Shown here: positions 1 through 64,000 of the stretch, one piece after another
Numbering within the stretch: the stretch's first letter is position 1
How the letters are laid out: every line of letters begins with the position of its first letter
Origin: a bacterium
Lineage (GTDB): Bacteria > Patescibacteriota > UBA1384 > VFKW01
Length of the DNA stretch: 64,000 nucleotides
Direction: 5' to 3'
Assembly: GCA_030647355.1 (NCBI GenBank)
Contig: JAUSIS010000013.1
Span: forward strand, 48,353 to 112,352
Notes under the pieces: model-generated
Told to the model about the DNA's origin: nothing
Seen by the model: the letters and a program-made list of their open reading frames with translations, nothing else
The model's database searches: none
Made by a program: the position numbers and the translations under genes

Positions 1-855
1 AAAGAAAACGATTCAGTTATTTTCTTCAACTTCAGACCAGATAGAATGCGTCAATTAGTAGAGCTTTTCCTTTTTCCCAGAAGCGATATGCCGGACAAAC
101 TGACTCTTAAAAAACTGCACCCAGTATCTATGACCAACTATAACGAAAGCATGCCGATCGACGTCGCCTTTCCGCTCCAGCACGTAAAATCTACTGTTGC
201 CAAGATAATTAGCGAAAATCATATGACCCAACTCCACATTGCTGAAACGGAAAAATATGCCCATGTTACTTATTTCTTCAATGGCGGCTACCCCCAAATC
301 AACCCTGGTGAAAAATGGCAGCTTATTCCTTCCCCGCCCGTACCAACATTTGATAAAAAACCTGAAATGTCAGCCCAGCAAATAACAGATTATGTTATAG
401 AACAGAACAAAGCTACACCATTTGATTTTATCCTCATTAATTTCGCCAACGCCGATATGGTGGGACACACCGGCAACTACAAAGCGACCGTCAAAGCAAT
501 CGAAGCTATAGACCGCCAACTAGGTTGCCTAACCAAGACCTTTCCGGATAGCTACTTATTAATAGGAGCCGATCACGGCAATGCCGAAGAAATGATTGAT
601 TCGCAAACAGGCGAAACCAATACCGGTCATTCAATAAATCCAGTCCCCTTTATTATCGCCCACCCATCCCTCAAACTCTCCAAACCTCAACCGAAAACTA
701 CCGATCCGGCAGCTATGATTGCCGACATTGCTCCGACTGTTCTCGCCCTCTTAGGGTTAAAACCCTCCGCCGAGATGACTGGCATCAATCTACTTGAAAA
801 CATGGGACCCCAAATATCCCAAAAAATCAACCATCAAATAACGGATAAAGGATAG
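1..855 (+). CDS. gpmI: 2,3-bisphosphoglycerate-independent phosphoglycerate mutase (5'-truncated by window edge)
   Basis: Frame open from base 1 (KENDSVIFFNFRPDRMRQ); motifs AETEKYAHVTYFFNGG, NFANADMVGHTG, ADHGNAE. Confidence 0.95.
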   Translation, partial: KENDSVIFFNFRPDRMRQLVELFLFPRSDMPDKLTLKKLHPVSMTNYNESMPIDVAFPLQHVKSTVAKIISENHMTQLHIAETEKYAHVTYFFNGGYPQINPGEKWQLIPSPPVPTFDKKPEMSAQQITDYVIEQNKATPFDFILINFANADMVGHTGNYKATVKAIEAIDRQLGCLTKTFPDSYLLIGADHGNAEEMIDSQTGETNTGHSINPVPFIIAHPSLKLSKPQPKTTDPAAMIADIAPTVLALLGLKPSAEMTGINLLENMGPQISQKINHQITDKG

Positions 856-864
856 GGCTTCAAA

Positions 865-1659
865 CTAATCGAGTCTAAACAATCTTTCAGCATTTGCTGT
901 TGTTTTTTGAATTACCAATTGGGGATCAATGTGACGAACTTCGGCAATCCTCTCTGCCACATATCTAACATTGTCTGGTTCGTTGCGTCTACCCCGCACT
1001 GGAGCCGGAGCAAGGAACGGACTATCAGTCTCAATAACAATTCTATCCAAATCCGCCTCCCGCACTGCCCGTAGAAGCTCCTCATCTTTTGTATAGGTAA
1101 TAAGTCCCGTAAAACCAATATAAAACCCCAGATCAATTATCCTTCTGGCTTGCGATAAATTACCGGTAAAGCAATGAACCACTCCACATCCCTTGGCTTG
1201 AAGAGTTAAAATCTCAATAACTTCATCAAATGCATCTCGACAGTGAATAATTGCCGGGAGCCCATGGCGACCAGCCAATCGCATAGCTTCAATAAAGAAA
1301 TCAACCTGAAATCGCCGCTCTCCTTTCAACCGAAAAAAATCCAAACCGATTTCCCCTAACGCTACCACCTTTTGCTCACCCATCTGGCAATCAAGCTCTG
1401 TCAATTTATGTTCTAGATCAGTCTTACAGTATTTTTGCACGTTAATTGGGTGAAAACCAACTGCCGCCCATACATTTTTCCATTTATCCGCCATCTCAAC
1501 TGCCTTCTGGTTAGTTTCTAGATCAACACCAACAACTATCATTTTTTTCACGCCAGAATTTACTACTCGCTTAATAACTTCATCTCTGTCCGAGTCGAAG
1601 TCAAGAAAGTTCAGATGGCAGTGTGTATCAATGAGATAAGGAGTCAATATATGAGACAT
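865..1659 (-). CDS. tatD: TatD family deoxyribonuclease
   Basis: IDTHCHL, GFHP, GEIGLD, HCR, HCF, ETDSPFLAP motifs. Confidence 0.95.
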   Translation of the reverse strand: MSHILTPYLIDTHCHLNFLDFDSDRDEVIKRVVNSGVKKMIVVGVDLETNQKAVEMADKWKNVWAAVGFHPINVQKYCKTDLEHKLTELDCQMGEQKVVALGEIGLDFFRLKGERRFQVDFFIEAMRLAGRHGLPAIIHCRDAFDEVIEILTLQAKGCGVVHCFTGNLSQARRIIDLGFYIGFTGLITYTKDEELLRAVREADLDRIVIETDSPFLAPAPVRGRRNEPDNVRYVAERIAEVRHIDPQLVIQKTTANAERLFRLD

Positions 1660-2482
1660 AAACGATACATCCTAAAATTATTACTGACGAAAATATTGTT
1701 TTCCAACTCACTCTCTCCTTGAAATACTTCGCCGAGATCATATATAGAATGATAGGCGATGCGATTAAAAACAAGGTAGTTTTTACTATCCCAAAATCCT
1801 TATAACCATAAAACCGAAAAATCATATATGCCGCCCCCATTACCGCAGAGAGTACCGTAAGCTTAACATTTTCCCTGGAAGCTAAATTAAAATGCGGCCG
1901 AAAAACAATCACGTAGCACAAAAAAACAAAACCCGTTCTGAAAGCGTATAAGCTGACCGGCGAATAAACCTTAAGTAGTTCATTGATTACAATTGCCTCA
2001 ACTGCCATTAAAAATACAGCGATTAAGAGATTTACCGAATAACTATTGAATTGAAAATGCCCTTTCTCTATTTTTGCCGCTATAAGGAATATCCCAGCCA
2101 CAATCGCAGCAATAAATACACGAATATCAACTTGAGTCGGAGAGTAAATAGACGCTAATATTATCGTGGCCAATGGCGCAAGCATTATAATCATTTCGTG
2201 CTCATGTAACTTTTCCTTCTGGATACTCACTGACGCCAGATAATTCCAAGTCACAGCTAAAAAAATCATCGTGATGAAGAGTATCAAATATTTTGGCTGA
2301 AATACTAATGCATGATCAACTGCCCCCAGAAAAGGCGTAAGTAGTGCCGATATAAAAAAAATAAATAAGAAAACTAGTGATAGATAAAGACCTATCGACA
2401 TTCGTTTCCTTGCTAAAACAATCTTATCTATAGTAAGACCTAATGTATTAGCTACCATAGCAACTATAGGAATGAGAAACAT
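1628..2482 (-). CDS. DMT/EamA-like membrane transporter
   Basis: About 10 hydrophobic helices in two repeated halves; 284 aa. Confidence 0.6.
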   Translation of the reverse strand: MFLIPIVAMVANTLGLTIDKIVLARKRMSIGLYLSLVFLFIFFISALLTPFLGAVDHALVFQPKYLILFITMIFLAVTWNYLASVSIQKEKLHEHEMIIMLAPLATIILASIYSPTQVDIRVFIAAIVAGIFLIAAKIEKGHFQFNSYSVNLLIAVFLMAVEAIVINELLKVYSPVSLYAFRTGFVFLCYVIVFRPHFNLASRENVKLTVLSAVMGAAYMIFRFYGYKDFGIVKTTLFLIASPIILYMISAKYFKERVSWKTIFSSVIILGCIVYVSYIDSLSH

Positions 2483-2504
2483 TACAGCCCTCCAACTTTA
2501 GTCC

Positions 2505-3923
2505 CTATCCCTTGCCGCCTATTCTCAAAAACAACGGCTTCGGCTCTAAACTCTCCAATTGCCGGTTAATTTCCTTGCTCGTTTCAGGCATAAACGGTAT
2601 CAAACATTTACTTATGACCCTCATATAGTTATGAATAATATTTAATATCTCTGCACATTTTTTCGGATTTTTCTCAGCCAAATCCCACGGCTTATTATTC
2701 TCAATCAACTTATTAAGCCATTGTACTATTGCATTAATTTTAGTAAGCGCTAACACAAAATCCATCTCTTCAATTGCCATATTTACAATCCCGACTAATT
2801 CAATATCTTCATAATCACCTTTTGGTTTAATGTTTACTCTATATTTATTAATCATAGTCAAAGTTCTCTGCAGTAAATTCCCCAGATCATTTGCCAGATC
2901 AGCATTATATGTCTGGGTCATTCTCTCCCAAGAAAAATCACCATCTTTGTCAAAAGACAACTCCTTCAAAAGTAAATAACGAGTCGCCTCTTTGCCATAT
3001 CTCTCAATCATATCCGAAGCCTTTACCACATTTCCCAGCGTCTTAGACATTTTCTGTCCGTCAACTGAAATAAAACCATGCACATAGATTTTCTTTGGCA
3101 ATTGATCATTTTCATAGCCAGCCGCCATCAACATTGCCGGCCACAGCGCCGCATGAAAACGCAAAATATCCTTCCCGATAATATGTAAATCGGCCGGCCA
3201 GTACTTCTTTGGATACAAATAATTAGTTAGGGCGTCAAACCACACATACATCACATGCATTGGATCATTGGGCACTTCGATCCCCCAATTCAGCTTTTCT
3301 TTCGGCCGGGAAATACTAACATCTTCCAATCCGCTTTTCAGCAAACTCTTAACCTCATTGAATCGGAAATCCGGCTGAACAAATGTTGGATTATCTTTAT
3401 ATAATTTCTCTAACTTCTCCTGAAAAGCCGCCAGCTTAAAAAACCAATTCTCTTCTTCGACAATCTCGGGAATTAAATTTGGATGATTGGGACATCGCTC
3501 ATTAACTAACTCGCTTTTGTTCTTCATCATCTCGCAGCCAACGCAGTACACCCCCGAATAAAACTTTTTATATATATAGCCGTTTTCCAATGCCTTAGAC
3601 CAAATTTCTCGCGCGTTCTTCTTGTGCTCCTCGCTGGTCGTTCGAATAAAATAATCATAGGTAAGGTTCAGCTGCACCTTAAGATCCAAATATTTCTCAA
3701 TCAGCTTATCAACAAATTTCTTTGGCTCCATTTTCGCTTTAACGGCATTCATCTGCACACTAAACCCGTGTTCGTCAGCACCCGTCAAGAAAAAAGTATC
3801 ATCTTTCAGCACATCCCGATGATATCTAGCCACTACATCAGTCGCCAAAATCTCCTGACCATACCCGATATGCGGCTCGGCATTGATATAAGCAATTGAA
3901 TTGGTAACATAAAACTTCTTCAT
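2505..3923 (-). CDS. metG: methionine--tRNA ligase (short form, no C-terminal tRNA-binding domain)
   Basis: PHIGY (HIGH-like), YVWFDAL, GKDILRFH, KMSKT motifs. Confidence 0.96.
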   Translation of the reverse strand: MKKFYVTNSIAYINAEPHIGYGQEILATDVVARYHRDVLKDDTFFLTGADEHGFSVQMNAVKAKMEPKKFVDKLIEKYLDLKVQLNLTYDYFIRTTSEEHKKNAREIWSKALENGYIYKKFYSGVYCVGCEMMKNKSELVNERCPNHPNLIPEIVEEENWFFKLAAFQEKLEKLYKDNPTFVQPDFRFNEVKSLLKSGLEDVSISRPKEKLNWGIEVPNDPMHVMYVWFDALTNYLYPKKYWPADLHIIGKDILRFHAALWPAMLMAAGYENDQLPKKIYVHGFISVDGQKMSKTLGNVVKASDMIERYGKEATRYLLLKELSFDKDGDFSWERMTQTYNADLANDLGNLLQRTLTMINKYRVNIKPKGDYEDIELVGIVNMAIEEMDFVLALTKINAIVQWLNKLIENNKPWDLAEKNPKKCAEILNIIHNYMRVISKCLIPFMPETSKEINRQLESLEPKPLFLRIGGKG

Positions 3924-3926
3924 TTA

Positions 3927-4592
3927 TTACTCTCCGGTAACTGGTGGAACCGCAGCCGATTCGTCTTGAGAATTAGTTGTATTGCTTATTTCTCCGCTAT
4001 CCACACGCTCAACAATATTCTTAATTAAATCACTGCCTCGAAGCTTATTCTCTTGATTCTCTCCAAACGCCCGATGCACCTGTGCCGTTCCCGAGGTTGA
4101 AGTAGCCTCTACGGCCCCGCGCACCGTCGGTAAACCTGTCTCATTGCCTGAATTTGGCGTTGCCGATTCCGATATAGCTGGTTGGGTTGGTAAAGATTCA
4201 GTACTTGCAGATGTTTTTATTTGGTTTGCGTCATTTAATATAGACTCTTTGGGCGTTGGCGTTCCCGACGGACTAATGTTTGCCGGTTTGGGCGATTCAA
4301 CCATTGGTGTAATTGGCTGTATCGTCCTATATCTCGATCTCGATGCCTGCCCTAAAATATTTCCTTGATTAGTCTGCAGAAAATCTGCCTTAAATTGCTC
4401 TGATTTTGCTACATTGGCCGTACTCCCCGATATATTTACATTACCATAAGCATCAAGCTTGATATTTTTCGGATCAATCTGTACACCATAATTTCTAGAA
4501 GTATCTCGAGCTAACTTTGATAGCCCCGCCTTATTCAATATTTGTTTTGGATCTTTAGGTTTGAAACTAAAACTTACATTCTGTGAAGGCAT
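3927..4592 (-). CDS. hypothetical protein, Pro/Ser/Thr-rich low complexity
   Basis: 221-aa ORF packed between rsmI and metG on the same strand. Confidence 0.65.
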   Translation of the reverse strand: MPSQNVSFSFKPKDPKQILNKAGLSKLARDTSRNYGVQIDPKNIKLDAYGNVNISGSTANVAKSEQFKADFLQTNQGNILGQASRSRYRTIQPITPMVESPKPANISPSGTPTPKESILNDANQIKTSASTESLPTQPAISESATPNSGNETGLPTVRGAVEATSTSGTAQVHRAFGENQENKLRGSDLIKNIVERVDSGEISNTTNSQDESAAVPPVTGE

Positions 4593-5242
4593 ATTACAAA
4601 CTCCCCTCTTTTTTCTATTTGGGGTAAAGAAGCGACTATCTTCTTTAGATCTCCCCGTATAATTGTTTCGTGCATTTTTGTTAATTCCCTACCGATTACC
4701 ACTTGCGCATCCACACCGAAATAATTTAGCAGTTCAATCATTGTTTTCTCAAACCGTTGCGGTGATTCATAAAAAATTATCGGCCTCTTCTCTTTTTGAA
4801 GCGCTTTTAGTAAAGTCTGACGCCCTTTTTTCTTCGGTAAAAAACCCAAAAACAGGAACTCGTCAGAATTAAAACCCAACACAGAAACCAGCGTTGTCAA
4901 AGCCGACGGACCGGGAATCGGAACCACCTTAACACCAGCTTCTATCGCCGCCGCCGCCAACACTCCGCCCGGATCGCTGACCCCTGGTGTACCAGCATCG
5001 CTCACCAGAGCGCAAGATTCACCACTTATTAACCTTCCAATTATCCAATCCACTTTCGAAATTTTGGAATGTTGATGATATGAAACCAATGGCTTGTTAA
5101 CAAAATAGTGTGATAACAAAATTCCTGAATGCCTGGTATCCTCGCAAGCTACAAAATTAACTGATTTTAATATTTCCACCGCCCGATAGGTAATATCCCC
5201 TAAATTACCAATCGGCGTAGCAACTATATAAAGTGTTCCCAT
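4574..5242 (-). CDS. rsmI: 16S rRNA C1402 2'-O-methyltransferase
   Basis: LYIVATPIGNLGDIT, ACEDTR, SDAGTPGVSDPG, YESP, RELTK. Confidence 0.96.
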   Translation of the reverse strand: MGTLYIVATPIGNLGDITYRAVEILKSVNFVACEDTRHSGILLSHYFVNKPLVSYHQHSKISKVDWIIGRLISGESCALVSDAGTPGVSDPGGVLAAAAIEAGVKVVPIPGPSALTTLVSVLGFNSDEFLFLGFLPKKKGRQTLLKALQKEKRPIIFYESPQRFEKTMIELLNYFGVDAQVVIGRELTKMHETIIRGDLKKIVASLPQIEKRGEFVICLHRM

Positions 5243-5303
5243 CGATTTTAGCTTAACAGATAAGATTTAGCTTGACAATAGTAGGCCTCACGGCAAGTTT
5301 TTC

Positions 5304-6677
5304 CTAGAAAAATGAATATATAGTAGCTACTCCAGCCACTGTCATTAGCCCTGCACACAACCAACCTAATATTTTCGAACCCATACCGCTGGCATGCACA
5401 CCCATAATTTTCTTACTTGAACTAGTAAGCACAATGATGATAAGAAGAAGCGGCGCTGCCAAACCATTAGCCACCGCCGCATAGATTAATGCTTTTATCG
5501 GATCCAGACCAATAAAATTTATCCCTAATCCTACCAGCGTAGCAATTATTATTACCCCGTAGAATGCCGATGCTTTCTTTAATTCATAATGTAAACCTTC
5601 TCTCCATCCAAAACTCTCTGACAAAGCATAGGAAATGCTCCCCGCCAAAACCGGAATCGCTAATAGTCCAATGCCGATGATTCCCACTGCAAATAGTAGA
5701 TAGGCATTGTCTCCGGCAATCGGTCGCAGTGCGTCTGCCGCATCGGAAGCAGTCGCGATATTAGTTATCCCAGCTTTATACAACACTGATGCGCATACCG
5801 AAACGATAAAAAACATCACTGCATTTGAATAAAACATCCCTGACCAGACGTCTGTCCTCATCTTTTTTAGCTTCTCCGGCGTTACACCGTCCTGCCTAAG
5901 TTTTATTGTCACCTCACCCAACAAGGTCTCTTCTTCAACTTCCTGGGAAGCTTGCCAGAAAAATAGATATGGCGAAATAGTCGTTCCTAAAATCCCGCAA
6001 ATCAAAATAATCTGTTCTTTTGATAAACTTAAAGATGGAATCACCGTACTTCGTAGTGCACTCACCCAATCCATCTTCACAGTTGGCAGAAATGCTGTAA
6101 TCACATATGCTATTAGCACAAACGATAGGTACTTTAAATATTTTGAATAAACTTTATAACTAACAAAAATCTGTAAAAATAGCGTTAGGATGGTAAAAAA
6201 TACTGCCAAAAAACCAAATGCAATTGCCGGCGTTAGTAATCTCATCGCCTCGGACATTGCCGCTATATCCGCTCCAATATTAAAAGTATTAGCGGCAAAT
6301 AGTAATAAAGTCGCTGCAATTAACACCCATCTTGGAAAATAATTTTTAATATTCGCCGCCAAACCTCGGCCCGTTACAATCCCGATACGCGCACACATCT
6401 CCTGCACACCGGCCATCAAGGGAAAAGTAAATAACGCTAACCAGTTTAACTGAAATCCGTATTTTGCTCCTTCTTGAGAATATGTAACTATTCCTGAACA
6501 ATCGTCATCGGCCGCCCCAGTCGTCAATCCCGGTCCCAGAGTCTTCCAATATGCCTTCGCTTTTTTAGCCGGCTCATCCATATTTAATTTCTCGCCAATA
6601 GTTTCCGAGACTTCCATCGTTTTTTCCAAAACAAGAGCCGGCGCTTCTACTACTTTTTCAATAATACTCTTACTCAT
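5304..6677 (-). CDS. NRAMP-family divalent metal transporter
   Basis: GPGLTTGAADDDxSGIVTYSQ, QEMCARIG, GTTISPYLFFWQ. Confidence 0.88.
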   Translation of the reverse strand: MSKSIIEKVVEAPALVLEKTMEVSETIGEKLNMDEPAKKAKAYWKTLGPGLTTGAADDDCSGIVTYSQEGAKYGFQLNWLALFTFPLMAGVQEMCARIGIVTGRGLAANIKNYFPRWVLIAATLLLFAANTFNIGADIAAMSEAMRLLTPAIAFGFLAVFFTILTLFLQIFVSYKVYSKYLKYLSFVLIAYVITAFLPTVKMDWVSALRSTVIPSLSLSKEQIILICGILGTTISPYLFFWQASQEVEEETLLGEVTIKLRQDGVTPEKLKKMRTDVWSGMFYSNAVMFFIVSVCASVLYKAGITNIATASDAADALRPIAGDNAYLLFAVGIIGIGLLAIPVLAGSISYALSESFGWREGLHYELKKASAFYGVIIIATLVGLGINFIGLDPIKALIYAAVANGLAAPLLLIIIVLTSSSKKIMGVHASGMGSKILGWLCAGLMTVAGVATIYSFF

Positions 6678-6695
6678 CGCCCCTCGCTTCTCTTT

Positions 6696-7532
6696 CTAGC
6701 TTAAATCCTTCATAGTATTAGTCAATGATTTCCACTGTATAGTGTCTAAATCCTCTGCTCTGAGCTTCGGATCAATCTGCGCCTTAAATAATATCTCTCG
6801 AATTTTGGCTGGCTCCAAATGCAAACCTCCTGCTAGAGAATTAATTAGCTGCCGTCTTTTTTGAGAAAAACCAGCTTTCACCACTTTTAAGCAAGCTGAC
6901 ACATCAATATCCGTGGGTTGCCTAATATCATCTATTATTAAGATAGCGCTTGCCACTTTTGGCCTCGGAAAAAAATGTTCTGCCGGTATAAAACGTGAAA
7001 TCTGAGCTCTCCCGAACAACTCTACCAGTATAGTTACCCACCCCCTCTTAGCGCTTCCGGGTTTAGCCGACAATCTCTCCGCCACTTCTTTCTGTACCAT
7101 AACTACCATCTTAGAAGGCAACAAACCTGATTCCAAAAATCTCCGAATCGCTGGAGTAGTTATTTGATAGGGCAAATTAGAGACAACCTTGAACAATCCC
7201 CCCAACGGTAGTTCTTCTTTCAGAAAATCGCCCACTATCAATTCTAAATTATTATACTGCGGCAAAATTTTCTCCCTGACCACTTTCGCTACTCGCGCAT
7301 CCATCTCATAGGCAATAACTTTACCTGCCTGCTGGCACAATTCCTGAGTCAGAGTTCCTATCCCTGTGCCAATTTCTACTACCGTGTCTTCGGAGTTTAT
7401 ATCCGCAGCTTCTACCATCGCCACTAAATCTTCCTTATCAACTAAAAAATGCTGGCCAAGCGACTTCTCAAGTCTTAAGCCATACTCATTTAAGATCCTT
7501 GTTAATACTTCTCTCTCTGTAAAATCAATCAT
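6696..7532 (-). CDS. rsmA: 16S rRNA adenine dimethyltransferase KsgA/RsmA
   Basis: KSLGQHFL, EIGTGIG, SNLPYQI, QKEVAERL. Confidence 0.96.
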   Translation of the reverse strand: MIDFTEREVLTRILNEYGLRLEKSLGQHFLVDKEDLVAMVEAADINSEDTVVEIGTGIGTLTQELCQQAGKVIAYEMDARVAKVVREKILPQYNNLELIVGDFLKEELPLGGLFKVVSNLPYQITTPAIRRFLESGLLPSKMVVMVQKEVAERLSAKPGSAKRGWVTILVELFGRAQISRFIPAEHFFPRPKVASAILIIDDIRQPTDIDVSACLKVVKAGFSQKRRQLINSLAGGLHLEPAKIREILFKAQIDPKLRAEDLDTIQWKSLTNTMKDLS

Positions 7533-7586
7533 ATAAACTTCAATCCTGCTAATTTTCTATATACCATACTCTTCTTTTTCTTGGTC

Positions 7587-7720
7587 GTTAGGAGATTATT
7601 CATTGAGCACCTATCACAGGCGAGCAAGCTTGGTGTCGCTTCAGTGACTTGCGAGCCGAGGTAGAGAGGCAATTTTCGCTGGAAAAATTGAACGCGTGTG
7701 CTCAAGAATAATCTCCTAAC
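7587..7720. repeat. structured intergenic element, copy 1 (23-bp closing inverted repeat)
   Basis: 7587-7610 pairs with 7698-7720 with one bulge; internal core shared with the copy at 44374-44507. Confidence 0.7.
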
Positions 7721-7726
7721 ATCCCG

Positions 7727-8794
7727 CTATCTCCCTAAATCCCCGCAAATCCGACTCGTATTAGGCCACTTAGTATATCGGCTTGCCCATGCTTTAGCAG
7801 CTGCATTAATTTGAGCATAAGGATCGAAAATATCATGATCACCCCAACCGGATGCTGACCAAGTGCGGTTATCATATTGAAACAGGCCCCTATACTTGCC
7901 ATGGGTTGTCTGAGCATAGGGATAACCCCCCGATTCGCACATCATAACTCGGTACATCGCATCCGGATCCGCTCCATATTTAACCGCGGCTTCATTAATC
8001 CAATCTTTATACGGACCATCGAAACCAACCGGTTTCGTGCCTATTGAAACAAGCTTATCTCTGACCTGACTCACCATCTTATCTTCCAAAAGCTCTCTTT
8101 TAATCTCACCGCCCTGTAGCTTCACCACCCTCCACTTAAGCTGCCTATCGCCTATTATTCCTGCCTCTTTTATTCTGACCTTACCGCTAGGTAGCCATGG
8201 ATCGTCCTTAACTACAACATTAAAAGGAGTATAAAAATGTTCGACTTGTATCCCATCATCCGCCCGAGTAATATTGATAGTCATTCCGGGTTCAATAAGT
8301 GCTGATTTATTGGGCGTAATGACATCATATTCCCCAAGTTCGATTTCCTTCTCGGCTAAAAAATCACCGACTCTCTTTCCCCAGGTTCTATACGTGATAG
8401 ATTGCCCATTATCATTAAGTAATACGGACGATGCCCTCCGCACAGTGATCTGGCTTCCCACACCCAATCTGGGATCGGGAAAGAAATCAACATGATCTTC
8501 CGGAAAAACTAAAATCCTTTCTTCCTCCAGCATCCTGACCGAATCACTAAGTTTACTATTGGAAAAATAGACTTCAATTTTGGCTGGCGCTCGCTTTTCT
8601 ACATAATCAAAATCCGCCCGTCCTTCACGAGAAACAAGGTTTCGAGATATTGCCTTAACCGAAATATCACTAGCTCCCTTAACAATCCCCAATCTCGAAC
8701 TCTTGGGCTGGGTACTTGGGAAACGATTATAAAATCCCACTGCAGGCACAATACCAAATATTATTACTAAAATAATAAAGTGGCGCTTAAAAAT
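7727..8794 (-). CDS. RpfB/YabE-like protein: DUF348 + G5 + lysozyme-like transglycosylase domain (proposed ATT start at 8794; ORF track start 8749)
   Basis: G5-like GIIGDRQLKW...SIGTK; C-terminal MMCESGG...GLFQY...TW; the extension adds a signal anchor behind a strong SD. Confidence 0.8.
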   Translation of the reverse strand: MFKRHFIILVIIFGIVPAVGFYNRFPSTQPKSSRLGIVKGASDISVKAISRNLVSREGRADFDYVEKRAPAKIEVYFSNSKLSDSVRMLEEERILVFPEDHVDFFPDPRLGVGSQITVRRASSVLLNDNGQSITYRTWGKRVGDFLAEKEIELGEYDVITPNKSALIEPGMTINITRADDGIQVEHFYTPFNVVVKDDPWLPSGKVRIKEAGIIGDRQLKWRVVKLQGGEIKRELLEDKMVSQVRDKLVSIGTKPVGFDGPYKDWINEAAVKYGADPDAMYRVMMCESGGYPYAQTTHGKYRGLFQYDNRTWSASGWGDHDIFDPYAQINAAAKAWASRYTKWPNTSRICGDLGR

Positions 8795-8856
8795 CCTTCC
8801 CTCCCTTTTATTTAATTATAGCAAATAGCAAAAATCTATATAGTGGATAATAAAAA

Positions 8857-9813
8857 CTACAACACTTTCTCTACACGAACCCTTGGAATAAGCCCTTGCG
8901 AAAGAGGAACTCCTAATGCTTCAAATGCTCCGGTAGATAAATCAATTACCCGATCGCCCCTTAACCCTCCACCCGAAGATGTCACTTCAATACTCTTACC
9001 ATTAGCCAAATTTGTAACCCTTAATCGCGTCCCTTTCGGCACCAAATTACAGGCACCGATCATTCGACTGGTTCTCACGTAATAACTCGCTACACCAGTT
9101 GCAACATTAGCAGTCAAGACTTTAGTTCCTCTTATAACCACTGCATCAACTACTTCTTTAATAATCTTATCACTTATCAAATCTTTAGAAACCAGCTTAC
9201 CATTTTCACGTCTTATCTGGTAAATACATTCCCGTAGACCATTCACCCCTGCCGTCTTTACTTTACTTTTACCTTTATCCAAACTAGGATCATTCTCATA
9301 AATCGTTTTGAAAGAAATTTTTGTATTCTCTGTAATTTGACTCTCGGTTACACGAATAATTTTCACTACTAAACTATTGGAAATATTAGTAGCTAAAGAA
9401 GGATTAACCAAATCTTTATCCCCAACCTCGATTGATTTCTCTTGAAATAAACCACCTACCGTGCCCGCCCAAGTCCGATAATTCACTTGTTCATTTCCAT
9501 CATAAACAATAACCGGAGTAGCTCTATGAATACTGATAATACTCCCCATCCCTAGTTCAGGATCGGGAAATAGCTTGACCTTATCTTCCGGATAAACCGT
9601 GACTTGCAAAGCATCGAGCATATCCCCTATTTTCCTGTATCTATCACTGCCCATATATGTTTCTTGGGGATGATTACTATCGCTCGCTGCTACAGCACCC
9701 AAAACAAAGCCCTTACCCGCAACTAAATCAGGCTGCTTTCCCCTATTAACAAAAAATAGAACGGCAAAACTGGCAATCAAACAAAATATTATTATAATTC
9801 GAACTCGGTTTAT
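8857..9813 (-). CDS. YabE-like protein: DUF348 + G5 + RlpA/DPBB-like domain (proposed ATA start at 9813; ORF track start 9780)
   Basis: G5 GVNG...VIRGTK; C-terminal GVASYY...GTRLRVTNLANGKSI...RVIDLS; paralogous to the neighbour (PED..FPDP.LG.GS.I). Confidence 0.8.
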   Translation of the reverse strand: MNRVRIIIIFCLIASFAVLFFVNRGKQPDLVAGKGFVLGAVAASDSNHPQETYMGSDRYRKIGDMLDALQVTVYPEDKVKLFPDPELGMGSIISIHRATPVIVYDGNEQVNYRTWAGTVGGLFQEKSIEVGDKDLVNPSLATNISNSLVVKIIRVTESQITENTKISFKTIYENDPSLDKGKSKVKTAGVNGLRECIYQIRRENGKLVSKDLISDKIIKEVVDAVVIRGTKVLTANVATGVASYYVRTSRMIGACNLVPKGTRLRVTNLANGKSIEVTSSGGGLRGDRVIDLSTGAFEALGVPLSQGLIPRVRVEKVL

Positions 9814-9915
9814 ATACCCTCCGAAAGCTACAAAACCAATATTACCAGTGACTTCAAAATAGTCAATAGTGTACTAGGGTAGTTCGCTAGCCCTCGCCTT
9901 GTTTCAGCATCACCG

Positions 9916-11796
9916 TTAATAATCTAGATTCTCTATCAAATGATTTGGAATATCATCAATAAATCGAGAGCGAAAATTTGTTTGCACCCCGCCATAGACA
10001 ATTCTAGTCAAAGCATAAGTCAGATATAACCGCTTCATCGCCCGGGTAATTCCTACATAACACAGGCGCCTCTCCTCCTCCAACTCATGTTCATCCATTA
10101 AGCTGCGAGAATGCGGAAAAATCCCCTCTTCCATTCCTGCTAAAAATACAGTCGGAAATTCTAAACCCTTTGCTGAATGCATAGTCATCAGAGTCACAGC
10201 ATCCGCACTTTCGTCATAACTGTCAATATCGGAAATGAGCGCCGCTTGCTCTAAAAATTCATCCAAATTATCCAATAAGCTAGCTACATTCATCAGTTCC
10301 TCAATATTTTCCCATCTCCCCTGCCCCTCAATTGTTCCGTCTAAAATAAAATTCTTATATCCTGTCATATCTAGAACTAATCTAATCAATTCGCCAACCT
10401 TCACGCCCTTTGATTTTTCCCGTAACCCTTCAATCATCTTCCAAAATATTTGGATCTTTGGATTTTCACTTTGAGATTTGTCCGCCAGCTGGCGGATTGA
10501 ATTTTGAGCTTTTGGTCCTATTCCTCTGGACGGAACATTAATTATCCGGCGCAGACTTACTTCATCAAGCGGATTGACTATCACCCTTAAGTAAGCCAAG
10601 ATATCCTTTACTTCTTTTCGATCATAAAAGCGAAGCGCCCCGATAACTTTATATGGCACTCGCAGTTTCAACAAACTCTCCTCAAATATGCGTGATTGGG
10701 CATTTGTTCTATATAAAATAGCAAAATCGTTCAAGTTCATACCAGCTTGGCGCAACGCCAACATCTCTGAAATAATAAATTCGCTCTCTTCCTCTCCCGA
10801 TCGCCCCTGAAATACAACAATTGGCACTCCGATAACGTTATCTGTCCATAAGTCTTTAACTGTCCTGTTTCTATTTTTCTCAATGATCATCTGTGCTGCT
10901 TCCAGAATGTTCTTGGTCGATCGGTAATTTTGCTCCAACTTAAATACTTTTGCATCGGGATAATCTTTTTCAAAATTCAAAATATTCTTAAAATTCGCTC
11001 CCCTCCATCCATAGATTGCCTGATAATCATCTCCAACAACACAAATATTATAATGTTTATCGGCTAAAAGTTTTGTTAATTTATACTGCGCCTCATTCGT
11101 ATCCTGGTACTCATCTATCAAGATATATTTGAAAAGGGATTGATATTTTTCCAACACCTCCGGATTATTCTCCAGTAGCAAAACCGTCTGCATGATAAGA
11201 TCATCGAAATCCATTGCCTGCGAAACTCTCAAAGCGCTTTGATACTCTTTGTACACTCGCGTCACTATCTCTTGAAAATGACCATTGGCATACTTCTCAT
11301 ACTCCCCGGGGCCTAAAAGCTCATTTTTCGCTCCTGAAATAAACGAAATAACCGCTTGTGGCGAATATTGCTTTATATCAATCCCTAATTTCTTCATTAC
11401 ATTCTTGGTCAAAACCAATGAGTCTTGGCTATCATATATAGAAAAATTCGAACTGAATCCAATATATTTTGCCTCCCTCCTTAAAATCTTGACGCATATC
11501 GAATGAAAAGTACCCATCCAAGGAAGCTTGGAAATCCCAGATTGCCCCGTACCTGGACGGGAAATCGCAAGCAGCCGATTAACTCGATCAATTAATTCAC
11601 GCGCTGCTTTATTGGTAAAAGTTATAGCTAAAATATGATATGGCGAGACTTTTTTCATTTGTATTAAATATGCCATCCGATGAGCCAAACATCGGGTTTT
11701 ACCACTACCGGCCCCTGCCAATATTAAAATCGGGCCATCCCCGGCAATGACTGCCTCTCGCTGTTTTGTATTCAACTCGTTAAGTAAATCCGACAT
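9916..11796 (-). CDS. pcrA: UvrD/PcrA ATP-dependent DNA helicase
   Basis: AGAGSGKT, TFTNKAA, DEYQDTN, LEQNYRST, HSAKGLEF, EEERRLCYVGITRA. Confidence 0.96.
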   Translation of the reverse strand: MSDLLNELNTKQREAVIAGDGPILILAGAGSGKTRCLAHRMAYLIQMKKVSPYHILAITFTNKAARELIDRVNRLLAISRPGTGQSGISKLPWMGTFHSICVKILRREAKYIGFSSNFSIYDSQDSLVLTKNVMKKLGIDIKQYSPQAVISFISGAKNELLGPGEYEKYANGHFQEIVTRVYKEYQSALRVSQAMDFDDLIMQTVLLLENNPEVLEKYQSLFKYILIDEYQDTNEAQYKLTKLLADKHYNICVVGDDYQAIYGWRGANFKNILNFEKDYPDAKVFKLEQNYRSTKNILEAAQMIIEKNRNRTVKDLWTDNVIGVPIVVFQGRSGEEESEFIISEMLALRQAGMNLNDFAILYRTNAQSRIFEESLLKLRVPYKVIGALRFYDRKEVKDILAYLRVIVNPLDEVSLRRIINVPSRGIGPKAQNSIRQLADKSQSENPKIQIFWKMIEGLREKSKGVKVGELIRLVLDMTGYKNFILDGTIEGQGRWENIEELMNVASLLDNLDEFLEQAALISDIDSYDESADAVTLMTMHSAKGLEFPTVFLAGMEEGIFPHSRSLMDEHELEEERRLCYVGITRAMKRLYLTYALTRIVYGGVQTNFRSRFIDDIPNHLIENLDY

Positions 11797-11857
11797 CTTT
11801 ACCTCATTAACCTAAATATTATAAATCAGCATCCCTAAAATTACCACTAAGATACTA

Positions 11858-11886
11858 TTGTCAATAAAAAATAAGTGTGCTAAGTT
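11858..11886 (+). promoter_or_regulatory. sigma70-type promoter of leader unit 1
   Basis: TTGTCA-17 nt-TAAGTT with extended TG. Confidence 0.55.
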
Positions 11887-11895
11887 GAAAACACT

Positions 11896-11955
11896 ATGAA
11901 TAAAGTAACGACCCTCGGTCTAATTCTATTGCTTAAACTGACTTGCGCCAGGTGA
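11896..11955 (+). CDS. putative Leu-rich attenuator leader peptide MNKVTTLGLILLLKLTCAR
   Basis: 19 codons, 6 Leu including two CTA; followed by an intrinsic terminator. Confidence 0.55.
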   Translation: MNKVTTLGLILLLKLTCAR

Positions 11956-11976
11956 TTTTTTCATAGCAACCAAAGG

Positions 11977-12007
11977 AAAAACCGGCTGGCAAGCCGGCTT
12001 TTTGTTT
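11977..12007 (+). terminator. attenuator-type intrinsic terminator
   Basis: CCGGCT-ggca-AGCCGG followed by a T-rich tail. Confidence 0.7.
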
Positions 12008-12075
12008 ATCCGTGGAGATCTCGCCACTATCGGGATCTCAACGAGGTTCACAAAAAAATTCGCCGGAGGGAAAAC

Positions 12076-12408
12076 TTGATAAACCAAAATGGACCATATT
12101 CAGATTTGCCGACCCAGCTTGTCCGCAGCTATCTCTGGATAAAGGGTTGCCGCTTGCCAGAATGGATCACTATCCCCCAACGCTCCAACCCATGTTGTAA
12201 TGGCAACAACTACGGTCATACCAACCTTACAGCCGCCAGCAATGGGGGCATCAAACCCCTAAACCGCGCCTACTGTCCTATCTGTGGTGCGATATACAGT
12301 AGAAGCGGCAAGACGATTCAGATTCATAACCCTAATGGGACAGGTACAAAAATCAAGATTCAAGTATTTGTCCCGACTGGACGAAGCGCTGCCGACAGAG
12401 CAGGCTAA
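12076..12408 (+). CDS. hypothetical protein with Cys motifs (possible zinc ribbon)
   Basis: GGAGGG SD before TTG; PCC...CPICG; followed by a terminator. Confidence 0.5.
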   Translation: MINQNGPYSDLPTQLVRSYLWIKGCRLPEWITIPQRSNPCCNGNNYGHTNLTAASNGGIKPLNRAYCPICGAIYSRSGKTIQIHNPNGTGTKIKIQVFVPTGRSAADRAG

Positions 12409-12423
12409 CATCCCAACCTCCAT

Positions 12424-12446
12424 GACGCCTTCGGGCGTCTCTTTTT
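12424..12446 (+). terminator. intrinsic terminator
   Basis: GACGCC-TTCG-GGCGTC then TCTTTTT. Confidence 0.75.
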
Positions 12447-12489
12447 ATACTATTGCATTATTTACGAAAGCTGATAATATATAAACACA

Positions 12490-12573
12490 ATGAAAACTAT
12501 CTTATCAAGCAATTGGTTTTTCGGTTATTGGTTCTTTGGGCGCCACTCGACCAGTTGTCTTTGCATAAGTTAG
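12490..12573 (+). CDS. putative aromatic-rich attenuator leader peptide MKTILSSNWFFGYWFFGRHSTSCLCIS
   Basis: WFFGYWFFG cluster; promoter-like TTGCAT...TGaTAATAT upstream; terminator downstream. Confidence 0.6.
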   Translation: MKTILSSNWFFGYWFFGRHSTSCLCIS

Positions 12574-12592
12574 ATTAAATAACAATTCTGCA

Positions 12593-12622
12593 AAAAACTG
12601 GCCGGGCGGCCAGTTTTTATTT
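12593..12622 (+). terminator. attenuator-type intrinsic terminator
   Basis: AAAAACTGGCC-gggc-GGCCAGTTTTT. Confidence 0.75.
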
Positions 12623-12707
12623 ATCCATCGGGATCTATCCGCCAGCTAGCGGATCGGATCTCGACGAGATGAATAACCTTAATAATCAATCCCGCGGAGG
12701 AAAACGA

Positions 12708-13181
12708 ATGTCAACAGCCAGAACCAATACGAATCAGACAATTTTCCAAAAAGACGGGCAAACAGTCGCCGTTCTAGGAGAATTGGATCCAGAAACAACT
12801 CTGATCTACTGCCTTCCGTCTGCCGAATCTGTCCCCGCTCAAGTAGAAGATAACCCGAAGCTAGTTCTCGCCCCTGTCTTCCGCCCCATTCCTCACATCG
12901 AGCCGAAAGCATATGCTCGCCAAACCGAGGGCATAGTTCTTCTCCCTCTCAAAGTCGGCAATTACCAACTCAAAACCGTCGCCATCGAGCTCAGCCCGTC
13001 CTTAACCTCGCTTCCACCCCACCTCATCTTCGATGGCTACGACCACCCCAGGGGTAAAGACGGTCAAGTTTTCCGCCTGACCAGTCAATCAATCACTATT
13101 TTCAGCCTGAGAATCCACTGCGCCGTGGGTGAACGCCCAGTCTACCGACTTGAAGAAAAAAAGGAGGATACATCATGCTAA
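12708..13181 (+). CDS. hypothetical protein
   Basis: GGAGGA SD before ATG 12708 (ORF track start 12669). Confidence 0.6.
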   Translation: MSTARTNTNQTIFQKDGQTVAVLGELDPETTLIYCLPSAESVPAQVEDNPKLVLAPVFRPIPHIEPKAYARQTEGIVLLPLKVGNYQLKTVAIELSPSLTSLPPHLIFDGYDHPRGKDGQVFRLTSQSITIFSLRIHCAVGERPVYRLEEKKEDTSC

Positions 13182-13429
13182 CCAGTCAGGCAAATACCGA
13201 TACCAGCATTCCCCCCGAGGTCAGCTCCAAAGTCCATGAACTAAGTGTTCAATTCGCTCGTCTCTGCTCTTCCGACGACCCCCAAAGCCCAGCCAAACTA
13301 GTTGAGTCGCTGCGCGAGATAGTCCAGATCGCCGACGAATACCCCCAAGCCACGCCTGCAATCGCCAGGGCTCTCTGGCAATCCTGCCATCGCCCAACTA
13401 GAGCCGGCTGGGGAGGAAGCCCTCGCTGA
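13175..13429 (+). CDS. hypothetical protein
   Basis: AGGAGG SD, overlaps the upstream stop; terminator at 13453-13485. Confidence 0.6.
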   Translation: MLTSQANTDTSIPPEVSSKVHELSVQFARLCSSDDPQSPAKLVESLREIVQIADEYPQATPAIARALWQSCHRPTRAGWGGSPR

Positions 13430-13452
13430 AGTCCTCTATCCAACTAACCCCC

Positions 13453-13485
13453 GCCCAGCTTTTCATCAAAGGGCTGGGCTTTTTT
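13453..13485 (+). terminator. intrinsic terminator
   Basis: GCCCAGC...GCTGGGC then TTTTTT. Confidence 0.7.
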
Positions 13486-13489
13486 CATA

Positions 13490-13704
13490 CAAAACAAAAA
13501 GCGCGAAGTCGAATTGTCAGCCTAATAATATTTTAAATTAATGCTGTTCGTCGCGCTCTTTGTTTAATGAGACTACACTCCCTAGAATAACATGTCGTTA
13601 GCCTAAGAAGTCATCCCCCTCCTTACTTAGTAAGGAAAGGATAAACCAAATCACTTGGACTATCCCTTCATCACTACTTTTGTAAATGTTCCTTTTCAGT
13701 GAAT
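13490..13704 (-). ncRNA. candidate structured ncRNA (~215 nt), family unknown
   Basis: Downstream of a near-consensus promoter; several hairpins; ends in a stem followed by U-tract; no ORF of note. Confidence 0.45.
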
Positions 13705-13710
13705 TAAGAT

Positions 13711-13739
13711 ATCATATCAATACAGCAACCCCATGTCAA
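13711..13739 (-). promoter_or_regulatory. sigma70 promoter
   Basis: TTGACA-17 nt-TATGAT. Confidence 0.7.
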
Positions 13740-13790
13740 CACCACCAGCTAACCAAACATTCAACCTTATAAAAATAAAACCTGCCTAAG

Positions 13791-13828
13791 TTATCCACAG
13801 GCAGTCATTACAGAAATAGTTATCCACA
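13791..13828 (+). promoter_or_regulatory. two consensus DnaA boxes
   Basis: TTATCCACA at 13791-13799 and 13820-13828. Confidence 0.6.
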
Positions 13829-13853
13829 GTCAATCCGCCAGCTGGCGGACCGA

Positions 13854-15215
13854 CTATCCGCTTGCTGAAATTTTCCTGTGATCCAAATTGCCAAACTTCG
13901 TCTGTTCAGGAATAAAATAGAGCTTAATATCACCGATCGGACCATTACGATGTTTACGTACTAAAATATCTGCAATATTCTTATTTTCCGTTTCTTTATT
14001 GTAATAATCCTCGCGATAAATGAACATAACCACATCCGCATCCTGCTCGATACTTCCGCTCTCCCGCAAATCGGATAACTGAGGAATCTTTCTATCCCTC
14101 TGCTCCACTGCCCTTGATAACTGCGACAGAGCAACTACCGGAATATTCAATTCTCTGGCTAGTGCCTTCAGTGATCGGGAAATCTCCGATACTTCCTGGA
14201 CACGATTAGCATCATTCCCGTGAGAGCTTCGCCCCTCCATTAGTTGCAAATAATCAATAATTACCAAACCCAACCCGTGCTCAACCTGTAGCCGACGCGC
14301 CTTAGCCCGTATCTCCATAACCGAAAGCATCGGCGAATCATCAATAAATATTGGCGCTTCTGCCAGCTCTCCCATCGCTTCTCCGATTTTTCTAAAATCA
14401 TCCTCTGCTAGCTCCCCTTTTCTAAGCCTCCAGGAATCAACCCCCGCCTGCATACAAAGCAACCGATCCACTATCTGATCTCTTGACTGCTCCAATGAAA
14501 ACAAACCCACTGGCACCTTATGCTTAACCGCCGCATATTCAGCAATATTCAAAACAAAGCTGGTTTTACCCATACTGGGACGAGCAGCAATTATGACTAA
14601 ATCTGATTTTTGTAATCCGGATATCAATCCATCTAACTCCTTAAACCCTGTCGGTACACCCCTTAAAGTACCTTTATTTTTATGCAACTCGTCTATTCTA
14701 TCAAATGACTCCTCGAGTACCGATTTTATAGGAACAAAATTATCACTGGTAAATTTCTGGCTGATTGAAAATATAGTGCTTTCCGCTTTATCCAAAACCT
14801 CGGCAATATCGGCAGTTTCATTAAATCCCAGCTCAATTATTGTCGAAGACGCATGTATTAGTCGTCGAAGTGTTGCTTTATGACGAACGATCTCCGCATA
14901 CTTGGCAACATGCGCCGAAGAAGGTACTCCATTAACCAGCGAGGACAGGTACGCCGCTCCTCCTACTTCTTTCAGTTTTTTTCTTGTCTCCAGTTCATTC
15001 GTCAGAGTTACCAAATCAATTGGCGATCTTTTTTCAAATAAAACCAACATAATTTCATAAATCAACTTATGGTCATCACGGTAAAAATTCTCGCTATTCA
15101 AAATGTCCACTACTTTCAATATAGCGTCTTTGTCCAGTAAGATTGCCCCAAGAACTGACTGTTCTGCCTCAATATTTTGGGGGGGGATTTTAGAAGGCAG
15201 CTCGCTTTTCGCCAC
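13854..15215 (-). CDS. dnaB: replicative DNA helicase
   Basis: PPQNIEAEQSVLG, AARPSMGKT, IDYLQL, LSQLSR, SDLRESGSIEQDAD; GTG start after GGAGG. Confidence 0.97.
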   Translation of the reverse strand: MAKSELPSKIPPQNIEAEQSVLGAILLDKDAILKVVDILNSENFYRDDHKLIYEIMLVLFEKRSPIDLVTLTNELETRKKLKEVGGAAYLSSLVNGVPSSAHVAKYAEIVRHKATLRRLIHASSTIIELGFNETADIAEVLDKAESTIFSISQKFTSDNFVPIKSVLEESFDRIDELHKNKGTLRGVPTGFKELDGLISGLQKSDLVIIAARPSMGKTSFVLNIAEYAAVKHKVPVGLFSLEQSRDQIVDRLLCMQAGVDSWRLRKGELAEDDFRKIGEAMGELAEAPIFIDDSPMLSVMEIRAKARRLQVEHGLGLVIIDYLQLMEGRSSHGNDANRVQEVSEISRSLKALARELNIPVVALSQLSRAVEQRDRKIPQLSDLRESGSIEQDADVVMFIYREDYYNKETENKNIADILVRKHRNGPIGDIKLYFIPEQTKFGNLDHRKISASG

Positions 15216-15297
15216 TAATCCTCCAAGCGTCAATTATTAATTCCACGATAACCATTCAAGCTTACTATGTCAAACATCCTTGCTTGGCCTTCAAGTC

Positions 15298-15326
15298 TTG
15301 ACATAATGTTCCAAAACATGTAATAT
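15298..15326 (+). promoter_or_regulatory. sigma70 promoter
   Basis: TTGACA-17 nt-TAATAT. Confidence 0.65.
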
Positions 15327-15332
15327 ATAATA

Positions 15333-15555
15333 GCTTATCTAGCCGGTAATACAGGTTAGGTCGGCACATGCTTGGTGTTAAATCACCAAATCTTCATCTA
15401 CACCCGAGAGATCGAGGTGATGCAACACCAAGCATCTAATACACCCAGCCGAAGGTATATTCTGCACTCATCCCTGCCCCCTTCGGCAAAATCCCCTGCT
15501 CGCCCCGTCTGTGGGGCTGGCCCGGCGCGCAAGCGCGCCGGGCCTCAATTTTTAT
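15333..15555 (+). ncRNA. candidate ncRNA, long irregular hairpin (possibly 6S-like)
   Basis: 12-bp perfect stem 15368-15379/15424-15435 extended by ATCACC/GGTGAT and TCGGC/GCCGA; GC-rich terminator 15519-15544. Confidence 0.45.
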
Positions 15556-15567
15556 TAAAAAGCTTAG

Positions 15568-17166
15568 CTACTCTTCCATACCAAATACCTCAACTGCCGT
15601 TGACATTATCTCTTGCTCCATAACAGGCAACGGCTTCGGTAATTTATCGTCTATTAAACATTCTAATCTTAGCGGCTTTCCGCAAACTTCCAGAATCACC
15701 TTTTCAATCATCTGCTTATTTTTTCTATCATGCATTCTCTCGCTGTGGAATCTAAACCTTACCGCAATCACTACCTTATCACTTTCAAATGATTTCGCAG
15801 TAGCATCTTTCAGAAACGTATGAAGAGTCTGATTGATCGGTTTCATCTTCTCAACTATCGCTTCCCAGGCTCTTCTGTCATTTTCTATAACACTCGGGCT
15901 CTCGCCTTTCTTCTCATCAGACCCCGACACGCTATCAACATTCGCCGCCAAACCACCACTTGGTGTGTCGGATTCCACCCTCACAAGATCTTGGACCTTA
16001 ATCGGCTCGTTCATAACTAGCGTTACCTCTTTATTCCCTTGGTCAATCTTGGAAAATCTCTGCATCCAGTCAATCGCCAAAAGCTCCAGAGGTAATTGAG
16101 GTAAAAATGCCTTTTTAATATCCGGTATTGACCCAACTAGACTGTTCAGTAAAGCCAGCATTTCGCTAGCAGTAAATTGCATGCTGACTTTCGCCCACTC
16201 GCCTAATTCATCTTGAGTCCAATCTGAAGCAACTAATTCTTTTTGAACACCAGATTTTAAAAGGATTAACTTCCTTAGATCTTCAATAAGCTGGTTGGCA
16301 AAATATGCTAAATCCCCTCCCTCATCTTGAATAGTCTTCAACAAATCAACTAGTCCGGAAACATCTCCCGATACCAGCCGTCTCAAGAAATCCTTTACTG
16401 ATTCGCTTCGAGCCAAACCCAGAACCGACCGAACGTCACCCACTGTGATTTCGGCAATATTTGATACTGAAGCAACCTGTTCTAAAAGCGACAGAGCATC
16501 GCGGTAAGATCCATCTGCCATATTCGCCAAAAGCTCAATCGCCTCGTCCTCTATTTTCAGATTCTCGTCATGTATTACCTGCCCAATTTTCTGTTTAACT
16601 TCAGATAGTTGCCCCCGGTGAAAATCAAATCGTTGGCACCTCGAAACAATAGTCGGCAATACTTTATGCGCTTCGGTAGTCGCCAATATAAAAATCGCAT
16701 GCGCCGGGGGCTCCTCCAGCGTTTTCAGAATTGCATTAAATGCTTCCCGCGTTAACATATGAACTTCATCAATAATAAATACCTTAAATGGCGAGCTTGC
16801 CGGAGCAAATTTAATTTTTTCCCGTAGCTCCCTAATCTCTTCTATTCCTCGGTTGGAAGCCGCATCTATTTCTATCACATCCAGACTTTGTCCTGATGCA
16901 ATCTCACGGCAAGAAGTACATTGATTACAAGGTTCACCCAAATTCTTGCCTTTCTTGTCATGTTTATAATCAAGCGTACTGCAATTCAACGACTTCGCCA
17001 GTAGCCGCGCAGTCGTTGTCTTACCGGTTCCCCGAGGACCGGCAAATAGATAAGCATGCCCAACCCGACGAGTTTTCAGGGCATTTTTAAGCGTGCTCTT
17101 TATGTGTTCTTGGCCAACCAGATCGCTAAAAGTCTCTGGCCGCCACTTTCTGTAGAAAGAAGCCAT
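15568..17166 (-). CDS. dnaX: DNA polymerase III subunit gamma/tau
   Basis: YRKWRP, GPRGTGKTT, EIDAASNRG, IDEVHML, LKTLEEPP, SRCQ. Confidence 0.97.
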   Translation of the reverse strand: MASFYRKWRPETFSDLVGQEHIKSTLKNALKTRRVGHAYLFAGPRGTGKTTTARLLAKSLNCSTLDYKHDKKGKNLGEPCNQCTSCREIASGQSLDVIEIDAASNRGIEEIRELREKIKFAPASSPFKVFIIDEVHMLTREAFNAILKTLEEPPAHAIFILATTEAHKVLPTIVSRCQRFDFHRGQLSEVKQKIGQVIHDENLKIEDEAIELLANMADGSYRDALSLLEQVASVSNIAEITVGDVRSVLGLARSESVKDFLRRLVSGDVSGLVDLLKTIQDEGGDLAYFANQLIEDLRKLILLKSGVQKELVASDWTQDELGEWAKVSMQFTASEMLALLNSLVGSIPDIKKAFLPQLPLELLAIDWMQRFSKIDQGNKEVTLVMNEPIKVQDLVRVESDTPSGGLAANVDSVSGSDEKKGESPSVIENDRRAWEAIVEKMKPINQTLHTFLKDATAKSFESDKVVIAVRFRFHSERMHDRKNKQMIEKVILEVCGKPLRLECLIDDKLPKPLPVMEQEIMSTAVEVFGMEE

Positions 17167-17311
17167 TTCACCTCAAATTCTATATCCATCTAGCATGCAA
17201 CCAAATAATATAATATCTCACATCAAATAACAAAGATAGCTTTGTGGAAATCTAAGTCTATTGCGAACTTATACCCTACGCGATATACTGGTATTAGATT
17301 TAGGAGGGGCG

Positions 17312-19120
17312 ATGACTAAAGAGGAACTAGCTTCCTCAATTCAAAATCAAAGCCAACTTCCCCTAAGCGTTGTTGAGCGTGGTTTTGTGGCGGTTACAAA
17401 AGTACTTGCTGGCTCACTAAGCACCGGTGAATCATGCACAATACCCAAATTTGGTGAATTCCACTTTAATAAAGACAAAAAGATTGAAGTTACTCTAGAT
17501 CCAAACGCCAGCTCCGAAGAAGAAACCAGTTACGACGAATTGAAAGCCGAGGGAACTAGCGACGATAACAAAGTCGGTCTCTCGGCAATCCCCTACATGG
17601 ATCTCTCGTCTCGAAATATTCCTAAAGAAGTACTCGCATTTATACCGGAACACATTGCTAAACGTTATAAAATAGTGCCTGTGGAAGAAAAAGACGGCAA
17701 CTTGGTCGTTAGTATGATTGACCCGGAAGACCAAGAAACCGTAGAGCTTATCAAGAAACGAACCGGACTCCCGCTAGTGGTAACATTGTGCACCCAGGAC
17801 GATCTCAATCATGTTATAGATCAATATTCTGGAATAAATTCAGACGTCAACGCCCTAGTCCAAACATCCGGCGAAACCCTTGAGACTACCCAAGAAGAAG
17901 AGCCAAAAGAGGAAGTCACCGAAACAAGCGACCACGCGCCGGCAGCCAAGGTAGTAGATTCTCTGTTCAAACGAGCAGTCCGCGAAAAAGCATCAGATAT
18001 TCATATTGAACCGATGGAGACGGAAGTAATAGTCCGCTTTAGGATAGACGGCGTTCTTAGAAAAATCGTCACCTTGCCAAAAATGCTTCATCCTGCCGTA
18101 ATATCGAGAATAAAAATCCTCTCGAACTTAAAAATTGATGAGCTAAGATTACCCCAGGATGGCCGTTTCCAAATTAAGCTTAATCAAAATAAAATTGATT
18201 TTCGTATATCAACCCTTCCCACAGTAAATGGCGAGAAAATAGTCGCCCGTATATTAGATAAAAACGCCGGTGTGCTAACTCTCCCAGATCTTGGACTAAG
18301 AGGAAGTCCTCTGGAAACTATGAAAGATAATCTATCAAAATCTCATGGAATGATTCTGGTAACCGGTCCAACCGGCTCCGGTAAATCCACCACCCTTTAC
18401 GCCGCCCTTGATAAGATAAAAGATATCGCCATAAATATTGTAACTCTTGAGGATCCGGTAGAATATCGCATGCCCGGCATCAATCAATGCCAAATTAATA
18501 GCGAGATTGGCTACACATTTGCCAGTGGTCTTCGAGCAATTCTAAGGCAGGACCCCAATGTTGTAATGGTTGGTGAAATTCGCGACTTCGATACTGCCAA
18601 CATTGCTATCCACGCCGCCCTGACAGGTCATGTTGTCCTGTCAACTCTCCATACAAATAACGCATCCGGCGCCATACCTCGCCTCATTGATATGGACATA
18701 GAACCGTTTCTGATTAGCTCCTCGGTCAACGCCGTTGTCGCCCAAAGACTTTGCCGAAAAATCTGTTCTAAATGCAAGCAAGAGTTTTCCCTTGACGAAG
18801 GTACACTAAAAACCATCCAGGAGGAGATCGAAAAAATCCCCCAAGCCGAGAGAAAATCAATCGCGAAAACTTTGAAATTCTATAAAGGCAAGGGCTGTTC
18901 GGCCTGCAATAATTCAGGCTATCATGGAAGAGTTGGCATCTATGAAGTACTGCCAATCACCGACAAAATAAAAGAGATTCTCTCCAAAGAGGTTTCTGCC
19001 AATATTATAGAACAGGCCGCAATTGAGCAAGGTATGATCAATATGAAACAGGATGGGATTCTCAAAGCCATTGACGGGCTCACCACGATCGAGGAAGTTT
19101 GGCGCGTAACTAAAGATTAA
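17312..19120 (+). CDS. pilB: type IV pilus assembly ATPase PilB/GspE with N-terminal HU-like domain
   Basis: ASDIHIEP, GPTGSGKSTT, LRQDPNVVMVGEIRD, TGH, CxxC pairs; SD AGGAGGGG before ATG 17312. Confidence 0.92.
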   Translation: MTKEELASSIQNQSQLPLSVVERGFVAVTKVLAGSLSTGESCTIPKFGEFHFNKDKKIEVTLDPNASSEEETSYDELKAEGTSDDNKVGLSAIPYMDLSSRNIPKEVLAFIPEHIAKRYKIVPVEEKDGNLVVSMIDPEDQETVELIKKRTGLPLVVTLCTQDDLNHVIDQYSGINSDVNALVQTSGETLETTQEEEPKEEVTETSDHAPAAKVVDSLFKRAVREKASDIHIEPMETEVIVRFRIDGVLRKIVTLPKMLHPAVISRIKILSNLKIDELRLPQDGRFQIKLNQNKIDFRISTLPTVNGEKIVARILDKNAGVLTLPDLGLRGSPLETMKDNLSKSHGMILVTGPTGSGKSTTLYAALDKIKDIAINIVTLEDPVEYRMPGINQCQINSEIGYTFASGLRAILRQDPNVVMVGEIRDFDTANIAIHAALTGHVVLSTLHTNNASGAIPRLIDMDIEPFLISSSVNAVVAQRLCRKICSKCKQEFSLDEGTLKTIQEEIEKIPQAERKSIAKTLKFYKGKGCSACNNSGYHGRVGIYEVLPITDKIKEILSKEVSANIIEQAAIEQGMINMKQDGILKAIDGLTTIEEVWRVTKD

Positions 19121-19128
19121 AGGAAAAT

Positions 19129-20325
19129 ATGCCAGCATTTCAATATACTGCACTAAATAAAGGAAAAAAAGAAACAGGTTCTATCGAGGCCGGCACCGAA
19201 GCCGAAGCCATTAAAATTCTTCGAGAAAAACACCTTCTTATCACCGATATTCACTCCCAAAAATCCGCTGGATTTTCCCTGCATCTCGCTCGATCCGTAC
19301 CAATGAAAGAAAAAATAATTTTTACCAGACAGTTATCTTTTATGATTAAAGCCGGTATGCCTGTCGTACAGGCACTAACTGCCTTAAAAGAACAAACCGA
19401 AAGCCCAATTCTCAAAACCGCTCTAGAGAAAATCATGCAAGAAGTAAAAGGCGGTGAACCTTTATCATCATCACTTGCCAAGTATCCTAAGATTTTTAAC
19501 CCAACCTATATTAGTGTGGTAGCAAGTGGTGAAAAAAGCGGAAAATTAGAAGAAGTCTTAAATAACCTTGCCGATCAACAAGAAAAAGATTTTGATCTTA
19601 TATCAAAAGTAAAAAGCGCCATGATCTATCCCCTAGTCATCCTTATTGCATTATTAGGAGTGATGTTCTTGATAGTCTTCTATATAATGCCTCAACTGGA
19701 ATCGGTCTTTAAAGATTTTGGCGGAGAGCTGCCTGCTTCAACCAAATTTCTCATGTCCCTAAGCAGTAATTTACGCAAATATTTCTATATTTACTTTTCA
19801 ATAATTATTCTCCTAATTGTTTTCTCTAAACAATTTACCAAGTACCCTCGAATTCGTCTCTGGGTAGATAAATTAAGAATTAGTCTGCCGATCTTAGGCA
19901 TGATGAACAAAAAAATATATATGGCGCGTTTCACTCATACCCTATCAATGCTCATCTCCGCGGGCCTCCCCGTGCTAGAAGCAATAAAAATATCAGGTGA
20001 AGTAGTAAATAATTCAGTCTACCAGAAATCATTCAATGATCTATTCAAAGGAGTCGAAGGAGGCGTTCCCTTCTCCGAATTGCTAAAAAAAGACAAAAAT
20101 TTCCCTCCCATGCTCGGTCATATGTGTAGCATTGGCGAGCAATCAGGCAATTTGGATTATGTGCTATCCCAAATTGCCAGCTTCTACGAAAAAGAGGTCG
20201 AAACAATCACCCGCAATCTTTCTACTCTTATTGAACCAATCCTAATGATACTTATGGGTATAGGAGTTGCCTTCGTCGTACTTTCTGTACTTGGACCGAT
20301 AAATAGTATCACAAATAATATTTAA
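19129..20325 (+). CDS. pilC: type IV pilus platform protein PilC/GspF
   Basis: FTRQLS, GEKSGKL, AMIYP, GEQSGNL, LIEP. Confidence 0.93.
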   Translation: MPAFQYTALNKGKKETGSIEAGTEAEAIKILREKHLLITDIHSQKSAGFSLHLARSVPMKEKIIFTRQLSFMIKAGMPVVQALTALKEQTESPILKTALEKIMQEVKGGEPLSSSLAKYPKIFNPTYISVVASGEKSGKLEEVLNNLADQQEKDFDLISKVKSAMIYPLVILIALLGVMFLIVFYIMPQLESVFKDFGGELPASTKFLMSLSSNLRKYFYIYFSIIILLIVFSKQFTKYPRIRLWVDKLRISLPILGMMNKKIYMARFTHTLSMLISAGLPVLEAIKISGEVVNNSVYQKSFNDLFKGVEGGVPFSELLKKDKNFPPMLGHMCSIGEQSGNLDYVLSQIASFYEKEVETITRNLSTLIEPILMILMGIGVAFVVLSVLGPINSITNNI

Positions 20326-20326
20326 T

Positions 20327-20713
20327 ATGATTAAAAAACACCAAAATGGATTCACAATTATGGAAGTGCTTATTGCCATCTTCGTCATTGGAACTGGTCT
20401 GCTTACTGTATACTCAATGTTCATTCTATCAAGCACAATTATTGGACGCTCACATAGGACAAATCAAGCATATTTGGTAGCCAATAGAGCAATCGAGCAG
20501 CTGCGCGCCCAACCATTCAGCTCTCTTGCTAATGGAGTTACGACCGAGACTGTTCCAGAACTGCCTAGTGCCTCGCTCACCAGAACGATCAGTTCCTATA
20601 ACTCCGACTCAAATCTGAAGCAAATAGACATCAGTGTTATCTGGCAGGACAAAGGGCAACCCAAGAATATTGACATAGTATCCCTCGCAACACCGCGGGG
20701 TATAAATAACTAA
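20327..20713 (+). CDS. prepilin-type minor pilin (PilV-like)
   Basis: Class III signal GFTIMEVLIAI. Confidence 0.85.
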   Translation: MIKKHQNGFTIMEVLIAIFVIGTGLLTVYSMFILSSTIIGRSHRTNQAYLVANRAIEQLRAQPFSSLANGVTTETVPELPSASLTRTISSYNSDSNLKQIDISVIWQDKGQPKNIDIVSLATPRGINN

Positions 20714-20721
20714 GGACTTAA

Positions 20722-21285
20722 ATGTTAAAGAAAAAATCTGGTTTTACTCTAGTTGAAATATTAATAGTCATCGCCTTAACATCCATTCTCATGGGAGTCA
20801 TGTTTACAATTTACCAAAATAACAATCGTTCATATATTATAGTTACAGCGAAAAGTGATCTATATAGAGCAAACCTAAGAACTCTTGATAAAATCAGAGG
20901 AGATATCAAAAAATCAAGCCAACTCCTGGCCAACTACGACACCTACTCAACCAGTACAAACTCAATAATATTACAAATGCCACGGCTTGATGTAAGCCAA
21001 GCTCCCATTGTAAACACTTATAACTACGTTGTATATCGTCTCAACCCGAGCAACTCTCGCAATTTAGAACGAATTGAGATCATTGATTCTGTCACAACAA
21101 CCCAGACATTAAACCAAAAAGTATCCTCGATTAGTTTTACCCCAAAAGACAACCTCAGCAACAATATTACAGCTAATATAGAGAACACCTCGCAAATTGC
21201 CGTCGTCTTAGTGTTAAGCGACATCTCTAGAAACCTCGCCATCAACTCCCAGTTAAGTTCCAACGAAACCATGAGGAATAAATAA
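20722..21285 (+). CDS. prepilin-type minor pilin (PilW-like)
   Basis: KKSGFTLVEILIV. Confidence 0.85.
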   Translation: MLKKKSGFTLVEILIVIALTSILMGVMFTIYQNNNRSYIIVTAKSDLYRANLRTLDKIRGDIKKSSQLLANYDTYSTSTNSIILQMPRLDVSQAPIVNTYNYVVYRLNPSNSRNLERIEIIDSVTTTQTLNQKVSSISFTPKDNLSNNITANIENTSQIAVVLVLSDISRNLAINSQLSSNETMRNK

Positions 21286-23162
21286 TGACTGCCTTAAAAA
21301 TGATCAGACAGCAAAATCGCCAAAAAGGACAAGCCCTGCTGATGGCTATCACCATTCTCGGCATTATGTTAGTCGTCGCTACTGCCGTTCTTTCCTATAG
21401 CGAACAGAGTATCCGCGAAACCCGCCATAGTTACAGAACCACAATGGCTCTCTCTCTTGCCGAAGCCGGGATAGACTATGGTATAAGACAACTAAACCTG
21501 GACTCTGATTTTACCGGAACATCTACACCAATCCAGCTAGGCGCAGGCGAATTCGAGGTCAGCATCTCTGGTAGCGGAATTACCCGCGAGCTCACCTCGT
21601 CTGCTTACATACCGCAAAAAACGAGTTACCAAGTAAGAAAACGACTTCGCGCTGATATAAATGTCAATAATATTAATATCCACTTTCCATATGGAGTACA
21701 AGCCGGAGAAGGCGGAGTATATATGGCTCCCAATAGTAAAATAATCGGCGATATTTATTCAAACGGTTCGGTCGAGGGTACTACGGGCAACAGCATCACC
21801 GGAACAGCCATCGTTGCCAACGATAGCAATTTACTCACCCCCATAGAGTGGACAACCTATAATAATGACTTCACTTTTGGTCAAACTTCACCAGTAATTG
21901 ACATTGCTCAAAGCTTTACCTCGATAAGCACTGAAACAATAAACAAAATCTCGCTATATCTTAAGAAAGTGGGTAACCCATCAGATATAGCAATCCGTGT
22001 TTTCCCCGATCTTGGCAATCGCCCACTAAGATCTACTTTGGTAGCCAGCGGTACTTTGTCATCTGCTGGGATTACAACAACCTACAGCTGGGCAGAGACA
22101 TCTATTAATAATAATCTCCCCATGGTAGCTGGCTTAAAATACTGGATAGTTATTGATAGCGCATCGGATTCAAATAACTATTGGCAGATCGGCACGGATA
22201 GTAGCGATGGATATATTGGCAACTCTGGCATGACCAGCCCAAACTGGGACAAAAACCCAACGCCAACATGGAATGATCTAAATCAAGATTTTAATTTCCG
22301 AGTTTTTCTTGGCAACTCCGGAACCTACATTAAAAATGTTGATGTCACAGATGATGCTTATGCTCACCTTTTTAGCGATGGTGATGTTGGTAGAGACTTC
22401 TTCGGCTACCAATTCACCGGCGGATCATCGAATCACGATGTCGGCCGCGATGCCCACGCCAAAGAGCTCTCATTGTGTCATGTCAAAGGTGACGCTTATG
22501 CTGATAATAACCTATGCTGGGTAGACGGCAACCTCTATCCCGGCTCCGGAGAACCGGATCGTTCTCCCGCTAACTTCCCGATTACCGCTGCCAACATCGA
22601 AGATTTCAAAACAAATGCATCAGTAGCTACATATAGCGGCAATTATACCCCGCCGACTTCTCCGGCAAACCTCGGACCGATTCGTATCAATGGAGATCTT
22701 AATCTTATTAACAGCCAATACATTAATATCACAGGTACCGTTTACGTCACAGGAAAAATAAATTTTGCCAATAATAATGTGATCGCCCTAGATCCGGGTT
22801 ATGGCACATCGTCGGGAATTATTATCACTGACCAGCCAGCCACCATTGCCAACAATGTCACATTCCAGGGAAGCGGCCAGCCAAATACCTATGTCCTTGT
22901 AATCTCAACCAGTAATTCGACCGATCCGGCTAATCCAGCTTTGGATATAAGACAGAACGTCAATGCAGCCATTCTTTTTGCCCCAACTGGACTTGTATAT
23001 CTGGCAAATAATGTTGAGATTAAAGAGACAACCGGATATAAATTATATCTTAACAACAATGCCAGGGTAACCTACGAATTGGGTCTGGAAAATGTCCTAT
23101 TTTCCACCGGTCCAGCCGGCGGCTGGCGGATGAAACCCGGCACTTGGCGAGAAATAACATGA
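21285..23162 (+). CDS. PilX-like pilin with large beta-rich C-terminal adhesin region
   Basis: KGQALLMA (no Glu5), ALSLAEAGIDYG, C-terminal WRE. Confidence 0.8.
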   Translation: MTALKMIRQQNRQKGQALLMAITILGIMLVVATAVLSYSEQSIRETRHSYRTTMALSLAEAGIDYGIRQLNLDSDFTGTSTPIQLGAGEFEVSISGSGITRELTSSAYIPQKTSYQVRKRLRADINVNNINIHFPYGVQAGEGGVYMAPNSKIIGDIYSNGSVEGTTGNSITGTAIVANDSNLLTPIEWTTYNNDFTFGQTSPVIDIAQSFTSISTETINKISLYLKKVGNPSDIAIRVFPDLGNRPLRSTLVASGTLSSAGITTTYSWAETSINNNLPMVAGLKYWIVIDSASDSNNYWQIGTDSSDGYIGNSGMTSPNWDKNPTPTWNDLNQDFNFRVFLGNSGTYIKNVDVTDDAYAHLFSDGDVGRDFFGYQFTGGSSNHDVGRDAHAKELSLCHVKGDAYADNNLCWVDGNLYPGSGEPDRSPANFPITAANIEDFKTNASVATYSGNYTPPTSPANLGPIRINGDLNLINSQYINITGTVYVTGKINFANNNVIALDPGYGTSSGIIITDQPATIANNVTFQGSGQPNTYVLVISTSNSTDPANPALDIRQNVNAAILFAPTGLVYLANNVEIKETTGYKLYLNNNARVTYELGLENVLFSTGPAGGWRMKPGTWREIT

Positions 23163-23228
23163 CCGATCAATTACTTGATACTCAAGGCATGATACTATAT
23201 ACTAAGTACAGATACAGGAGGAGGGGCT

Positions 23229-24419
23229 TTGTTTTCTAATTTATTCAATAATCCTGCTTTAACTTTCGGCCTTGATATAGGTTACGATTCCTTGAAAGTC
23301 GTCCAGCTCAAAAAAACTGCTGGCGGTATTTGTTTGAAAGGTTTCAATTCTATTCCCCTTCCCTTCAACTCATTTACAAAAGACGGTATCACCAATCCCG
23401 AGCAAATAACCAGAGCCCTGAAGCAAGCTATGGATGAAGCCGAACCTCAAAGTATAAAATCAAAATATGCTATTACCTCACTACAGGAATCCATCGTTTT
23501 TTCTAAGATTGTCAATTTTCCGAAAGTCAAACAAAGCGATCTCGAAAATAGCATCAGGTATGAAATTGGTGAGATATTCCCTGTCCCAGTCGAAGAACTT
23601 TACTATGATTGGCAATTAATCAATGAACATGCCCAGGGTAATATGAAAGCTCCAGACATTACTAAGCAACCGGATGTAGAAAAACAAGAAGAGAAAGAAA
23701 AAGACAAAAAGTCAGAGAATAACAAAGACCAAAAAGAACCTAATCCAACTAATGAAGAGGAAATGGAACCGCAATTAGAAATTTTGGTCGCCGGAACACC
23801 CAAAAATATAGTTGATCAGTATCAAAAGATTTTAAATGAATGCGGCATCACAATATCAGCTCTAGAGACCAAATCAATCTCGTCAGCCAGAGCTACCTTA
23901 GATCCTTTTGAAAAGAAAGGCATATTGATTGTTGATATAGGAGCCGAAAGCACTAATCTCTCTATTTTTGATGAAGGCATCATTCGTTTCACTGGTACGG
24001 TAAAATGTGGCGGCAATGTCACCACGCGAGCTCTTTCGGGACTTGCCACTCTACCCGAAGATAGTAAAGAAAAACATACACTTATCCAAAATATAGATAC
24101 TAACCTAAATAACGAATTTGCCAAGAAAAAAGACCTGATAATCAAAAGTCTTCTGCCAATAACCCAAGAAATTAACCAAGCGATTAAATTTTACCAGAAC
24201 CGAGTCGGTAAAGTGGATAAATTAAACAGAATTACTATAACCGGCGGAGGTGCCAATATTCCCCATATTGCCGATATCATCGAAGAGCATACTGGTTTTA
24301 CCTGTGGAATAGCCAATCCTTTCACCAATATCAAACAGCCAAAAGATCAGTCATTAACTGCCTTCAGTCCATATACTGTAGCAATCGGTTGCGCTTTACG
24401 AAGCTTTATGGAGAACTAA
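23229..24419 (+). CDS. pilM: type IV pilus alignment protein PilM
   Basis: GLDIGYDSLKVVQL, VDIGAEST, TGGGA, ANPF, AIGCALR. Confidence 0.9.
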   Translation: MFSNLFNNPALTFGLDIGYDSLKVVQLKKTAGGICLKGFNSIPLPFNSFTKDGITNPEQITRALKQAMDEAEPQSIKSKYAITSLQESIVFSKIVNFPKVKQSDLENSIRYEIGEIFPVPVEELYYDWQLINEHAQGNMKAPDITKQPDVEKQEEKEKDKKSENNKDQKEPNPTNEEEMEPQLEILVAGTPKNIVDQYQKILNECGITISALETKSISSARATLDPFEKKGILIVDIGAESTNLSIFDEGIIRFTGTVKCGGNVTTRALSGLATLPEDSKEKHTLIQNIDTNLNNEFAKKKDLIIKSLLPITQEINQAIKFYQNRVGKVDKLNRITITGGGANIPHIADIIEEHTGFTCGIANPFTNIKQPKDQSLTAFSPYTVAIGCALRSFMEN

Positions 24420-24976
24420 TGCTAATTACTATCAATCTTCTGCCGCCAGAGCAAAGAAATAAAAAGACAGAGATTAAAAAAGGTGAAAAAATCTTTACCC
24501 TCAGTTTTACTATACTGGCGTGCACCGTAGCACTCTCAATTCTCTTATTTACATACAATACAACGATTAAACAGCAGCTTAACACGATTAACAGCCAAAT
24601 TTCCAGTGAAAATAGCAGACTCAATGATTACAAAGGCCTCCGTACTTCGCTAAATAACATGTCAAATACACTCATTTATATTGATACCATTGAGAAAAAG
24701 AGCATCAATTTAGAGAGTTTCCTGACACAATTCAGCAGTATAATACCTGAAAAAGCCCAAGTTACTTCGTTAGAGATCAGCGCCCTCCCCTCCCCTACCA
24801 TAGATATTTCCGGGAAAGCCGAATCTCGTACTGAAGTAATAAAATTATTTGAAAAAATGAAAACATCGCCTTTCTTCTCCGAACCGGAAATTAAAAGCCT
24901 GGACAAATCTGTAGATAAGGACGTAGCTAGTTTCCAATTTTCTATTTCTGCGAAAATTCTTCTGGAGAAATTATGA
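24419..24976 (+). CDS. pilN: PilN domain protein
   Basis: INLLP motif, TM helix and coiled coil; follows pilM. Confidence 0.82.
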   Translation: MLITINLLPPEQRNKKTEIKKGEKIFTLSFTILACTVALSILLFTYNTTIKQQLNTINSQISSENSRLNDYKGLRTSLNNMSNTLIYIDTIEKKSINLESFLTQFSSIIPEKAQVTSLEISALPSPTIDISGKAESRTEVIKLFEKMKTSPFFSEPEIKSLDKSVDKDVASFQFSISAKILLEKL

Positions 24977-25674
24977 CTAGTTCAAAAAAATCAACAATTA
25001 TAATATTAACCCTAACCAGTCTAATAATACTGGCTGCCATTTACTTTTTCATTTTACCTACCTGGCAGAATTACACCAAAACCACAAAAGAAATTGCCCA
25101 AAAAGACACCGAGCTTACTCAAATTAAAAGGGAAGTTGTAACTTACTCGAAGCTAGCCAAGCAGAAAGATCAAATAGCGCTTTATTCACAAAAAACCAGT
25201 AATCTGGTACCTGCAGAACCAGAACTGGAAACCTTTATGGTCGAACTAGAAGCGCTAATCGCGCAAAGTAAAATACCTCAAGCAGAGTTCCATTTAGCTA
25301 GTCTAACCGCCGGAACCACAACCACTAACAATCCATCAGTCCTGCAGGATACCAAAAATTACCAGATCATTATAACAGGGACTAGCTCACTAGCCAACAT
25401 TATCAATTTTACTAACCAACTCAAAACCTTATCCCGCTTAACCGAAACGACCGCCCTTGATATAAATACTACAGACAAAAATGATTCTATTGGTTTTTCT
25501 TTAACTGGCAATATCTTTTCCGAGGAAAAAAAGCCATCCGGTAAACTTCTAAATCCTTCCAAGATTCTTAGCGAGGCGATCGCCAAGATAACTGACTATC
25601 AAACATATGGCCAAAATATCGAAGTACAAAAAGAAGAAGGATTCGGCAGACCCAATCCCTTCACCTCATACTAG
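24973..25674 (+). CDS. pilO: PilO-like protein
   Basis: N-terminal TM, coiled coil, position after pilN; ends GRPNPF. Confidence 0.7.
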   Translation: MTSSKKSTIIILTLTSLIILAAIYFFILPTWQNYTKTTKEIAQKDTELTQIKREVVTYSKLAKQKDQIALYSQKTSNLVPAEPELETFMVELEALIAQSKIPQAEFHLASLTAGTTTTNNPSVLQDTKNYQIIITGTSSLANIINFTNQLKTLSRLTETTALDINTTDKNDSIGFSLTGNIFSEEKKPSGKLLNPSKILSEAIAKITDYQTYGQNIEVQKEEGFGRPNPFTSY

Positions 25675-25807
25675 CTATTTAACTATATCAAGCAAACGAA
25701 AAAACCACCCGGAACCTGTTCAGATACTATTCTAGGAGCGAATCGGGACAGTTTAAGCCGAAAACTGTTATAGCAATACTGTCTTGCCTGTTCCACCACA
25801 GGCGTGG

Positions 25808-25886
25808 GTCATTGCGAGGAGCGTAAGCGACGTGGCAATCTATTTTTCCCATAAAAGATTGCTTCGCGCCATCAACTCGCAATGAC
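25808..25886. repeat. REP/RPE-like palindromic element
   Basis: GTCATTGCGAG...GCAATCT...AGATTGC...CTCGCAATGAC nested inverted repeats; a related GTCATTCCGG hairpin at 25920-25943. Confidence 0.7.
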
Positions 25887-25970
25887 TAAAAATAGAAGCC
25901 ATCGAAAACTCCTAAAATCGTCATTCCGGGCTTGATCCGGAATTTATTATATCTATAAAGAAAAAACCGC

Positions 25971-26360
25971 CTACATGGCGGTTTTTTCTAAAGCAGCTTT
26001 TATCTTTTCTATTACCTCGCCCGGCATCGTCTCCGATTTCACTATATAATCATCGGCTCCGCTGGAAAGACCCTTCGCCTTATCAATATCTTGAATTAAT
26101 GCCGTGAGCAGCAAGACCGGTATATCCTTTGTTTCCTCATCGCCCTTTAGCATTTTTAACACATCTAACCCGTTTATTTTTGGCATCATAATGTCGAGCA
26201 AAATAACATTTGGATGTTCAGTCTTCGCCTTCTCTATCGCTTCCTCTCCATCTTTCGCCGAATCAACAGTAAATCCCTCCATTTTCAATCTTTCAACATA
26301 CATCTCTCGAAGTGTTAAGTCATCATCTACAATTAAAATTGATTTACCTGAATCCGCCAT
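25971..26360 (-). CDS. single-domain response regulator
   Basis: ILIVDDD, LLDIMMP, T, GADDYIVK. Confidence 0.93.
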   Translation of the reverse strand: MADSGKSILIVDDDLTLREMYVERLKMEGFTVDSAKDGEEAIEKAKTEHPNVILLDIMMPKINGLDVLKMLKGDEETKDIPVLLLTALIQDIDKAKGLSSGADDYIVKSETMPGEVIEKIKAALEKTAM

Positions 26361-26448
26361 GGTTCCTCCATATATTTTTTCGTTACAAACTGATATATAT
26401 ACCCATAAATCAGCCCGAACTTCTTATTACAGTCTCAATGTATCACTT

Positions 26449-26853
26449 TTAAAAATTATGTGCAACACTGGCCGCATCAAGAGCCACTTTCACCTTCTGC
26501 ACAACCTCTTTAGGCATTGTTTCTGATTTTATAATAAAATCATCCGCTCCCGCTTCCAAACCTACTGTACGATCCCTGCCCTGACTCAAAGCCGTCAAGA
26601 TAAAAATGGGAATAGTTCTCGTCTCTTTCTGGTGTCGCAAATATTTCAGCACTTCAATCCCATTCATCTCAGGCATCATAATGTCAAGCAGAATTAGATC
26701 GGGCTTGAATCGCGGAATATCCTCTAGCGCAACTTTCCCGTTTTCCGCCCGCATTACATCAAAATCCTCTGCCTTCAGGCGGATGGCATACATTTCAGCC
26801 AGCGTCTCGTCGTCCTCTACCAACATGACTCTTTTGTGTGCTTGCGGCCTCAT
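26449..26853 (-). CDS. single-domain response regulator (paralog of neighbour)
   Basis: LVEDD, LLDIMMP, GADDFIIKSETMP. Confidence 0.93.
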   Translation of the reverse strand: MRPQAHKRVMLVEDDETLAEMYAIRLKAEDFDVMRAENGKVALEDIPRFKPDLILLDIMMPEMNGIEVLKYLRHQKETRTIPIFILTALSQGRDRTVGLEAGADDFIIKSETMPKEVVQKVKVALDAASVAHNF

Positions 26854-26866
26854 AATTTCTCCTTTT

Positions 26867-29203
26867 TTATTTTACTTGCTTAAGATAACTTTCCATCGGA
26901 TTCTTCACATCAATCTTATCAGCATCACTTGTCGTCGGCTTGGTTAGAACCGCCCCTTCCCCCTCAAAAGGATCGGCTGGTTTTTGGGAAACTATCGGCA
27001 AAGTGAATTTGAAAATTGCACCCTTACCTCCGCCAGCTGGTGGACTCTCAATCCATATTTTACCACTATGCAGCTCCACCAGTTTCTTGCTGATATAAAG
27101 CCCCAAGCCCGACCCCTGAAATTCGTTTTTTTCGCGATTGAGCTGGCTGAATTTTTTAAATAGTTTATCGGCATCCTCTTGCTTTATCCCCACACCCGTA
27201 TCCGATACTGTAAATTCGAGCGACCTGCCGTCAACCTTCGCCTCAATAGTCACTCCGCCTTTTTCCGTGAACTTGATCGCATTGCCTGCCAAATTAACTA
27301 AAACTTCGCGAATCCTATTTATGTCTATCCAAGTTTGCGGCAATTTATGCTCCGGCTTCTCAAATTTCAAATAAATCTTCTTCGCATTTGATTTTACGCT
27401 CAATTCATCAATAACGCTCTGAACCAATTCCTCCGGACCTATTTCTCCGTACATCAAATGAATTCTCCCCTGCTCGATTCTGGAGACATTTAAAAGATCG
27501 AGTATCAAAACCGCCAACCGTTTGCTGGATGCATAAACTCTATCCAAATATTCTTTGGCCGTAGCGTCAACTTTGCCCATTCCTTCATCCAAAATCATGC
27601 TTAAATAGCCCTGTATTGCCGCCAAAGGCGTATTCATCTCATGACTGGCAACCGAGATAAATTCGTCTTTCATCTGATCCAAATCCTTCAAGTAATCGTT
27701 CGCCTTCTTTAAATTTTCATACGCTATCGCTCTCTGGACAGCCAAGCTTACTTCGTTCGAAATGGCTGCCATCATACTGATCGCTTCGGTGGCAATATCC
27801 TCGATTGGATGTTTCAATCCATAAATGGCCACTCCGAATCTCTCATCCTTAGCTGATAACGGGATGGCAATCAGTCCTTTTATATCACTTTTTGTTTGAA
27901 GTTCCCTAGCTAGAGTCTTATCAAGCGGCGGCGACACAAAATCCGATAGGTTATTCCCCTTCTGTTCCTTTTGACTATGGTACGCCATCATAAGTAAGTT
28001 TTCACGGTTTTTCAGAGGAATGGCAGTCGAACGCACCACTTCCTTCCACTTATCCAAAAGCCCATCAGATAAATTAGTCTCGGACAGGGCATACCCCTTC
28101 ATCTTCTCACTCTCCTGGTCAACCAACGCCACTACCACTCCCATACATTCATCGATCTCCTTAGGAATGGTATTGATAATTTGCTGAATCATCGGCTTCA
28201 TCTCATTATTATCGAGGACTATATCAGAAAATTTCTGCAAAGTTGATAGATTTTTATTTCGCTCGTCAACTTCCTTGAGCGCCCTCTCCCTCTCCTTTGC
28301 CAGCGTCTCCATCTCCTCCCGCTGCTTGATTTCTTTTCTAACACTTCTTATCAACGAAAAACCACCAAATACCGCCAATAACCAGACAATACTCTTAAGC
28401 ATTCCCTCACCAACCGAATTAGATAAAAATACTTCGATCAAAAGACCAAGTGAAAGTAAGATTACTATAGTCTCGGTTGTAACTACTTTAATATCAAACA
28501 AACCTGTTTTTATTATACCGTAAGCTATAAATCCAACGAAAAATATTATTGAATAATTACCAATACGATAGAGCGACTGGTTATCTAGAATAATTGGAAT
28601 AGTGGTATTAAATAAGACCTCAAGAAGAACGAATATCCCAAAACCCAATAATAAGTATTTTAATTGAAGCTTTTTTATACCATAAGTATTAAAATAATTT
28701 CTCACGAAGATTATTAAAGAGGTTAGTAGTAAAATTAGTGAAAAAGGTAGAAATATTTGAAAATAAGCATTACTGGTGATTACATCAAAACCCCATTGAG
28801 TGTGCTTAATCCCCGTTGCAAAAAAAGAAGTAAAAACCGTAACTATAAATAAAATCGTGGCACAAATCAAAATGAATAAATTAAGAAGATTCACATAACG
28901 CGAAAGCTTAATATGAAATGGATAAACTAAAGAAAAGAAGTATAAAGTTATACACATCCCAACAACCGAACCAAAAGTAATTCTACTTAACAATAGCGTT
29001 ACCCACTCGTTTGTATTTACAAAAAACTCAGAAACATAGGCAGAAGAAACTATCAAACATGAAAATAAAGCAAATCCAATAAAATATTTATTAGCAATAT
29101 CTTTGGGATCTTTTAAATATACTACTAATCCTAAAAAGATACATGTGATACAAATAATTAATACACCAATTGATTCCATGTTCAGTAGTAATCCGGAAAT
29201 CAT
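26867..29203 (-). CDS. sensor histidine kinase: multi-TM (7TM-like) sensor + GAF-like + HisKA + HATPase
   Basis: ASHEMNTPL, NLAGNAIKF, DTGVGI, GSGLGL; hydrophobic N-terminal ~290 aa. Confidence 0.92.
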   Translation of the reverse strand: MISGLLLNMESIGVLIICITCIFLGLVVYLKDPKDIANKYFIGFALFSCLIVSSAYVSEFFVNTNEWVTLLLSRITFGSVVGMCITLYFFSLVYPFHIKLSRYVNLLNLFILICATILFIVTVFTSFFATGIKHTQWGFDVITSNAYFQIFLPFSLILLLTSLIIFVRNYFNTYGIKKLQLKYLLLGFGIFVLLEVLFNTTIPIILDNQSLYRIGNYSIIFFVGFIAYGIIKTGLFDIKVVTTETIVILLSLGLLIEVFLSNSVGEGMLKSIVWLLAVFGGFSLIRSVRKEIKQREEMETLAKERERALKEVDERNKNLSTLQKFSDIVLDNNEMKPMIQQIINTIPKEIDECMGVVVALVDQESEKMKGYALSETNLSDGLLDKWKEVVRSTAIPLKNRENLLMMAYHSQKEQKGNNLSDFVSPPLDKTLARELQTKSDIKGLIAIPLSAKDERFGVAIYGLKHPIEDIATEAISMMAAISNEVSLAVQRAIAYENLKKANDYLKDLDQMKDEFISVASHEMNTPLAAIQGYLSMILDEGMGKVDATAKEYLDRVYASSKRLAVLILDLLNVSRIEQGRIHLMYGEIGPEELVQSVIDELSVKSNAKKIYLKFEKPEHKLPQTWIDINRIREVLVNLAGNAIKFTEKGGVTIEAKVDGRSLEFTVSDTGVGIKQEDADKLFKKFSQLNREKNEFQGSGLGLYISKKLVELHSGKIWIESPPAGGGKGAIFKFTLPIVSQKPADPFEGEGAVLTKPTTSDADKIDVKNPMESYLKQVK

Positions 29204-29225
29204 TTTCCCCTCGCTTTATTGATTT

Positions 29226-30809
29226 TTAAACAATCAATCTTGGTTTTGTTCTGTTGCTATCTTCTGCAAAAGGGCCATCGCGAAATGGATATATTTTTAC
29301 TATAGGGAGACATGTCGCCAGGTCCTCAATACATGCCTGATTAAAATCCGTATTGACTTTCTTTAAGTGATTCAAGATTGCTAAAACATAGTGCTCTGAT
29401 AGTGTTAATAGTTTTTCATTTTCAATTTTAGCATTTTTCTTTAATTCCAAGTAGATTACAAATTGCGAGTTACCATGTTCGTCTTCTGTTTTGGAAAGTT
29501 TGTACCCATTAAATTGTTCAGCACTTAATACAATCTTTTCGATTTGACTTGGATAAACATTGGCACTCGCAATTGATAGCGCTTGTTGTCTGGAATAAAC
29601 ATATACAAAAGGTAATCTCCAGACTTTATAAGACTTTGGTGTATTGTTTTCAGTCAATAGTTTCTGAATATCATAGCCATTATCATCTAACGCTTTAAGC
29701 ATTTTATTATAAGGAACGATACCGCCAACATCTTCTATATCATACCTAATCAATGGCACACCAGAATAACTGGATAATACTATGTGGTCTTCGTTCAGCA
29801 TCTCAATATAATAAGCGGATGGGTTATACTGCACAATACTTGGTGCATAATCTTCACCAAACAATTGTTTACAAAATTTCTTGTCTTCGCTTGCAATCTT
29901 GCGAATAATATTGGTCAGCAAAGACCCAAACCCTATTCCACCAGCGTCAGCAGTACCATAAACATCCAGCAAGGTATTTATTGAGTCTGAATTTGGTTTT
30001 TTCTGGTCGGTTAACTGGCACATTACTGCACTTTTCCAATTATCTGATACCGCCTCTCCTCCTGTTTGTATTTTTACACTTAATTTTTCCCAATTAATTC
30101 CATTATTCTTACCCTCATTAATAACTAACTTAATAAAAGAAGGATATCCAGCTATTACGATCTGATCATAATCTTCGGCAAGTTTTTTAATACAATATAA
30201 TACATGATCGAGATTTGCCCCAGGAGTTGCTATTGTTAATTGTAACTTTGGATCATCGAGTGATACTTGTTTCATTAACCATGTATTTAACTCTCCCGCT
30301 ATCCATGGTCCCAAAGCATAAGTAACAATCCATAAAGTGGATTTTTTATCAATCTCCCAACAATTCTGATATACAACTCTAACATATTTAGGAAGTATCC
30401 AGTCTTGATTTTTATCTCTAAACCAAAAAACTGGTTCACCTGTGGTGCCAGATGTTGTTGCAAAATTATACATTTCCTGAATGGGAGCAGACAATAATTG
30501 CTCTCTTCGATAACGATTAAAATATTGCTTCTTATTTGTGATAGGTACATATTCCTTGAAATTCTCAATAGTTTTTATTTTTGTATGGTCTTTTAAACCA
30601 TTTTTCTTTAAAAAATCTTTATAGGCCGGCACCTTTTCGGCTGCCTCGTGAAAACTAATTAGTAGTTTCTTTTTACCTTGTTTTTCCCAAAATGAGGCGG
30701 GCATTGTAGATAAAAACCACATTGCTCTTTTGGGATTCGACATAAAAAACTTTTGCATCAAATTACCGATTTTCATTTTCTCCTTGTTATAATTATCCCC
30801 ATGGGTCAA
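29226..30809 (-). CDS. phenylacetate-CoA ligase-like (ANL superfamily) adenylating enzyme
   Basis: VPAY, TTSGTTGEP, GYPSF, GGE, YGTAD, PLIRYDIED, NVYP. Confidence 0.82.
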   Translation of the reverse strand: MTHGDNYNKEKMKIGNLMQKFFMSNPKRAMWFLSTMPASFWEKQGKKKLLISFHEAAEKVPAYKDFLKKNGLKDHTKIKTIENFKEYVPITNKKQYFNRYRREQLLSAPIQEMYNFATTSGTTGEPVFWFRDKNQDWILPKYVRVVYQNCWEIDKKSTLWIVTYALGPWIAGELNTWLMKQVSLDDPKLQLTIATPGANLDHVLYCIKKLAEDYDQIVIAGYPSFIKLVINEGKNNGINWEKLSVKIQTGGEAVSDNWKSAVMCQLTDQKKPNSDSINTLLDVYGTADAGGIGFGSLLTNIIRKIASEDKKFCKQLFGEDYAPSIVQYNPSAYYIEMLNEDHIVLSSYSGVPLIRYDIEDVGGIVPYNKMLKALDDNGYDIQKLLTENNTPKSYKVWRLPFVYVYSRQQALSIASANVYPSQIEKIVLSAEQFNGYKLSKTEDEHGNSQFVIYLELKKNAKIENEKLLTLSEHYVLAILNHLKKVNTDFNQACIEDLATCLPIVKIYPFRDGPFAEDSNRTKPRLIV

Positions 30810-31584
30810 TTAGTATTGAATCTGGGGTAAGAGGTATTGGAACGCCTTCAATTAATTTAATAATTGCTCCTACGATAATTGAAGAAGTAATACTAGCGCT
30901 TACCCCAAGCTGTGGCACAAATCCATTATCTTTTATTATCTGTTGGTATGTTTTTACAAAATTTAATTTATTCTTAAAAGGATCTGGCATCCTTTTAATG
31001 CTATTCATGATCAACATAGCAAAGCATTCATCACCATACACTTTTCCTCCTACTATATCTTCAATCGTTGCTGATTGAGGTGAAAATACTAATGCAAAAC
31101 CACCAAACCCGAATGTAAAAGGAAATAATACATATTTATTTTGCTTACGAGCTTCGGCATTAATAATATAGATCACCTCATTGGGGTCAGCCATATTTAC
31201 AACAATATCACTTTTTTTTATCAACATCTCCACCTCTTTTTGATGTTTAACGAATTTCGGATAAACTTCAACTTTACAGTGAGGATTGATTGTAAGGATT
31301 TTTTTCTTTATAGCTTTGGCTTTATTTACTCCAACATCTTTAATATCAAAAGCTTGACGATTTAAATTACTTAATTCAACTTTATCCCCATCGCAAAGGA
31401 TAAAATTTTTAAAACCTTTTCTTGCAGCTGAAATAGCTATTTGACTACCCAGACCGCAACCAATTAAAAGAATTTTAGTTTTTTTTATTTTTTTTTGTGT
31501 ATCGTTAGAAATAAGACCAAAATTACGTCTCAAAAACTCTTCCATAAACCGATCCGGATGTTTAGGTATTTTCTTTGTTATCAT
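30793..31584 (-). CDS. ThiF/MoeB/HesA (E1-like) adenylyltransferase
   Basis: IGCGLGS, DGDKVELSNLNRQ, GVNKA, INP. Confidence 0.88.
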   Translation of the reverse strand: MITKKIPKHPDRFMEEFLRRNFGLISNDTQKKIKKTKILLIGCGLGSQIAISAARKGFKNFILCDGDKVELSNLNRQAFDIKDVGVNKAKAIKKKILTINPHCKVEVYPKFVKHQKEVEMLIKKSDIVVNMADPNEVIYIINAEARKQNKYVLFPFTFGFGGFALVFSPQSATIEDIVGGKVYGDECFAMLIMNSIKRMPDPFKNKLNFVKTYQQIIKDNGFVPQLGVSASITSSIIVGAIIKLIEGVPIPLTPDSILIDPWG

Positions 31585-31594
31585 AAAATCCCAT

Positions 31595-31861
31595 TCAATT
31601 CTTATATTTAAAAAATAAAACAGCCATGATAATTACTCCTGGAATATTTATAGATTCTAGGGCGATAATCGGCCATTCTTTGATTACTATTCCATAATTT
31701 AACCATGCCAATTCGGTTATAACGATTCCTAGAATTAATATAATAGAAAAATCCTTAGCACTTTTCGTTTTCCATATTTTCCACACTTGTGAATAAATGC
31801 CTAAAGTAATGGTAAGGCTGGCTACAAAAGTTACCAGTCGGCTTATATCAACATAACTCAT
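31595..31861 (-). CDS. SemiSWEET/PQ-loop family small transporter
   Basis: QVWKIWKTKSAKDFS, W..YG, PII; 3 TM, 88 aa. Confidence 0.85.
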   Translation of the reverse strand: MSYVDISRLVTFVASLTITLGIYSQVWKIWKTKSAKDFSIILILGIVITELAWLNYGIVIKEWPIIALESINIPGVIIMAVLFFKYKN

Positions 31862-31921
31862 ATGAAATAATCCCCGTTATTAATATAAATATATCATTAA
31901 TTATGATCGGATACAATATAA

Positions 31922-31948
31922 TTAAATCATAACTATATCTGAAACCAT
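31922..31948 (-). CDS. putative 8-residue peptide MVSDIVMI (candidate precursor or leader peptide)
   Basis: AAGGAGG SD 6 nt before ATG; TATACT -10 at 31976-31981; first ORF of the cassette. Confidence 0.45.
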   Translation of the reverse strand: MVSDIVMI

Positions 31949-32237
31949 AAATGTCCTCCTTTATTATTCTAATACAGTATAGCCGCCTACGAAAAACTTC
32001 GGTACTTATCAAAAAAATCAAGATCGCCCTGCCCTACTCTCATTTAACCACAATCGCCAAAAAACCCATATAGTCACATATACAAGGAGAGGTAATCCAA
32101 CTTATCCTAATTCTTCACCACCTGAATAGAGTTCAATATCTTTTTCCCAACCCAACCTATCACGCTCTTCTCACACTCTTCCAACCACAACCACTTCGAC
32201 ACATTCCCCCAACCCCAACCCGATATTACCGACCCAC

Positions 32238-32275
32238 CGTAACCGCTTCTGCGCTATAGCGCATAACTAGTTACG
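32238..32275. repeat. palindromic direct repeat, copy 1
   Basis: CGTAAC-cgcttc-TGCGCTATAGCGCA-taacta-GTTACG. Confidence 0.8.
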
Positions 32276-32325
32276 CTTACAGGAGGTACAATATTTAAAA
32301 AAAATGAAGCTGACTCTGAAATATA

Positions 32326-32856
32326 CTATTCACCTTGGTTTAAATTAAAATATTTTACTAATTTATCCGCGCCCGGCAAAAAATCTGTCTTCAAATACGC
32401 GACAAATGAAGAAATTCCACAAGATTGAGTTAAAATCGCAATCTCTTCTTTACATTCGTAAGGAATAACCCATAAACTATCCTGAACCTGAAAAAACCCA
32501 AAATTAATCAATTTCCGCCTGAAGTAATCTCTTTCCTTCTTTTTACTTTCTGGAATATCATAGCTCACCAGATGCCAAATCCCATCCCAATATTCGAATT
32601 TACTAATCACAAGCTCATCAATTTTAAATCTTTCCAATAATTCCAATCCCTTCTCTGTCAATTTGACTTTCTCGCCAGCTAAATAGATAATCCCCTTTTC
32701 TTCCAGCAATTTCAAATTTTTCTTATATCTATATTTTTGCTGACGATTTTGCAACATCAAAACCTGAGCCACATTCGGTGCCACAAATGCCGAGGCCAAG
32801 ATCAACCCTGTCTCCACCATCTTCAAAATTTCCTTTTGCTTTTTCGATATTCTCAT
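32326..32856 (-). CDS. PaaX-like / Cas2-like protein (wHTH + ferredoxin-like domain)
   Basis: LTEKG, WDGIWHLVSYDIPE, RDYFRRKL..FGF..VQDSLWVIPY; TGtTATAAT just upstream of ATG 32856. Confidence 0.8.
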   Translation of the reverse strand: MRISKKQKEILKMVETGLILASAFVAPNVAQVLMLQNRQQKYRYKKNLKLLEEKGIIYLAGEKVKLTEKGLELLERFKIDELVISKFEYWDGIWHLVSYDIPESKKKERDYFRRKLINFGFFQVQDSLWVIPYECKEEIAILTQSCGISSFVAYLKTDFLPGADKLVKYFNLNQGE

Positions 32857-32934
32857 AGTTAAATTATAACAAAATACAACTATATTCGTACTACCCAAAT
32901 TTATGCTACCCAACTAAATACCTGATCAACCTAT

Positions 32935-32971
32935 CGTAACCACCTCTGCGCTATAGCGTATAACTAGTGAC
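32935..32971. repeat. palindromic direct repeat, copy 2
   Basis: CGTAACcacctcTGCGCTATAGCGtATAACTAGT; 31 of 34 positions match copy 1. Confidence 0.8.
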
Positions 32972-33189
32972 ATATTAATGTGGCAAAAAGCGACATTTCT
33001 ATTTTACATTGACAGAACCGCCATGGAGCCACCAACGAATCTATGACAGTCCGTTGTGGTCCCAAATGGTAAGATAAGACTAGCTGATCAATAGCACGAT
33101 CTAATTCAGGCGATGTGCACGCTCGCTATTGAGGAACTTGCAGACAAGAATGTGCTGCCAGAACCAATAAAGAGAGCTATTATAGCAAG

Positions 33190-33228
33190 AGGGGTCGGCA
33201 ATGCCTAGGGAAACGCCGACCCCCTTTT
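33190..33228 (+). terminator. intrinsic terminator (possibly bidirectional)
   Basis: GGGGTCGGC...GCCGACCCC then TTTT. Confidence 0.6.
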
Positions 33229-33670
33229 ATTTTTTATACAGATTGATGAGAAAATTATTAGCTGTTTTAAGTATCTGGGCACTTGAATTGTGTGATATTT
33301 TCTTACTTGCCTGATCAAAATCAAGCCATAAGTAATCAACGATTTCTTCCGGCCTCATGATCTTAGCATCGGTATTAAGTACTTTACCTAGATAATATGT
33401 AACAGTCTTATCGAGAATCTTTCCATCCTTTTCAAATATGTATTTATCCGATAACCCTTGATCGGATATAATTTCAAACTCTGTAATACCGGTTTCTTCA
33501 TATATTTCCCGTTTAATTGTCTCAAATATAGTCTCATCTTTTTCCGGATGCCCCTTGGGAAATGCCCAGTGGCCTGTTCTATGATGGATTAATAGATATA
33601 AATAACGGCCATCTTCTTTATAAAATGGTATGAGTCCATAAGATTGATCTTTAATTATTTCTTTTCCCAT
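33227..33670 (-). CDS. NUDIX hydrolase (Ap4A hydrolase-like)
   Basis: HWAFPKGH..KDET..ET.KRE..EETG. Confidence 0.9.
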   Translation of the reverse strand: MGKEIIKDQSYGLIPFYKEDGRYLYLLIHHRTGHWAFPKGHPEKDETIFETIKREIYEETGITEFEIISDQGLSDKYIFEKDGKILDKTVTYYLGKVLNTDAKIMRPEEIVDYLWLDFDQASKKISHNSSAQILKTANNFLINLYKK

Positions 33671-33808
33671 GGTTTTACTTTACCACATTTTTTGTATTAA
33701 AAATGAAGTACCGCCAGCAATAGCTGGCGGTAAAAAAATTATCGAGAATGCTCATAGAAATTAATAATTTCTGTAGTATAATGTAGAAAAATATAATAAG
33801 AAGGTGCC

Positions 33809-34615
33809 ATGCATCAAATAATCAACTGGTGTGCAAAAGGTTCCCGTAAAACGGGCGCGAAATTTATTGAAGATACATTAGCAATCGCTGAAGTAGCTCA
33901 GGCAATTGAAATCCATTACAACTATCCACAAGATAGAAATTTTGATAATGAACTGAATTTCCTAAAGAAATTGTCGCAGGAGAAAGGAATTAAATACGCT
34001 GTCCACGCACCTTACTTAAATAATGGTCTGAATGATTTTAATGAAAAAATCAGACAAGCCACCTTGGAAGAAATGTTTGCATCAATCGACCGGGCCGAAT
34101 TTTTGGGAGCCCAAGTCGTTACGATTCATCCGCCATTTGAGCCCTATGGATTAAAATTTCCCGAGAGAATTTCATTGGAACATGATTCTTATTCCCAAAT
34201 CGCTAAATATGCCACAAAAAAAGAAATTAAAATAGGTCTGGAGAATGAGGCAAAGACCTGCTTTTTCTTTCCCGACCGAGCGTGTTTGTTTTTGGAAATC
34301 AAAAAAATTATTGAATCAATCGACAGTGAGTTTTTTGGCTATACATTGGACTTCGGACATGGCAATATCTCAGGGATTAATTTAAAAGAGGCGATTGAAC
34401 TGGCCGGATCGAAACTTTTTCACATCCATGCCCATGATAATCTGGGGACTAAGGATCCAAAAATAGATCCTCATTTACCGCCTGGTAATGGAAATATCAA
34501 TTGGAAGATAATCCTCAATACCCTGCAAAACATCAAGTACAATCAATATTTTGAAATCGAATCCTCTCTGGAAAATTTTACAAAAGGCAAGGATTATCTC
34601 ACCTCCCTAAAATAA
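33809..34615 (+). CDS. sugar phosphate isomerase/epimerase (xylose isomerase-like TIM barrel)
   Basis: VHAP, TIHP, LEN, LDFGH, HIHAHDN, HLPPGNG.INW. Confidence 0.85.
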   Translation: MHQIINWCAKGSRKTGAKFIEDTLAIAEVAQAIEIHYNYPQDRNFDNELNFLKKLSQEKGIKYAVHAPYLNNGLNDFNEKIRQATLEEMFASIDRAEFLGAQVVTIHPPFEPYGLKFPERISLEHDSYSQIAKYATKKEIKIGLENEAKTCFFFPDRACLFLEIKKIIESIDSEFFGYTLDFGHGNISGINLKEAIELAGSKLFHIHAHDNLGTKDPKIDPHLPPGNGNINWKIILNTLQNIKYNQYFEIESSLENFTKGKDYLTSLK

Positions 34616-34727
34616 AAGAGGGCACAGTGTGACCTGCACCCATTATAGCGGCAACAGAAGGCCAATAATAATCCTCTTTAGAAAATTCCCTACTGCAGTA
34701 TTTTATTATTATGCTACAATTAAACGG

Positions 34728-36032
34728 ATGGAAACAAACAAACACACTCTAAAATCCCAAATAAATATCGAACGCATCGGCTGGCTTATCGGTCTGGCGC
34801 TTTTACTGTACCTACCCAACCTGTACCCGGCGCAATTCTCCAAAATGACTGAACTTGCCTACACGGGATTAATACTTTCAACTGCCCTGCTTTATTATTA
34901 CCTCGCCTACAATCTTCTTCGCATAACAAAAAGTTGCTACGCCAAAAATATCGGCGACATCCTGTTCCTAAATTCGCTCCTCTTCCTTGCAATCCAAACA
35001 AAATCCTATATCGCGCTCATCCTCATAATTCCTATCGCCGGTTCGTTATTGATCCTAAACAGAATCAACGGTTTGATCGTCGCCGCCTCTGCCATAATCC
35101 TGGTTGGGCTGGAAATTTTTGTTGAAAATAATAACAACATTACACTCTACTTCGACCCGGTCTATGTTCTGATTGTTTTGGCAGTTATTATCACTTTCTA
35201 TATGAGAATACTTGCCCAAAAAGCGCATTATGAACACCTCGTGAGACAGGAGGAAGAAAGTAAATTAGCCGAAATCAACATAAAATTATCCAACTTAGAA
35301 CACCAAGGCAAAGAATTCACGACTTTGGCAGCCAGACAAATCTCAACACCGCTTGCCACTATCCAAAGCTTCGTCCAAACACTTTCAAGCGAGAAAGACG
35401 GACATCTAAACGACAAACAAAAAGTATTTATCAAAGAGACTGCCAATTACATCGAAAAAATGCATGGTCTGATATCCGAACTGCTTTATATAACAAAGGT
35501 CGAATTCAGCCCACCCCCCGAGCTTCGACCAATGGACATTTTAGACACCACCAAAGAGGTCATCAAGAAATTTGAACCCTATCTTAAAGAAAAAAACACC
35601 GAGATAAAACTAAAATATCCTAACAATGACATGCCTAACATAAAAGCCGATAAGAATTACCTGCCGGAAATACTCAATAGATTAATTGACAACGCTATAA
35701 AATATTCACCCGATAAATCACCGATAGAAATCGTCCTGCAAATCGTTCACAAAGACAATAAACCGTACCTAAGTCTAGACATCTCCGATCGTGGACTTGG
35801 CATTCCCAATGAAGAGCAAAAATATTTGTTTCACAAATTCTTTCGCGGTAGCAATATAATTGATACTGAAATACCCGGCAACGGACTAAGTTTGTATGTA
35901 GTAAAGCTCTTAGCCGACAAACAAAACTGTAAAATTGATTTTAAATCAAAAACTGATGAAGGGACATCGTTTCTATTAGATTTCCCGCTGGAAAAAAGTG
36001 ACGCAAAAAAAGGCGGCTCCAGCCGCCAATAA
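34728..36032 (+). CDS. membrane histidine-kinase-like protein lacking the phospho-acceptor His
   Basis: H-box reads AARQISTPL; NAIKY, DRGLGIP, GNGLSL retained. Confidence 0.8.
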   Translation: METNKHTLKSQINIERIGWLIGLALLLYLPNLYPAQFSKMTELAYTGLILSTALLYYYLAYNLLRITKSCYAKNIGDILFLNSLLFLAIQTKSYIALILIIPIAGSLLILNRINGLIVAASAIILVGLEIFVENNNNITLYFDPVYVLIVLAVIITFYMRILAQKAHYEHLVRQEEESKLAEINIKLSNLEHQGKEFTTLAARQISTPLATIQSFVQTLSSEKDGHLNDKQKVFIKETANYIEKMHGLISELLYITKVEFSPPPELRPMDILDTTKEVIKKFEPYLKEKNTEIKLKYPNNDMPNIKADKNYLPEILNRLIDNAIKYSPDKSPIEIVLQIVHKDNKPYLSLDISDRGLGIPNEEQKYLFHKFFRGSNIIDTEIPGNGLSLYVVKLLADKQNCKIDFKSKTDEGTSFLLDFPLEKSDAKKGGSSRQ

Positions 36033-36039
36033 GCATTGA

Positions 36040-36327
36040 TCATTCCAGCACATAGTCGGGACTCGGGTCTTCTATCAGACCCATTCGCCTAGCCTGGTTA
36101 CCAGTTTGCTCAAAGCGCTGTTTGGCAAACTCGTCACACTTAGGACATACTTTGAGATGCTCCTCAACTATCTCATAGTGATTGCGAGGAATTTGCTGGC
36201 CCTTTGCCATGTCAGCAATTACCTCTCGCACCTGTTGGCACGATATCGCAGCGACGTCGGGCAAATCCTGGCTCGGAGCATAACATTGAGGATACTTATG
36301 ATCCCCATCATGCTGTCTTGTACTCAT
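36040..36327 (-). CDS. small zf-HC2 (anti-sigma-type zinc finger) protein
   Basis: C..VRE...EEHLKVCPKC (HxxxCxxC). Confidence 0.65.
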   Translation of the reverse strand: MSTRQHDGDHKYPQCYAPSQDLPDVAAISCQQVREVIADMAKGQQIPRNHYEIVEEHLKVCPKCDEFAKQRFEQTGNQARRMGLIEDPSPDYVLE

Positions 36328-36411
36328 GGCACCCCCTTCTTCACGAGTATTCGGACGAATAATTATTCCCTATCATACATCGAACAGCCAAAAAGTCAAG
36401 TACTCCAGCTA

Positions 36412-37707
36412 TCAAAAGTTTACTTCATACTGTCGTCGTATACAAAGCAATGAAAAAATCACCGCAAGAAACGCAAATATATTTCCCAGATAAAAACCGG
36501 CTGATGTCTCATTAATATTACTGACACCCGCCACTGTGGGAGCAACCTCGCTACCTTCTGTACCACTATCATTAGTCAGAGAATCACCTCGCGGTAACTC
36601 GGACGTAATCGCCCCATTCGCTCTTGACACAATTACTCTACCCTCTAAATTTGGCGACTTTGACGACCGTGTTGCTCGTTTTACAGCCCCCGAACCGGAA
36701 CCCGTACCTTGAGACATACCGACTATAGTGTCTTGATCGCTGCTATCTAGCTTCTCCTGAAGCGCCTTTACCCCGGCAATAAATGCCGCTTGAGATGTAG
36801 CGCTGGAATCAATCCTCCAGTCTGTCTCTTTGTTCATATTAAACCAGGTAAAACCGGAAACTCTGGTATATTTTGAAGCTAGTTTATCAAACATGTCCAA
36901 AATCCAACTCGCCTTGTCACCCCCCAATTCTGTCGAGCCGATTTCCGTAATAAAAATATTTTTACTAGAAAGTGCTACTAAATCATTATAAGAAGAGTCA
37001 AAAACCTCCTCAAAAGTTTGCCATACAGACTGCCATTCCTCCGTCTTTTGGCTCGTCCCCCAGTTATAGCCCTCTAGTCCAACATAATCAACATAATCGT
37101 CACCCGGATAAAGTTCGCCATAGGAATATCTTTCAAGCGAATGATGAACATTAGGCGCCCAAATCCATTGTACTTGATTGGCGCCAATAGCATCAAATTT
37201 TTCGATAACATAGCGCCAAAACAACTTATGATTTTCCGGGGTATTACCATTTTTACCAATTTCCCAAGACGGCCATCCATAACCGTTCATTTCTGGAGCG
37301 AGAGAAATGCGGATAGGAAAATTAAGGGCTTTGACGCTCAGGGCAAAATTATTAATATAAGTATCATATTTACCAGATGTAACGTCGGTATTAATAACAC
37401 CGGTGCCATTTATTTGCGGCTGCCATGTCAAATCGGGAATAGCCCCATGATCATGAAACCGTCCGACAATTCCCATATCCAAACTATCCGACCAATCCAA
37501 ATAAAATCGAGTTGATATAAATTTTATACCCAAATCCTTCTCGAAATTATCCAATACCGCAATATCATCGGTAGACCCGGGCATAAAAATATTCAGTTCC
37601 ACTTTCCGTTTCTCCTCGGCCTTCGAAATACCAATCGAACACCCGGCCACCAGCAGTATACTTAGAGCAACAACCCTCCATTTTGACATTAAACCCTCCA
37701 AAGTCAT
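36412..37707 (-). CDS. glycoside hydrolase family 26 protein with C-terminal TM anchor
   Basis: APEMNG, WIWAPN, YPGDDYVDYVGLEGYNWG, ITEIG, WFN.NKETDWR. Confidence 0.88.
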   Translation of the reverse strand: MTLEGLMSKWRVVALSILLVAGCSIGISKAEEKRKVELNIFMPGSTDDIAVLDNFEKDLGIKFISTRFYLDWSDSLDMGIVGRFHDHGAIPDLTWQPQINGTGVINTDVTSGKYDTYINNFALSVKALNFPIRISLAPEMNGYGWPSWEIGKNGNTPENHKLFWRYVIEKFDAIGANQVQWIWAPNVHHSLERYSYGELYPGDDYVDYVGLEGYNWGTSQKTEEWQSVWQTFEEVFDSSYNDLVALSSKNIFITEIGSTELGGDKASWILDMFDKLASKYTRVSGFTWFNMNKETDWRIDSSATSQAAFIAGVKALQEKLDSSDQDTIVGMSQGTGSGSGAVKRATRSSKSPNLEGRVIVSRANGAITSELPRGDSLTNDSGTEGSEVAPTVAGVSNINETSAGFYLGNIFAFLAVIFSLLCIRRQYEVNF

Positions 37708-37761
37708 TTCCCCTAATACTGCTGATATATAGGAAATGCCTCACTTTGTCAAATTTACAAT

Positions 37762-38781
37762 CTATGTGTCAACTTGATAACGGGTAACACTCTGCCAATC
37801 TAACTCTTTTTTAGCAAAAACAGACCGGAAAAACCCTAGGAGATTCATTGATAAATTTATCAAATACAATAAAGGGAATAGCGGAATATAAAGCATCGCC
37901 CAAAATTGGCGCTCAAGACTTATCATTATTGACGAAGTAATAATCAGCGAAACATACATCCAAAGCAAAACTCGAAGCACCATTTGAGGATAAACAATAA
38001 TTAAGGCGATGGACAAAGCAAGAGCAATATAATCCGAGAGCATAATATACAATTCGAGACCTATTCGCGAATATGATCTGTATAGTTTATGAAGAACTAC
38101 ATTCTGCCAAAACCCGGTGTACCAACGGAGGACCTGTCGGCAATAATCCCTTAAGGTTAATGGATCTTGCGTAACCACCTTGGCCTTAGGAGCATATATC
38201 ACCTTTCCTAACTTCTTTGTGTGGATTTGAAGAGTCAAATCAAAATCCTCCGTCAGAGTGCGTCCGGAAAAATCGAGGTTCGATAATACATCACTTCTGT
38301 ATAAAGATGCGCAACCAGGCGCTACCAATATAGTTCCCATTTTATCCTGAGCATTTTTAAAAACCCTATGTGTAAAACTATATTCATAAGTTCTAAAAGC
38401 ACTTACCAAACCCTTGCGATCACTCGTTACCGTTCCTACTATACAGGCCGGTTTCAAGTCAATAAACTTTTTTATTTCTTCGTAAAAATTACTCGACAAA
38501 CGACTATCGGCATCGGAAAACAGAATATACCGATATCGTTCGAGTAATTTTTTTGATTTTATCAGCCGATCAAGCGCCCGCGCCTTGCCTACCCTTCCCG
38601 TTAAGCTAAGGACATTTACATTTTGTGATTTTGCCAAGCTGGCAGTCCTATCAGTAGAACCATCGCTAACAACGTAAATGTGTTCTTTGCGCACGATGCG
38701 CTTCAATGCGCAGATAGATGAATCAATGACCTTCTCTTCGTTAAGGGCAGGGATGGCAACGCAGAAATCTGCTCTAGGCAT
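37762..38781 (-). CDS. GT2 processive glycosyltransferase
   Basis: IPALNEE, DGSTD, GKARAL, DADS, TEDFD, QVLRW; ATG 38781 overlaps the upstream small ORF. Confidence 0.9.
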   Translation of the reverse strand: MPRADFCVAIPALNEEKVIDSSICALKRIVRKEHIYVVSDGSTDRTASLAKSQNVNVLSLTGRVGKARALDRLIKSKKLLERYRYILFSDADSRLSSNFYEEIKKFIDLKPACIVGTVTSDRKGLVSAFRTYEYSFTHRVFKNAQDKMGTILVAPGCASLYRSDVLSNLDFSGRTLTEDFDLTLQIHTKKLGKVIYAPKAKVVTQDPLTLRDYCRQVLRWYTGFWQNVVLHKLYRSYSRIGLELYIMLSDYIALALSIALIIVYPQMVLRVLLWMYVSLIITSSIMISLERQFWAMLYIPLFPLLYLINLSMNLLGFFRSVFAKKELDWQSVTRYQVDT

Positions 38782-38890
38782 TATGTCGTAGAACGCGCGC
38801 AAATCGAACAGCTAAGCTGACAACATACAATGCAGCTACCACTAGTAAGTGGATGACAAAACTTGGACCGGCAACTGGTAGAGTATACAT
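38774..38890 (-). CDS. 38-aa membrane peptide resembling a stand-alone LPxTG-type sorting signal
   Basis: MYTLPVAG + hydrophobic helix + RFARVLRH; AAAGGA SD; below the ORF track cutoff. Confidence 0.55.
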   Translation of the reverse strand: MYTLPVAGPSFVIHLLVVAALYVVSLAVRFARVLRHNA

Positions 38891-38948
38891 ACCTATTCCT
38901 TTCTATAAAAAATAAGGAGGCGTTAGTCCTCCTTACTGGGTTGGCAAC

Positions 38949-38977
38949 AGTATAAAACAATACCTGCCACAAGTCAA
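38949..38977 (-). promoter_or_regulatory. sigma70 promoter of the GT2/GH26 operon
   Basis: TTGACT-17 nt-TATACT. Confidence 0.65.
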
Positions 38978-39076
38978 CAGTTAATATCTACAAAAAAATT
39001 CATAATATATTAAATTAATGCCGATTATAAACTAATACCAATTGACTAATCTACCAAAATAAGGTAGCATCTGGTT

Positions 39077-40759
39077 ATGAAAAAAATTTCTTTAATTCTA
39101 ATTCCAGTATTAATCCTCATATTGTTGGCAAGTCGCCATGACAGCAAAGTTAGCCCGGATTCCTCCAACTTAATCAACAATCCCTCAGTCGAATCGATTA
39201 ACAAAATCACCAATAAACCAAATAATTGGAGTTCCGATAGCTGGGGCGAGAATCAGACAAAATTTACTTACGACAAAAAGAAATCCCAAGACGGGAAGAA
39301 TAGTCTTAAGGTAGAGATCGCTAAATACACAGACGGAGATGCAAAATGGCTATCCAAACCAATTCCGGTATTTTCGGATAAAGAATATAATTTTTCAAAT
39401 TATTACAAAAGTTCTGTTCCTACCGACACGGTAGTAAGATTTACCGATGACCATAATCAGATCACTTACAAAACCTTGGGAACTAACCCTCCCTCAAACA
39501 GCTGGAAGAAAATAAATTATACAATTAAAACGCCTCTGAATACTACTGAATTGACAGTCTTTCAAATAATAGGGTCTGTCGGATTCCTTCAAACTGATAG
39601 CTACAGTTTGAAGTATGCAACTGTTCCAATTATCACTAACAACATACCTAACAACTCTTTAGAACAAGCTTCTAATGAAAATAGCAATCTGCCCCTCGCA
39701 TGGCAGACAAATAATAATGGAGCTAACTCTGCCAAATTCACTTATCTAAAAGACGGCCATAATGGAGGCCGTAGCGTCAAAACACAAATCACCGGCTACA
39801 CAGGCGGAGACGCCAAATGGCACTATACACCTCAACCAATAGAGCCGGAAGCATCTTACCGATTTACAGACCTTTATAAGTCAAATATACAAAGCGAAGT
39901 CATCGTCGCTTTTACCCAAGACGATGAATCAACGATCTATCAATCATTAAAAAATGCCCCTGCCTCCTCTAGCTGGAATGAATATTCAGATATGATTACC
40001 ACTCCGGTCGGCAGTCAAGAAGTTACTGTCTATCATCTCATTGCTGGTATAGGATATCTCATTACGGATGATTATTCGTTAATCCCTGTATCCGTCCCGG
40101 GATTCAATCGAGCAATAGTGACGCTTACCTTTGATGACGGTTTCGAATCGGTCTACAAGAACGGTCTGCCGCTCATGAAAAAGTATGACATATCATCCAC
40201 TCAATATATAATTTCAAATATGATAAACGAACCGAATTATATGAGTAAAAGCCAAATAGCTAGATTGCAATCTAATGGTCATGAGATAGGTTCTCATACC
40301 AAAAGCCACGCTGATCTTACCAGCTTAACACTAAATGATCTGAAAAATGAACTGGCTCAGTCCAAAATCGATTTAGAAAGAAAATTCAACTCAATTACTA
40401 ATCTTGCCATTCCCTATGGAGCTCATAACGACCAAGTCATAACCCAGACCAAACAATATTATCGCTCAGCGAGAACAACGGACACCGGTTATAATTCAAT
40501 CACTACTTTCAATCCCTATCAACTTAGAATCCAGGAGGTCAACAACTCCACAACTCCTCAAGAGATCGCAAGCTGGGTTGATAAGGCGATACAAGATAAA
40601 GTTTGGCTAATCATCCTATACCACAGAATAGAAGACAAAGGTGGCCTATTTAGCACAACCCCTAAAATCTTCGAAGAAAATCTAAGTTATATAAAAACAA
40701 GCGATGTAAAAACAGCTACTCTCAACCAAGCACTAGATGAGCTGACACCCCAACTTTAA
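39077..40759 (+). CDS. polysaccharide deacetylase (CE4/NodB) with two CBM-like repeats
   Basis: TLTFDDG, HEIGSHTKSH, PYG, LYH; duplicated Y.GDAKW repeat. Confidence 0.88.
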   Translation: MKKISLILIPVLILILLASRHDSKVSPDSSNLINNPSVESINKITNKPNNWSSDSWGENQTKFTYDKKKSQDGKNSLKVEIAKYTDGDAKWLSKPIPVFSDKEYNFSNYYKSSVPTDTVVRFTDDHNQITYKTLGTNPPSNSWKKINYTIKTPLNTTELTVFQIIGSVGFLQTDSYSLKYATVPIITNNIPNNSLEQASNENSNLPLAWQTNNNGANSAKFTYLKDGHNGGRSVKTQITGYTGGDAKWHYTPQPIEPEASYRFTDLYKSNIQSEVIVAFTQDDESTIYQSLKNAPASSSWNEYSDMITTPVGSQEVTVYHLIAGIGYLITDDYSLIPVSVPGFNRAIVTLTFDDGFESVYKNGLPLMKKYDISSTQYIISNMINEPNYMSKSQIARLQSNGHEIGSHTKSHADLTSLTLNDLKNELAQSKIDLERKFNSITNLAIPYGAHNDQVITQTKQYYRSARTTDTGYNSITTFNPYQLRIQEVNNSTTPQEIASWVDKAIQDKVWLIILYHRIEDKGGLFSTTPKIFEENLSYIKTSDVKTATLNQALDELTPQL

Positions 40760-40772
40760 AGAAGTTATAAAC

Positions 40773-40799
40773 AAAAAAACGCCTGCCAGGCGTTTTTTT
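40773..40799. terminator. bidirectional terminator
   Basis: AAAAAAACGCCTG-c-CAGGCGTTTTTTT. Confidence 0.75.
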
Positions 40800-40803
40800 G
40801 ATC

Positions 40804-41125
40804 TGGCACCGCCAACGGGAGTCCTCCTCACCTGTCATTCCACTGTGCTGCGGCACCCCGGGCGTTCACATCTCACGCCCGTCGCATATGTGCTCGTTAT
40901 TCCTCGCATACGACCCTTCGGAGACTGGGTTCCTCGCTTACGCTCCGCTAAAATCACTCGCCTTTGTCGGCCGTCTCCAGCTTTGCCGGAGAATCAGGGC
41001 GGCCTGACGTAAGATGAATTCGGCTCCGCCGATCTATATAAATGACGAACATCCACTGGATGCGTTCGGGTTCGCTTCGACTCCCGGATAAATATAAAAT
41101 GACCACACGGGTCATTTTATATTTG
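40804..41125 (-). mobile_element. ~300-bp structured insert at the tRNA-Glu 3' end, with displaced CCA-bearing 3' fragment (att-like duplication)
   Basis: ACCGCCAACGGGAGTC at 40808-40823 and 41127-41142; only the distal copy ends in CCA. Confidence 0.55.
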
Positions 41126-41197
41126 TACCGCCAACGGGAGTCGAACCCGTATTACAAGGTTGAGAACCTTGCGTCCTAACCGCTAGACGATGGCGGC
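41126..41197 (-). tRNA. tRNA-Glu(CTC)
   Basis: Cloverleaf GCCGCCA/TGGCGGT, anticodon arm CAAGG-TTCTCAA-CCTTG, GGTTCGACTCC; no encoded CCA. Confidence 0.93.
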
Positions 41198-41253
41198 ATA
41201 AAATCCTCGGCTGTTTCAGCCGATTAAAAACCAACATTCCCTAAACTGAAAAT

Positions 41254-41634
41254 CTAGCTCTTAACAGAAAAATATTCATCAATTATCTCAATAATCTTTT
41301 GAGGAGTAACTTCTGTCTTTAAAAGAAAATCAATAACATGCGGTTGAGCGTCTTTGCGGTAATTGAAATGATCATAAGCAGTTAATACCAGTATAGGAAT
41401 CTCCTTCAGCATCGGGTTGCTCTTCAATATCCTGATAACCTGTATCCCGCCTTGCTTAGGGAGCATCAAATCTAAAAGTATCAGATCCGGCGTTTCCCCT
41501 ATTGCTTTCACAACTGCCTTTTCCCCGTCCTCTGCCGTTACAACCTTATATCCAGCTTTTTCTAACCTTATTTTATATAATCGAAGCAACTCGCTGTCAT
41601 CTTCGACAACTAATATTTTCCGGAAGAATTTCAT
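41254..41634 (-). CDS. single-domain response regulator
   Basis: ILVVEDD, LLDLMLP, LTA, K. Confidence 0.9.
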   Translation of the reverse strand: MKFFRKILVVEDDSELLRLYKIRLEKAGYKVVTAEDGEKAVVKAIGETPDLILLDLMLPKQGGIQVIRILKSNPMLKEIPILVLTAYDHFNYRKDAQPHVIDFLLKTEVTPQKIIEIIDEYFSVKS

Positions 41635-41700
41635 ATTCCTCCTTAATTGAGCACATTGTATCAGAAATGCCCGGTAATTTCAAATATTATAGAAAGCGGA

Positions 41701-41892
41701 CTACTTCTTGGATTCGGTAAGAATGGGATAGATCAAATAAAGGAAACGCTTCATACCCTTATCTTTCTCCAAGTACTCCTGCTTAATAGCAGAATCGGCA
41801 TCATAGAGCACATCCGCAAACCAACCGGCGCTGTGCTCCATAACATCCCCTACCGTGACAAATTCCCTGATTGCTTTTCTCGTCATGGTCAA
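41701..41892 (-). CDS. small hypothetical protein
   Basis: AAGGAG SD, co-oriented with the receiver gene. Confidence 0.45.
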   Translation of the reverse strand: MTMTRKAIREFVTVGDVMEHSAGWFADVLYDADSAIKQEYLEKDKGMKRFLYLIYPILTESKK

Positions 41893-41985
41893 CTCCTTTA
41901 TTTAACAATAGACTAGTGAATACGAGAAATATTTAGAATTTATATTAATTATTAATCAATATTAGAGCAATGTTTGACATTTTAA

Positions 41986-42597
41986 CTAAACAGCTGAAAG
42001 AAACCTCTTATTAACCATATCCCAGTCAATATTTTTCCAAAAAGCTTCGATATAGCCCTTCCTATCGCTGCCATAATCTATAAAATAGGCATGCTCATAG
42101 ACATCCAGCACCAAAATTGGAATCGCTCCCCATATTCCTCCTTGGTTGTGGGCGTCGCAGGCATAGCAGTGTAACTTGGCATCCAACGGATTTACTGCCA
42201 ATACAACCCACCCTCTTGCGCCCATGCCGGAAGCCGTTAGAACCCCTTTAAAACCATCCATTGAACCAAACTGGTCAATTATGGCTCTTCCGACTTCCAA
42301 GCCCCTAGGCAAGCCCTTACCACCCAAATTATCAAAATACAGCTCGTGAAGAATAATCCCATCGCAAGTAAAGGTTTCGCCTTGTTGTAAATCTCGCCAC
42401 TCACTTTGCGACGCGTTAGCTTCTGCTTGATTGACTGACTCCAATTTCTCCTGTATTTCGTTATATTTCTTAACATAACCCTGATAGAGTTTGCCCCAAT
42501 GGGTTTCCAGAGTCTTACTCGAGATACCCTCGAGAGACTTCATGTCAAATTTTAATGGTTTAGGTTCATACGCCATACATTCTCCAATCTCTACCAC
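41986..42597 (-). CDS. Fe/Mn superoxide dismutase family protein (start possibly 42576)
   Basis: ETH, LHELYF, GWVVL, LDVYEHAYFIDY. Confidence 0.88.
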   Translation of the reverse strand: MVEIGECMAYEPKPLKFDMKSLEGISSKTLETHWGKLYQGYVKKYNEIQEKLESVNQAEANASQSEWRDLQQGETFTCDGIILHELYFDNLGGKGLPRGLEVGRAIIDQFGSMDGFKGVLTASGMGARGWVVLAVNPLDAKLHCYACDAHNQGGIWGAIPILVLDVYEHAYFIDYGSDRKGYIEAFWKNIDWDMVNKRFLSAV

Positions 42598-42603
42598 TAT
42601 ACC

Positions 42604-43047
42604 TTAAATATTTTCCTGTTCATTATCAATTCTTCTAGATTTATAGTTCACAATCGCCGCTCGAAGGGCTTGATCGCCCAAAACCGAACAGTGTATTTTG
42701 CGAGCGGGCAGCCCGTCTAGCTTCGACACTATATCCTGGGGACGGATCTTCCCGGCCTCCTCAAGGGTCATTCCGGTTACCATCTCCGACATAACAGAAG
42801 TAGAGGCAATAGCTGAAGCGCACCCAAAGGTCTGCCATTTGCACTCGGTTATCCTATCTTTGGCTACTTTGATAAAAACTCTCATAAGATCGCCGCAAGC
42901 CGGGCTTCCAACCTCTCCCACACCATCAAACTGGTGAATATCAATTTTACCCGAAATAAAATTGCGGGGATTTAAAAAGTGATCCTTAACCTTATCCGAA
43001 TAGACCCAACCCGCACCATCCTGAGAAATGTCAGGTAATTTACTCAT
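42604..43047 (-). CDS. iscU: Fe-S scaffold IscU/NifU-N
   Basis: HFLNPRN, ACGD, FGCASAIAS, KIHCSVL. Confidence 0.92.
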   Translation of the reverse strand: MSKLPDISQDGAGWVYSDKVKDHFLNPRNFISGKIDIHQFDGVGEVGSPACGDLMRVFIKVAKDRITECKWQTFGCASAIASTSVMSEMVTGMTLEEAGKIRPQDIVSKLDGLPARKIHCSVLGDQALRAAIVNYKSRRIDNEQENI

Positions 43048-44372
43048 ATTTTCTCCTTATCGCTTCTAATTGCCGAGATACTCCTTAGACGTGAAACGAC
43101 AGATGGCAGTACCGCCAAGACATAATCTATATCTTGTTTAGTTGTCCTGCGGCCAAGACTAAACCTTAAACTACCATGCGCTCCCTCATGTGACAAACCA
43201 ATTGCCTTCAAGACATGAGATGGCTCCAAACTATCAGAATTGCACGCCGAACCCGTTGAAACAGCTATCCCTTCCTCGTCAAGCATCAGCACCATCGCCT
43301 CCCCTTCTACACCATAAAAACTAAAATTAGCATTTCCCGGCAATCTATTAACCTTTGAGCCATTTAAACCGGTGTTGCTTATCCGAGTCAATACCCCATC
43401 AATCAGATAATCACGTAATTTTGCTAATCGGGCAGACTCCCCTGTCCTCTCTCTGTCAGCTATCTTGAGCGCTTCCGTAAACCCGACAATCCCTAGAATA
43501 TTCTCTGTTCCACTTCTTAATCCACCTTGCTGACCACCGCCAAAGATAACAGGTTGTATCTTTACCCCATTTCGCACATACAAAATCCCTATACCCGTCG
43601 GGCCATAAATCTTCGTGCCATTCGAGGTTAACAAATCAACATTTAACCTGTTAACATCCAAATCTAAATATCCAGCGGCTTGACAAGCATCGGTATGAAA
43701 ATATATCTTTCCATTATTTTGAGATTTGTCCGCCAGCTGGCGGATTGATTTTTGAGTTTTCAGCCAATTACCAATTTCGGCGATTGGCTGTACTGTTCCT
43801 ATCTCATTATTGGCATACATTATCGAAATTAAGATGGTTTCAGGTCGAATAGCCTGCTTTATATCTTCTAATTTAACCAGCCCATCCTTATCCACCGGTA
43901 GATATGTAACTTCAAACCCCTCTGATTCTAACTGTTTACAGGCGTTAAGCACAGCATGATGCTCAAATTGAGTAGTAATAATATGCCCTTTACATCTAGA
44001 TTCTGAATTCTGGAACATGGAATTAAGTTTGGAATTTTGAACATCAGAATTTTGGATTTGTTTAGAATTTAGAATTTCGGATTTAGAGTTTGCTCTGGCC
44101 ACCCCCAAAATTGCCAGATTATCACTCTCAGTCCCTCCGGAAGTAAAAACTATCTCATCGCTTTGGCAGTGGAGTATCCAGGAAATTTCCGTCCTGCAGT
44201 CACCTATTTTATCCCTTGTCGCCCTTCCTCTTGTATAAATACTAGACGGATTACCGTAACCTCCCTTTAAATAAGGTTCCATCGCCAAAAATACTCTCTT
44301 ATCGAGAGGTGCCAAAGCCGCATGATCTAAATAAACTTCTCTTCTTTCCATCTTTCCCTCATCATTACTCAA
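43044..44372 (-). CDS. iscS: cysteine desulfurase IscS/NifS with two in-frame repeat-derived insertions
   Basis: YLDHAA, GNPSS, FTSGGTESDN, NNEIG, HTDACQ, STGSAC. Confidence 0.93.
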   Translation of the reverse strand: MSNDEGKMERREVYLDHAALAPLDKRVFLAMEPYLKGGYGNPSSIYTRGRATRDKIGDCRTEISWILHCQSDEIVFTSGGTESDNLAILGVARANSKSEILNSKQIQNSDVQNSKLNSMFQNSESRCKGHIITTQFEHHAVLNACKQLESEGFEVTYLPVDKDGLVKLEDIKQAIRPETILISIMYANNEIGTVQPIAEIGNWLKTQKSIRQLADKSQNNGKIYFHTDACQAAGYLDLDVNRLNVDLLTSNGTKIYGPTGIGILYVRNGVKIQPVIFGGGQQGGLRSGTENILGIVGFTEALKIADRERTGESARLAKLRDYLIDGVLTRISNTGLNGSKVNRLPGNANFSFYGVEGEAMVLMLDEEGIAVSTGSACNSDSLEPSHVLKAIGLSHEGAHGSLRFSLGRRTTKQDIDYVLAVLPSVVSRLRSISAIRSDKEKI

Positions 44373-44373
44373 A

Positions 44374-44507
44374 GGTGAACTGTTTTATCGAAAGGTCTTT
44401 CGCAGGTGAGCAAGCATGGTTCCGCCAACTGGCGGATTGCGAACCGAGAATGAGCGACAATTTTCGCTGGAAAATTGTACGCGTGCCTTGAGATAAAATA
44501 TTTCACC
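44374..44507. repeat. structured intergenic element, copy 2
   Basis: Core shared with 7587-7720; different but self-complementary closing stem GGTGAA...TTCACC. Confidence 0.65.
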
Positions 44508-44726
44508 CTACACCGCCCTCAACTCCTTAAATCCCTTCATCTTCTCAGTCAAAAGTTTCTCAACCCCCATTTTAAGAGTTATAGAAGCCATCGGACAACC
44601 ATTACATGCTCCAATCAAATGAACCTTAACAACCCCGTCTTTTAGCTCAACTAATTCAACATCTCCTCCATCGGCCTGCAAACTCGGCCTTATCTCATCT
44701 AATATCTTTTCCACATCTTCATGCAT
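44508..44726 (-). CDS. NifU C-terminal (Nfu) domain protein
   Basis: IRPSLQADGGDVEL, GACNGCP. Confidence 0.9.
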   Translation of the reverse strand: MHEDVEKILDEIRPSLQADGGDVELVELKDGVVKVHLIGACNGCPMASITLKMGVEKLLTEKMKGFKELRAV

Positions 44727-45130
44727 GACGCATCTCCTTTCACTAACTTTCCTAATGTTAAATCACCAATAATACCATCTATCGCTCCCTGTAAAGAAAT
44801 AAGAATCGAATTCCTCGGACAAACTGACGAACCTGCGCACTCCTTTTCCCCTCCACAACAGGGACAGTGGATAATCGGCTCGCCGATCGCCTCCAAGACC
44901 TCCCTTAAAACTATCCTATCTGCAGGCTTGGCTAGCCGATAACCGCCGGATTTACCTTCTTCACCCGCAACTAACCCTGCTTTTGATAGTAAAAAAGCTA
45001 CATTTCGCAGCAATCCATAAGAAACCTGACATTTTTTCGCCAGTTGAGATAAGGACACTAGTCCGGTGCCCTCAAGCGCCAGTTCGCTGGCTAGTATCAC
45101 AGAATATTCTGCTTTTTTAGTAAATTTCAT
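44699..45130 (-). CDS. Rrf2 family transcriptional regulator (IscR-like)
   Basis: KAEY, GKSGGYRLAK, Cys cluster CPCC...C....C. Confidence 0.88.
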   Translation of the reverse strand: MKFTKKAEYSVILASELALEGTGLVSLSQLAKKCQVSYGLLRNVAFLLSKAGLVAGEEGKSGGYRLAKPADRIVLREVLEAIGEPIIHCPCCGGEKECAGSSVCPRNSILISLQGAIDGIIGDLTLGKLVKGDASCMKMWKRY

Positions 45131-45224
45131 CTTATACCTTACTGTTACTATTCTAGTTACAGTTTAGCACATTCAAAATGACAGTCAAGCATAAATTCAA
45201 CTCTAAAGTCATAAAAAGTCCGTT

Positions 45225-45464
45225 TTATTTTAGCTCAAGTATTTTATCAATTTTTTCCCTGTCAAAACCTATGATAATTTCATCCCCGACCCATATCTGC
45301 GGTACGCTTGTCTGACCGGACTTCCCCACCATCTTTTCAGATTGATAAGGATCTATCAAAACATCAATCGCTTTATATCTAACTTTCTTTTCGTCCAAAT
45401 ATTGCTTCAATCGTAAACACCATGGACATTGGGGTGTTGAATATACAATAACATTTTTATCCAT
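45225..45464 (-). CDS. glutaredoxin-like protein
   Basis: YSTPQCPWC, SVPQI, GFD. Confidence 0.88.
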   Translation of the reverse strand: MDKNVIVYSTPQCPWCLRLKQYLDEKKVRYKAIDVLIDPYQSEKMVGKSGQTSVPQIWVGDEIIIGFDREKIDKILELK

Positions 45465-45471
45465 AATCCCC

Positions 45472-45771
45472 CTAAATGGCGTCAACCATCTTCAAAATAG
45501 CTTCAACTTCCGCTTTCTTGACTGACTTTATCTTGTAATGCTTCTTTTTACCGCATTTCTTTTCACTCACATACCCCGCCTCGACTAAATATTTCATATG
45601 ATATGACAATAAATTCTTTGGCATCTTGAGCAGATTCACCAGATCGCAGCCGCAGTAAGTGTCCTCACATTTAAATAGAGCTGAGAGTAAAAGAATTTTG
45701 CTGTCATTAAAGATTCGCAACTTATCTAAAGTGGGTTTATTTAGTCTCATCTGTCCTCCTAAGTTCAACAT
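45472..45771 (-). CDS. ArsR family transcriptional regulator
   Basis: CGCDL, LSYHMKYLVEAG.V..K.CG. Confidence 0.8.
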   Translation of the reverse strand: MLNLGGQMRLNKPTLDKLRIFNDSKILLLSALFKCEDTYCGCDLVNLLKMPKNLLSYHMKYLVEAGYVSEKKCGKKKHYKIKSVKKAEVEAILKMVDAI

Positions 45772-46055
45772 TACTTGTACAATATATTAATATAAACTCT
45801 ATGTCAATACCAAAGATAACTGCGCATCAATAGACTGAAAGTCCATCCATACACAGTCATCTTAATTGTGGACCAATATGCGATTCTACCCCCTGCTTTT
45901 CCTCGCTTCTATTTCTGCTGTGGCAACATAGATACCATAGCAGTATGGCCCTATTCTCTAACATTTATCGAAGCGCCGAAAGATGATTAATTAAGAAAAT
46001 AAAGTTGAAAGATACTAAAAAATTGTAAAAATATATAAAAATAATTTACATGCCT

Positions 46056-46439
46056 CTATTTTTTAACCAGATTTACCCGCTTCGGCAATATTCTTACCGA
46101 CAAGATAAATTTTCTCGACTGCCCTTGGGCATCTTCAATTTCATTGGTCTTTTTCTTTTGATAAACTTCCATAAGCTCAGTTGCTAAAATCTCTTTTAGA
46201 ATGGCGATCTCTTCATTGTTTGCCTTAATCTCATCCAAAAGACCGCGACAAGAATCACTGGCAAATACTATTTCCTTCGCCTGTTTCTTTCGCGCCATCG
46301 TTTCTTTTGTTTGAAGCGACACCTCGACATACTGCTGATCATTATCTAGTTCGGCTTTAAGAGCACTTTTAGCAATCTTAACCTCTTGCTCTAATTTTTC
46401 CAGCAAACTAATGCGATTTTGGATTGTGGTCTCTTCCAT
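46056..46439 (-). CDS. hypothetical coiled-coil protein
   Basis: AGGAG SD; charged helical ORF. Confidence 0.65.
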   Translation of the reverse strand: MEETTIQNRISLLEKLEQEVKIAKSALKAELDNDQQYVEVSLQTKETMARKKQAKEIVFASDSCRGLLDEIKANNEEIAILKEILATELMEVYQKKKTNEIEDAQGQSRKFILSVRILPKRVNLVKK

Positions 46440-46511
46440 ATTCTCTCCTATTATTCTAACTTAAAAATGATAACACAAAAATAACTCCCGGCAAACTACC
46501 ACTAAATATAG

Positions 46512-47726
46512 TTATTCGTATCTTAGAGCATCCAAAGGTTTCGTCTTAATCGCTCGATAAGCAGGGTAAAATCCTGTAAAAAATCCAATTACTATTGCGC
46601 CTAGAATCACAAACAGAACGAAAAGAGGTGTATAGGCATAAATAACCACCACATCGGCATGAGCCCGAATGGCTAAATACCTAAGAAAAATATTCAAACC
46701 ATGGCCAATCACCATACTAAGTAGAACCCCGAAAATTCCTCCCATAAAACCGATAGTAAGCGACTCCACAATAAAAAGCTTAAATATCTCTTTCTTCTTC
46801 ATTCCCAAAGTCTTCAGAAGCCCTACCTCTCTAATTCTCTCCATCAAGGAAATCGTTAAAGTATTAAAGGCACCCAGAGCCGCAACCACCAAAGCAACAA
46901 GCCCGAATCCACCTAAAACTAAGCGGAAAAGAGCAAAGACTTGTTCGATTTGCTTCACCGTGTCACCAACATACTCTGTAGAAAACCCAATGTTCTCTAT
47001 TGATTTCCTGACAGTCTCTTCTGATTCCCGATAGTCAATTTTAAGCTTCAAGGAAGTTCGGTTAACCACACCATAGCTATCAGCTAAACTCAGTGGAATA
47101 TAAATCATAGGATTCAAGTTATCATTAATTAATCCCACAACTGTCAAACGTTCAATAGTTTTGACAGTCGGACCATCAATTGCATCATAAGCTCGTAAGT
47201 CGCGCGGGATAATCAAGTCCAGCACCAATGGTTTCTGTGACAACGATTCCAGCTTCGGAGTTAAACCGAGAAATTTTACCAGTGCTTTATTTACTACCAC
47301 TTGATTCTTTGAAGTCTTCTCAAAGCTGTGACCTTCATTTATTAGCAAGTCAGCAACCCGGAAATAGTTCGGTTCGACTGCTTCAACAATTGTCTCTGTT
47401 GTTGATTTTTGGTTACTCATACGTATTCTACCAGCTAAATCAACAATTTGATCAACGGAAACCACATGGTTAACTTCTCGTATTCTTGCAATCGCTTCTG
47501 CATTTATCTTCCCAGTTTTCAAATTAGCCGACGGGATATCCATTGTAGTGTAAGCATCAAAATTTGCCACTTGGTTGGTAACCAGCTGCTGCAAACCAAA
47601 AGCGATTGAAACTAGAAAAACTATCGAAGCAATTCCAATCGTGACAGCGCCGATGGTTAAAAATGCTCTCATCCGATGCGACCACAAATTCTTCCAGGCA
47701 AATATAATAATGCTGTAGTTTCTCAT
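46512..47726 (-). CDS. ABC transporter permease (MacB/FtsX type)
   Basis: AWKNL..HRMR, ERIREVGLLKTLG, YPAYRA....P..ALRYE. Confidence 0.9.
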   Translation of the reverse strand: MRNYSIIIFAWKNLWSHRMRAFLTIGAVTIGIASIVFLVSIAFGLQQLVTNQVANFDAYTTMDIPSANLKTGKINAEAIARIREVNHVVSVDQIVDLAGRIRMSNQKSTTETIVEAVEPNYFRVADLLINEGHSFEKTSKNQVVVNKALVKFLGLTPKLESLSQKPLVLDLIIPRDLRAYDAIDGPTVKTIERLTVVGLINDNLNPMIYIPLSLADSYGVVNRTSLKLKIDYRESEETVRKSIENIGFSTEYVGDTVKQIEQVFALFRLVLGGFGLVALVVAALGAFNTLTISLMERIREVGLLKTLGMKKKEIFKLFIVESLTIGFMGGIFGVLLSMVIGHGLNIFLRYLAIRAHADVVVIYAYTPLFVLFVILGAIVIGFFTGFYPAYRAIKTKPLDALRYE

Positions 47727-48457
47727 GATTTCGTTCCTTCCAGGATAGAAGTTAAACGTTGGGTCTGGCTGTCTTGATTGATCAAACCGTCCTTCATGTC
47801 AATAGTTTGGCTGGCATACGGCAGGTAAATCAGGTTATGAGTTACCATGATAATCGTCCGCTTTTCCTGAATATTCAAACTCTGAAGCAAACCCATTACC
47901 TCATCGGCAGAGTGAGTATCAAGATTACCGGTAGGCTCATCCAAAACTAATATCTTCGGATCATGTATCAGCGCTCTTGCTAGACTTACGCGCTGCTGCT
48001 CGCCTCCCGATATTTCAGTTGGCCTGCGTTTAGCATATTTATCCATCCCAACTTGCTTCAGAAACTGCATAGCTCTTCCACTAGCCTCTTTATTAGATGA
48101 TCCTTGTATCATAAGCGGCAATGCCACATTCTCAACAACCGACAGTGACTTTACCCAAATCGGTTGCTGGTGAACGACTCCAAAAAATTCTGATCGTACC
48201 TTAGATCGCTCGTCCTCATTCATTTGATCAAGTCTTGAACCAAAAACCGAAATTTTGCCTTTACTAATCGTATCCAAACCGATTAAGCAATTCAAAAACG
48301 TTGACTTACCTGAACCCGAAGGTCCATATATGATAATAAAACTTCCCGGTACGATATCTACACTTATACCATGAAGTACTTCATAATCGGCCTCGCCTAT
48401 ATGGAAAGATTTTACAACTGACTCCGCCTTAATTATTGGTTTTTCTCCCTCCGCCAT
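47723..48457 (-). CDS. ABC transporter ATP-binding protein
   Basis: GPSGSGKST, SGGEQQR, LDEPTGNLD, VTH. Confidence 0.94.
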   Translation of the reverse strand: MAEGEKPIIKAESVVKSFHIGEADYEVLHGISVDIVPGSFIIIYGPSGSGKSTFLNCLIGLDTISKGKISVFGSRLDQMNEDERSKVRSEFFGVVHQQPIWVKSLSVVENVALPLMIQGSSNKEASGRAMQFLKQVGMDKYAKRRPTEISGGEQQRVSLARALIHDPKILVLDEPTGNLDTHSADEVMGLLQSLNIQEKRTIIMVTHNLIYLPYASQTIDMKDGLINQDSQTQRLTSILEGTKS

Positions 48458-48459
48458 TA

Positions 48460-51400
48460 CTATTTACTCCCAAAGAAAGGAACTCTCATTAGAAAACTCA
48501 ATGATCTCTCAAGTGAGTTCATGATCAAATCTAAAATTGAATTTTGCATCTTGCCAGTAATTGCTGTGGTATCCGCTGACATTGCCTGGTTGCCCGCCCT
48601 ATCTGCCGACAGCGCCCGTAGATGATAGAGTTGCGATGGCTTGAGATCAGAAACAATCACTACATGGTTCTTCGTCAATGTCCCGTCTTCCTGACTCCAA
48701 CCCCCATAACTATCAGAGGATATGCCAACTCCAAACTTGACTTGACTAGTAGCAACTTCATCGGTCTCCCAACTAACCACCATTTGTGCCTTCTGTCCCT
48801 GACCAGTGCCGCTCGCCCTGATCTCAACTGTCAAACTACTGATCTTCGGTGCCCTTGTATCCTCCGGTGTATCAAAGGTGTCCACAGCCGATATCACCGA
48901 ATTACCATACCGGTCCACACCCTCCACCTGGAATGTATAGGTGGTTTGATCAACCAGCTCCGATATAATCACCTCGTGATCAGTTTTATACTCGGCATCT
49001 GCCTTCGAAAGCGATCCGACTTTAGCAGCGCTATAACGCACAATCGATGTCGTTGGAACATTCGTGCTCCAAGTCATCTTCATTGACGAACTCACCGCAT
49101 CCCTAACCGATTCCTTAGTTACATGATTATCTAATATTCGTGGCCTGGTCAAAGTATCGAACTTATAATCATCGCTTAACAAAACATTGCCGTCGGCGTC
49201 TGTACCGCTGATTTGAATATGATAAGTTGAGGAATCGGTTAGATCAGTCAAATTAATTGAATGCCTTGTAGTTTGCGATCCCGACCGATCAGACACTATA
49301 CCTCCATAAGCAGTCGTCTTTCCAAAATAAATGGAAGATGTCGAAATCGTCGTTGACTGCCAACTTACCGTGGCCGAGCTCAAAGTAATATTAGAAATCT
49401 TCACATCGGATATTTTCGGTCTGGCGCTAGTAATGAAGGACATTGTCCCGCTTCTTCCCTGATTACCGTCTGAATCCACCCAAACCGCCTGATAATAGTA
49501 AGTCGTCTCCGGAAACAATCCTCTAAGCGTCACGCTATGCTTCTCCACGCTGTTGAGAAGCCCAACTGTATCTCCGCCCAACTCTTCACCCAATCTACTT
49601 GCGCTTGTGCCGTATTCAATAAAACTCGAGGAGCTCCTATCGGTTTCCCAAGCAATTGTCGCTGAAAAAGACTTGACATCAACACTCGGCCCATCGGTCA
49701 AATTTGGCGGCTGAGTATATCTGCCGGTTGGTGTTATCGTGAGAGGAGGGCTGGTGGGAGCTGACAACTGTCCCGCGTTATCTTTTGATTTGACATAATA
49801 GTAATAGAGGCGCGATTCCAATCCGGTATCGGCATAGCTGATACCGGCATCTGATCCATTGTTGCTTCCGATTGCAGTAAAACTCGTACCGTTTATTGAG
49901 CGGTAAATAGTGTAACCGTCGAAACCGGCACCTTTATCGGTGGGAGCGGTCCATTTTAAGCTAATTGCATACTCTTGCGTGTCGCGGTTGGAAATGTCAA
50001 AAATCTGCAAAGCCGTAGGAGCGCCGGGCGCGGATGTATTGGCAGTAAATGTAACTTTCGCGCAACCGTCAACATCCGGATTTCCTGAAATACTCTGGCA
50101 GGAGGTAAAGTCAGGCGCGCCTGCCATGTCATCGGCGATAACATAGAATATATTTTCACCCTGCTGGGTGGCAAAGGCATCCGGACCGACCGTTTCCACA
50201 TTGCCCGCTACCCAGTTGGAACTGATTATGGGGTAGGTGTTAACCGAGTAATAATAGCGTTCAATTGAGTCGCTGTAAGTGGTTGGCGGATCCCAAGTAA
50301 AGGTAAATAAGTTTGTGGCTGATGAATCAGGACTTGCATCCAAGGTGTTCGGTGCGGATGGCGCGTTGGCGTTGAAGAAAAAGTTCACCTGCACCGGCGA
50401 TTCATCGTAATTGCCCAGATCGGGCGTATTACCGTTATTGGCATCATCAACCGCCCGAAGATAAAAGATGTTAATTCCCGTTGTGGCCGCATTAGTCAGT
50501 TCGATACTTCCGCTGGATATAATTGATGACCATGCGCCCGAGTTGACTTTGTATTGATAACCGCGCAAACCTGCTCCGCCCGTATCGGTTGCCGCATTCA
50601 CTCCCGTTGTCGGCCACAAGAAGGTAAAGTTATTCGTTCGCGAATAGTTGGGGGGCGTTGCGGTGACATACACCGGGGATGTCGGGTCAACGTTGTCAAA
50701 ATGGTATGTGAAAATGGTTGTTCCCGCGGCGGTTTCTCCGGCATAATCCTGAGTGGATATGCGCAGATAATATGTGCCCGCGGTAGTCAGCGATCCGGTA
50801 TAATTGGTATTTGCCGCTCCGGCCTGATATGTGCCCGCGATAGTCGGGTCGGCCGTATTCGATGTGCCGAAATACAGCCAGTAACCGGCAATGCCCGATG
50901 TATCCGGCCCGCCATTATCAATTGGTTGCGTCCATTCAAAATAAGGAGTGGCATAGTTATAATGATCTGTCGCCAGCTGGCTTAGTGAATTCACCTTTCC
51001 GCTTGTATCCCACCCGCTGGCGGAATCAACTGCTGGATTATTCGGATCGGCGGTATCAACAATGTAGGTTAAAGTCACTGAAGTTAATGTTGATTGCCCT
51101 GTGCCGGTAGAATGCAAAAACGCCTTCCATTTGAAAGTCCGCTGATTTGTTCCGGCTGTAAAGTTAAAAAGGGCAAACTGGGTATTTAATTCCGCCGCCG
51201 TGTTGCTGTTGCCGTATGTTTCACCGGTTGTCGCCCAAGCGCTGCCGTTATGCCAATACCACGTTGTGCCGCCGTCCGGGGAAACTTGAAATTCTACCGT
51301 GCCGGTTGTCACTGCAGAAAAACCTTGCGCCACGCTATAACTGACAGTCGCATTCGGGTAAATAGTTGGGTTATCGGTCGCATAGGCCCCGGCTACTGCT

Positions 51401-52680
51401 CCCATAGTTATTGTCAAATTAGTTGCGTTTTGGACATAAGAGAATAATGCATCAACTATTCCATAACCTTGTATCATAAATCCTAAGCCATACACACTAT
51501 AGATTGGAAAGTTTGACCCATTTGTTTCGTCATAATCAACCGTACCCAGTAAATCGCCGTCGCGGTAAAATTTTAGTGCCCCCAACTCAGCCCCACCAAC
51601 AATTTTATAAATATGGAAATAATCGTCCGTGTCTGGATCACCGGAAAGGGCATATGGCCCATAATCAACCCACGCTTCCCCGGAACCTGTATCCGCTGTT
51701 ATAGTTCCACCCGGACCATTATTTAAGTTAATATCAATACAGCCATTCCCAAAAGTGCACGTTGTTGTTGGTGGATTTATCGGCCAAGCTGTCTCATCAT
51801 AATCCAATACTCCTAACTTAAAGGTTTGTCCACTGGTAGCGGTCGGTCTCGCCTTAAATACCCAAGCCCGCTCTGTAGTATAATAATATCCTAATGGACC
51901 ATATAAATGATCACCGCCGGCATCAAGCGTCGCCAGATCGCCCTCGGTTCCACTAAATACCACCCCGGTTTTATAACCGACCGGGTAAGGATCCCAAGTG
52001 CTGCCTAAACCTTCCCAGCCGTTGCCATTAAAAGTCGTGGAAATATTGCTCGTAGTTGACACCCCTGTCTTGCCGTAATACATATAAATTGTTGTTGTTG
52101 TATAACCTGCTATAACGACCGGCACTTCCACATAAATTGTTGCTTCCGTTGATGGGCGATAGTCGGCAATATAGTAAGAAATTTCTTCCCCGCCATTGCT
52201 TTTAGTAAATCTGATATCCGAACCGTCAGCTTGTGCATAAGTAAAAACACTGCTAAAACCGGTTGTGTCCTCGTTAATCTCAATAACTTGGTTAGCGGCA
52301 ATATCTACCCCGGCATTGTTAATGGTGATTGGCTGCCGATAAGTCCAGCCGGACAGCCAGGCTAGTCCTCCTCCCGCCTTCAACTGCGCCGTGCCGGTTA
52401 CGATCTCGATTTTATCTGAATCATAATTATAAATGCCGGAACCCAGAGTCCAGCTATTGGTTGAAGCCCTTGCTCTCTGAAAAGGCACTACCAAATTAGC
52501 AGCAACAAAACTAAGCATCGTCACAATCGTAATAAACAAAACCCCTGCGTGCACATTTTTGTGGTGTTTATTGTGATGCCATCTGTGATAATACGAAGAC
52601 TTAGAACACAAAAAACTATGTGCCTTATGGAGATGCTTTATCTTAGGTGTTGAGCAATCCTGGTGCTCGCAGTATGCCAG
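48460..52680 (-). CDS. large surface protein with DUF2341-like and multiple FN3/Ig-like domains (proposed CTG start at 52680; ORF track start 52611)
   Basis: WTYRQPITI..DGSDIRF, repeated W.T...TS.I.YG FN3 units; His-rich N-terminus then TM. Confidence 0.82.
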   Translation of the reverse strand: MAYCEHQDCSTPKIKHLHKAHSFLCSKSSYYHRWHHNKHHKNVHAGVLFITIVTMLSFVAANLVVPFQRARASTNSWTLGSGIYNYDSDKIEIVTGTAQLKAGGGLAWLSGWTYRQPITINNAGVDIAANQVIEINEDTTGFSSVFTYAQADGSDIRFTKSNGGEEISYYIADYRPSTEATIYVEVPVVIAGYTTTTIYMYYGKTGVSTTSNISTTFNGNGWEGLGSTWDPYPVGYKTGVVFSGTEGDLATLDAGGDHLYGPLGYYYTTERAWVFKARPTATSGQTFKLGVLDYDETAWPINPPTTTCTFGNGCIDINLNNGPGGTITADTGSGEAWVDYGPYALSGDPDTDDYFHIYKIVGGAELGALKFYRDGDLLGTVDYDETNGSNFPIYSVYGLGFMIQGYGIVDALFSYVQNATNLTITMGAVAGAYATDNPTIYPNATVSYSVAQGFSAVTTGTVEFQVSPDGGTTWYWHNGSAWATTGETYGNSNTAAELNTQFALFNFTAGTNQRTFKWKAFLHSTGTGQSTLTSVTLTYIVDTADPNNPAVDSASGWDTSGKVNSLSQLATDHYNYATPYFEWTQPIDNGGPDTSGIAGYWLYFGTSNTADPTIAGTYQAGAANTNYTGSLTTAGTYYLRISTQDYAGETAAGTTIFTYHFDNVDPTSPVYVTATPPNYSRTNNFTFLWPTTGVNAATDTGGAGLRGYQYKVNSGAWSSIISSGSIELTNAATTGINIFYLRAVDDANNGNTPDLGNYDESPVQVNFFFNANAPSAPNTLDASPDSSATNLFTFTWDPPTTYSDSIERYYYSVNTYPIISSNWVAGNVETVGPDAFATQQGENIFYVIADDMAGAPDFTSCQSISGNPDVDGCAKVTFTANTSAPGAPTALQIFDISNRDTQEYAISLKWTAPTDKGAGFDGYTIYRSINGTSFTAIGSNNGSDAGISYADTGLESRLYYYYVKSKDNAGQLSAPTSPPLTITPTGRYTQPPNLTDGPSVDVKSFSATIAWETDRSSSSFIEYGTSASRLGEELGGDTVGLLNSVEKHSVTLRGLFPETTYYYQAVWVDSDGNQGRSGTMSFITSARPKISDVKISNITLSSATVSWQSTTISTSSIYFGKTTAYGGIVSDRSGSQTTRHSINLTDLTDSSTYHIQISGTDADGNVLLSDDYKFDTLTRPRILDNHVTKESVRDAVSSSMKMTWSTNVPTTSIVRYSAAKVGSLSKADAEYKTDHEVIISELVDQTTYTFQVEGVDRYGNSVISAVDTFDTPEDTRAPKISSLTVEIRASGTGQGQKAQMVVSWETDEVATSQVKFGVGISSDSYGGWSQEDGTLTKNHVVIVSDLKPSQLYHLRALSADRAGNQAMSADTTAITGKMQNSILDLIMNSLERSLSFLMRVPFFGSK

Positions 52681-52817
52681 CTTTCCCTCCTTTGCTATTC
52701 TATCTTACAGAAGTTAATTCTGCCCGTCAACTGTTGAAAACCTGAAGGCAAACCGACGAAAACGGCCTTTCCTCCAATCAAGAATCAACAAGATAGCTGA
52801 AAAACTGCAAAAAGCTT

Positions 52818-53050
52818 CTAAATTTATTCTTCGAGTGTCGAACCGTGCGGAACAAAACTTATTCTTCGAGCGATCGGACTGTGCGGAAACTAAATTTATT
52901 CACCGAGCAGTCGAACACTACGGAAACTAAATTTATTCTTCGAGCGATCCGCCAACTGGCGGAAACTAAATTTATTCACCGAGCAGTCGAACACTACGGA
53001 AACTAAATTTATTCTTCGAGCGATCCGCCAACTGGCGGAGAGTCGAGAAG
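52818..53050. repeat. tandem array of six 35-39-bp degenerate units ending in a REP-like element
   Basis: Units CTAAATTTATTC...CGGAAA start at 52818, 52853, 52890, 52927, 52966, 53003; units 3+4 duplicated as 5+6. Confidence 0.85.
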
Positions 53051-53147
53051 TTACAATCATCAGTTCTCAACCCTTCGACCATACTCGGGGTAAACAAGCT
53101 CGAACAATAAGAATATTCCGGATTCTTCGGGGCATCGATAGGAAGTC

Positions 53148-53699
53148 CTATTTTATTGCATTAAGAAACTCATTCCGAGTCGAAGCAGATGTCAGGAAAA
53201 ATCCTCGAAGTGAAGTAGTAACTAGAGTTGAGTGTTGTTTACTCACCCCCCTCATCCGCATACAAAAATGTTCCGCCTCTATCTGCACCGCCACACCTAG
53301 CGGCTTGAGAATATCTTCTAAAGAATCGGCAATCTCATCCGTCAATCTCTCTTGTATCTGTGCCCTTCTGGCATAGATCTCCATGAGTCTGGCAAGTTTT
53401 GAAATCCCGATCACTTTCTTATCCGGTAAATATGCAATATGACACTTTCCAACAAAAGGTAAAAGATGATGTTCGCACATCGAATACAGCTCAACATCCT
53501 TCAGTAAAACCATGCCCGTATAACCCGCGTGATCAAAAACTGTCAAAACCTTCTTCGGGTCTTTACCATACCCGCTGTACAGCTCCTTCCAACTATTAAT
53601 TATTCGCTTCGGCGTATACCGTAACCCCTCTCTGTCTGGATCTTCACCAATGTGCTTAAGTATCTCCTTAATCATTTTTTCGTATTTATTCTCATCCAT
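53148..53699 (-). CDS. folE: GTP cyclohydrolase I
   Basis: [40 protein letters not shown]. Confidence 0.96.
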
Positions 53700-53846
53700 A
53701 TTTTCCTTTCCTGCCGACTATACCATAATTGAAAATAGAATTTAACATAAAACACAATACTAACCGCAAATTGAAAGAGAAACCATACACTTGGCCTACT
53801 TGTAATACAAACTATAACAAGATAAAATAATATAAAAGGAGATCTT

Positions 53847-54236
53847 GTGACTGAAAATCCGGCCTCAGCCCCAAAAACAAAACCGGAAGAACCCAAGAAG
53901 ACACTAGCCCCCAAACCAACTACTGGCTCCAGCGATGTCGAGGAAAACAAAGCCCTAGCGGCGATCAGTTATATCGGCATCCTGTTTATCATCCCCATGG
54001 CAATTAAAAAAGACTCTGCCTTTGCCATGTACCACGCCAAGCAGGGAATGATCCTGTTCATATTTGAAGTCATTATCTATGCCCTAAATTGGATGCCATT
54101 CTTCGGAGATTTCCTCTATTGGATCGGTGGCCTTCTCGCCTTCGTCCTATTTATCATCGGCTTAATTAATGCCCTCAATGGCCAAACCAAACCACTGCCT
54201 GTCATCGGCTCTTTTGCCGGCAAAATTAACGTCTAG
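53847..54236 (+). CDS. DUF4870-like membrane protein
   Basis: ENKALAAISYIG, FA.YHAKQG, NALNG..KPLPVIG. Confidence 0.75.
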   Translation: MTENPASAPKTKPEEPKKTLAPKPTTGSSDVEENKALAAISYIGILFIIPMAIKKDSAFAMYHAKQGMILFIFEVIIYALNWMPFFGDFLYWIGGLLAFVLFIIGLINALNGQTKPLPVIGSFAGKINV

Positions 54237-54493
54237 TAACTCAAAACAAATTACCAAGTAGCCGTAACTAGATGATTTCAAATTTGTGGTTTTGACAGTG
54301 AGAGCGAAAAAGCGCCAACCTTATCGCCAGTTACAAGTAAAAAGCGACATTAAATGTAATCCGTCAGCCAGAAAAGAAAAACTACTACTTTTTTTTATTT
54401 ACTTTTGTTTCATACTTTTGTTTTATTTCAACTAATGTATACTAATAATATATAATGTACAACGTATACTGATAATATAATTTATTTTCGCCA

Positions 54494-57400
54494 ATGAAAG
54501 AGGGGAATTATATGTTCAATTTTAACCGGCACTTTTCTTTAAAAAGTAAAACTCGGCTGATTCTTTCCTTGATTTTAGTAATAGTCTGTCTCTGGAGCAT
54601 TAATCAGCTTTTTTTTAAGGCGGATGAGATTGGTCATCCCTCGATACTCCTCCCAGTCAATAATTCCTATCTTACATATGTTAATAACCCTCTCATTCAA
54701 GGCACCGCCACCGCTGGTGCTAATCTTTCTGTTTTGGACAATGATACCGCTATTGGCAGTATAACTACCGAAGCCAGCGGCCATTTTTATTATAAACCAA
54801 CAGCCGGTTTTACTGAAGGCGTTCATAAATTGCAAGTTCGAGATAACACCCTCGGTTTAAACTCTGACGCTATTTATATAAAAATTAACACAGCCGATCC
54901 CGGTAAGGCGATCCTAAAAGCCCAGGGTACGCAAATTATTGAAAATGATCATCCTTATTACGGTAACGGTATAAATCAATATAACGCAATTGTAAAAATG
55001 ATGGGTGATCCGGCTGGGGTGGAAGCTGATTTTGCCAAAGCGGAAAAAGCTGGCGTCAAGATGGTAAGGATTATTAACTATACTCTTGACGATATGGTGT
55101 TACCAAATCCAACCAGCGCTCCCACGGCGATAGTTGGGTCAGGCGGGACTATGGCTGCAGGCAATTATGTTTATCGCTATACCTGTGCAAATTTAAGCAA
55201 AGATGTATTTGCCTATAATACGGCCGAGACACTGCCCAGCCCCGCCACATCATCCATTGCTGTTGGCAGTGGGCAAAAAGTCACTCTTTCGCTGGCACCA
55301 TGTGCTAAATCTTATCGCTATGAAGTTTATCGTCGGTTGGCATCTGGTGCGTCAAACACCGAAGCTTTTCTTGGAGAGGCCTCGCAGATCGCCGGCCAAC
55401 AAGCCACTTATACAGACGATGGAAGCAAAACCCCTTCGCACGGACTACCCGCCAGCAACCAAACCCAAAATAATCCAAGATCAACCTGGCCGACCAACCA
55501 AAGTAAAGCTTTTATGACCGGTTTTGGCAACTGGAACGAAGATGCGCTGGTTGCCTCTGACAAGACAATGGCTTTGGCAAAAAAGTATAATATTCGTATT
55601 CTTTTTACCTTTATTGATCAGCATGATAATAATACCGGCGGCGTCAGGGACATTGCCCGAAACTGCGCCGTGGGAAATAGCGAATTTTTTGCCAATGATT
55701 GCTCAAAAAACATGAATAAAGAAATTATTAGTAAGTTTCTAAACAGGACTAACACCATAACAGGGATAAACTACAAAGATGACCCGGCAATTTTTTCTTG
55801 GGAATTAATCAACGAACCATGGGAAACTAATGGCGGAAATGGTTTTAGGTGGTGGATAAATGAAATTGGGGGTTATCTTAAAACAATCGATTCAAAACAC
55901 ATGCTGTCTTCAGGAGACGACGGCAGCGTCTGGTTTACTCACAATGAAGAGGCTGCATATAATACAAATAATGCTCATGATTTTGTTTTGGATGGGACAC
56001 CTAGCGTTATAGATCTTTTAACATTTCACGGTTATCCGGAATCAAACGGATTTGTATTTAATCACGGATCTTATGGTACATTTACTCCTACCGCTGAATG
56101 GTTGGATAAATGGGGGCCGGTTTCAGGGCCAATTGATATTGCCGGCTCAATCAAAGAAATGCAAAGACGGGCTCATTACGCTAATTTATTAAATAAACCA
56201 GTGGTTTTTGGGGAATGGGGGCTTAACCAATCGCCGGAAAATAATTGGTTGAAGCCTGAAGCAAATGATTGGATTAATGGTATTTCCAATGCCATATTAA
56301 CCATCAAACCCGACTTAGTAAGGGGAAACGATGCCTTCTCTGATGGTAACTTTAGCCGGCCAATAAGTGATACGTGGAATGTTGGAGATTATACGGCAAG
56401 TCTGGCTATTGATAACACCGTAACCAATAATAATCATCCGACATTAAAAATTACTACTAAAGCAGACCCAAGGGGCGGTTCGGCAAGTAGAGTATCTAGT
56501 AAAATATTTCCCATAAAACCAAATACAAAATATTGGTATGAGTTTACCGGCAAAAATCCCTCCTCCAGAACATTAGAATTCAATCTCCAATATTATAACG
56601 GCAGTGTCGCCAAAGATTTAATTTGGGGATATGGTGGTAGTATTGCCAGCGGTACCAATAGCTGGAGAACACTTACCCGGTTTGATAATAGTTTATGCGA
56701 ATTTACTACTCCCGCAGATGTGGATGGGGCAGTTATTTTACTGAATATGATTAATGGAATACCTGGCGATACGGCTTGGATAGGGCAGTTGAGGTTGTAC
56801 GAATTAACAGAACCAACGGCAAGCAATAATTCCACTTTTGCCTCAACCGGCTGGTGGGGTGTTGATTTGGATTATTCAATGGATGCATTAGCGATGGCGG
56901 CTAGGAATTTTGAAATAGCCAGCTATGCCGGATTACCTCCTATTTCTCCCCCCACACCTGATACTACGGCTCCCACTACCGCCATTACCACCCCGACTAA
57001 CAACGCTTCTGTCTCGAGTACGGCGACGATTATGGCTTCCGCGTCCGATGCTGTTGGAGTAACGAAAGTAGAGTTTTATGAAAACAATAATCTGATCTCT
57101 TCTAAGACGACCTCTCCATTCTCGGTTACATGGGACACTACCAAAGTCACCAATGGCTCACATGTCTTAAATACTAAGGCCTACGATGGGGCTAATAATG
57201 TTGGCACTTCGCCGACTGTTGCTGTTACAGTAGCCAATACTACCAATCCTACCGATACTACTCCTCCGACAGTTTCTATTACGTCTCCCTTAAACAATGC
57301 TACGATTACAATAAGGACCAAAATCAATATTACGGCTTCTGCTACCGATAATGTACAAGTCACCAAAGTCGAGTTTTACATCAATGGTTCTCTTAAAACC

Positions 57401-57544
57401 ACCAATACGATTTCTCCTTACTCATACTCCTGGAACACCAGAGGCAAACGTATCTCTGCCGGTACTTACACTATCATTGCTAAGGCCTATGATGCCGCCG
57501 GTAATGTTGGCCAAAAATCCATCGTTGTTACCTTGACTAAATAA
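54494..57544 (+). CDS. secreted GH5 (mannanase-like) glycoside hydrolase with inserted domains and C-terminal Ig-like repeats
   Basis: R.NTITG..YKDDPAIFSWELINEP, TFHGYP, KPVVFGEWG; DTTAPT..ITTP Ig repeats. Confidence 0.82.
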   Translation: MKEGNYMFNFNRHFSLKSKTRLILSLILVIVCLWSINQLFFKADEIGHPSILLPVNNSYLTYVNNPLIQGTATAGANLSVLDNDTAIGSITTEASGHFYYKPTAGFTEGVHKLQVRDNTLGLNSDAIYIKINTADPGKAILKAQGTQIIENDHPYYGNGINQYNAIVKMMGDPAGVEADFAKAEKAGVKMVRIINYTLDDMVLPNPTSAPTAIVGSGGTMAAGNYVYRYTCANLSKDVFAYNTAETLPSPATSSIAVGSGQKVTLSLAPCAKSYRYEVYRRLASGASNTEAFLGEASQIAGQQATYTDDGSKTPSHGLPASNQTQNNPRSTWPTNQSKAFMTGFGNWNEDALVASDKTMALAKKYNIRILFTFIDQHDNNTGGVRDIARNCAVGNSEFFANDCSKNMNKEIISKFLNRTNTITGINYKDDPAIFSWELINEPWETNGGNGFRWWINEIGGYLKTIDSKHMLSSGDDGSVWFTHNEEAAYNTNNAHDFVLDGTPSVIDLLTFHGYPESNGFVFNHGSYGTFTPTAEWLDKWGPVSGPIDIAGSIKEMQRRAHYANLLNKPVVFGEWGLNQSPENNWLKPEANDWINGISNAILTIKPDLVRGNDAFSDGNFSRPISDTWNVGDYTASLAIDNTVTNNNHPTLKITTKADPRGGSASRVSSKIFPIKPNTKYWYEFTGKNPSSRTLEFNLQYYNGSVAKDLIWGYGGSIASGTNSWRTLTRFDNSLCEFTTPADVDGAVILLNMINGIPGDTAWIGQLRLYELTEPTASNNSTFASTGWWGVDLDYSMDALAMAARNFEIASYAGLPPISPPTPDTTAPTTAITTPTNNASVSSTATIMASASDAVGVTKVEFYENNNLISSKTTSPFSVTWDTTKVTNGSHVLNTKAYDGANNVGTSPTVAVTVANTTNPTDTTPPTVSITSPLNNATITIRTKINITASATDNVQVTKVEFYINGSLKTTNTISPYSYSWNTRGKRISAGTYTIIAKAYDAAGNVGQKSIVVTLTK

Positions 57545-57643
57545 ACCGATAAACCGACCCTCACTATTAGACTCATTTCGAACCGCTAAAAAAATAGCAA
57601 TTCACAGATTGGAAGTACGCAAAATCGGACTTATCGTCCAACT

Positions 57644-57825
57644 TGGCTCCGAGACTAGGATTTTCACCCCTCACTTTCATGGCTGCCGGACTAGGACTCG
57701 AACCTAGATTAACAGGACCAGAACCTGTCGTCCTACCGTTAGACGATCCGGCAAAATATAAAGTGAGGGGCAGACCTAGGTTCCAAGGTCCAGAACCTTG
57801 TGTCCTACCGCTAGACGATCCCGGA
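57644..57825 (-). tRNA. outer tRNA-Gln(CTG) interrupted in the T-loop (5' part 57772-57825, 3' part 57644-57665)
   Basis: Acceptor TCCGGGA/TCTCGGA+G+CCA, anticodon arm CAAGG-TTCTGGA-CCTTG, T-stem CTAGG/CCTAG; T-loop replaced by a helix enclosing the inner tRNA. Confidence 0.8.
57680..57753 (-). tRNA. inner intact tRNA-Gln(CTG)
   Basis: TGCCGGA/TCCGGCA+G+CCA, ACAGG-TTCTGGT-CCTGT, GGTTCGAGTCC. Confidence 0.93.
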
Positions 57826-57837
57826 TTACATTAATTA

Positions 57838-57866
57838 TTATACCTGCAAATCAGATAACTGTAAAT
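57838..57866 (-). promoter_or_regulatory. sigma70 promoter of the nested tRNA
   Basis: TTTACA-17 nt-TATAAT. Confidence 0.65.
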
Positions 57867-57886
57867 AATAATAAATGAGATACGGG

Positions 57887-58984
57887 TTAAGCCAACCTAA
57901 ATTCTTCAGGAATTGAAGGCATCCCGTGAATAGCTCCGGGCGCCGGGCCATCGCTTTTCATGAGTCCGCCTTTCTCCAGATTAATCAAATGCGACACAAT
58001 TTCACTCTGAGGCACATTTTTACCCGAGATATATTGATATTGCTTGCCAAGATGCTCTTCAATCCAATACTTATATGTCGGATGATCGGCTAATATTATT
58101 ATCGGCACGCTACCAGATTTCTTATCTTCAACCAAAGCGGAGAAAAAATCTTCCCCCATCATGCCAGCCAAACCATAATCAACAACAATTCCATTAATAG
58201 GAAACTTTGCTATATACGAGTGAAATTCATCCACGCTCGTCAATGAAACTACATTCCACTTTCGCTTAAAAAATTCCTTATTTAAATATTCCCTCGTGCC
58301 ATCGCCTACATTAACAAATACTACTTTACCAAATATCCTATTCCTGCCCCTGGCCAGTAACAATAAAATTAGGGCAAGAAACATTCCAAATATTATCCCC
58401 GAAACATGCGCCAAATACGCCACACCGCTCGATCTTGCAGAACTTACACTCAAGATATTAACCACTAAATAGTATCCTACAGCAATCCAAGCAGGAAGCT
58501 GAAAAACATAATAACGGATAAAAAGCCAAGTAAAAAACTTAATATCGTCCTTAGGCAAGATAATCATATAAGCGCCCATTGCTCCTGAAATTGCACCAGA
58601 AGCGCCCAGTAAGCCGAGAAACTGGCCACCGGATGCAAGATCGAAAGCCAAAGTACTCATAATCCCTGAAACAAAGTAAATTAATACAAAACGCCATATG
58701 CCAACCATTCTTTCCAAACGACTTCCAAAAAGCCATAAGAAAAACATATTGCTAAAAATATGCATAAAGCTGGCATGAGTAAACATAGCCGTGATTAAGG
58801 TTTGATAATTCCCGCCTAATCGATCCGTGGGACGGTAAATCAACGTTTCAATATTAAAACCAGGAATTAATTTTAGATTATAAATAAGATATACAGCGAT
58901 ATTAATTAATATTATTGTCACTACTGCCCATGGAAATCTATAACTCAGAAGTTTAGAAACTGCCTTCAGCGGAAGAAAAAACAC
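57887..58984 (-). CDS. rhomboid intramembrane protease fused to a degenerate receiver-like domain
   Basis: FTHASFMHIFSNM, GASG, AH; C-terminal IVVDYGLAGMMG...VPIIILA. Confidence 0.85.
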   Translation of the reverse strand: MFFLPLKAVSKLLSYRFPWAVVTIILINIAVYLIYNLKLIPGFNIETLIYRPTDRLGGNYQTLITAMFTHASFMHIFSNMFFLWLFGSRLERMVGIWRFVLIYFVSGIMSTLAFDLASGGQFLGLLGASGAISGAMGAYMIILPKDDIKFFTWLFIRYYVFQLPAWIAVGYYLVVNILSVSSARSSGVAYLAHVSGIIFGMFLALILLLLARGRNRIFGKVVFVNVGDGTREYLNKEFFKRKWNVVSLTSVDEFHSYIAKFPINGIVVDYGLAGMMGEDFFSALVEDKKSGSVPIIILADHPTYKYWIEEHLGKQYQYISGKNVPQSEIVSHLINLEKGGLMKSDGPAPGAIHGMPSIPEEFRLA

Positions 58985-59001
58985 ACACCCTCCTACTCAA
59001 A

Positions 59002-60474
59002 TCACTTCTCCAGCTTCGTAATCGCGTCTTGAATACGTTTAAGAGACCTCTCCTTACCCAGCACGCTCAAGAGCTCAAAAACCCCGGGCGACGCTTTCTC
59101 GCCGGTCAAGGCCACTCTAATCGGCCACAGAAGTTCCCCATTGGTAATTTTCAACTTTGCAACTGTACCAATCAAGGTTTTTTCCAGATTATCAGGTCCG
59201 AATATTTCAATCTCTTGGAGTTCGGCTAGCCCCGCCTTTAAATAATTGGCAATATCGCTTTTTTTAGCATTCTTAGGAACCAAGAGTTCAGCGTCATAAT
59301 TTAAATCATTACCAAAAAAGTAATGTGTCAGTTCGCAAATCTCATCTAATCTTTTCATTCTCTCTTGAACCATACTTACTGCCTGCAATAAATATTCCGG
59401 CTTTGCTTGTGCTTCGATAAATGCGGCAGGATTGCATTTTTCCATAAATGGCAAACATAAGTTTGCTAAATCGCCAATCTTCTTCTGTCTTATATAATAA
59501 CCATTGATATAATCGAGTCTTTGAATATCAAATATTGCCGGACTCTTACTTACCTTATCCAGCGAAAATTCTGTCTCTAAATCCCCTAAACTAAAAATCT
59601 CTTTATCATTTGCCGGATGCCATCCTAAAAGCGCCATAAAGTTAATCATTGCCTCGGGTAGATACCCTTTATCGCGGAAATCTTCTGTTAGCGACGCCGG
59701 ATTTTTTCTTTTTGAAATCTTAGATTTATCAGGATTCAAAATTAATGGTAGATGCCCATACTCAGGAGCCATAAGACCAAGCGCCTTAAACAAAAGCAAC
59801 TGCTTAGGAGTATTAGATAAATGATCTTCAGCCCTAAGCACGTGAGAAATTTTCATTAAACTGTCATCAATTAAATTTGTCAGTAAAAATAATGGATTAC
59901 CATCTGATCCGACGATGACAAAATCACCGAATAAGGACATATCAAACTTCATTGGTCCTTTTATCAAGTCATCAAACTCAATAACTTCATCGCTTACTTT
60001 GAACCGTATAGCTGGCTTCTTCCCCTCCTTTGTCAATCCGGCAATATCGCTTTCACTAAGGCCGCGGCATTTGCCCGAATACTTCGGCATCTGGTGAGCT
60101 TTTTCCTGCTTTTCTCGCTCCTCTGCCAGCTCTTCTTGACTGCAGAAACAATAATATGCATCTTTGCTCTCCGCCATCCGATCAATAAATTCCTTATAAA
60201 TCTCGGCTCGTTCGCTTTGACGATAAGGTCCATACCGGCCATCGCTCATCGGTCCCTCATCCCAAGAAAGCCCAAGCCAAGATAAGCCCTCTAGAATATC
60301 AATTTCCGATTCCGGAGTTGACCTGACTTTATCAGAATCTTCTATGCGCAAAACAAATTTACCACCAAATTTCTTAGCAAAAAGATAATTAAAAAGAGCT
60401 GTCCTAGCCGATCCGAAATGTAATTTTCCGGTTGGAGAAGGCGCAAACCTCACTCTTACTAACTCGTCCATCAA
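59002..60474 (-). CDS. gltX: glutamate--tRNA ligase
   Basis: RFAPSPTG.LHFG, LRIEDSD, YRQSER, KISKR. Confidence 0.96.
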   Translation of the reverse strand: MMDELVRVRFAPSPTGKLHFGSARTALFNYLFAKKFGGKFVLRIEDSDKVRSTPESEIDILEGLSWLGLSWDEGPMSDGRYGPYRQSERAEIYKEFIDRMAESKDAYYCFCSQEELAEEREKQEKAHQMPKYSGKCRGLSESDIAGLTKEGKKPAIRFKVSDEVIEFDDLIKGPMKFDMSLFGDFVIVGSDGNPLFLLTNLIDDSLMKISHVLRAEDHLSNTPKQLLLFKALGLMAPEYGHLPLILNPDKSKISKRKNPASLTEDFRDKGYLPEAMINFMALLGWHPANDKEIFSLGDLETEFSLDKVSKSPAIFDIQRLDYINGYYIRQKKIGDLANLCLPFMEKCNPAAFIEAQAKPEYLLQAVSMVQERMKRLDEICELTHYFFGNDLNYDAELLVPKNAKKSDIANYLKAGLAELQEIEIFGPDNLEKTLIGTVAKLKITNGELLWPIRVALTGEKASPGVFELLSVLGKERSLKRIQDAITKLEK

Positions 60475-60488
60475 AACTCCATCTTTAC

Positions 60489-60845
60489 TTAGCCCTCAAC
60501 TGCACTATAAATATAATTAATCCGTGGCAATCCACCAAAATCATTAATCGCCACCACATCTATGCGAAGCTGCGAATCAGGGTATTGCTTACTCAATTCG
60601 CGCGCCAGCAATCGTAGTTTCTTCTGCTTGGCCAAATCAACTTTCTCCTCGGCAATCCCATAACCACCGCTAGCTCTTGTCTTAACCTCTACAATAACTA
60701 TCGTATCTGCATCTTGAGCTAGAATGTCAATCTCGCCTACAGTCATTCTAACATTAGTTTCTAAAATTTTCATCCCTTTTTGAGCCAAAAAATGGCAAGC
60801 CATAGACTCGCCACTTTTACCTGTCTCTTTTCTTTGAAATGTCAT
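60489..60845 (-). CDS. YraN family protein
   Basis: G..GE..A..FL, GEIDI, VEVKTR, RIDVVAI. Confidence 0.9.
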   Translation of the reverse strand: MTFQRKETGKSGESMACHFLAQKGMKILETNVRMTVGEIDILAQDADTIVIVEVKTRASGGYGIAEEKVDLAKQKKLRLLARELSKQYPDSQLRIDVVAINDFGGLPRINYIYSAVEG

Positions 60846-60854
60846 TACCTGTCC

Positions 60855-61433
60855 TTATTCTTTGGAGTTCTCTGGTTTGTCCTGTACTTCTGAGGAATTT
60901 TCATCAGATTCAATACTGACTTCAGGTGCTTGAACTGGCTCATCAACAGCCTCTTCTATAGTCTCAAAATCTTCTGCTTGCGGTGCTTCTGCTTCCCCCG
61001 ATTCCTCAACCACCTCATTTACTTCATCTTCTTGAGCTGGCTTACTTGGAACCACTAGCTCTTCCCAAGATTCCGCTTTCACCGAATCAGATCGAAGCCG
61101 GGCTTTGCGCCCTGTCAACTGACGAATATAATAAAGTTTAGCTTTACGCACCTTACTGGCTTTTACTCTTTCAATTTTAGCAATCTTTGGTGAATGTAAA
61201 GGAAAAGTCCTCTCCACACCAACTCCGGAAGCAATACGCCTAACAGTAAATGAGCCATCCATGCCCCGACTGCCGGAGACTGAAATCACCAGACCTTCAA
61301 AAACCTGTATACGCTCTTTACCGGCTTCGACAATCCTCTGGTGTACTCGAACAACATCACCGGAACGCAAAACTGGCACTTTTTTCTTTAAATGTTTCGA
61401 CTCAACCAATGCAATTAACGGATGTTTACCCAT
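60855..61433 (-). CDS. rplS: 50S ribosomal protein L19 with long acidic C-terminal tail
   Basis: GDVVRVH, RIQVFEG, FTVRRI..GVGVER.FP, KVRKAKLYY. Confidence 0.95.
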   Translation of the reverse strand: MGKHPLIALVESKHLKKKVPVLRSGDVVRVHQRIVEAGKERIQVFEGLVISVSGSRGMDGSFTVRRIASGVGVERTFPLHSPKIAKIERVKASKVRKAKLYYIRQLTGRKARLRSDSVKAESWEELVVPSKPAQEDEVNEVVEESGEAEAPQAEDFETIEEAVDEPVQAPEVSIESDENSSEVQDKPENSKE

Positions 61434-61469
61434 ATCAAAATCCTTTCCATAAGCAAAGATATAATAGCA

Positions 61470-61964
61470 TAAAAAAATCCTTGAGACAAGACCGGCTACA
61501 TAAGTGAGCCAACCTCTTCTCAAGGATATAATTCAGAACTTCAGAATCATAAATAATCGCTTGGCTGAGATACCAGTCAGACTTCTGACGATTTACCCCC
61601 CTCCCTTACCACTTATACTTGGCTTGCGGTGGTTACGGCAGCGACTGCCGTCTCCACGATCTTTATCACGTGACCCATATTGCCTCTGATCTTGGGCCCG
61701 ATTCCAAACGTTCGCTCGGCCGCTGTGCTCAGATGCACTTCCACCTCCCCTGTCCGGCCACTCACCAGACGCACCGCTTTGCACACCCCGCCACTGCCAA
61801 GCTCTTTTCCTAACCGTGACCTCAGAATCGCCAAGTCTACTTGTCTCAATCCATGCCTCCCTGCGCGAGTAATCTCTATTGCTGTCTTATGCAATAGGCA
61901 AAAGAAGCTAAAACTAGCATCTTTTGTCTAATGCAAAAGCAGATTCAATGTACAACAAAATAAT
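61470..61964 (-). ncRNA. candidate large structured ncRNA (~490 nt; partial RNase P-like motifs)
   Basis: Promoter TTGACA-17-TATTAT at 61971-61999; 10-bp closing stem 61481-61490/61840-61849; GC-rich internal hairpins. Confidence 0.5.
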
Positions 61965-62063
61965 GTTCCCATAATATCCCGAAATACGCTTCTTGTCAAT
62001 ATCGTTACCCTCTAAAACCAAAAAATCCCTCTCAGGATTTTTTGTGCTAGAAATTCAAAATAT

Positions 62064-62345
62064 TTATTTTACAATCTCGACCGCAACAACTTGAGTTTTC
62101 TCCAGCGAGCCGTCGAATTTCTTTATACTCTTGAGCTGAAACTTGACTACTCCGTCAACCTTGGCATAAATAGTATCGTCCGTTCCCATTGCCGTATTCT
62201 CACCAGCATAAAACTTACTGCCTCTCTGTCGTATAATAATGTCGCCGGTCTTTGCCTTCATACCGCCAAAAATCTTCACACCAAGTCTCTTTGATATTGA
62301 ATCGCGTCCTAATTTGCTTGTACCCTTCGCCTTTGTATGCGCCAT
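62064..62345 (-). CDS. rpmA: 50S ribosomal protein L27
   Basis: MAHTKAKG...[17 protein letters not shown]. Confidence 0.96.
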
Positions 62346-62460
62346 AATTAACTCCTTAACTACCCGTCCATTATATATCAACTATTCCGTTTGGTCAATA
62401 AGTTTGCTAATGTGAAAACGGCATCAGTCCAACAATGATAATAACAAACTAGGGTAAAAA

Positions 62461-64000
62461 ATGGCTAAATTCGTCCACTTACATACCCATAGCCACTACT
62501 CCTTGCTCGATGGATTGGGAAAAATCCCCGAACTTGTTAAACGTGCCAAAGAATTAGATATGACAGCTCTTGCTCTAACTGATCATGGAGTAATGTACGG
62601 AGCAATCGAGTTTTATCAAGAATGTATAAAAGCCGGCATTAAACCGATAATCGGCGCCGAATTATACCTTGCCCAGCGTACCCTGAAAGACAAAACCCCA
62701 AAAATAGACAGTTCACCCTATCATCAAATCTTACTGGCTAAAAACTTTGCAGGATATCAAAATTTAATGAAACTGACATCCATCGGTTACTTACAAGGCT
62801 TTTACTACAAACCACGTATTGACCTCGAAACTCTGGCAAAATACTCGGAAGGTCTCATAGGAACTTCCGCCTGTTTAGCTGGAATAATCCCCCAAAAAGC
62901 CCTAAGCGGCGACATGGCAGGCGCCAAGAAAGCTGCCAAACAATTATCGGACATCTTCGGAAAGGACAACTTCTACCTCGAACTCCAGTATCATCCCAAT
63001 CTGGACGGACAAAAAAAAGCTAATGAACTGCTGATAAAAATAGCTCGCGAACTCTCATTACCCCTCGTTGCTACCAATGATATCCACTATGTTAGGGCAA
63101 AAGACAAAGAAACCCACGAAGTCCTTCTTGCAGTCAATACTGGCAAAGATTTGGATGACAAGGATCGTATGACCCTAAGCGATATTGACCTGTATATGGA
63201 AGACGAAGAATTTTTTAAAACTAATTTCAAAAATGTACCGGAAGTTATCGAAAATACAGCCAGAATCGCCAACGCCTGCAACCTCGAGATTCCCCTAGAT
63301 CAGAAACTCCTTCCGCATTTCAAAGTCCCGACAAATCAGACTGATGCAGAATACCTGCGCGATCTATGTGAAGAAGGATTGAAAAAACGCTATAGCATAA
63401 TTACTTCTGAAATAGAAAAACGGCTTGACTACGAACTAGATACCATCAACCAAATGGGATTTGCCTCCTACTTTTTGATAGTCGCCGATATCGTATCATG
63501 GGCGAAAAATCAAGGCATTCTGTGCGGACCCAGAGGATCAGCCGCCAGCGCCCTGGTCGCTTATGTTCTAAACATTGCCGATATTGACCCCTTGAAATAT
63601 AATATGCCTTTTGAAAGATTCCTCAATCCGGACCGCATTTCCATGCCGGATATAGACATGGACTTTCCCGATGACCGCCGGGCAGAAATTATCCAATACG
63701 TCCGCGACAAATACGGAGACGACCATGTTGCCGGAATAATTACCTACGGAACTATGATGTCGCGCGCTGCCGTGCGCGACGTTGGCCGCGCCCTTGGCAT
63801 CCCATATGGCGAAGTTGATACTATAGCGAAATTGGTTCCTCCGCCAATTCAAGGACGCTACACGCCCCTGCAAGAATCCATCAAAAATTCGCCCGAGCTA
63901 AAATCAATTTACGAATCTAATCCACAAACTAAACGTCTTCTTGATTTAGCGTCAAATATCGAGGGTACAGTCCGGCATGCCTCACAGCACGCCTGTGCAG
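62461..64000 (+). CDS. dnaE: DNA polymerase III alpha subunit (3'-truncated by window edge; absent from the ORF track)
   Basis: MAKFVHLHTHSHYSLLDG, ALTDHG, ATNDIHY, FERFLNPDRISMPDIDMDF. Confidence 0.96.
   Translation, partial: MAKFVHLHTHSHYSLLDGLGKIPELVKRAKELDMTALALTDHGVMYGAIEFYQECIKAGIKPIIGAELYLAQRTLKDKTPKIDSSPYHQILLAKNFAGYQNLMKLTSIGYLQGFYYKPRIDLETLAKYSEGLIGTSACLAGIIPQKALSGDMAGAKKAAKQLSDIFGKDNFYLELQYHPNLDGQKKANELLIKIARELSLPLVATNDIHYVRAKDKETHEVLLAVNTGKDLDDKDRMTLSDIDLYMEDEEFFKTNFKNVPEVIENTARIANACNLEIPLDQKLLPHFKVPTNQTDAEYLRDLCEEGLKKRYSIITSEIEKRLDYELDTINQMGFASYFLIVADIVSWAKNQGILCGPRGSAASALVAYVLNIADIDPLKYNMPFERFLNPDRISMPDIDMDFPDDRRAEIIQYVRDKYGDDHVAGIITYGTMMSRAAVRDVGRALGIPYGEVDTIAKLVPPPIQGRYTPLQESIKNSPELKSIYESNPQTKRLLDLASNIEGTVRHASQHACA

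Follow-up and report, generated by a model that had tools for sequence, protein, structure and literature searches.

A candidate signal synthesis-and-sensing locus combining a PaaK-like ligase, an AclA-like ThiF enzyme, and a mosaic 7TM histidine kinase in a Patescibacteria genome

The window analyzed here is a 64,000-nucleotide stretch of DNA from a member of the Patescibacteriota. It carries a run of six genes and an eight-codon mini-ORF, all on the minus strand at the positions given by the original prediction, and the run converges, as had also been described, on the pilM/pilN/pilO-like end of a type IV pilus operon (Table 1). The intergenic gaps from the mini-ORF through receiver 2 are, in order, 60, 10, 16, 22, 13, and 88 nt. 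One Logan contig of run X1 covers positions 25812–33500 with zero differences and flat depth, but this run may be the window's own source, so the contig is not independent. Misassembly at the kinase mosaic junction was considered and rejected, since the contig is identical and its depth even across it; runs X2 and X3 (Logan) provided short pieces only. A scan for promoters and terminators returned 28 sites against 27.5 expected. A PaaX-like gene lies upstream of the cassette.

Table 1. Features of the cassette and its immediate context, in window coordinates.
Feature	Position	Strand	Basis or remark
Mini-ORF MVSDIVMI	31922..31948	-	intact frame behind perfect AGGAGG
SemiSWEET-family transporter	31595..31861	-	NF037968 E 7e-13; MtN3_slv
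Short ThiF/E1-like enzyme, AclA-like	30793..31584	-	PF00899 E 1.5e-36
PaaK/F390-like ANL adenylating enzyme	29226..30776	-	weak PaaK/FlxY/GH3-N matches
Histidine kinase, whole gene	26867..29203	-	HisKA_7TM aa 14-238, HisKA, HATPase
Kinase membrane sensor half (aa 1-about 280, HisKA_7TM)	28364..29203	-	part of exchanged low-GC module
Kinase cytoplasmic half (GAF-like, HisKA, HATPase), conserved	26867..28363	-	
Stand-alone receiver 1, 134 aa	26449..26853	-	PF00072
Stand-alone receiver 2, 129 aa	25971..26360	-	receiver domain match
pilM, pilN, pilO-like end of type IV pilus operon	23229..25674	+	context

The ThiF/E1-like enzyme has 263 aa, with a catalytic domain that begins at residue 10–20. The solved structure closest to its model (pLDDT 92) is AclA (PDB 9EGB), an enzyme of N-acyl-cyclolysine (ACL) signaling in Bacteroidota, with a Z score of 31.9 in VIA-align against 25.2 for the next structure and an rmsd of 2.0 Å over 242 aligned residues at 28% identity. 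AclA is also the top match by phmmer (7e-25), profile (5e-53), and Foldseek (1.8e-21), and matches to the PRK08223 (2e-19) and Rv1355c (3e-19) families are weak. Residues R20, GxG, D65, NLNRQ, K88, D133, and the PQ motif are conserved, and the motifs P-x-N/T-x-G-W/F-G and PQL are common to the window enzyme and AclA. In a tree built without OxzB/TyzB sequences, the short-ThiF clade is separated from a long TrzS-like clade with support 1.0. AclA sits on a long branch without supported nesting in the clade of the window enzyme (0.73–0.75); because of this and of the 28% identity, the AclA substrate is not transferable. The predicted role of the enzyme is the ATP-dependent cyclization of an N-acyl amino acid.

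An analogy with the peptide-adenylating enzymes MccB and PaaA had been drawn for this protein, and the analysis did not support it. The N-terminal RRE of about 90 residues present in MccB and PaaA is absent from the window ThiF, with which they align only from residue 89–97, so there is no peptide-binding domain, and the nearest structure is that of a small-molecule enzyme, AclA, at 8 Z units above MccB/PaaA. No counterpart of the mini-ORF was found in the 19 other short-ThiF loci when 350 nt upstream was scanned for SD-led ATG starts only (three loci had less than 350 nt). A RiPP-type route, in which ThiF would adenylate or cyclize MVSDIVMI in the manner of MccB, PaaA, and EnfB and the kinase would sense the peptide, could draw on the perfect ribosome-binding site of the mini-ORF, which is rare in the genome (AGGAGG-led mini-ORFs lie upstream of 3 of 607 long ORFs), and on its terminal Ile, as in EnfA/IndA cores (PMC12596934). 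Neither a peptidase nor an ABC exporter was found, and with the missing RRE, the missing counterparts, and the structural match to AclA, this route is very improbable. MVSDIVMI is a real frame but probably not a substrate; it is likely a remnant or a leader.

The start of the ligase is the ATG at 30776, the point at which its homologues also start. The protein retains the P-loop TSGTTG, YGTAD, D349, and the terminal Lys511. Its profile matches PaaK enzymes in the PDB (E 7e-22); GH3 is more distant from it than the PaaK CoA ligases are, with a GH3-N match under the cut-off. Identity as the phenylacetate-CoA ligase PaaK was rejected, since the score against the curated family (42.8 bits) is far under the cut-off (646) and no paa catabolic genes occur in the ligase neighborhoods; CoaE was not found in the genome. 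The family is unclassified and common in Patescibacteria, with matches at E ≤ 1.1e-20 in 42 of 401 genomes from the phylum, and the window enzyme is predicted to be an acid:amino-acid ligase. There is a precedent for an ATP-dependent ligase that takes over from an N-acyltransferase: OlsH, a GH3-like acyl acid amido synthetase, uses ATP to N-acylate an amino acid with a free acid; however, OlsH is a true GH3 that makes a membrane-lipid precursor, whereas the window ligase is PaaK-like (PMC12493201). The family also occurs outside the cassette, for instance in plasmid homologues of Nonomuraea and Gemmatirosa without ThiF or 7TM neighbors (BLAST against the locus set). For the ligase and the kinase sensor, the ESM Atlas contained HisKA_7TM and PaaK-like neighbors only.

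The expected association of ThiF, PaaK-like ligase, and 7TM kinase proved to be widespread: among 56 non-redundant ligase loci, ThiF lies within 3 kb of the ligase in 47, a 7TM sensor in 46, and both in 42, and four loci have none of ThiF, sensor, or oxidase. Of 151 class genomes, 99 have a HisKA_7TM sensor. The kinase directly adjoins a co-oriented enzyme gene (ligase/ThiF, FeeM, CqsA-like, UbiA, or others) in 38 of 40 class sensor loci; a comparable synthase-type neighbor was found for 0 of 16 other kinases. In other genomes the same slot holds a FeeM/LuxI-like acyltransferase with a short ThiF, so that ligase and acyltransferase alternate, and CqsA-like and LuxI-like families also fill it beside 7TM kinases. 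Sister cassettes encode a split TrzS, composed of a long ThiF (Rv1355c family, E 1e-59 to 1e-104) and a flavin oxidase. The oxidase is present in 25 of 36 long-ThiF loci and in none of 11 short-ThiF loci, and PF00881 is absent from this genome. Chance neighbors at an insertion hotspot, namely a housekeeping ThiF (thiamine/molybdopterin), a phenylacetate-CoA ligase, and a sugar transporter, would suit the top NCBIfam names (ThiF/MoeB and PaaK) and the upstream PaaX-like gene. However, the NCBIfam scores fall far under curated cut-offs, the ThiF has no CxxC zinc motifs, and one ThiF-family gene and one ligase gene were found in the genome by the queries used; linkage in 42 of 56 loci largely refutes such an explanation, to which we give almost no credence.

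The kinase has an intact His521 and intact N and G boxes. It had been described as a multi-TM/GAF kinase, and the multiple membrane segments are accompanied by a HisKA_7TM match; hydropathy gives eight to nine segments and not seven, and the GAF (about aa 320–495) is a motif likeness only, with no Pfam match at E 0.05. The gene is a mosaic with a sharp break at aa 270–285. The sensor half is 22–26% identical to same-family orthologues, whereas HisKA and HATPase are 72–77% identical to those of the same-family genomes G163 and G401, which have other enzymes in the same slot beside the kinase; GC3 is 0.24 in the sensor half versus 0.49 in the core. The core is sister to that of G401 (support 1.0), and the sensor half groups with the sensors of other short-ThiF cassettes. 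Sensor fast evolution is general, and sensor GC3 is lower than core GC3 in 37 of 40 loci. A profile of the sensor found zero matches among PDB sequences at E ≤ 5, and no ligand for any HisKA_7TM domain appeared in the literature searched.

Synthase and sensor domain vary jointly over a conserved kinase core at the level of cassette type. Mantel correlations of sensor distance are 0.58 with the ligase, 0.57 with ThiF, and 0.19 with the core, and those of the core are 0.09 with the ligase and 0.02 with ThiF, with p-values overstated because kinship among the genomes violates independence. The ligase tree and the sensor tree each show one change of cassette type, and the core tree shows five. At finer scale the tests are neutral: nearest-neighbor agreement is 18/56 for ligase and sensor and 19/56 for sensor and core, and within cassette types sensor–ligase correlations (0.62, 0.27) are no better than sensor–core correlations (0.57, 0.25). 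The proposed co-phylogeny of sensor and enzymes thus holds by cassette type, and none is evident within types.

On balance, the locus is probably a signal synthesis-and-sensing unit, in which the product of the ligase and the AclA-like ThiF would be sensed by the co-encoded 7TM kinase. The claim that the enzymes make the molecule sensed by the adjoining kinase gains from the co-occurrence of the genes and from a sensor that tracks the enzymes and not the core, and it loses its peptide route. The ligase, presumably holding the place of the N-acyltransferase in ACL and oxazolone pathways, would couple a carboxylic acid with an amino acid, and the ThiF would close the acyl-amino-acid into a neutral ring. 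Since no oxidase is encoded, an oxazolone was rejected as product and a lactam or saturated azlactone would be expected; both substrates may be scavenged, since no CoaE, ACP, or FeeM was found in the genome. The sensor of the same low-GC block would detect the ring product and switch the conserved kinase and the two stand-alone receivers, and the SemiSWEET would handle transport. An acid source is not encoded in the genome, which counts against this explanation.

SemiSWEETs are usually importers. The window protein belongs to a divergent subfamily in which G-x-Y-x-Q replaces PQ and helix 2 has an acidic residue, and the same changes are found in nine sequences (one duplicate) adjoining 7TM kinases with different synthases. 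With a SemiSWEET in 2 of 56 ligase loci, it is an optional accessory with a putative transport role. Import of a host acid or amine, which the enzymes would convert to the ligand within the cell or its membrane so that the kinase reports host attachment and not density, would agree with that usual direction, with a genome in which no CoaE, ACP, FeeM, or acid-generating enzyme was found, and with short-ThiF cassettes that never occur with the deaminating enzymes present in 19 of 56 loci. Such a host or environment detector is nevertheless unlikely: joint exchange of enzymes and sensor among same-family genomes is a prediction of kin-specific signaling, and other cassettes in the slot encode classical autoinducer-synthase families.

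AclA is said to be the cyclase of ACL signaling, where the partner acyltransferase reportedly acylates lysine; the window ThiF is partnered by an ANL ligase, and its genome has no FeeM. In the ACL signaling of Bacteroidota (AclA, PDB 9EGB/9EGC/9EGD; PMC13080023; PMC13419125), AclA is, like the window enzyme, a short stand-alone ThiF with the same fold over its full length, and two enzymes are encoded beside the receptor. That receptor is a LuxR, whereas the window locus has a membrane kinase and stand-alone receivers, with no LuxR gene among the ORFs flanking the cassette; a Riemerella AclA homologue adjoins a LuxR-type gene. The oxazolone synthetases OxzAB, TyzACB, and TrzAS likewise use a ThiF domain to cyclize an N-acyl amino acid with ATP (10.1101/2020.06.11.147165; PMC10404671; PMC12856293), but they include a flavin-dependent oxidase, fused or adjacent to the ThiF, and have no cognate kinase, whereas the window locus has a kinase and neither it nor its genome has an oxidase or an acyltransferase. 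Known oxazolones have no visible phenotype and no known receptor (10.1101/2020.06.11.147165) and are antibiotic-induced (10.1101/2020.06.11.147165; PMC12856293), N-acyl amino acids are frequently lipids or antimicrobials, and MFS exporters occur in four class loci. These points would fit a lipid made under stress or a metabolite, secreted or in the membrane, that targets competitors or a host, with a kinase that controls or protects production and does not sense the product as a signal. Given that no candidate DNA-binding response regulator for the genes was found and that the sensor half moves with the enzymes whereas the core does not, we regard this as quite unlikely.

Both agr and comQXP have a mosaic locus structure. 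In agr/comQXPA, CqsA-CqsS, and LqsA-LqsS, a conserved kinase core bears a variable N-terminal sensor and is accompanied by a variable synthase, as in the window cassette, which would then behave like a specificity locus of the agr/comQXP type that uses ACL-like chemistry. The slot, however, exchanges whole enzyme families and not alleles as in agr/comQXPA, and it has no peptide and no DNA-binding regulator. A broader reading is tentative: Patescibacteria HisKA_7TM proteins could be a large receptor family for self-made molecules, with the slot a "dialect" locus that swaps synthase families (ligase with AclA-like ThiF, ligase with split oxazolone synthetase, FeeM with ThiF, CqsA-like, UbiA, terpene-synthase-like, and methyltransferases) together with the sensor half. 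A host-dependent kin-density signal might then pass through the receivers to the type IV pilus motor as an attachment/dispersal switch; since a scavenged acid and amino acid would be needed, only a suitable host would allow it to reflect kin density. In view of the literature, the label "undescribed" has to be narrowed: a 2020 survey records 51 CqsA-like and 18 LuxI-like genes beside sensory kinases in CPR genomes (PMC7567580). That survey was limited to known synthases, and its available parts describe no ligase/ThiF form or exchange ("7TM" is absent from the text, and ThiF, HisKA_7TM, and PF16927 from nine supplementary files). The ligase and AclA-like form was not found in the literature searched, nor was any Patescibacteria signaling circuit with both signal and receptor established. 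If correct, the assignment would mean that cyclic N-acyl amino acids can also be made by way of a ligase, might give these compounds their first non-LuxR receptor, and could lead to the cues behind host attachment in mostly uncultured epibionts. E. coli could serve for testing the matched enzyme–receptor pairs and the naturally occurring non-cognate controls (G163, G401, and G414), with no need to grow the organism itself.

The output may be post-translational, perhaps on pili, since no DNA-binding response regulator was found in the genome, nor any transcriptional regulator for autoinduction. The four receiver matches above the cut-off in the genome are open frames of 131–150 aa and hence without output domains. 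Type IV pili are a possible, weakly supported output of the cassette. A general functional tie to pili was rejected, as 8 of the 36 class loci are followed by pil genes and 5 of the 50 ligase loci examined across the phylum contain them. The two receivers are paralogous, as predicted, being 50% identical with the phospho-Asp motif kept, and receiver 1 shares 69% identity with its G163 orthologue.

The locus is real and conserved, and all seven reading frames lie on the minus strand, the four large genes only 10–22 nt apart, in keeping with the original prediction of a co-oriented, tightly packed run. Family scans recovered a SemiSWEET, a ThiF, an ANL enzyme (weakly PaaK/FlxY/GH3-like), a HisKA_7TM–HisKA–HATPase kinase and two receivers, and the gene identities first proposed hold except for a GAF domain in the kinase, which had no Pfam match in the scan and stays a motif-level guess. 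By the queries used, the genome (1.04 Mb, 14 contigs, completeness rating 100%) has one copy each of ligase, ThiF, SemiSWEET and 7TM sensor, and a single Logan contig, from the run that is the probable source of the window, covers 25812–33500 with zero differences. The named relatives of the genome are Patescibacteria, and it presumably belongs there too. We consider it fairly probable that the locus encodes a synthesis-and-sensing pathway, in which a scavenged acid and an amino acid would be joined by the ligase into an amide, which the ThiF enzyme would close into a neutral ring (a lactam or saturated azlactone, judging from its kinship to AclA and TrzS). The ring product would be perceived by the membrane sensor, as joint exchange of sensor and enzymes suggests, and the sensor would act through His521 on the two receivers, the motifs for this step being present.

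Coordinates of the cassette, its surroundings and features of compared loci
Feature	Strand	Position	Remark
Mini-ORF	minus	31948-31922	
SemiSWEET	minus	31861-31595	
ThiF	minus	31584-30793	
Ligase	minus	30776-29226	
7TM-sensor kinase	minus	29203-26867	sensor half and core
Receiver	minus	26853-26449	
Receiver	minus	26360-25971	
Short palindromic element		25808-25841	between receivers and pilO
PilB-type ATPase		17261-19120	HU-like DNA-binding domain N-terminal to MshEN domain
43-nt direct repeat		32232-32274; 32929-32971	86%, palindromic core
PaaX/Cas2-like regulator gene		32326-32856	between the two repeats
Second kinase		34728-36032	PilS-like 6TM domain; preceded by xylose-isomerase-like TIM barrel gene
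Extra sensor and ThiF genes		L034:8193-11388	
Epimerase-like gene		L122:4411-5529	NAD-binding
ThiF with membrane extension		L046:6928-7947; L051:6933-7946	N-terminal, three helices, ~90 aa

Ligase matches were found in 48 of 401 phylum genomes, 42 of them at E ≤ 1.1e-20. For the gene-neighbourhood survey suggested with the original prediction, 128 ligase loci including the window (the metagenome part being the best 80 of 406) gave 104 non-redundant loci at 90%, and 56 of these had 3 kb on either side. The ThiF gene is present at 47 of the 56 and the 7TM sensor, counted with a profile derived from the same set, at 46; both occur at 42, and four loci are without ThiF, sensor and oxidase alike. 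That the genes stand together by chance has a negligible probability. Type B cassettes (36 loci) are split oxazolone synthetases: their ThiF is long and belongs to the Rv1355c/TrzS family (all 12 tested, at E 1e-59 to 1e-104), and 25 loci add a flavin oxidase. Type A cassettes (11 loci, among them the window) have a short ThiF, and an oxidase or deaminating enzyme was found in none. The contig of one type A locus, L034, is labeled Pacearchaeota. Leu/Phe dehydrogenase, ammonia-lyase or aminotransferase genes occur in 19 of all 56 loci, and in some relatives (4/56) a methyltransferase replaces ThiF. In the cassettes L034, L035, L036 and L048, ThiF copies stand in tandem and there are additional 7TM sensor genes, either duplicated or stand-alone. 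At L122 and four more loci, a conserved epimerase-like gene, divergent from the type B cassette, occupies the spot of the dehydrogenase or lyase in other type B loci.

The nearest solved relative of the ThiF is PDB 9EGB, ‘AclA from Tenacibaculum discolor in complex with substrate’ (7e-25 when searched with the single sequence; 5e-53 with a profile, for which the runner-up has 2e-31); we take AclA to be the ATP-dependent cyclase of the ACL pathway. The predicted structure (pLDDT 92) aligns to 9EGB with Z 31.9 (rmsd 2.0 Å, 242 residues), against 25.2 for ThiF/MoeB, 23.8 for PaaA and 23.6 for MccB. These scores speak against the ribosomal-peptide route first drawn from MccB and PaaA, as does the absence of an N-terminal RRE. 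CxxC motifs are absent too. The mini-ORF has a perfect SD (background frequency 3 of 607), but 19 other short-ThiF loci yielded no SD-led counterpart, so its peptide is probably not the enzyme substrate, and a RiPP-type system is very improbable. In a FastTree tree of 35 short ThiFs and a sub-sample of 16 long ones, the short ThiFs form a single clade (support 1.0) in which ligase-linked and FeeM-linked enzymes and the one from Riemerella are intermixed and the branching order is not firm. The Riemerella protein (match to 9EGB at 2e-98) is convergent with a LuxR-type gene, and in ACL signaling, as described, a luxR-adjacent pair of enzymes makes secreted, density-dependent N-acyl-cyclolysines (PMC13080023). 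The locus would work like ACL-type signaling and like agr in joining synthesis and sensing, yet belongs to neither family. Some type A ThiFs (those at L046 and L051, and P0127, P0134 and P0135) have an N-terminal membrane extension, which may be an anchor or a transporter-like domain joined to the cyclase.

The ligase retains ANL motifs and is nearest to PaaK structures (Atlas TM 0.61), with a score far under the family cut-off. We infer that it makes the N-acyl amino acid directly, as OlsH does (PMC12493201). Genome searches found no CoaE, ACP, FeeM or nitroreductase; missing CoA is a weak argument for direct amide formation, because acyl-CoA-using enzymes occupy the slot directly upstream of the 7TM kinase in other genomes. 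At this slot, a FeeM/LuxI-like acyltransferase adjoins a short ThiF in genome G414 and loci L228, L231, L233, L235 and L253.

The kinase is, on sequence comparison, a mosaic. GC drops to 0.29–0.35 across 28400–32000, and GC3 is 0.22 in ThiF, 0.28 in the ligase and 0.24 in the sensor half versus 0.49 in the kinase core (genome mean 0.40; 42 hydrophobic ORFs, mean 0.38, minimum 0.25). A sensor GC3 below that of the core is common, however, being seen in 37/40 loci, and this difference should not be over-read. Orthologous kinases of the same-family genomes G163 and G401 share 72 and 77% identity over HisKA+HATPase and 26 and 22% over the sensor; identity changes abruptly at aa 270–285. G163 has the window’s gene order from the kinase through both receivers to pilO/N/M, carries acyl-CoA-ligase-like, GNAT-like and methyltransferase genes upstream of the kinase, and gave no match to the window’s ligase. 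G401 carries a type B cassette (ligase 28% identical) and the sister of the window’s kinase core; the window’s sensor is nearer (36–38%) to type A sensors from distant genomes. The proposed co-phylogeny of sensor and enzymes is seen at the level of types (Mantel r over 56 loci: sensor–ligase 0.58, sensor–core 0.19, ligase–core 0.09; over 49 loci: ThiF–sensor 0.57, ThiF–core 0.02; A/B label changes: one each in ligase and sensor trees, five in the core tree, shuffled mean 11.7), in statistics that ignore kinship and treat related genomes as independent. It does not show at finer scale, where sensor–ligase nearest neighbors agree no better than sensor–core (18 versus 19 of 56) and correlations within types do not favor the ligase. 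A metabolite that is made but not sensed is unlikely.

Of the 151 genomes of the class, 99 have a match to the sensor profile. Forty sensor places were taken from the upper ranking of the listed matches, skipping already-seen and contig-end places, a sample biased toward sensors resembling ligase-linked ones; at 38, a co-oriented gene ends ≤106 nt before the kinase start (ThiF 7, other GNAT family 6, UbiA 5, methyltransferase-like 4, oxidase 3, ligase 3, BioF/CqsA-like 3, FeeM-like 2, weakly terpene-synthase-like 2, amidinotransferase-like 1, radical SAM 1, acyl-ACP-reductase-like 1). Of 19 control kinases without this sensor, three were left out (a fragment that lies behind a 7TM kinase, and a pair adjoining divergent cassette genes), and none of the remaining 16 had a synthase-type neighbor (receivers 4, NUDIX 3, no family 3; kinase, glycosyltransferase, peptidase, Ig-like, AAA, FtsK). 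The view of the locus as a host detector is rather unlikely. One study reports 51 CqsA-like and 18 LuxI-like genes next to kinases in CPR genomes (PMC7567580). The unit of ligase, ThiF and 7TM kinase was found in no paper of the mostly non-subscription literature searched; supplements of the ACL and de Rond preprint papers, outside this search, may list such clusters. The locus is directly testable and bears on signaling in a lineage without any established. UbiA (L236, L237, L239, L241, L260, L185, L186), terpene-synthase-like (L250, L252) and GNAT genes (L247, L249, L251, L258, L261, L262) directly upstream of 7TM kinases belong to further uncharacterized families and are candidates for making prenylated, terpenoid or acylated signals. 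The transporter of the original prediction is a real component of putative transport role, since one divergent SemiSWEET subfamily recurs beside FeeM, UbiA and CqsA-like cassettes, but an optional one, present in 2/56 ligase loci including the window.

Output is probably through protein contact, because the genome’s four receiver matches over cut-off are all stand-alone. Pilus genes, convergent with the cassette, come next in 8/36 class loci (about 4 kb visible) and at 5/50 phylum-wide ligase loci; this neighborhood is lineage synteny, with only a hint of a functional tie. The palindromic element beside pilO is a REP/MITE-like repeat, because it recurs on many unrelated contigs in three metagenomes. 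The single PaaX/Cas2-like gene is flanked by repeats whose motif occurs genome-wide at these two places only, possibly operator sites or an insertion scar, and at locus L056 a PaaX-like gene likewise lies two genes away from the SemiSWEET.
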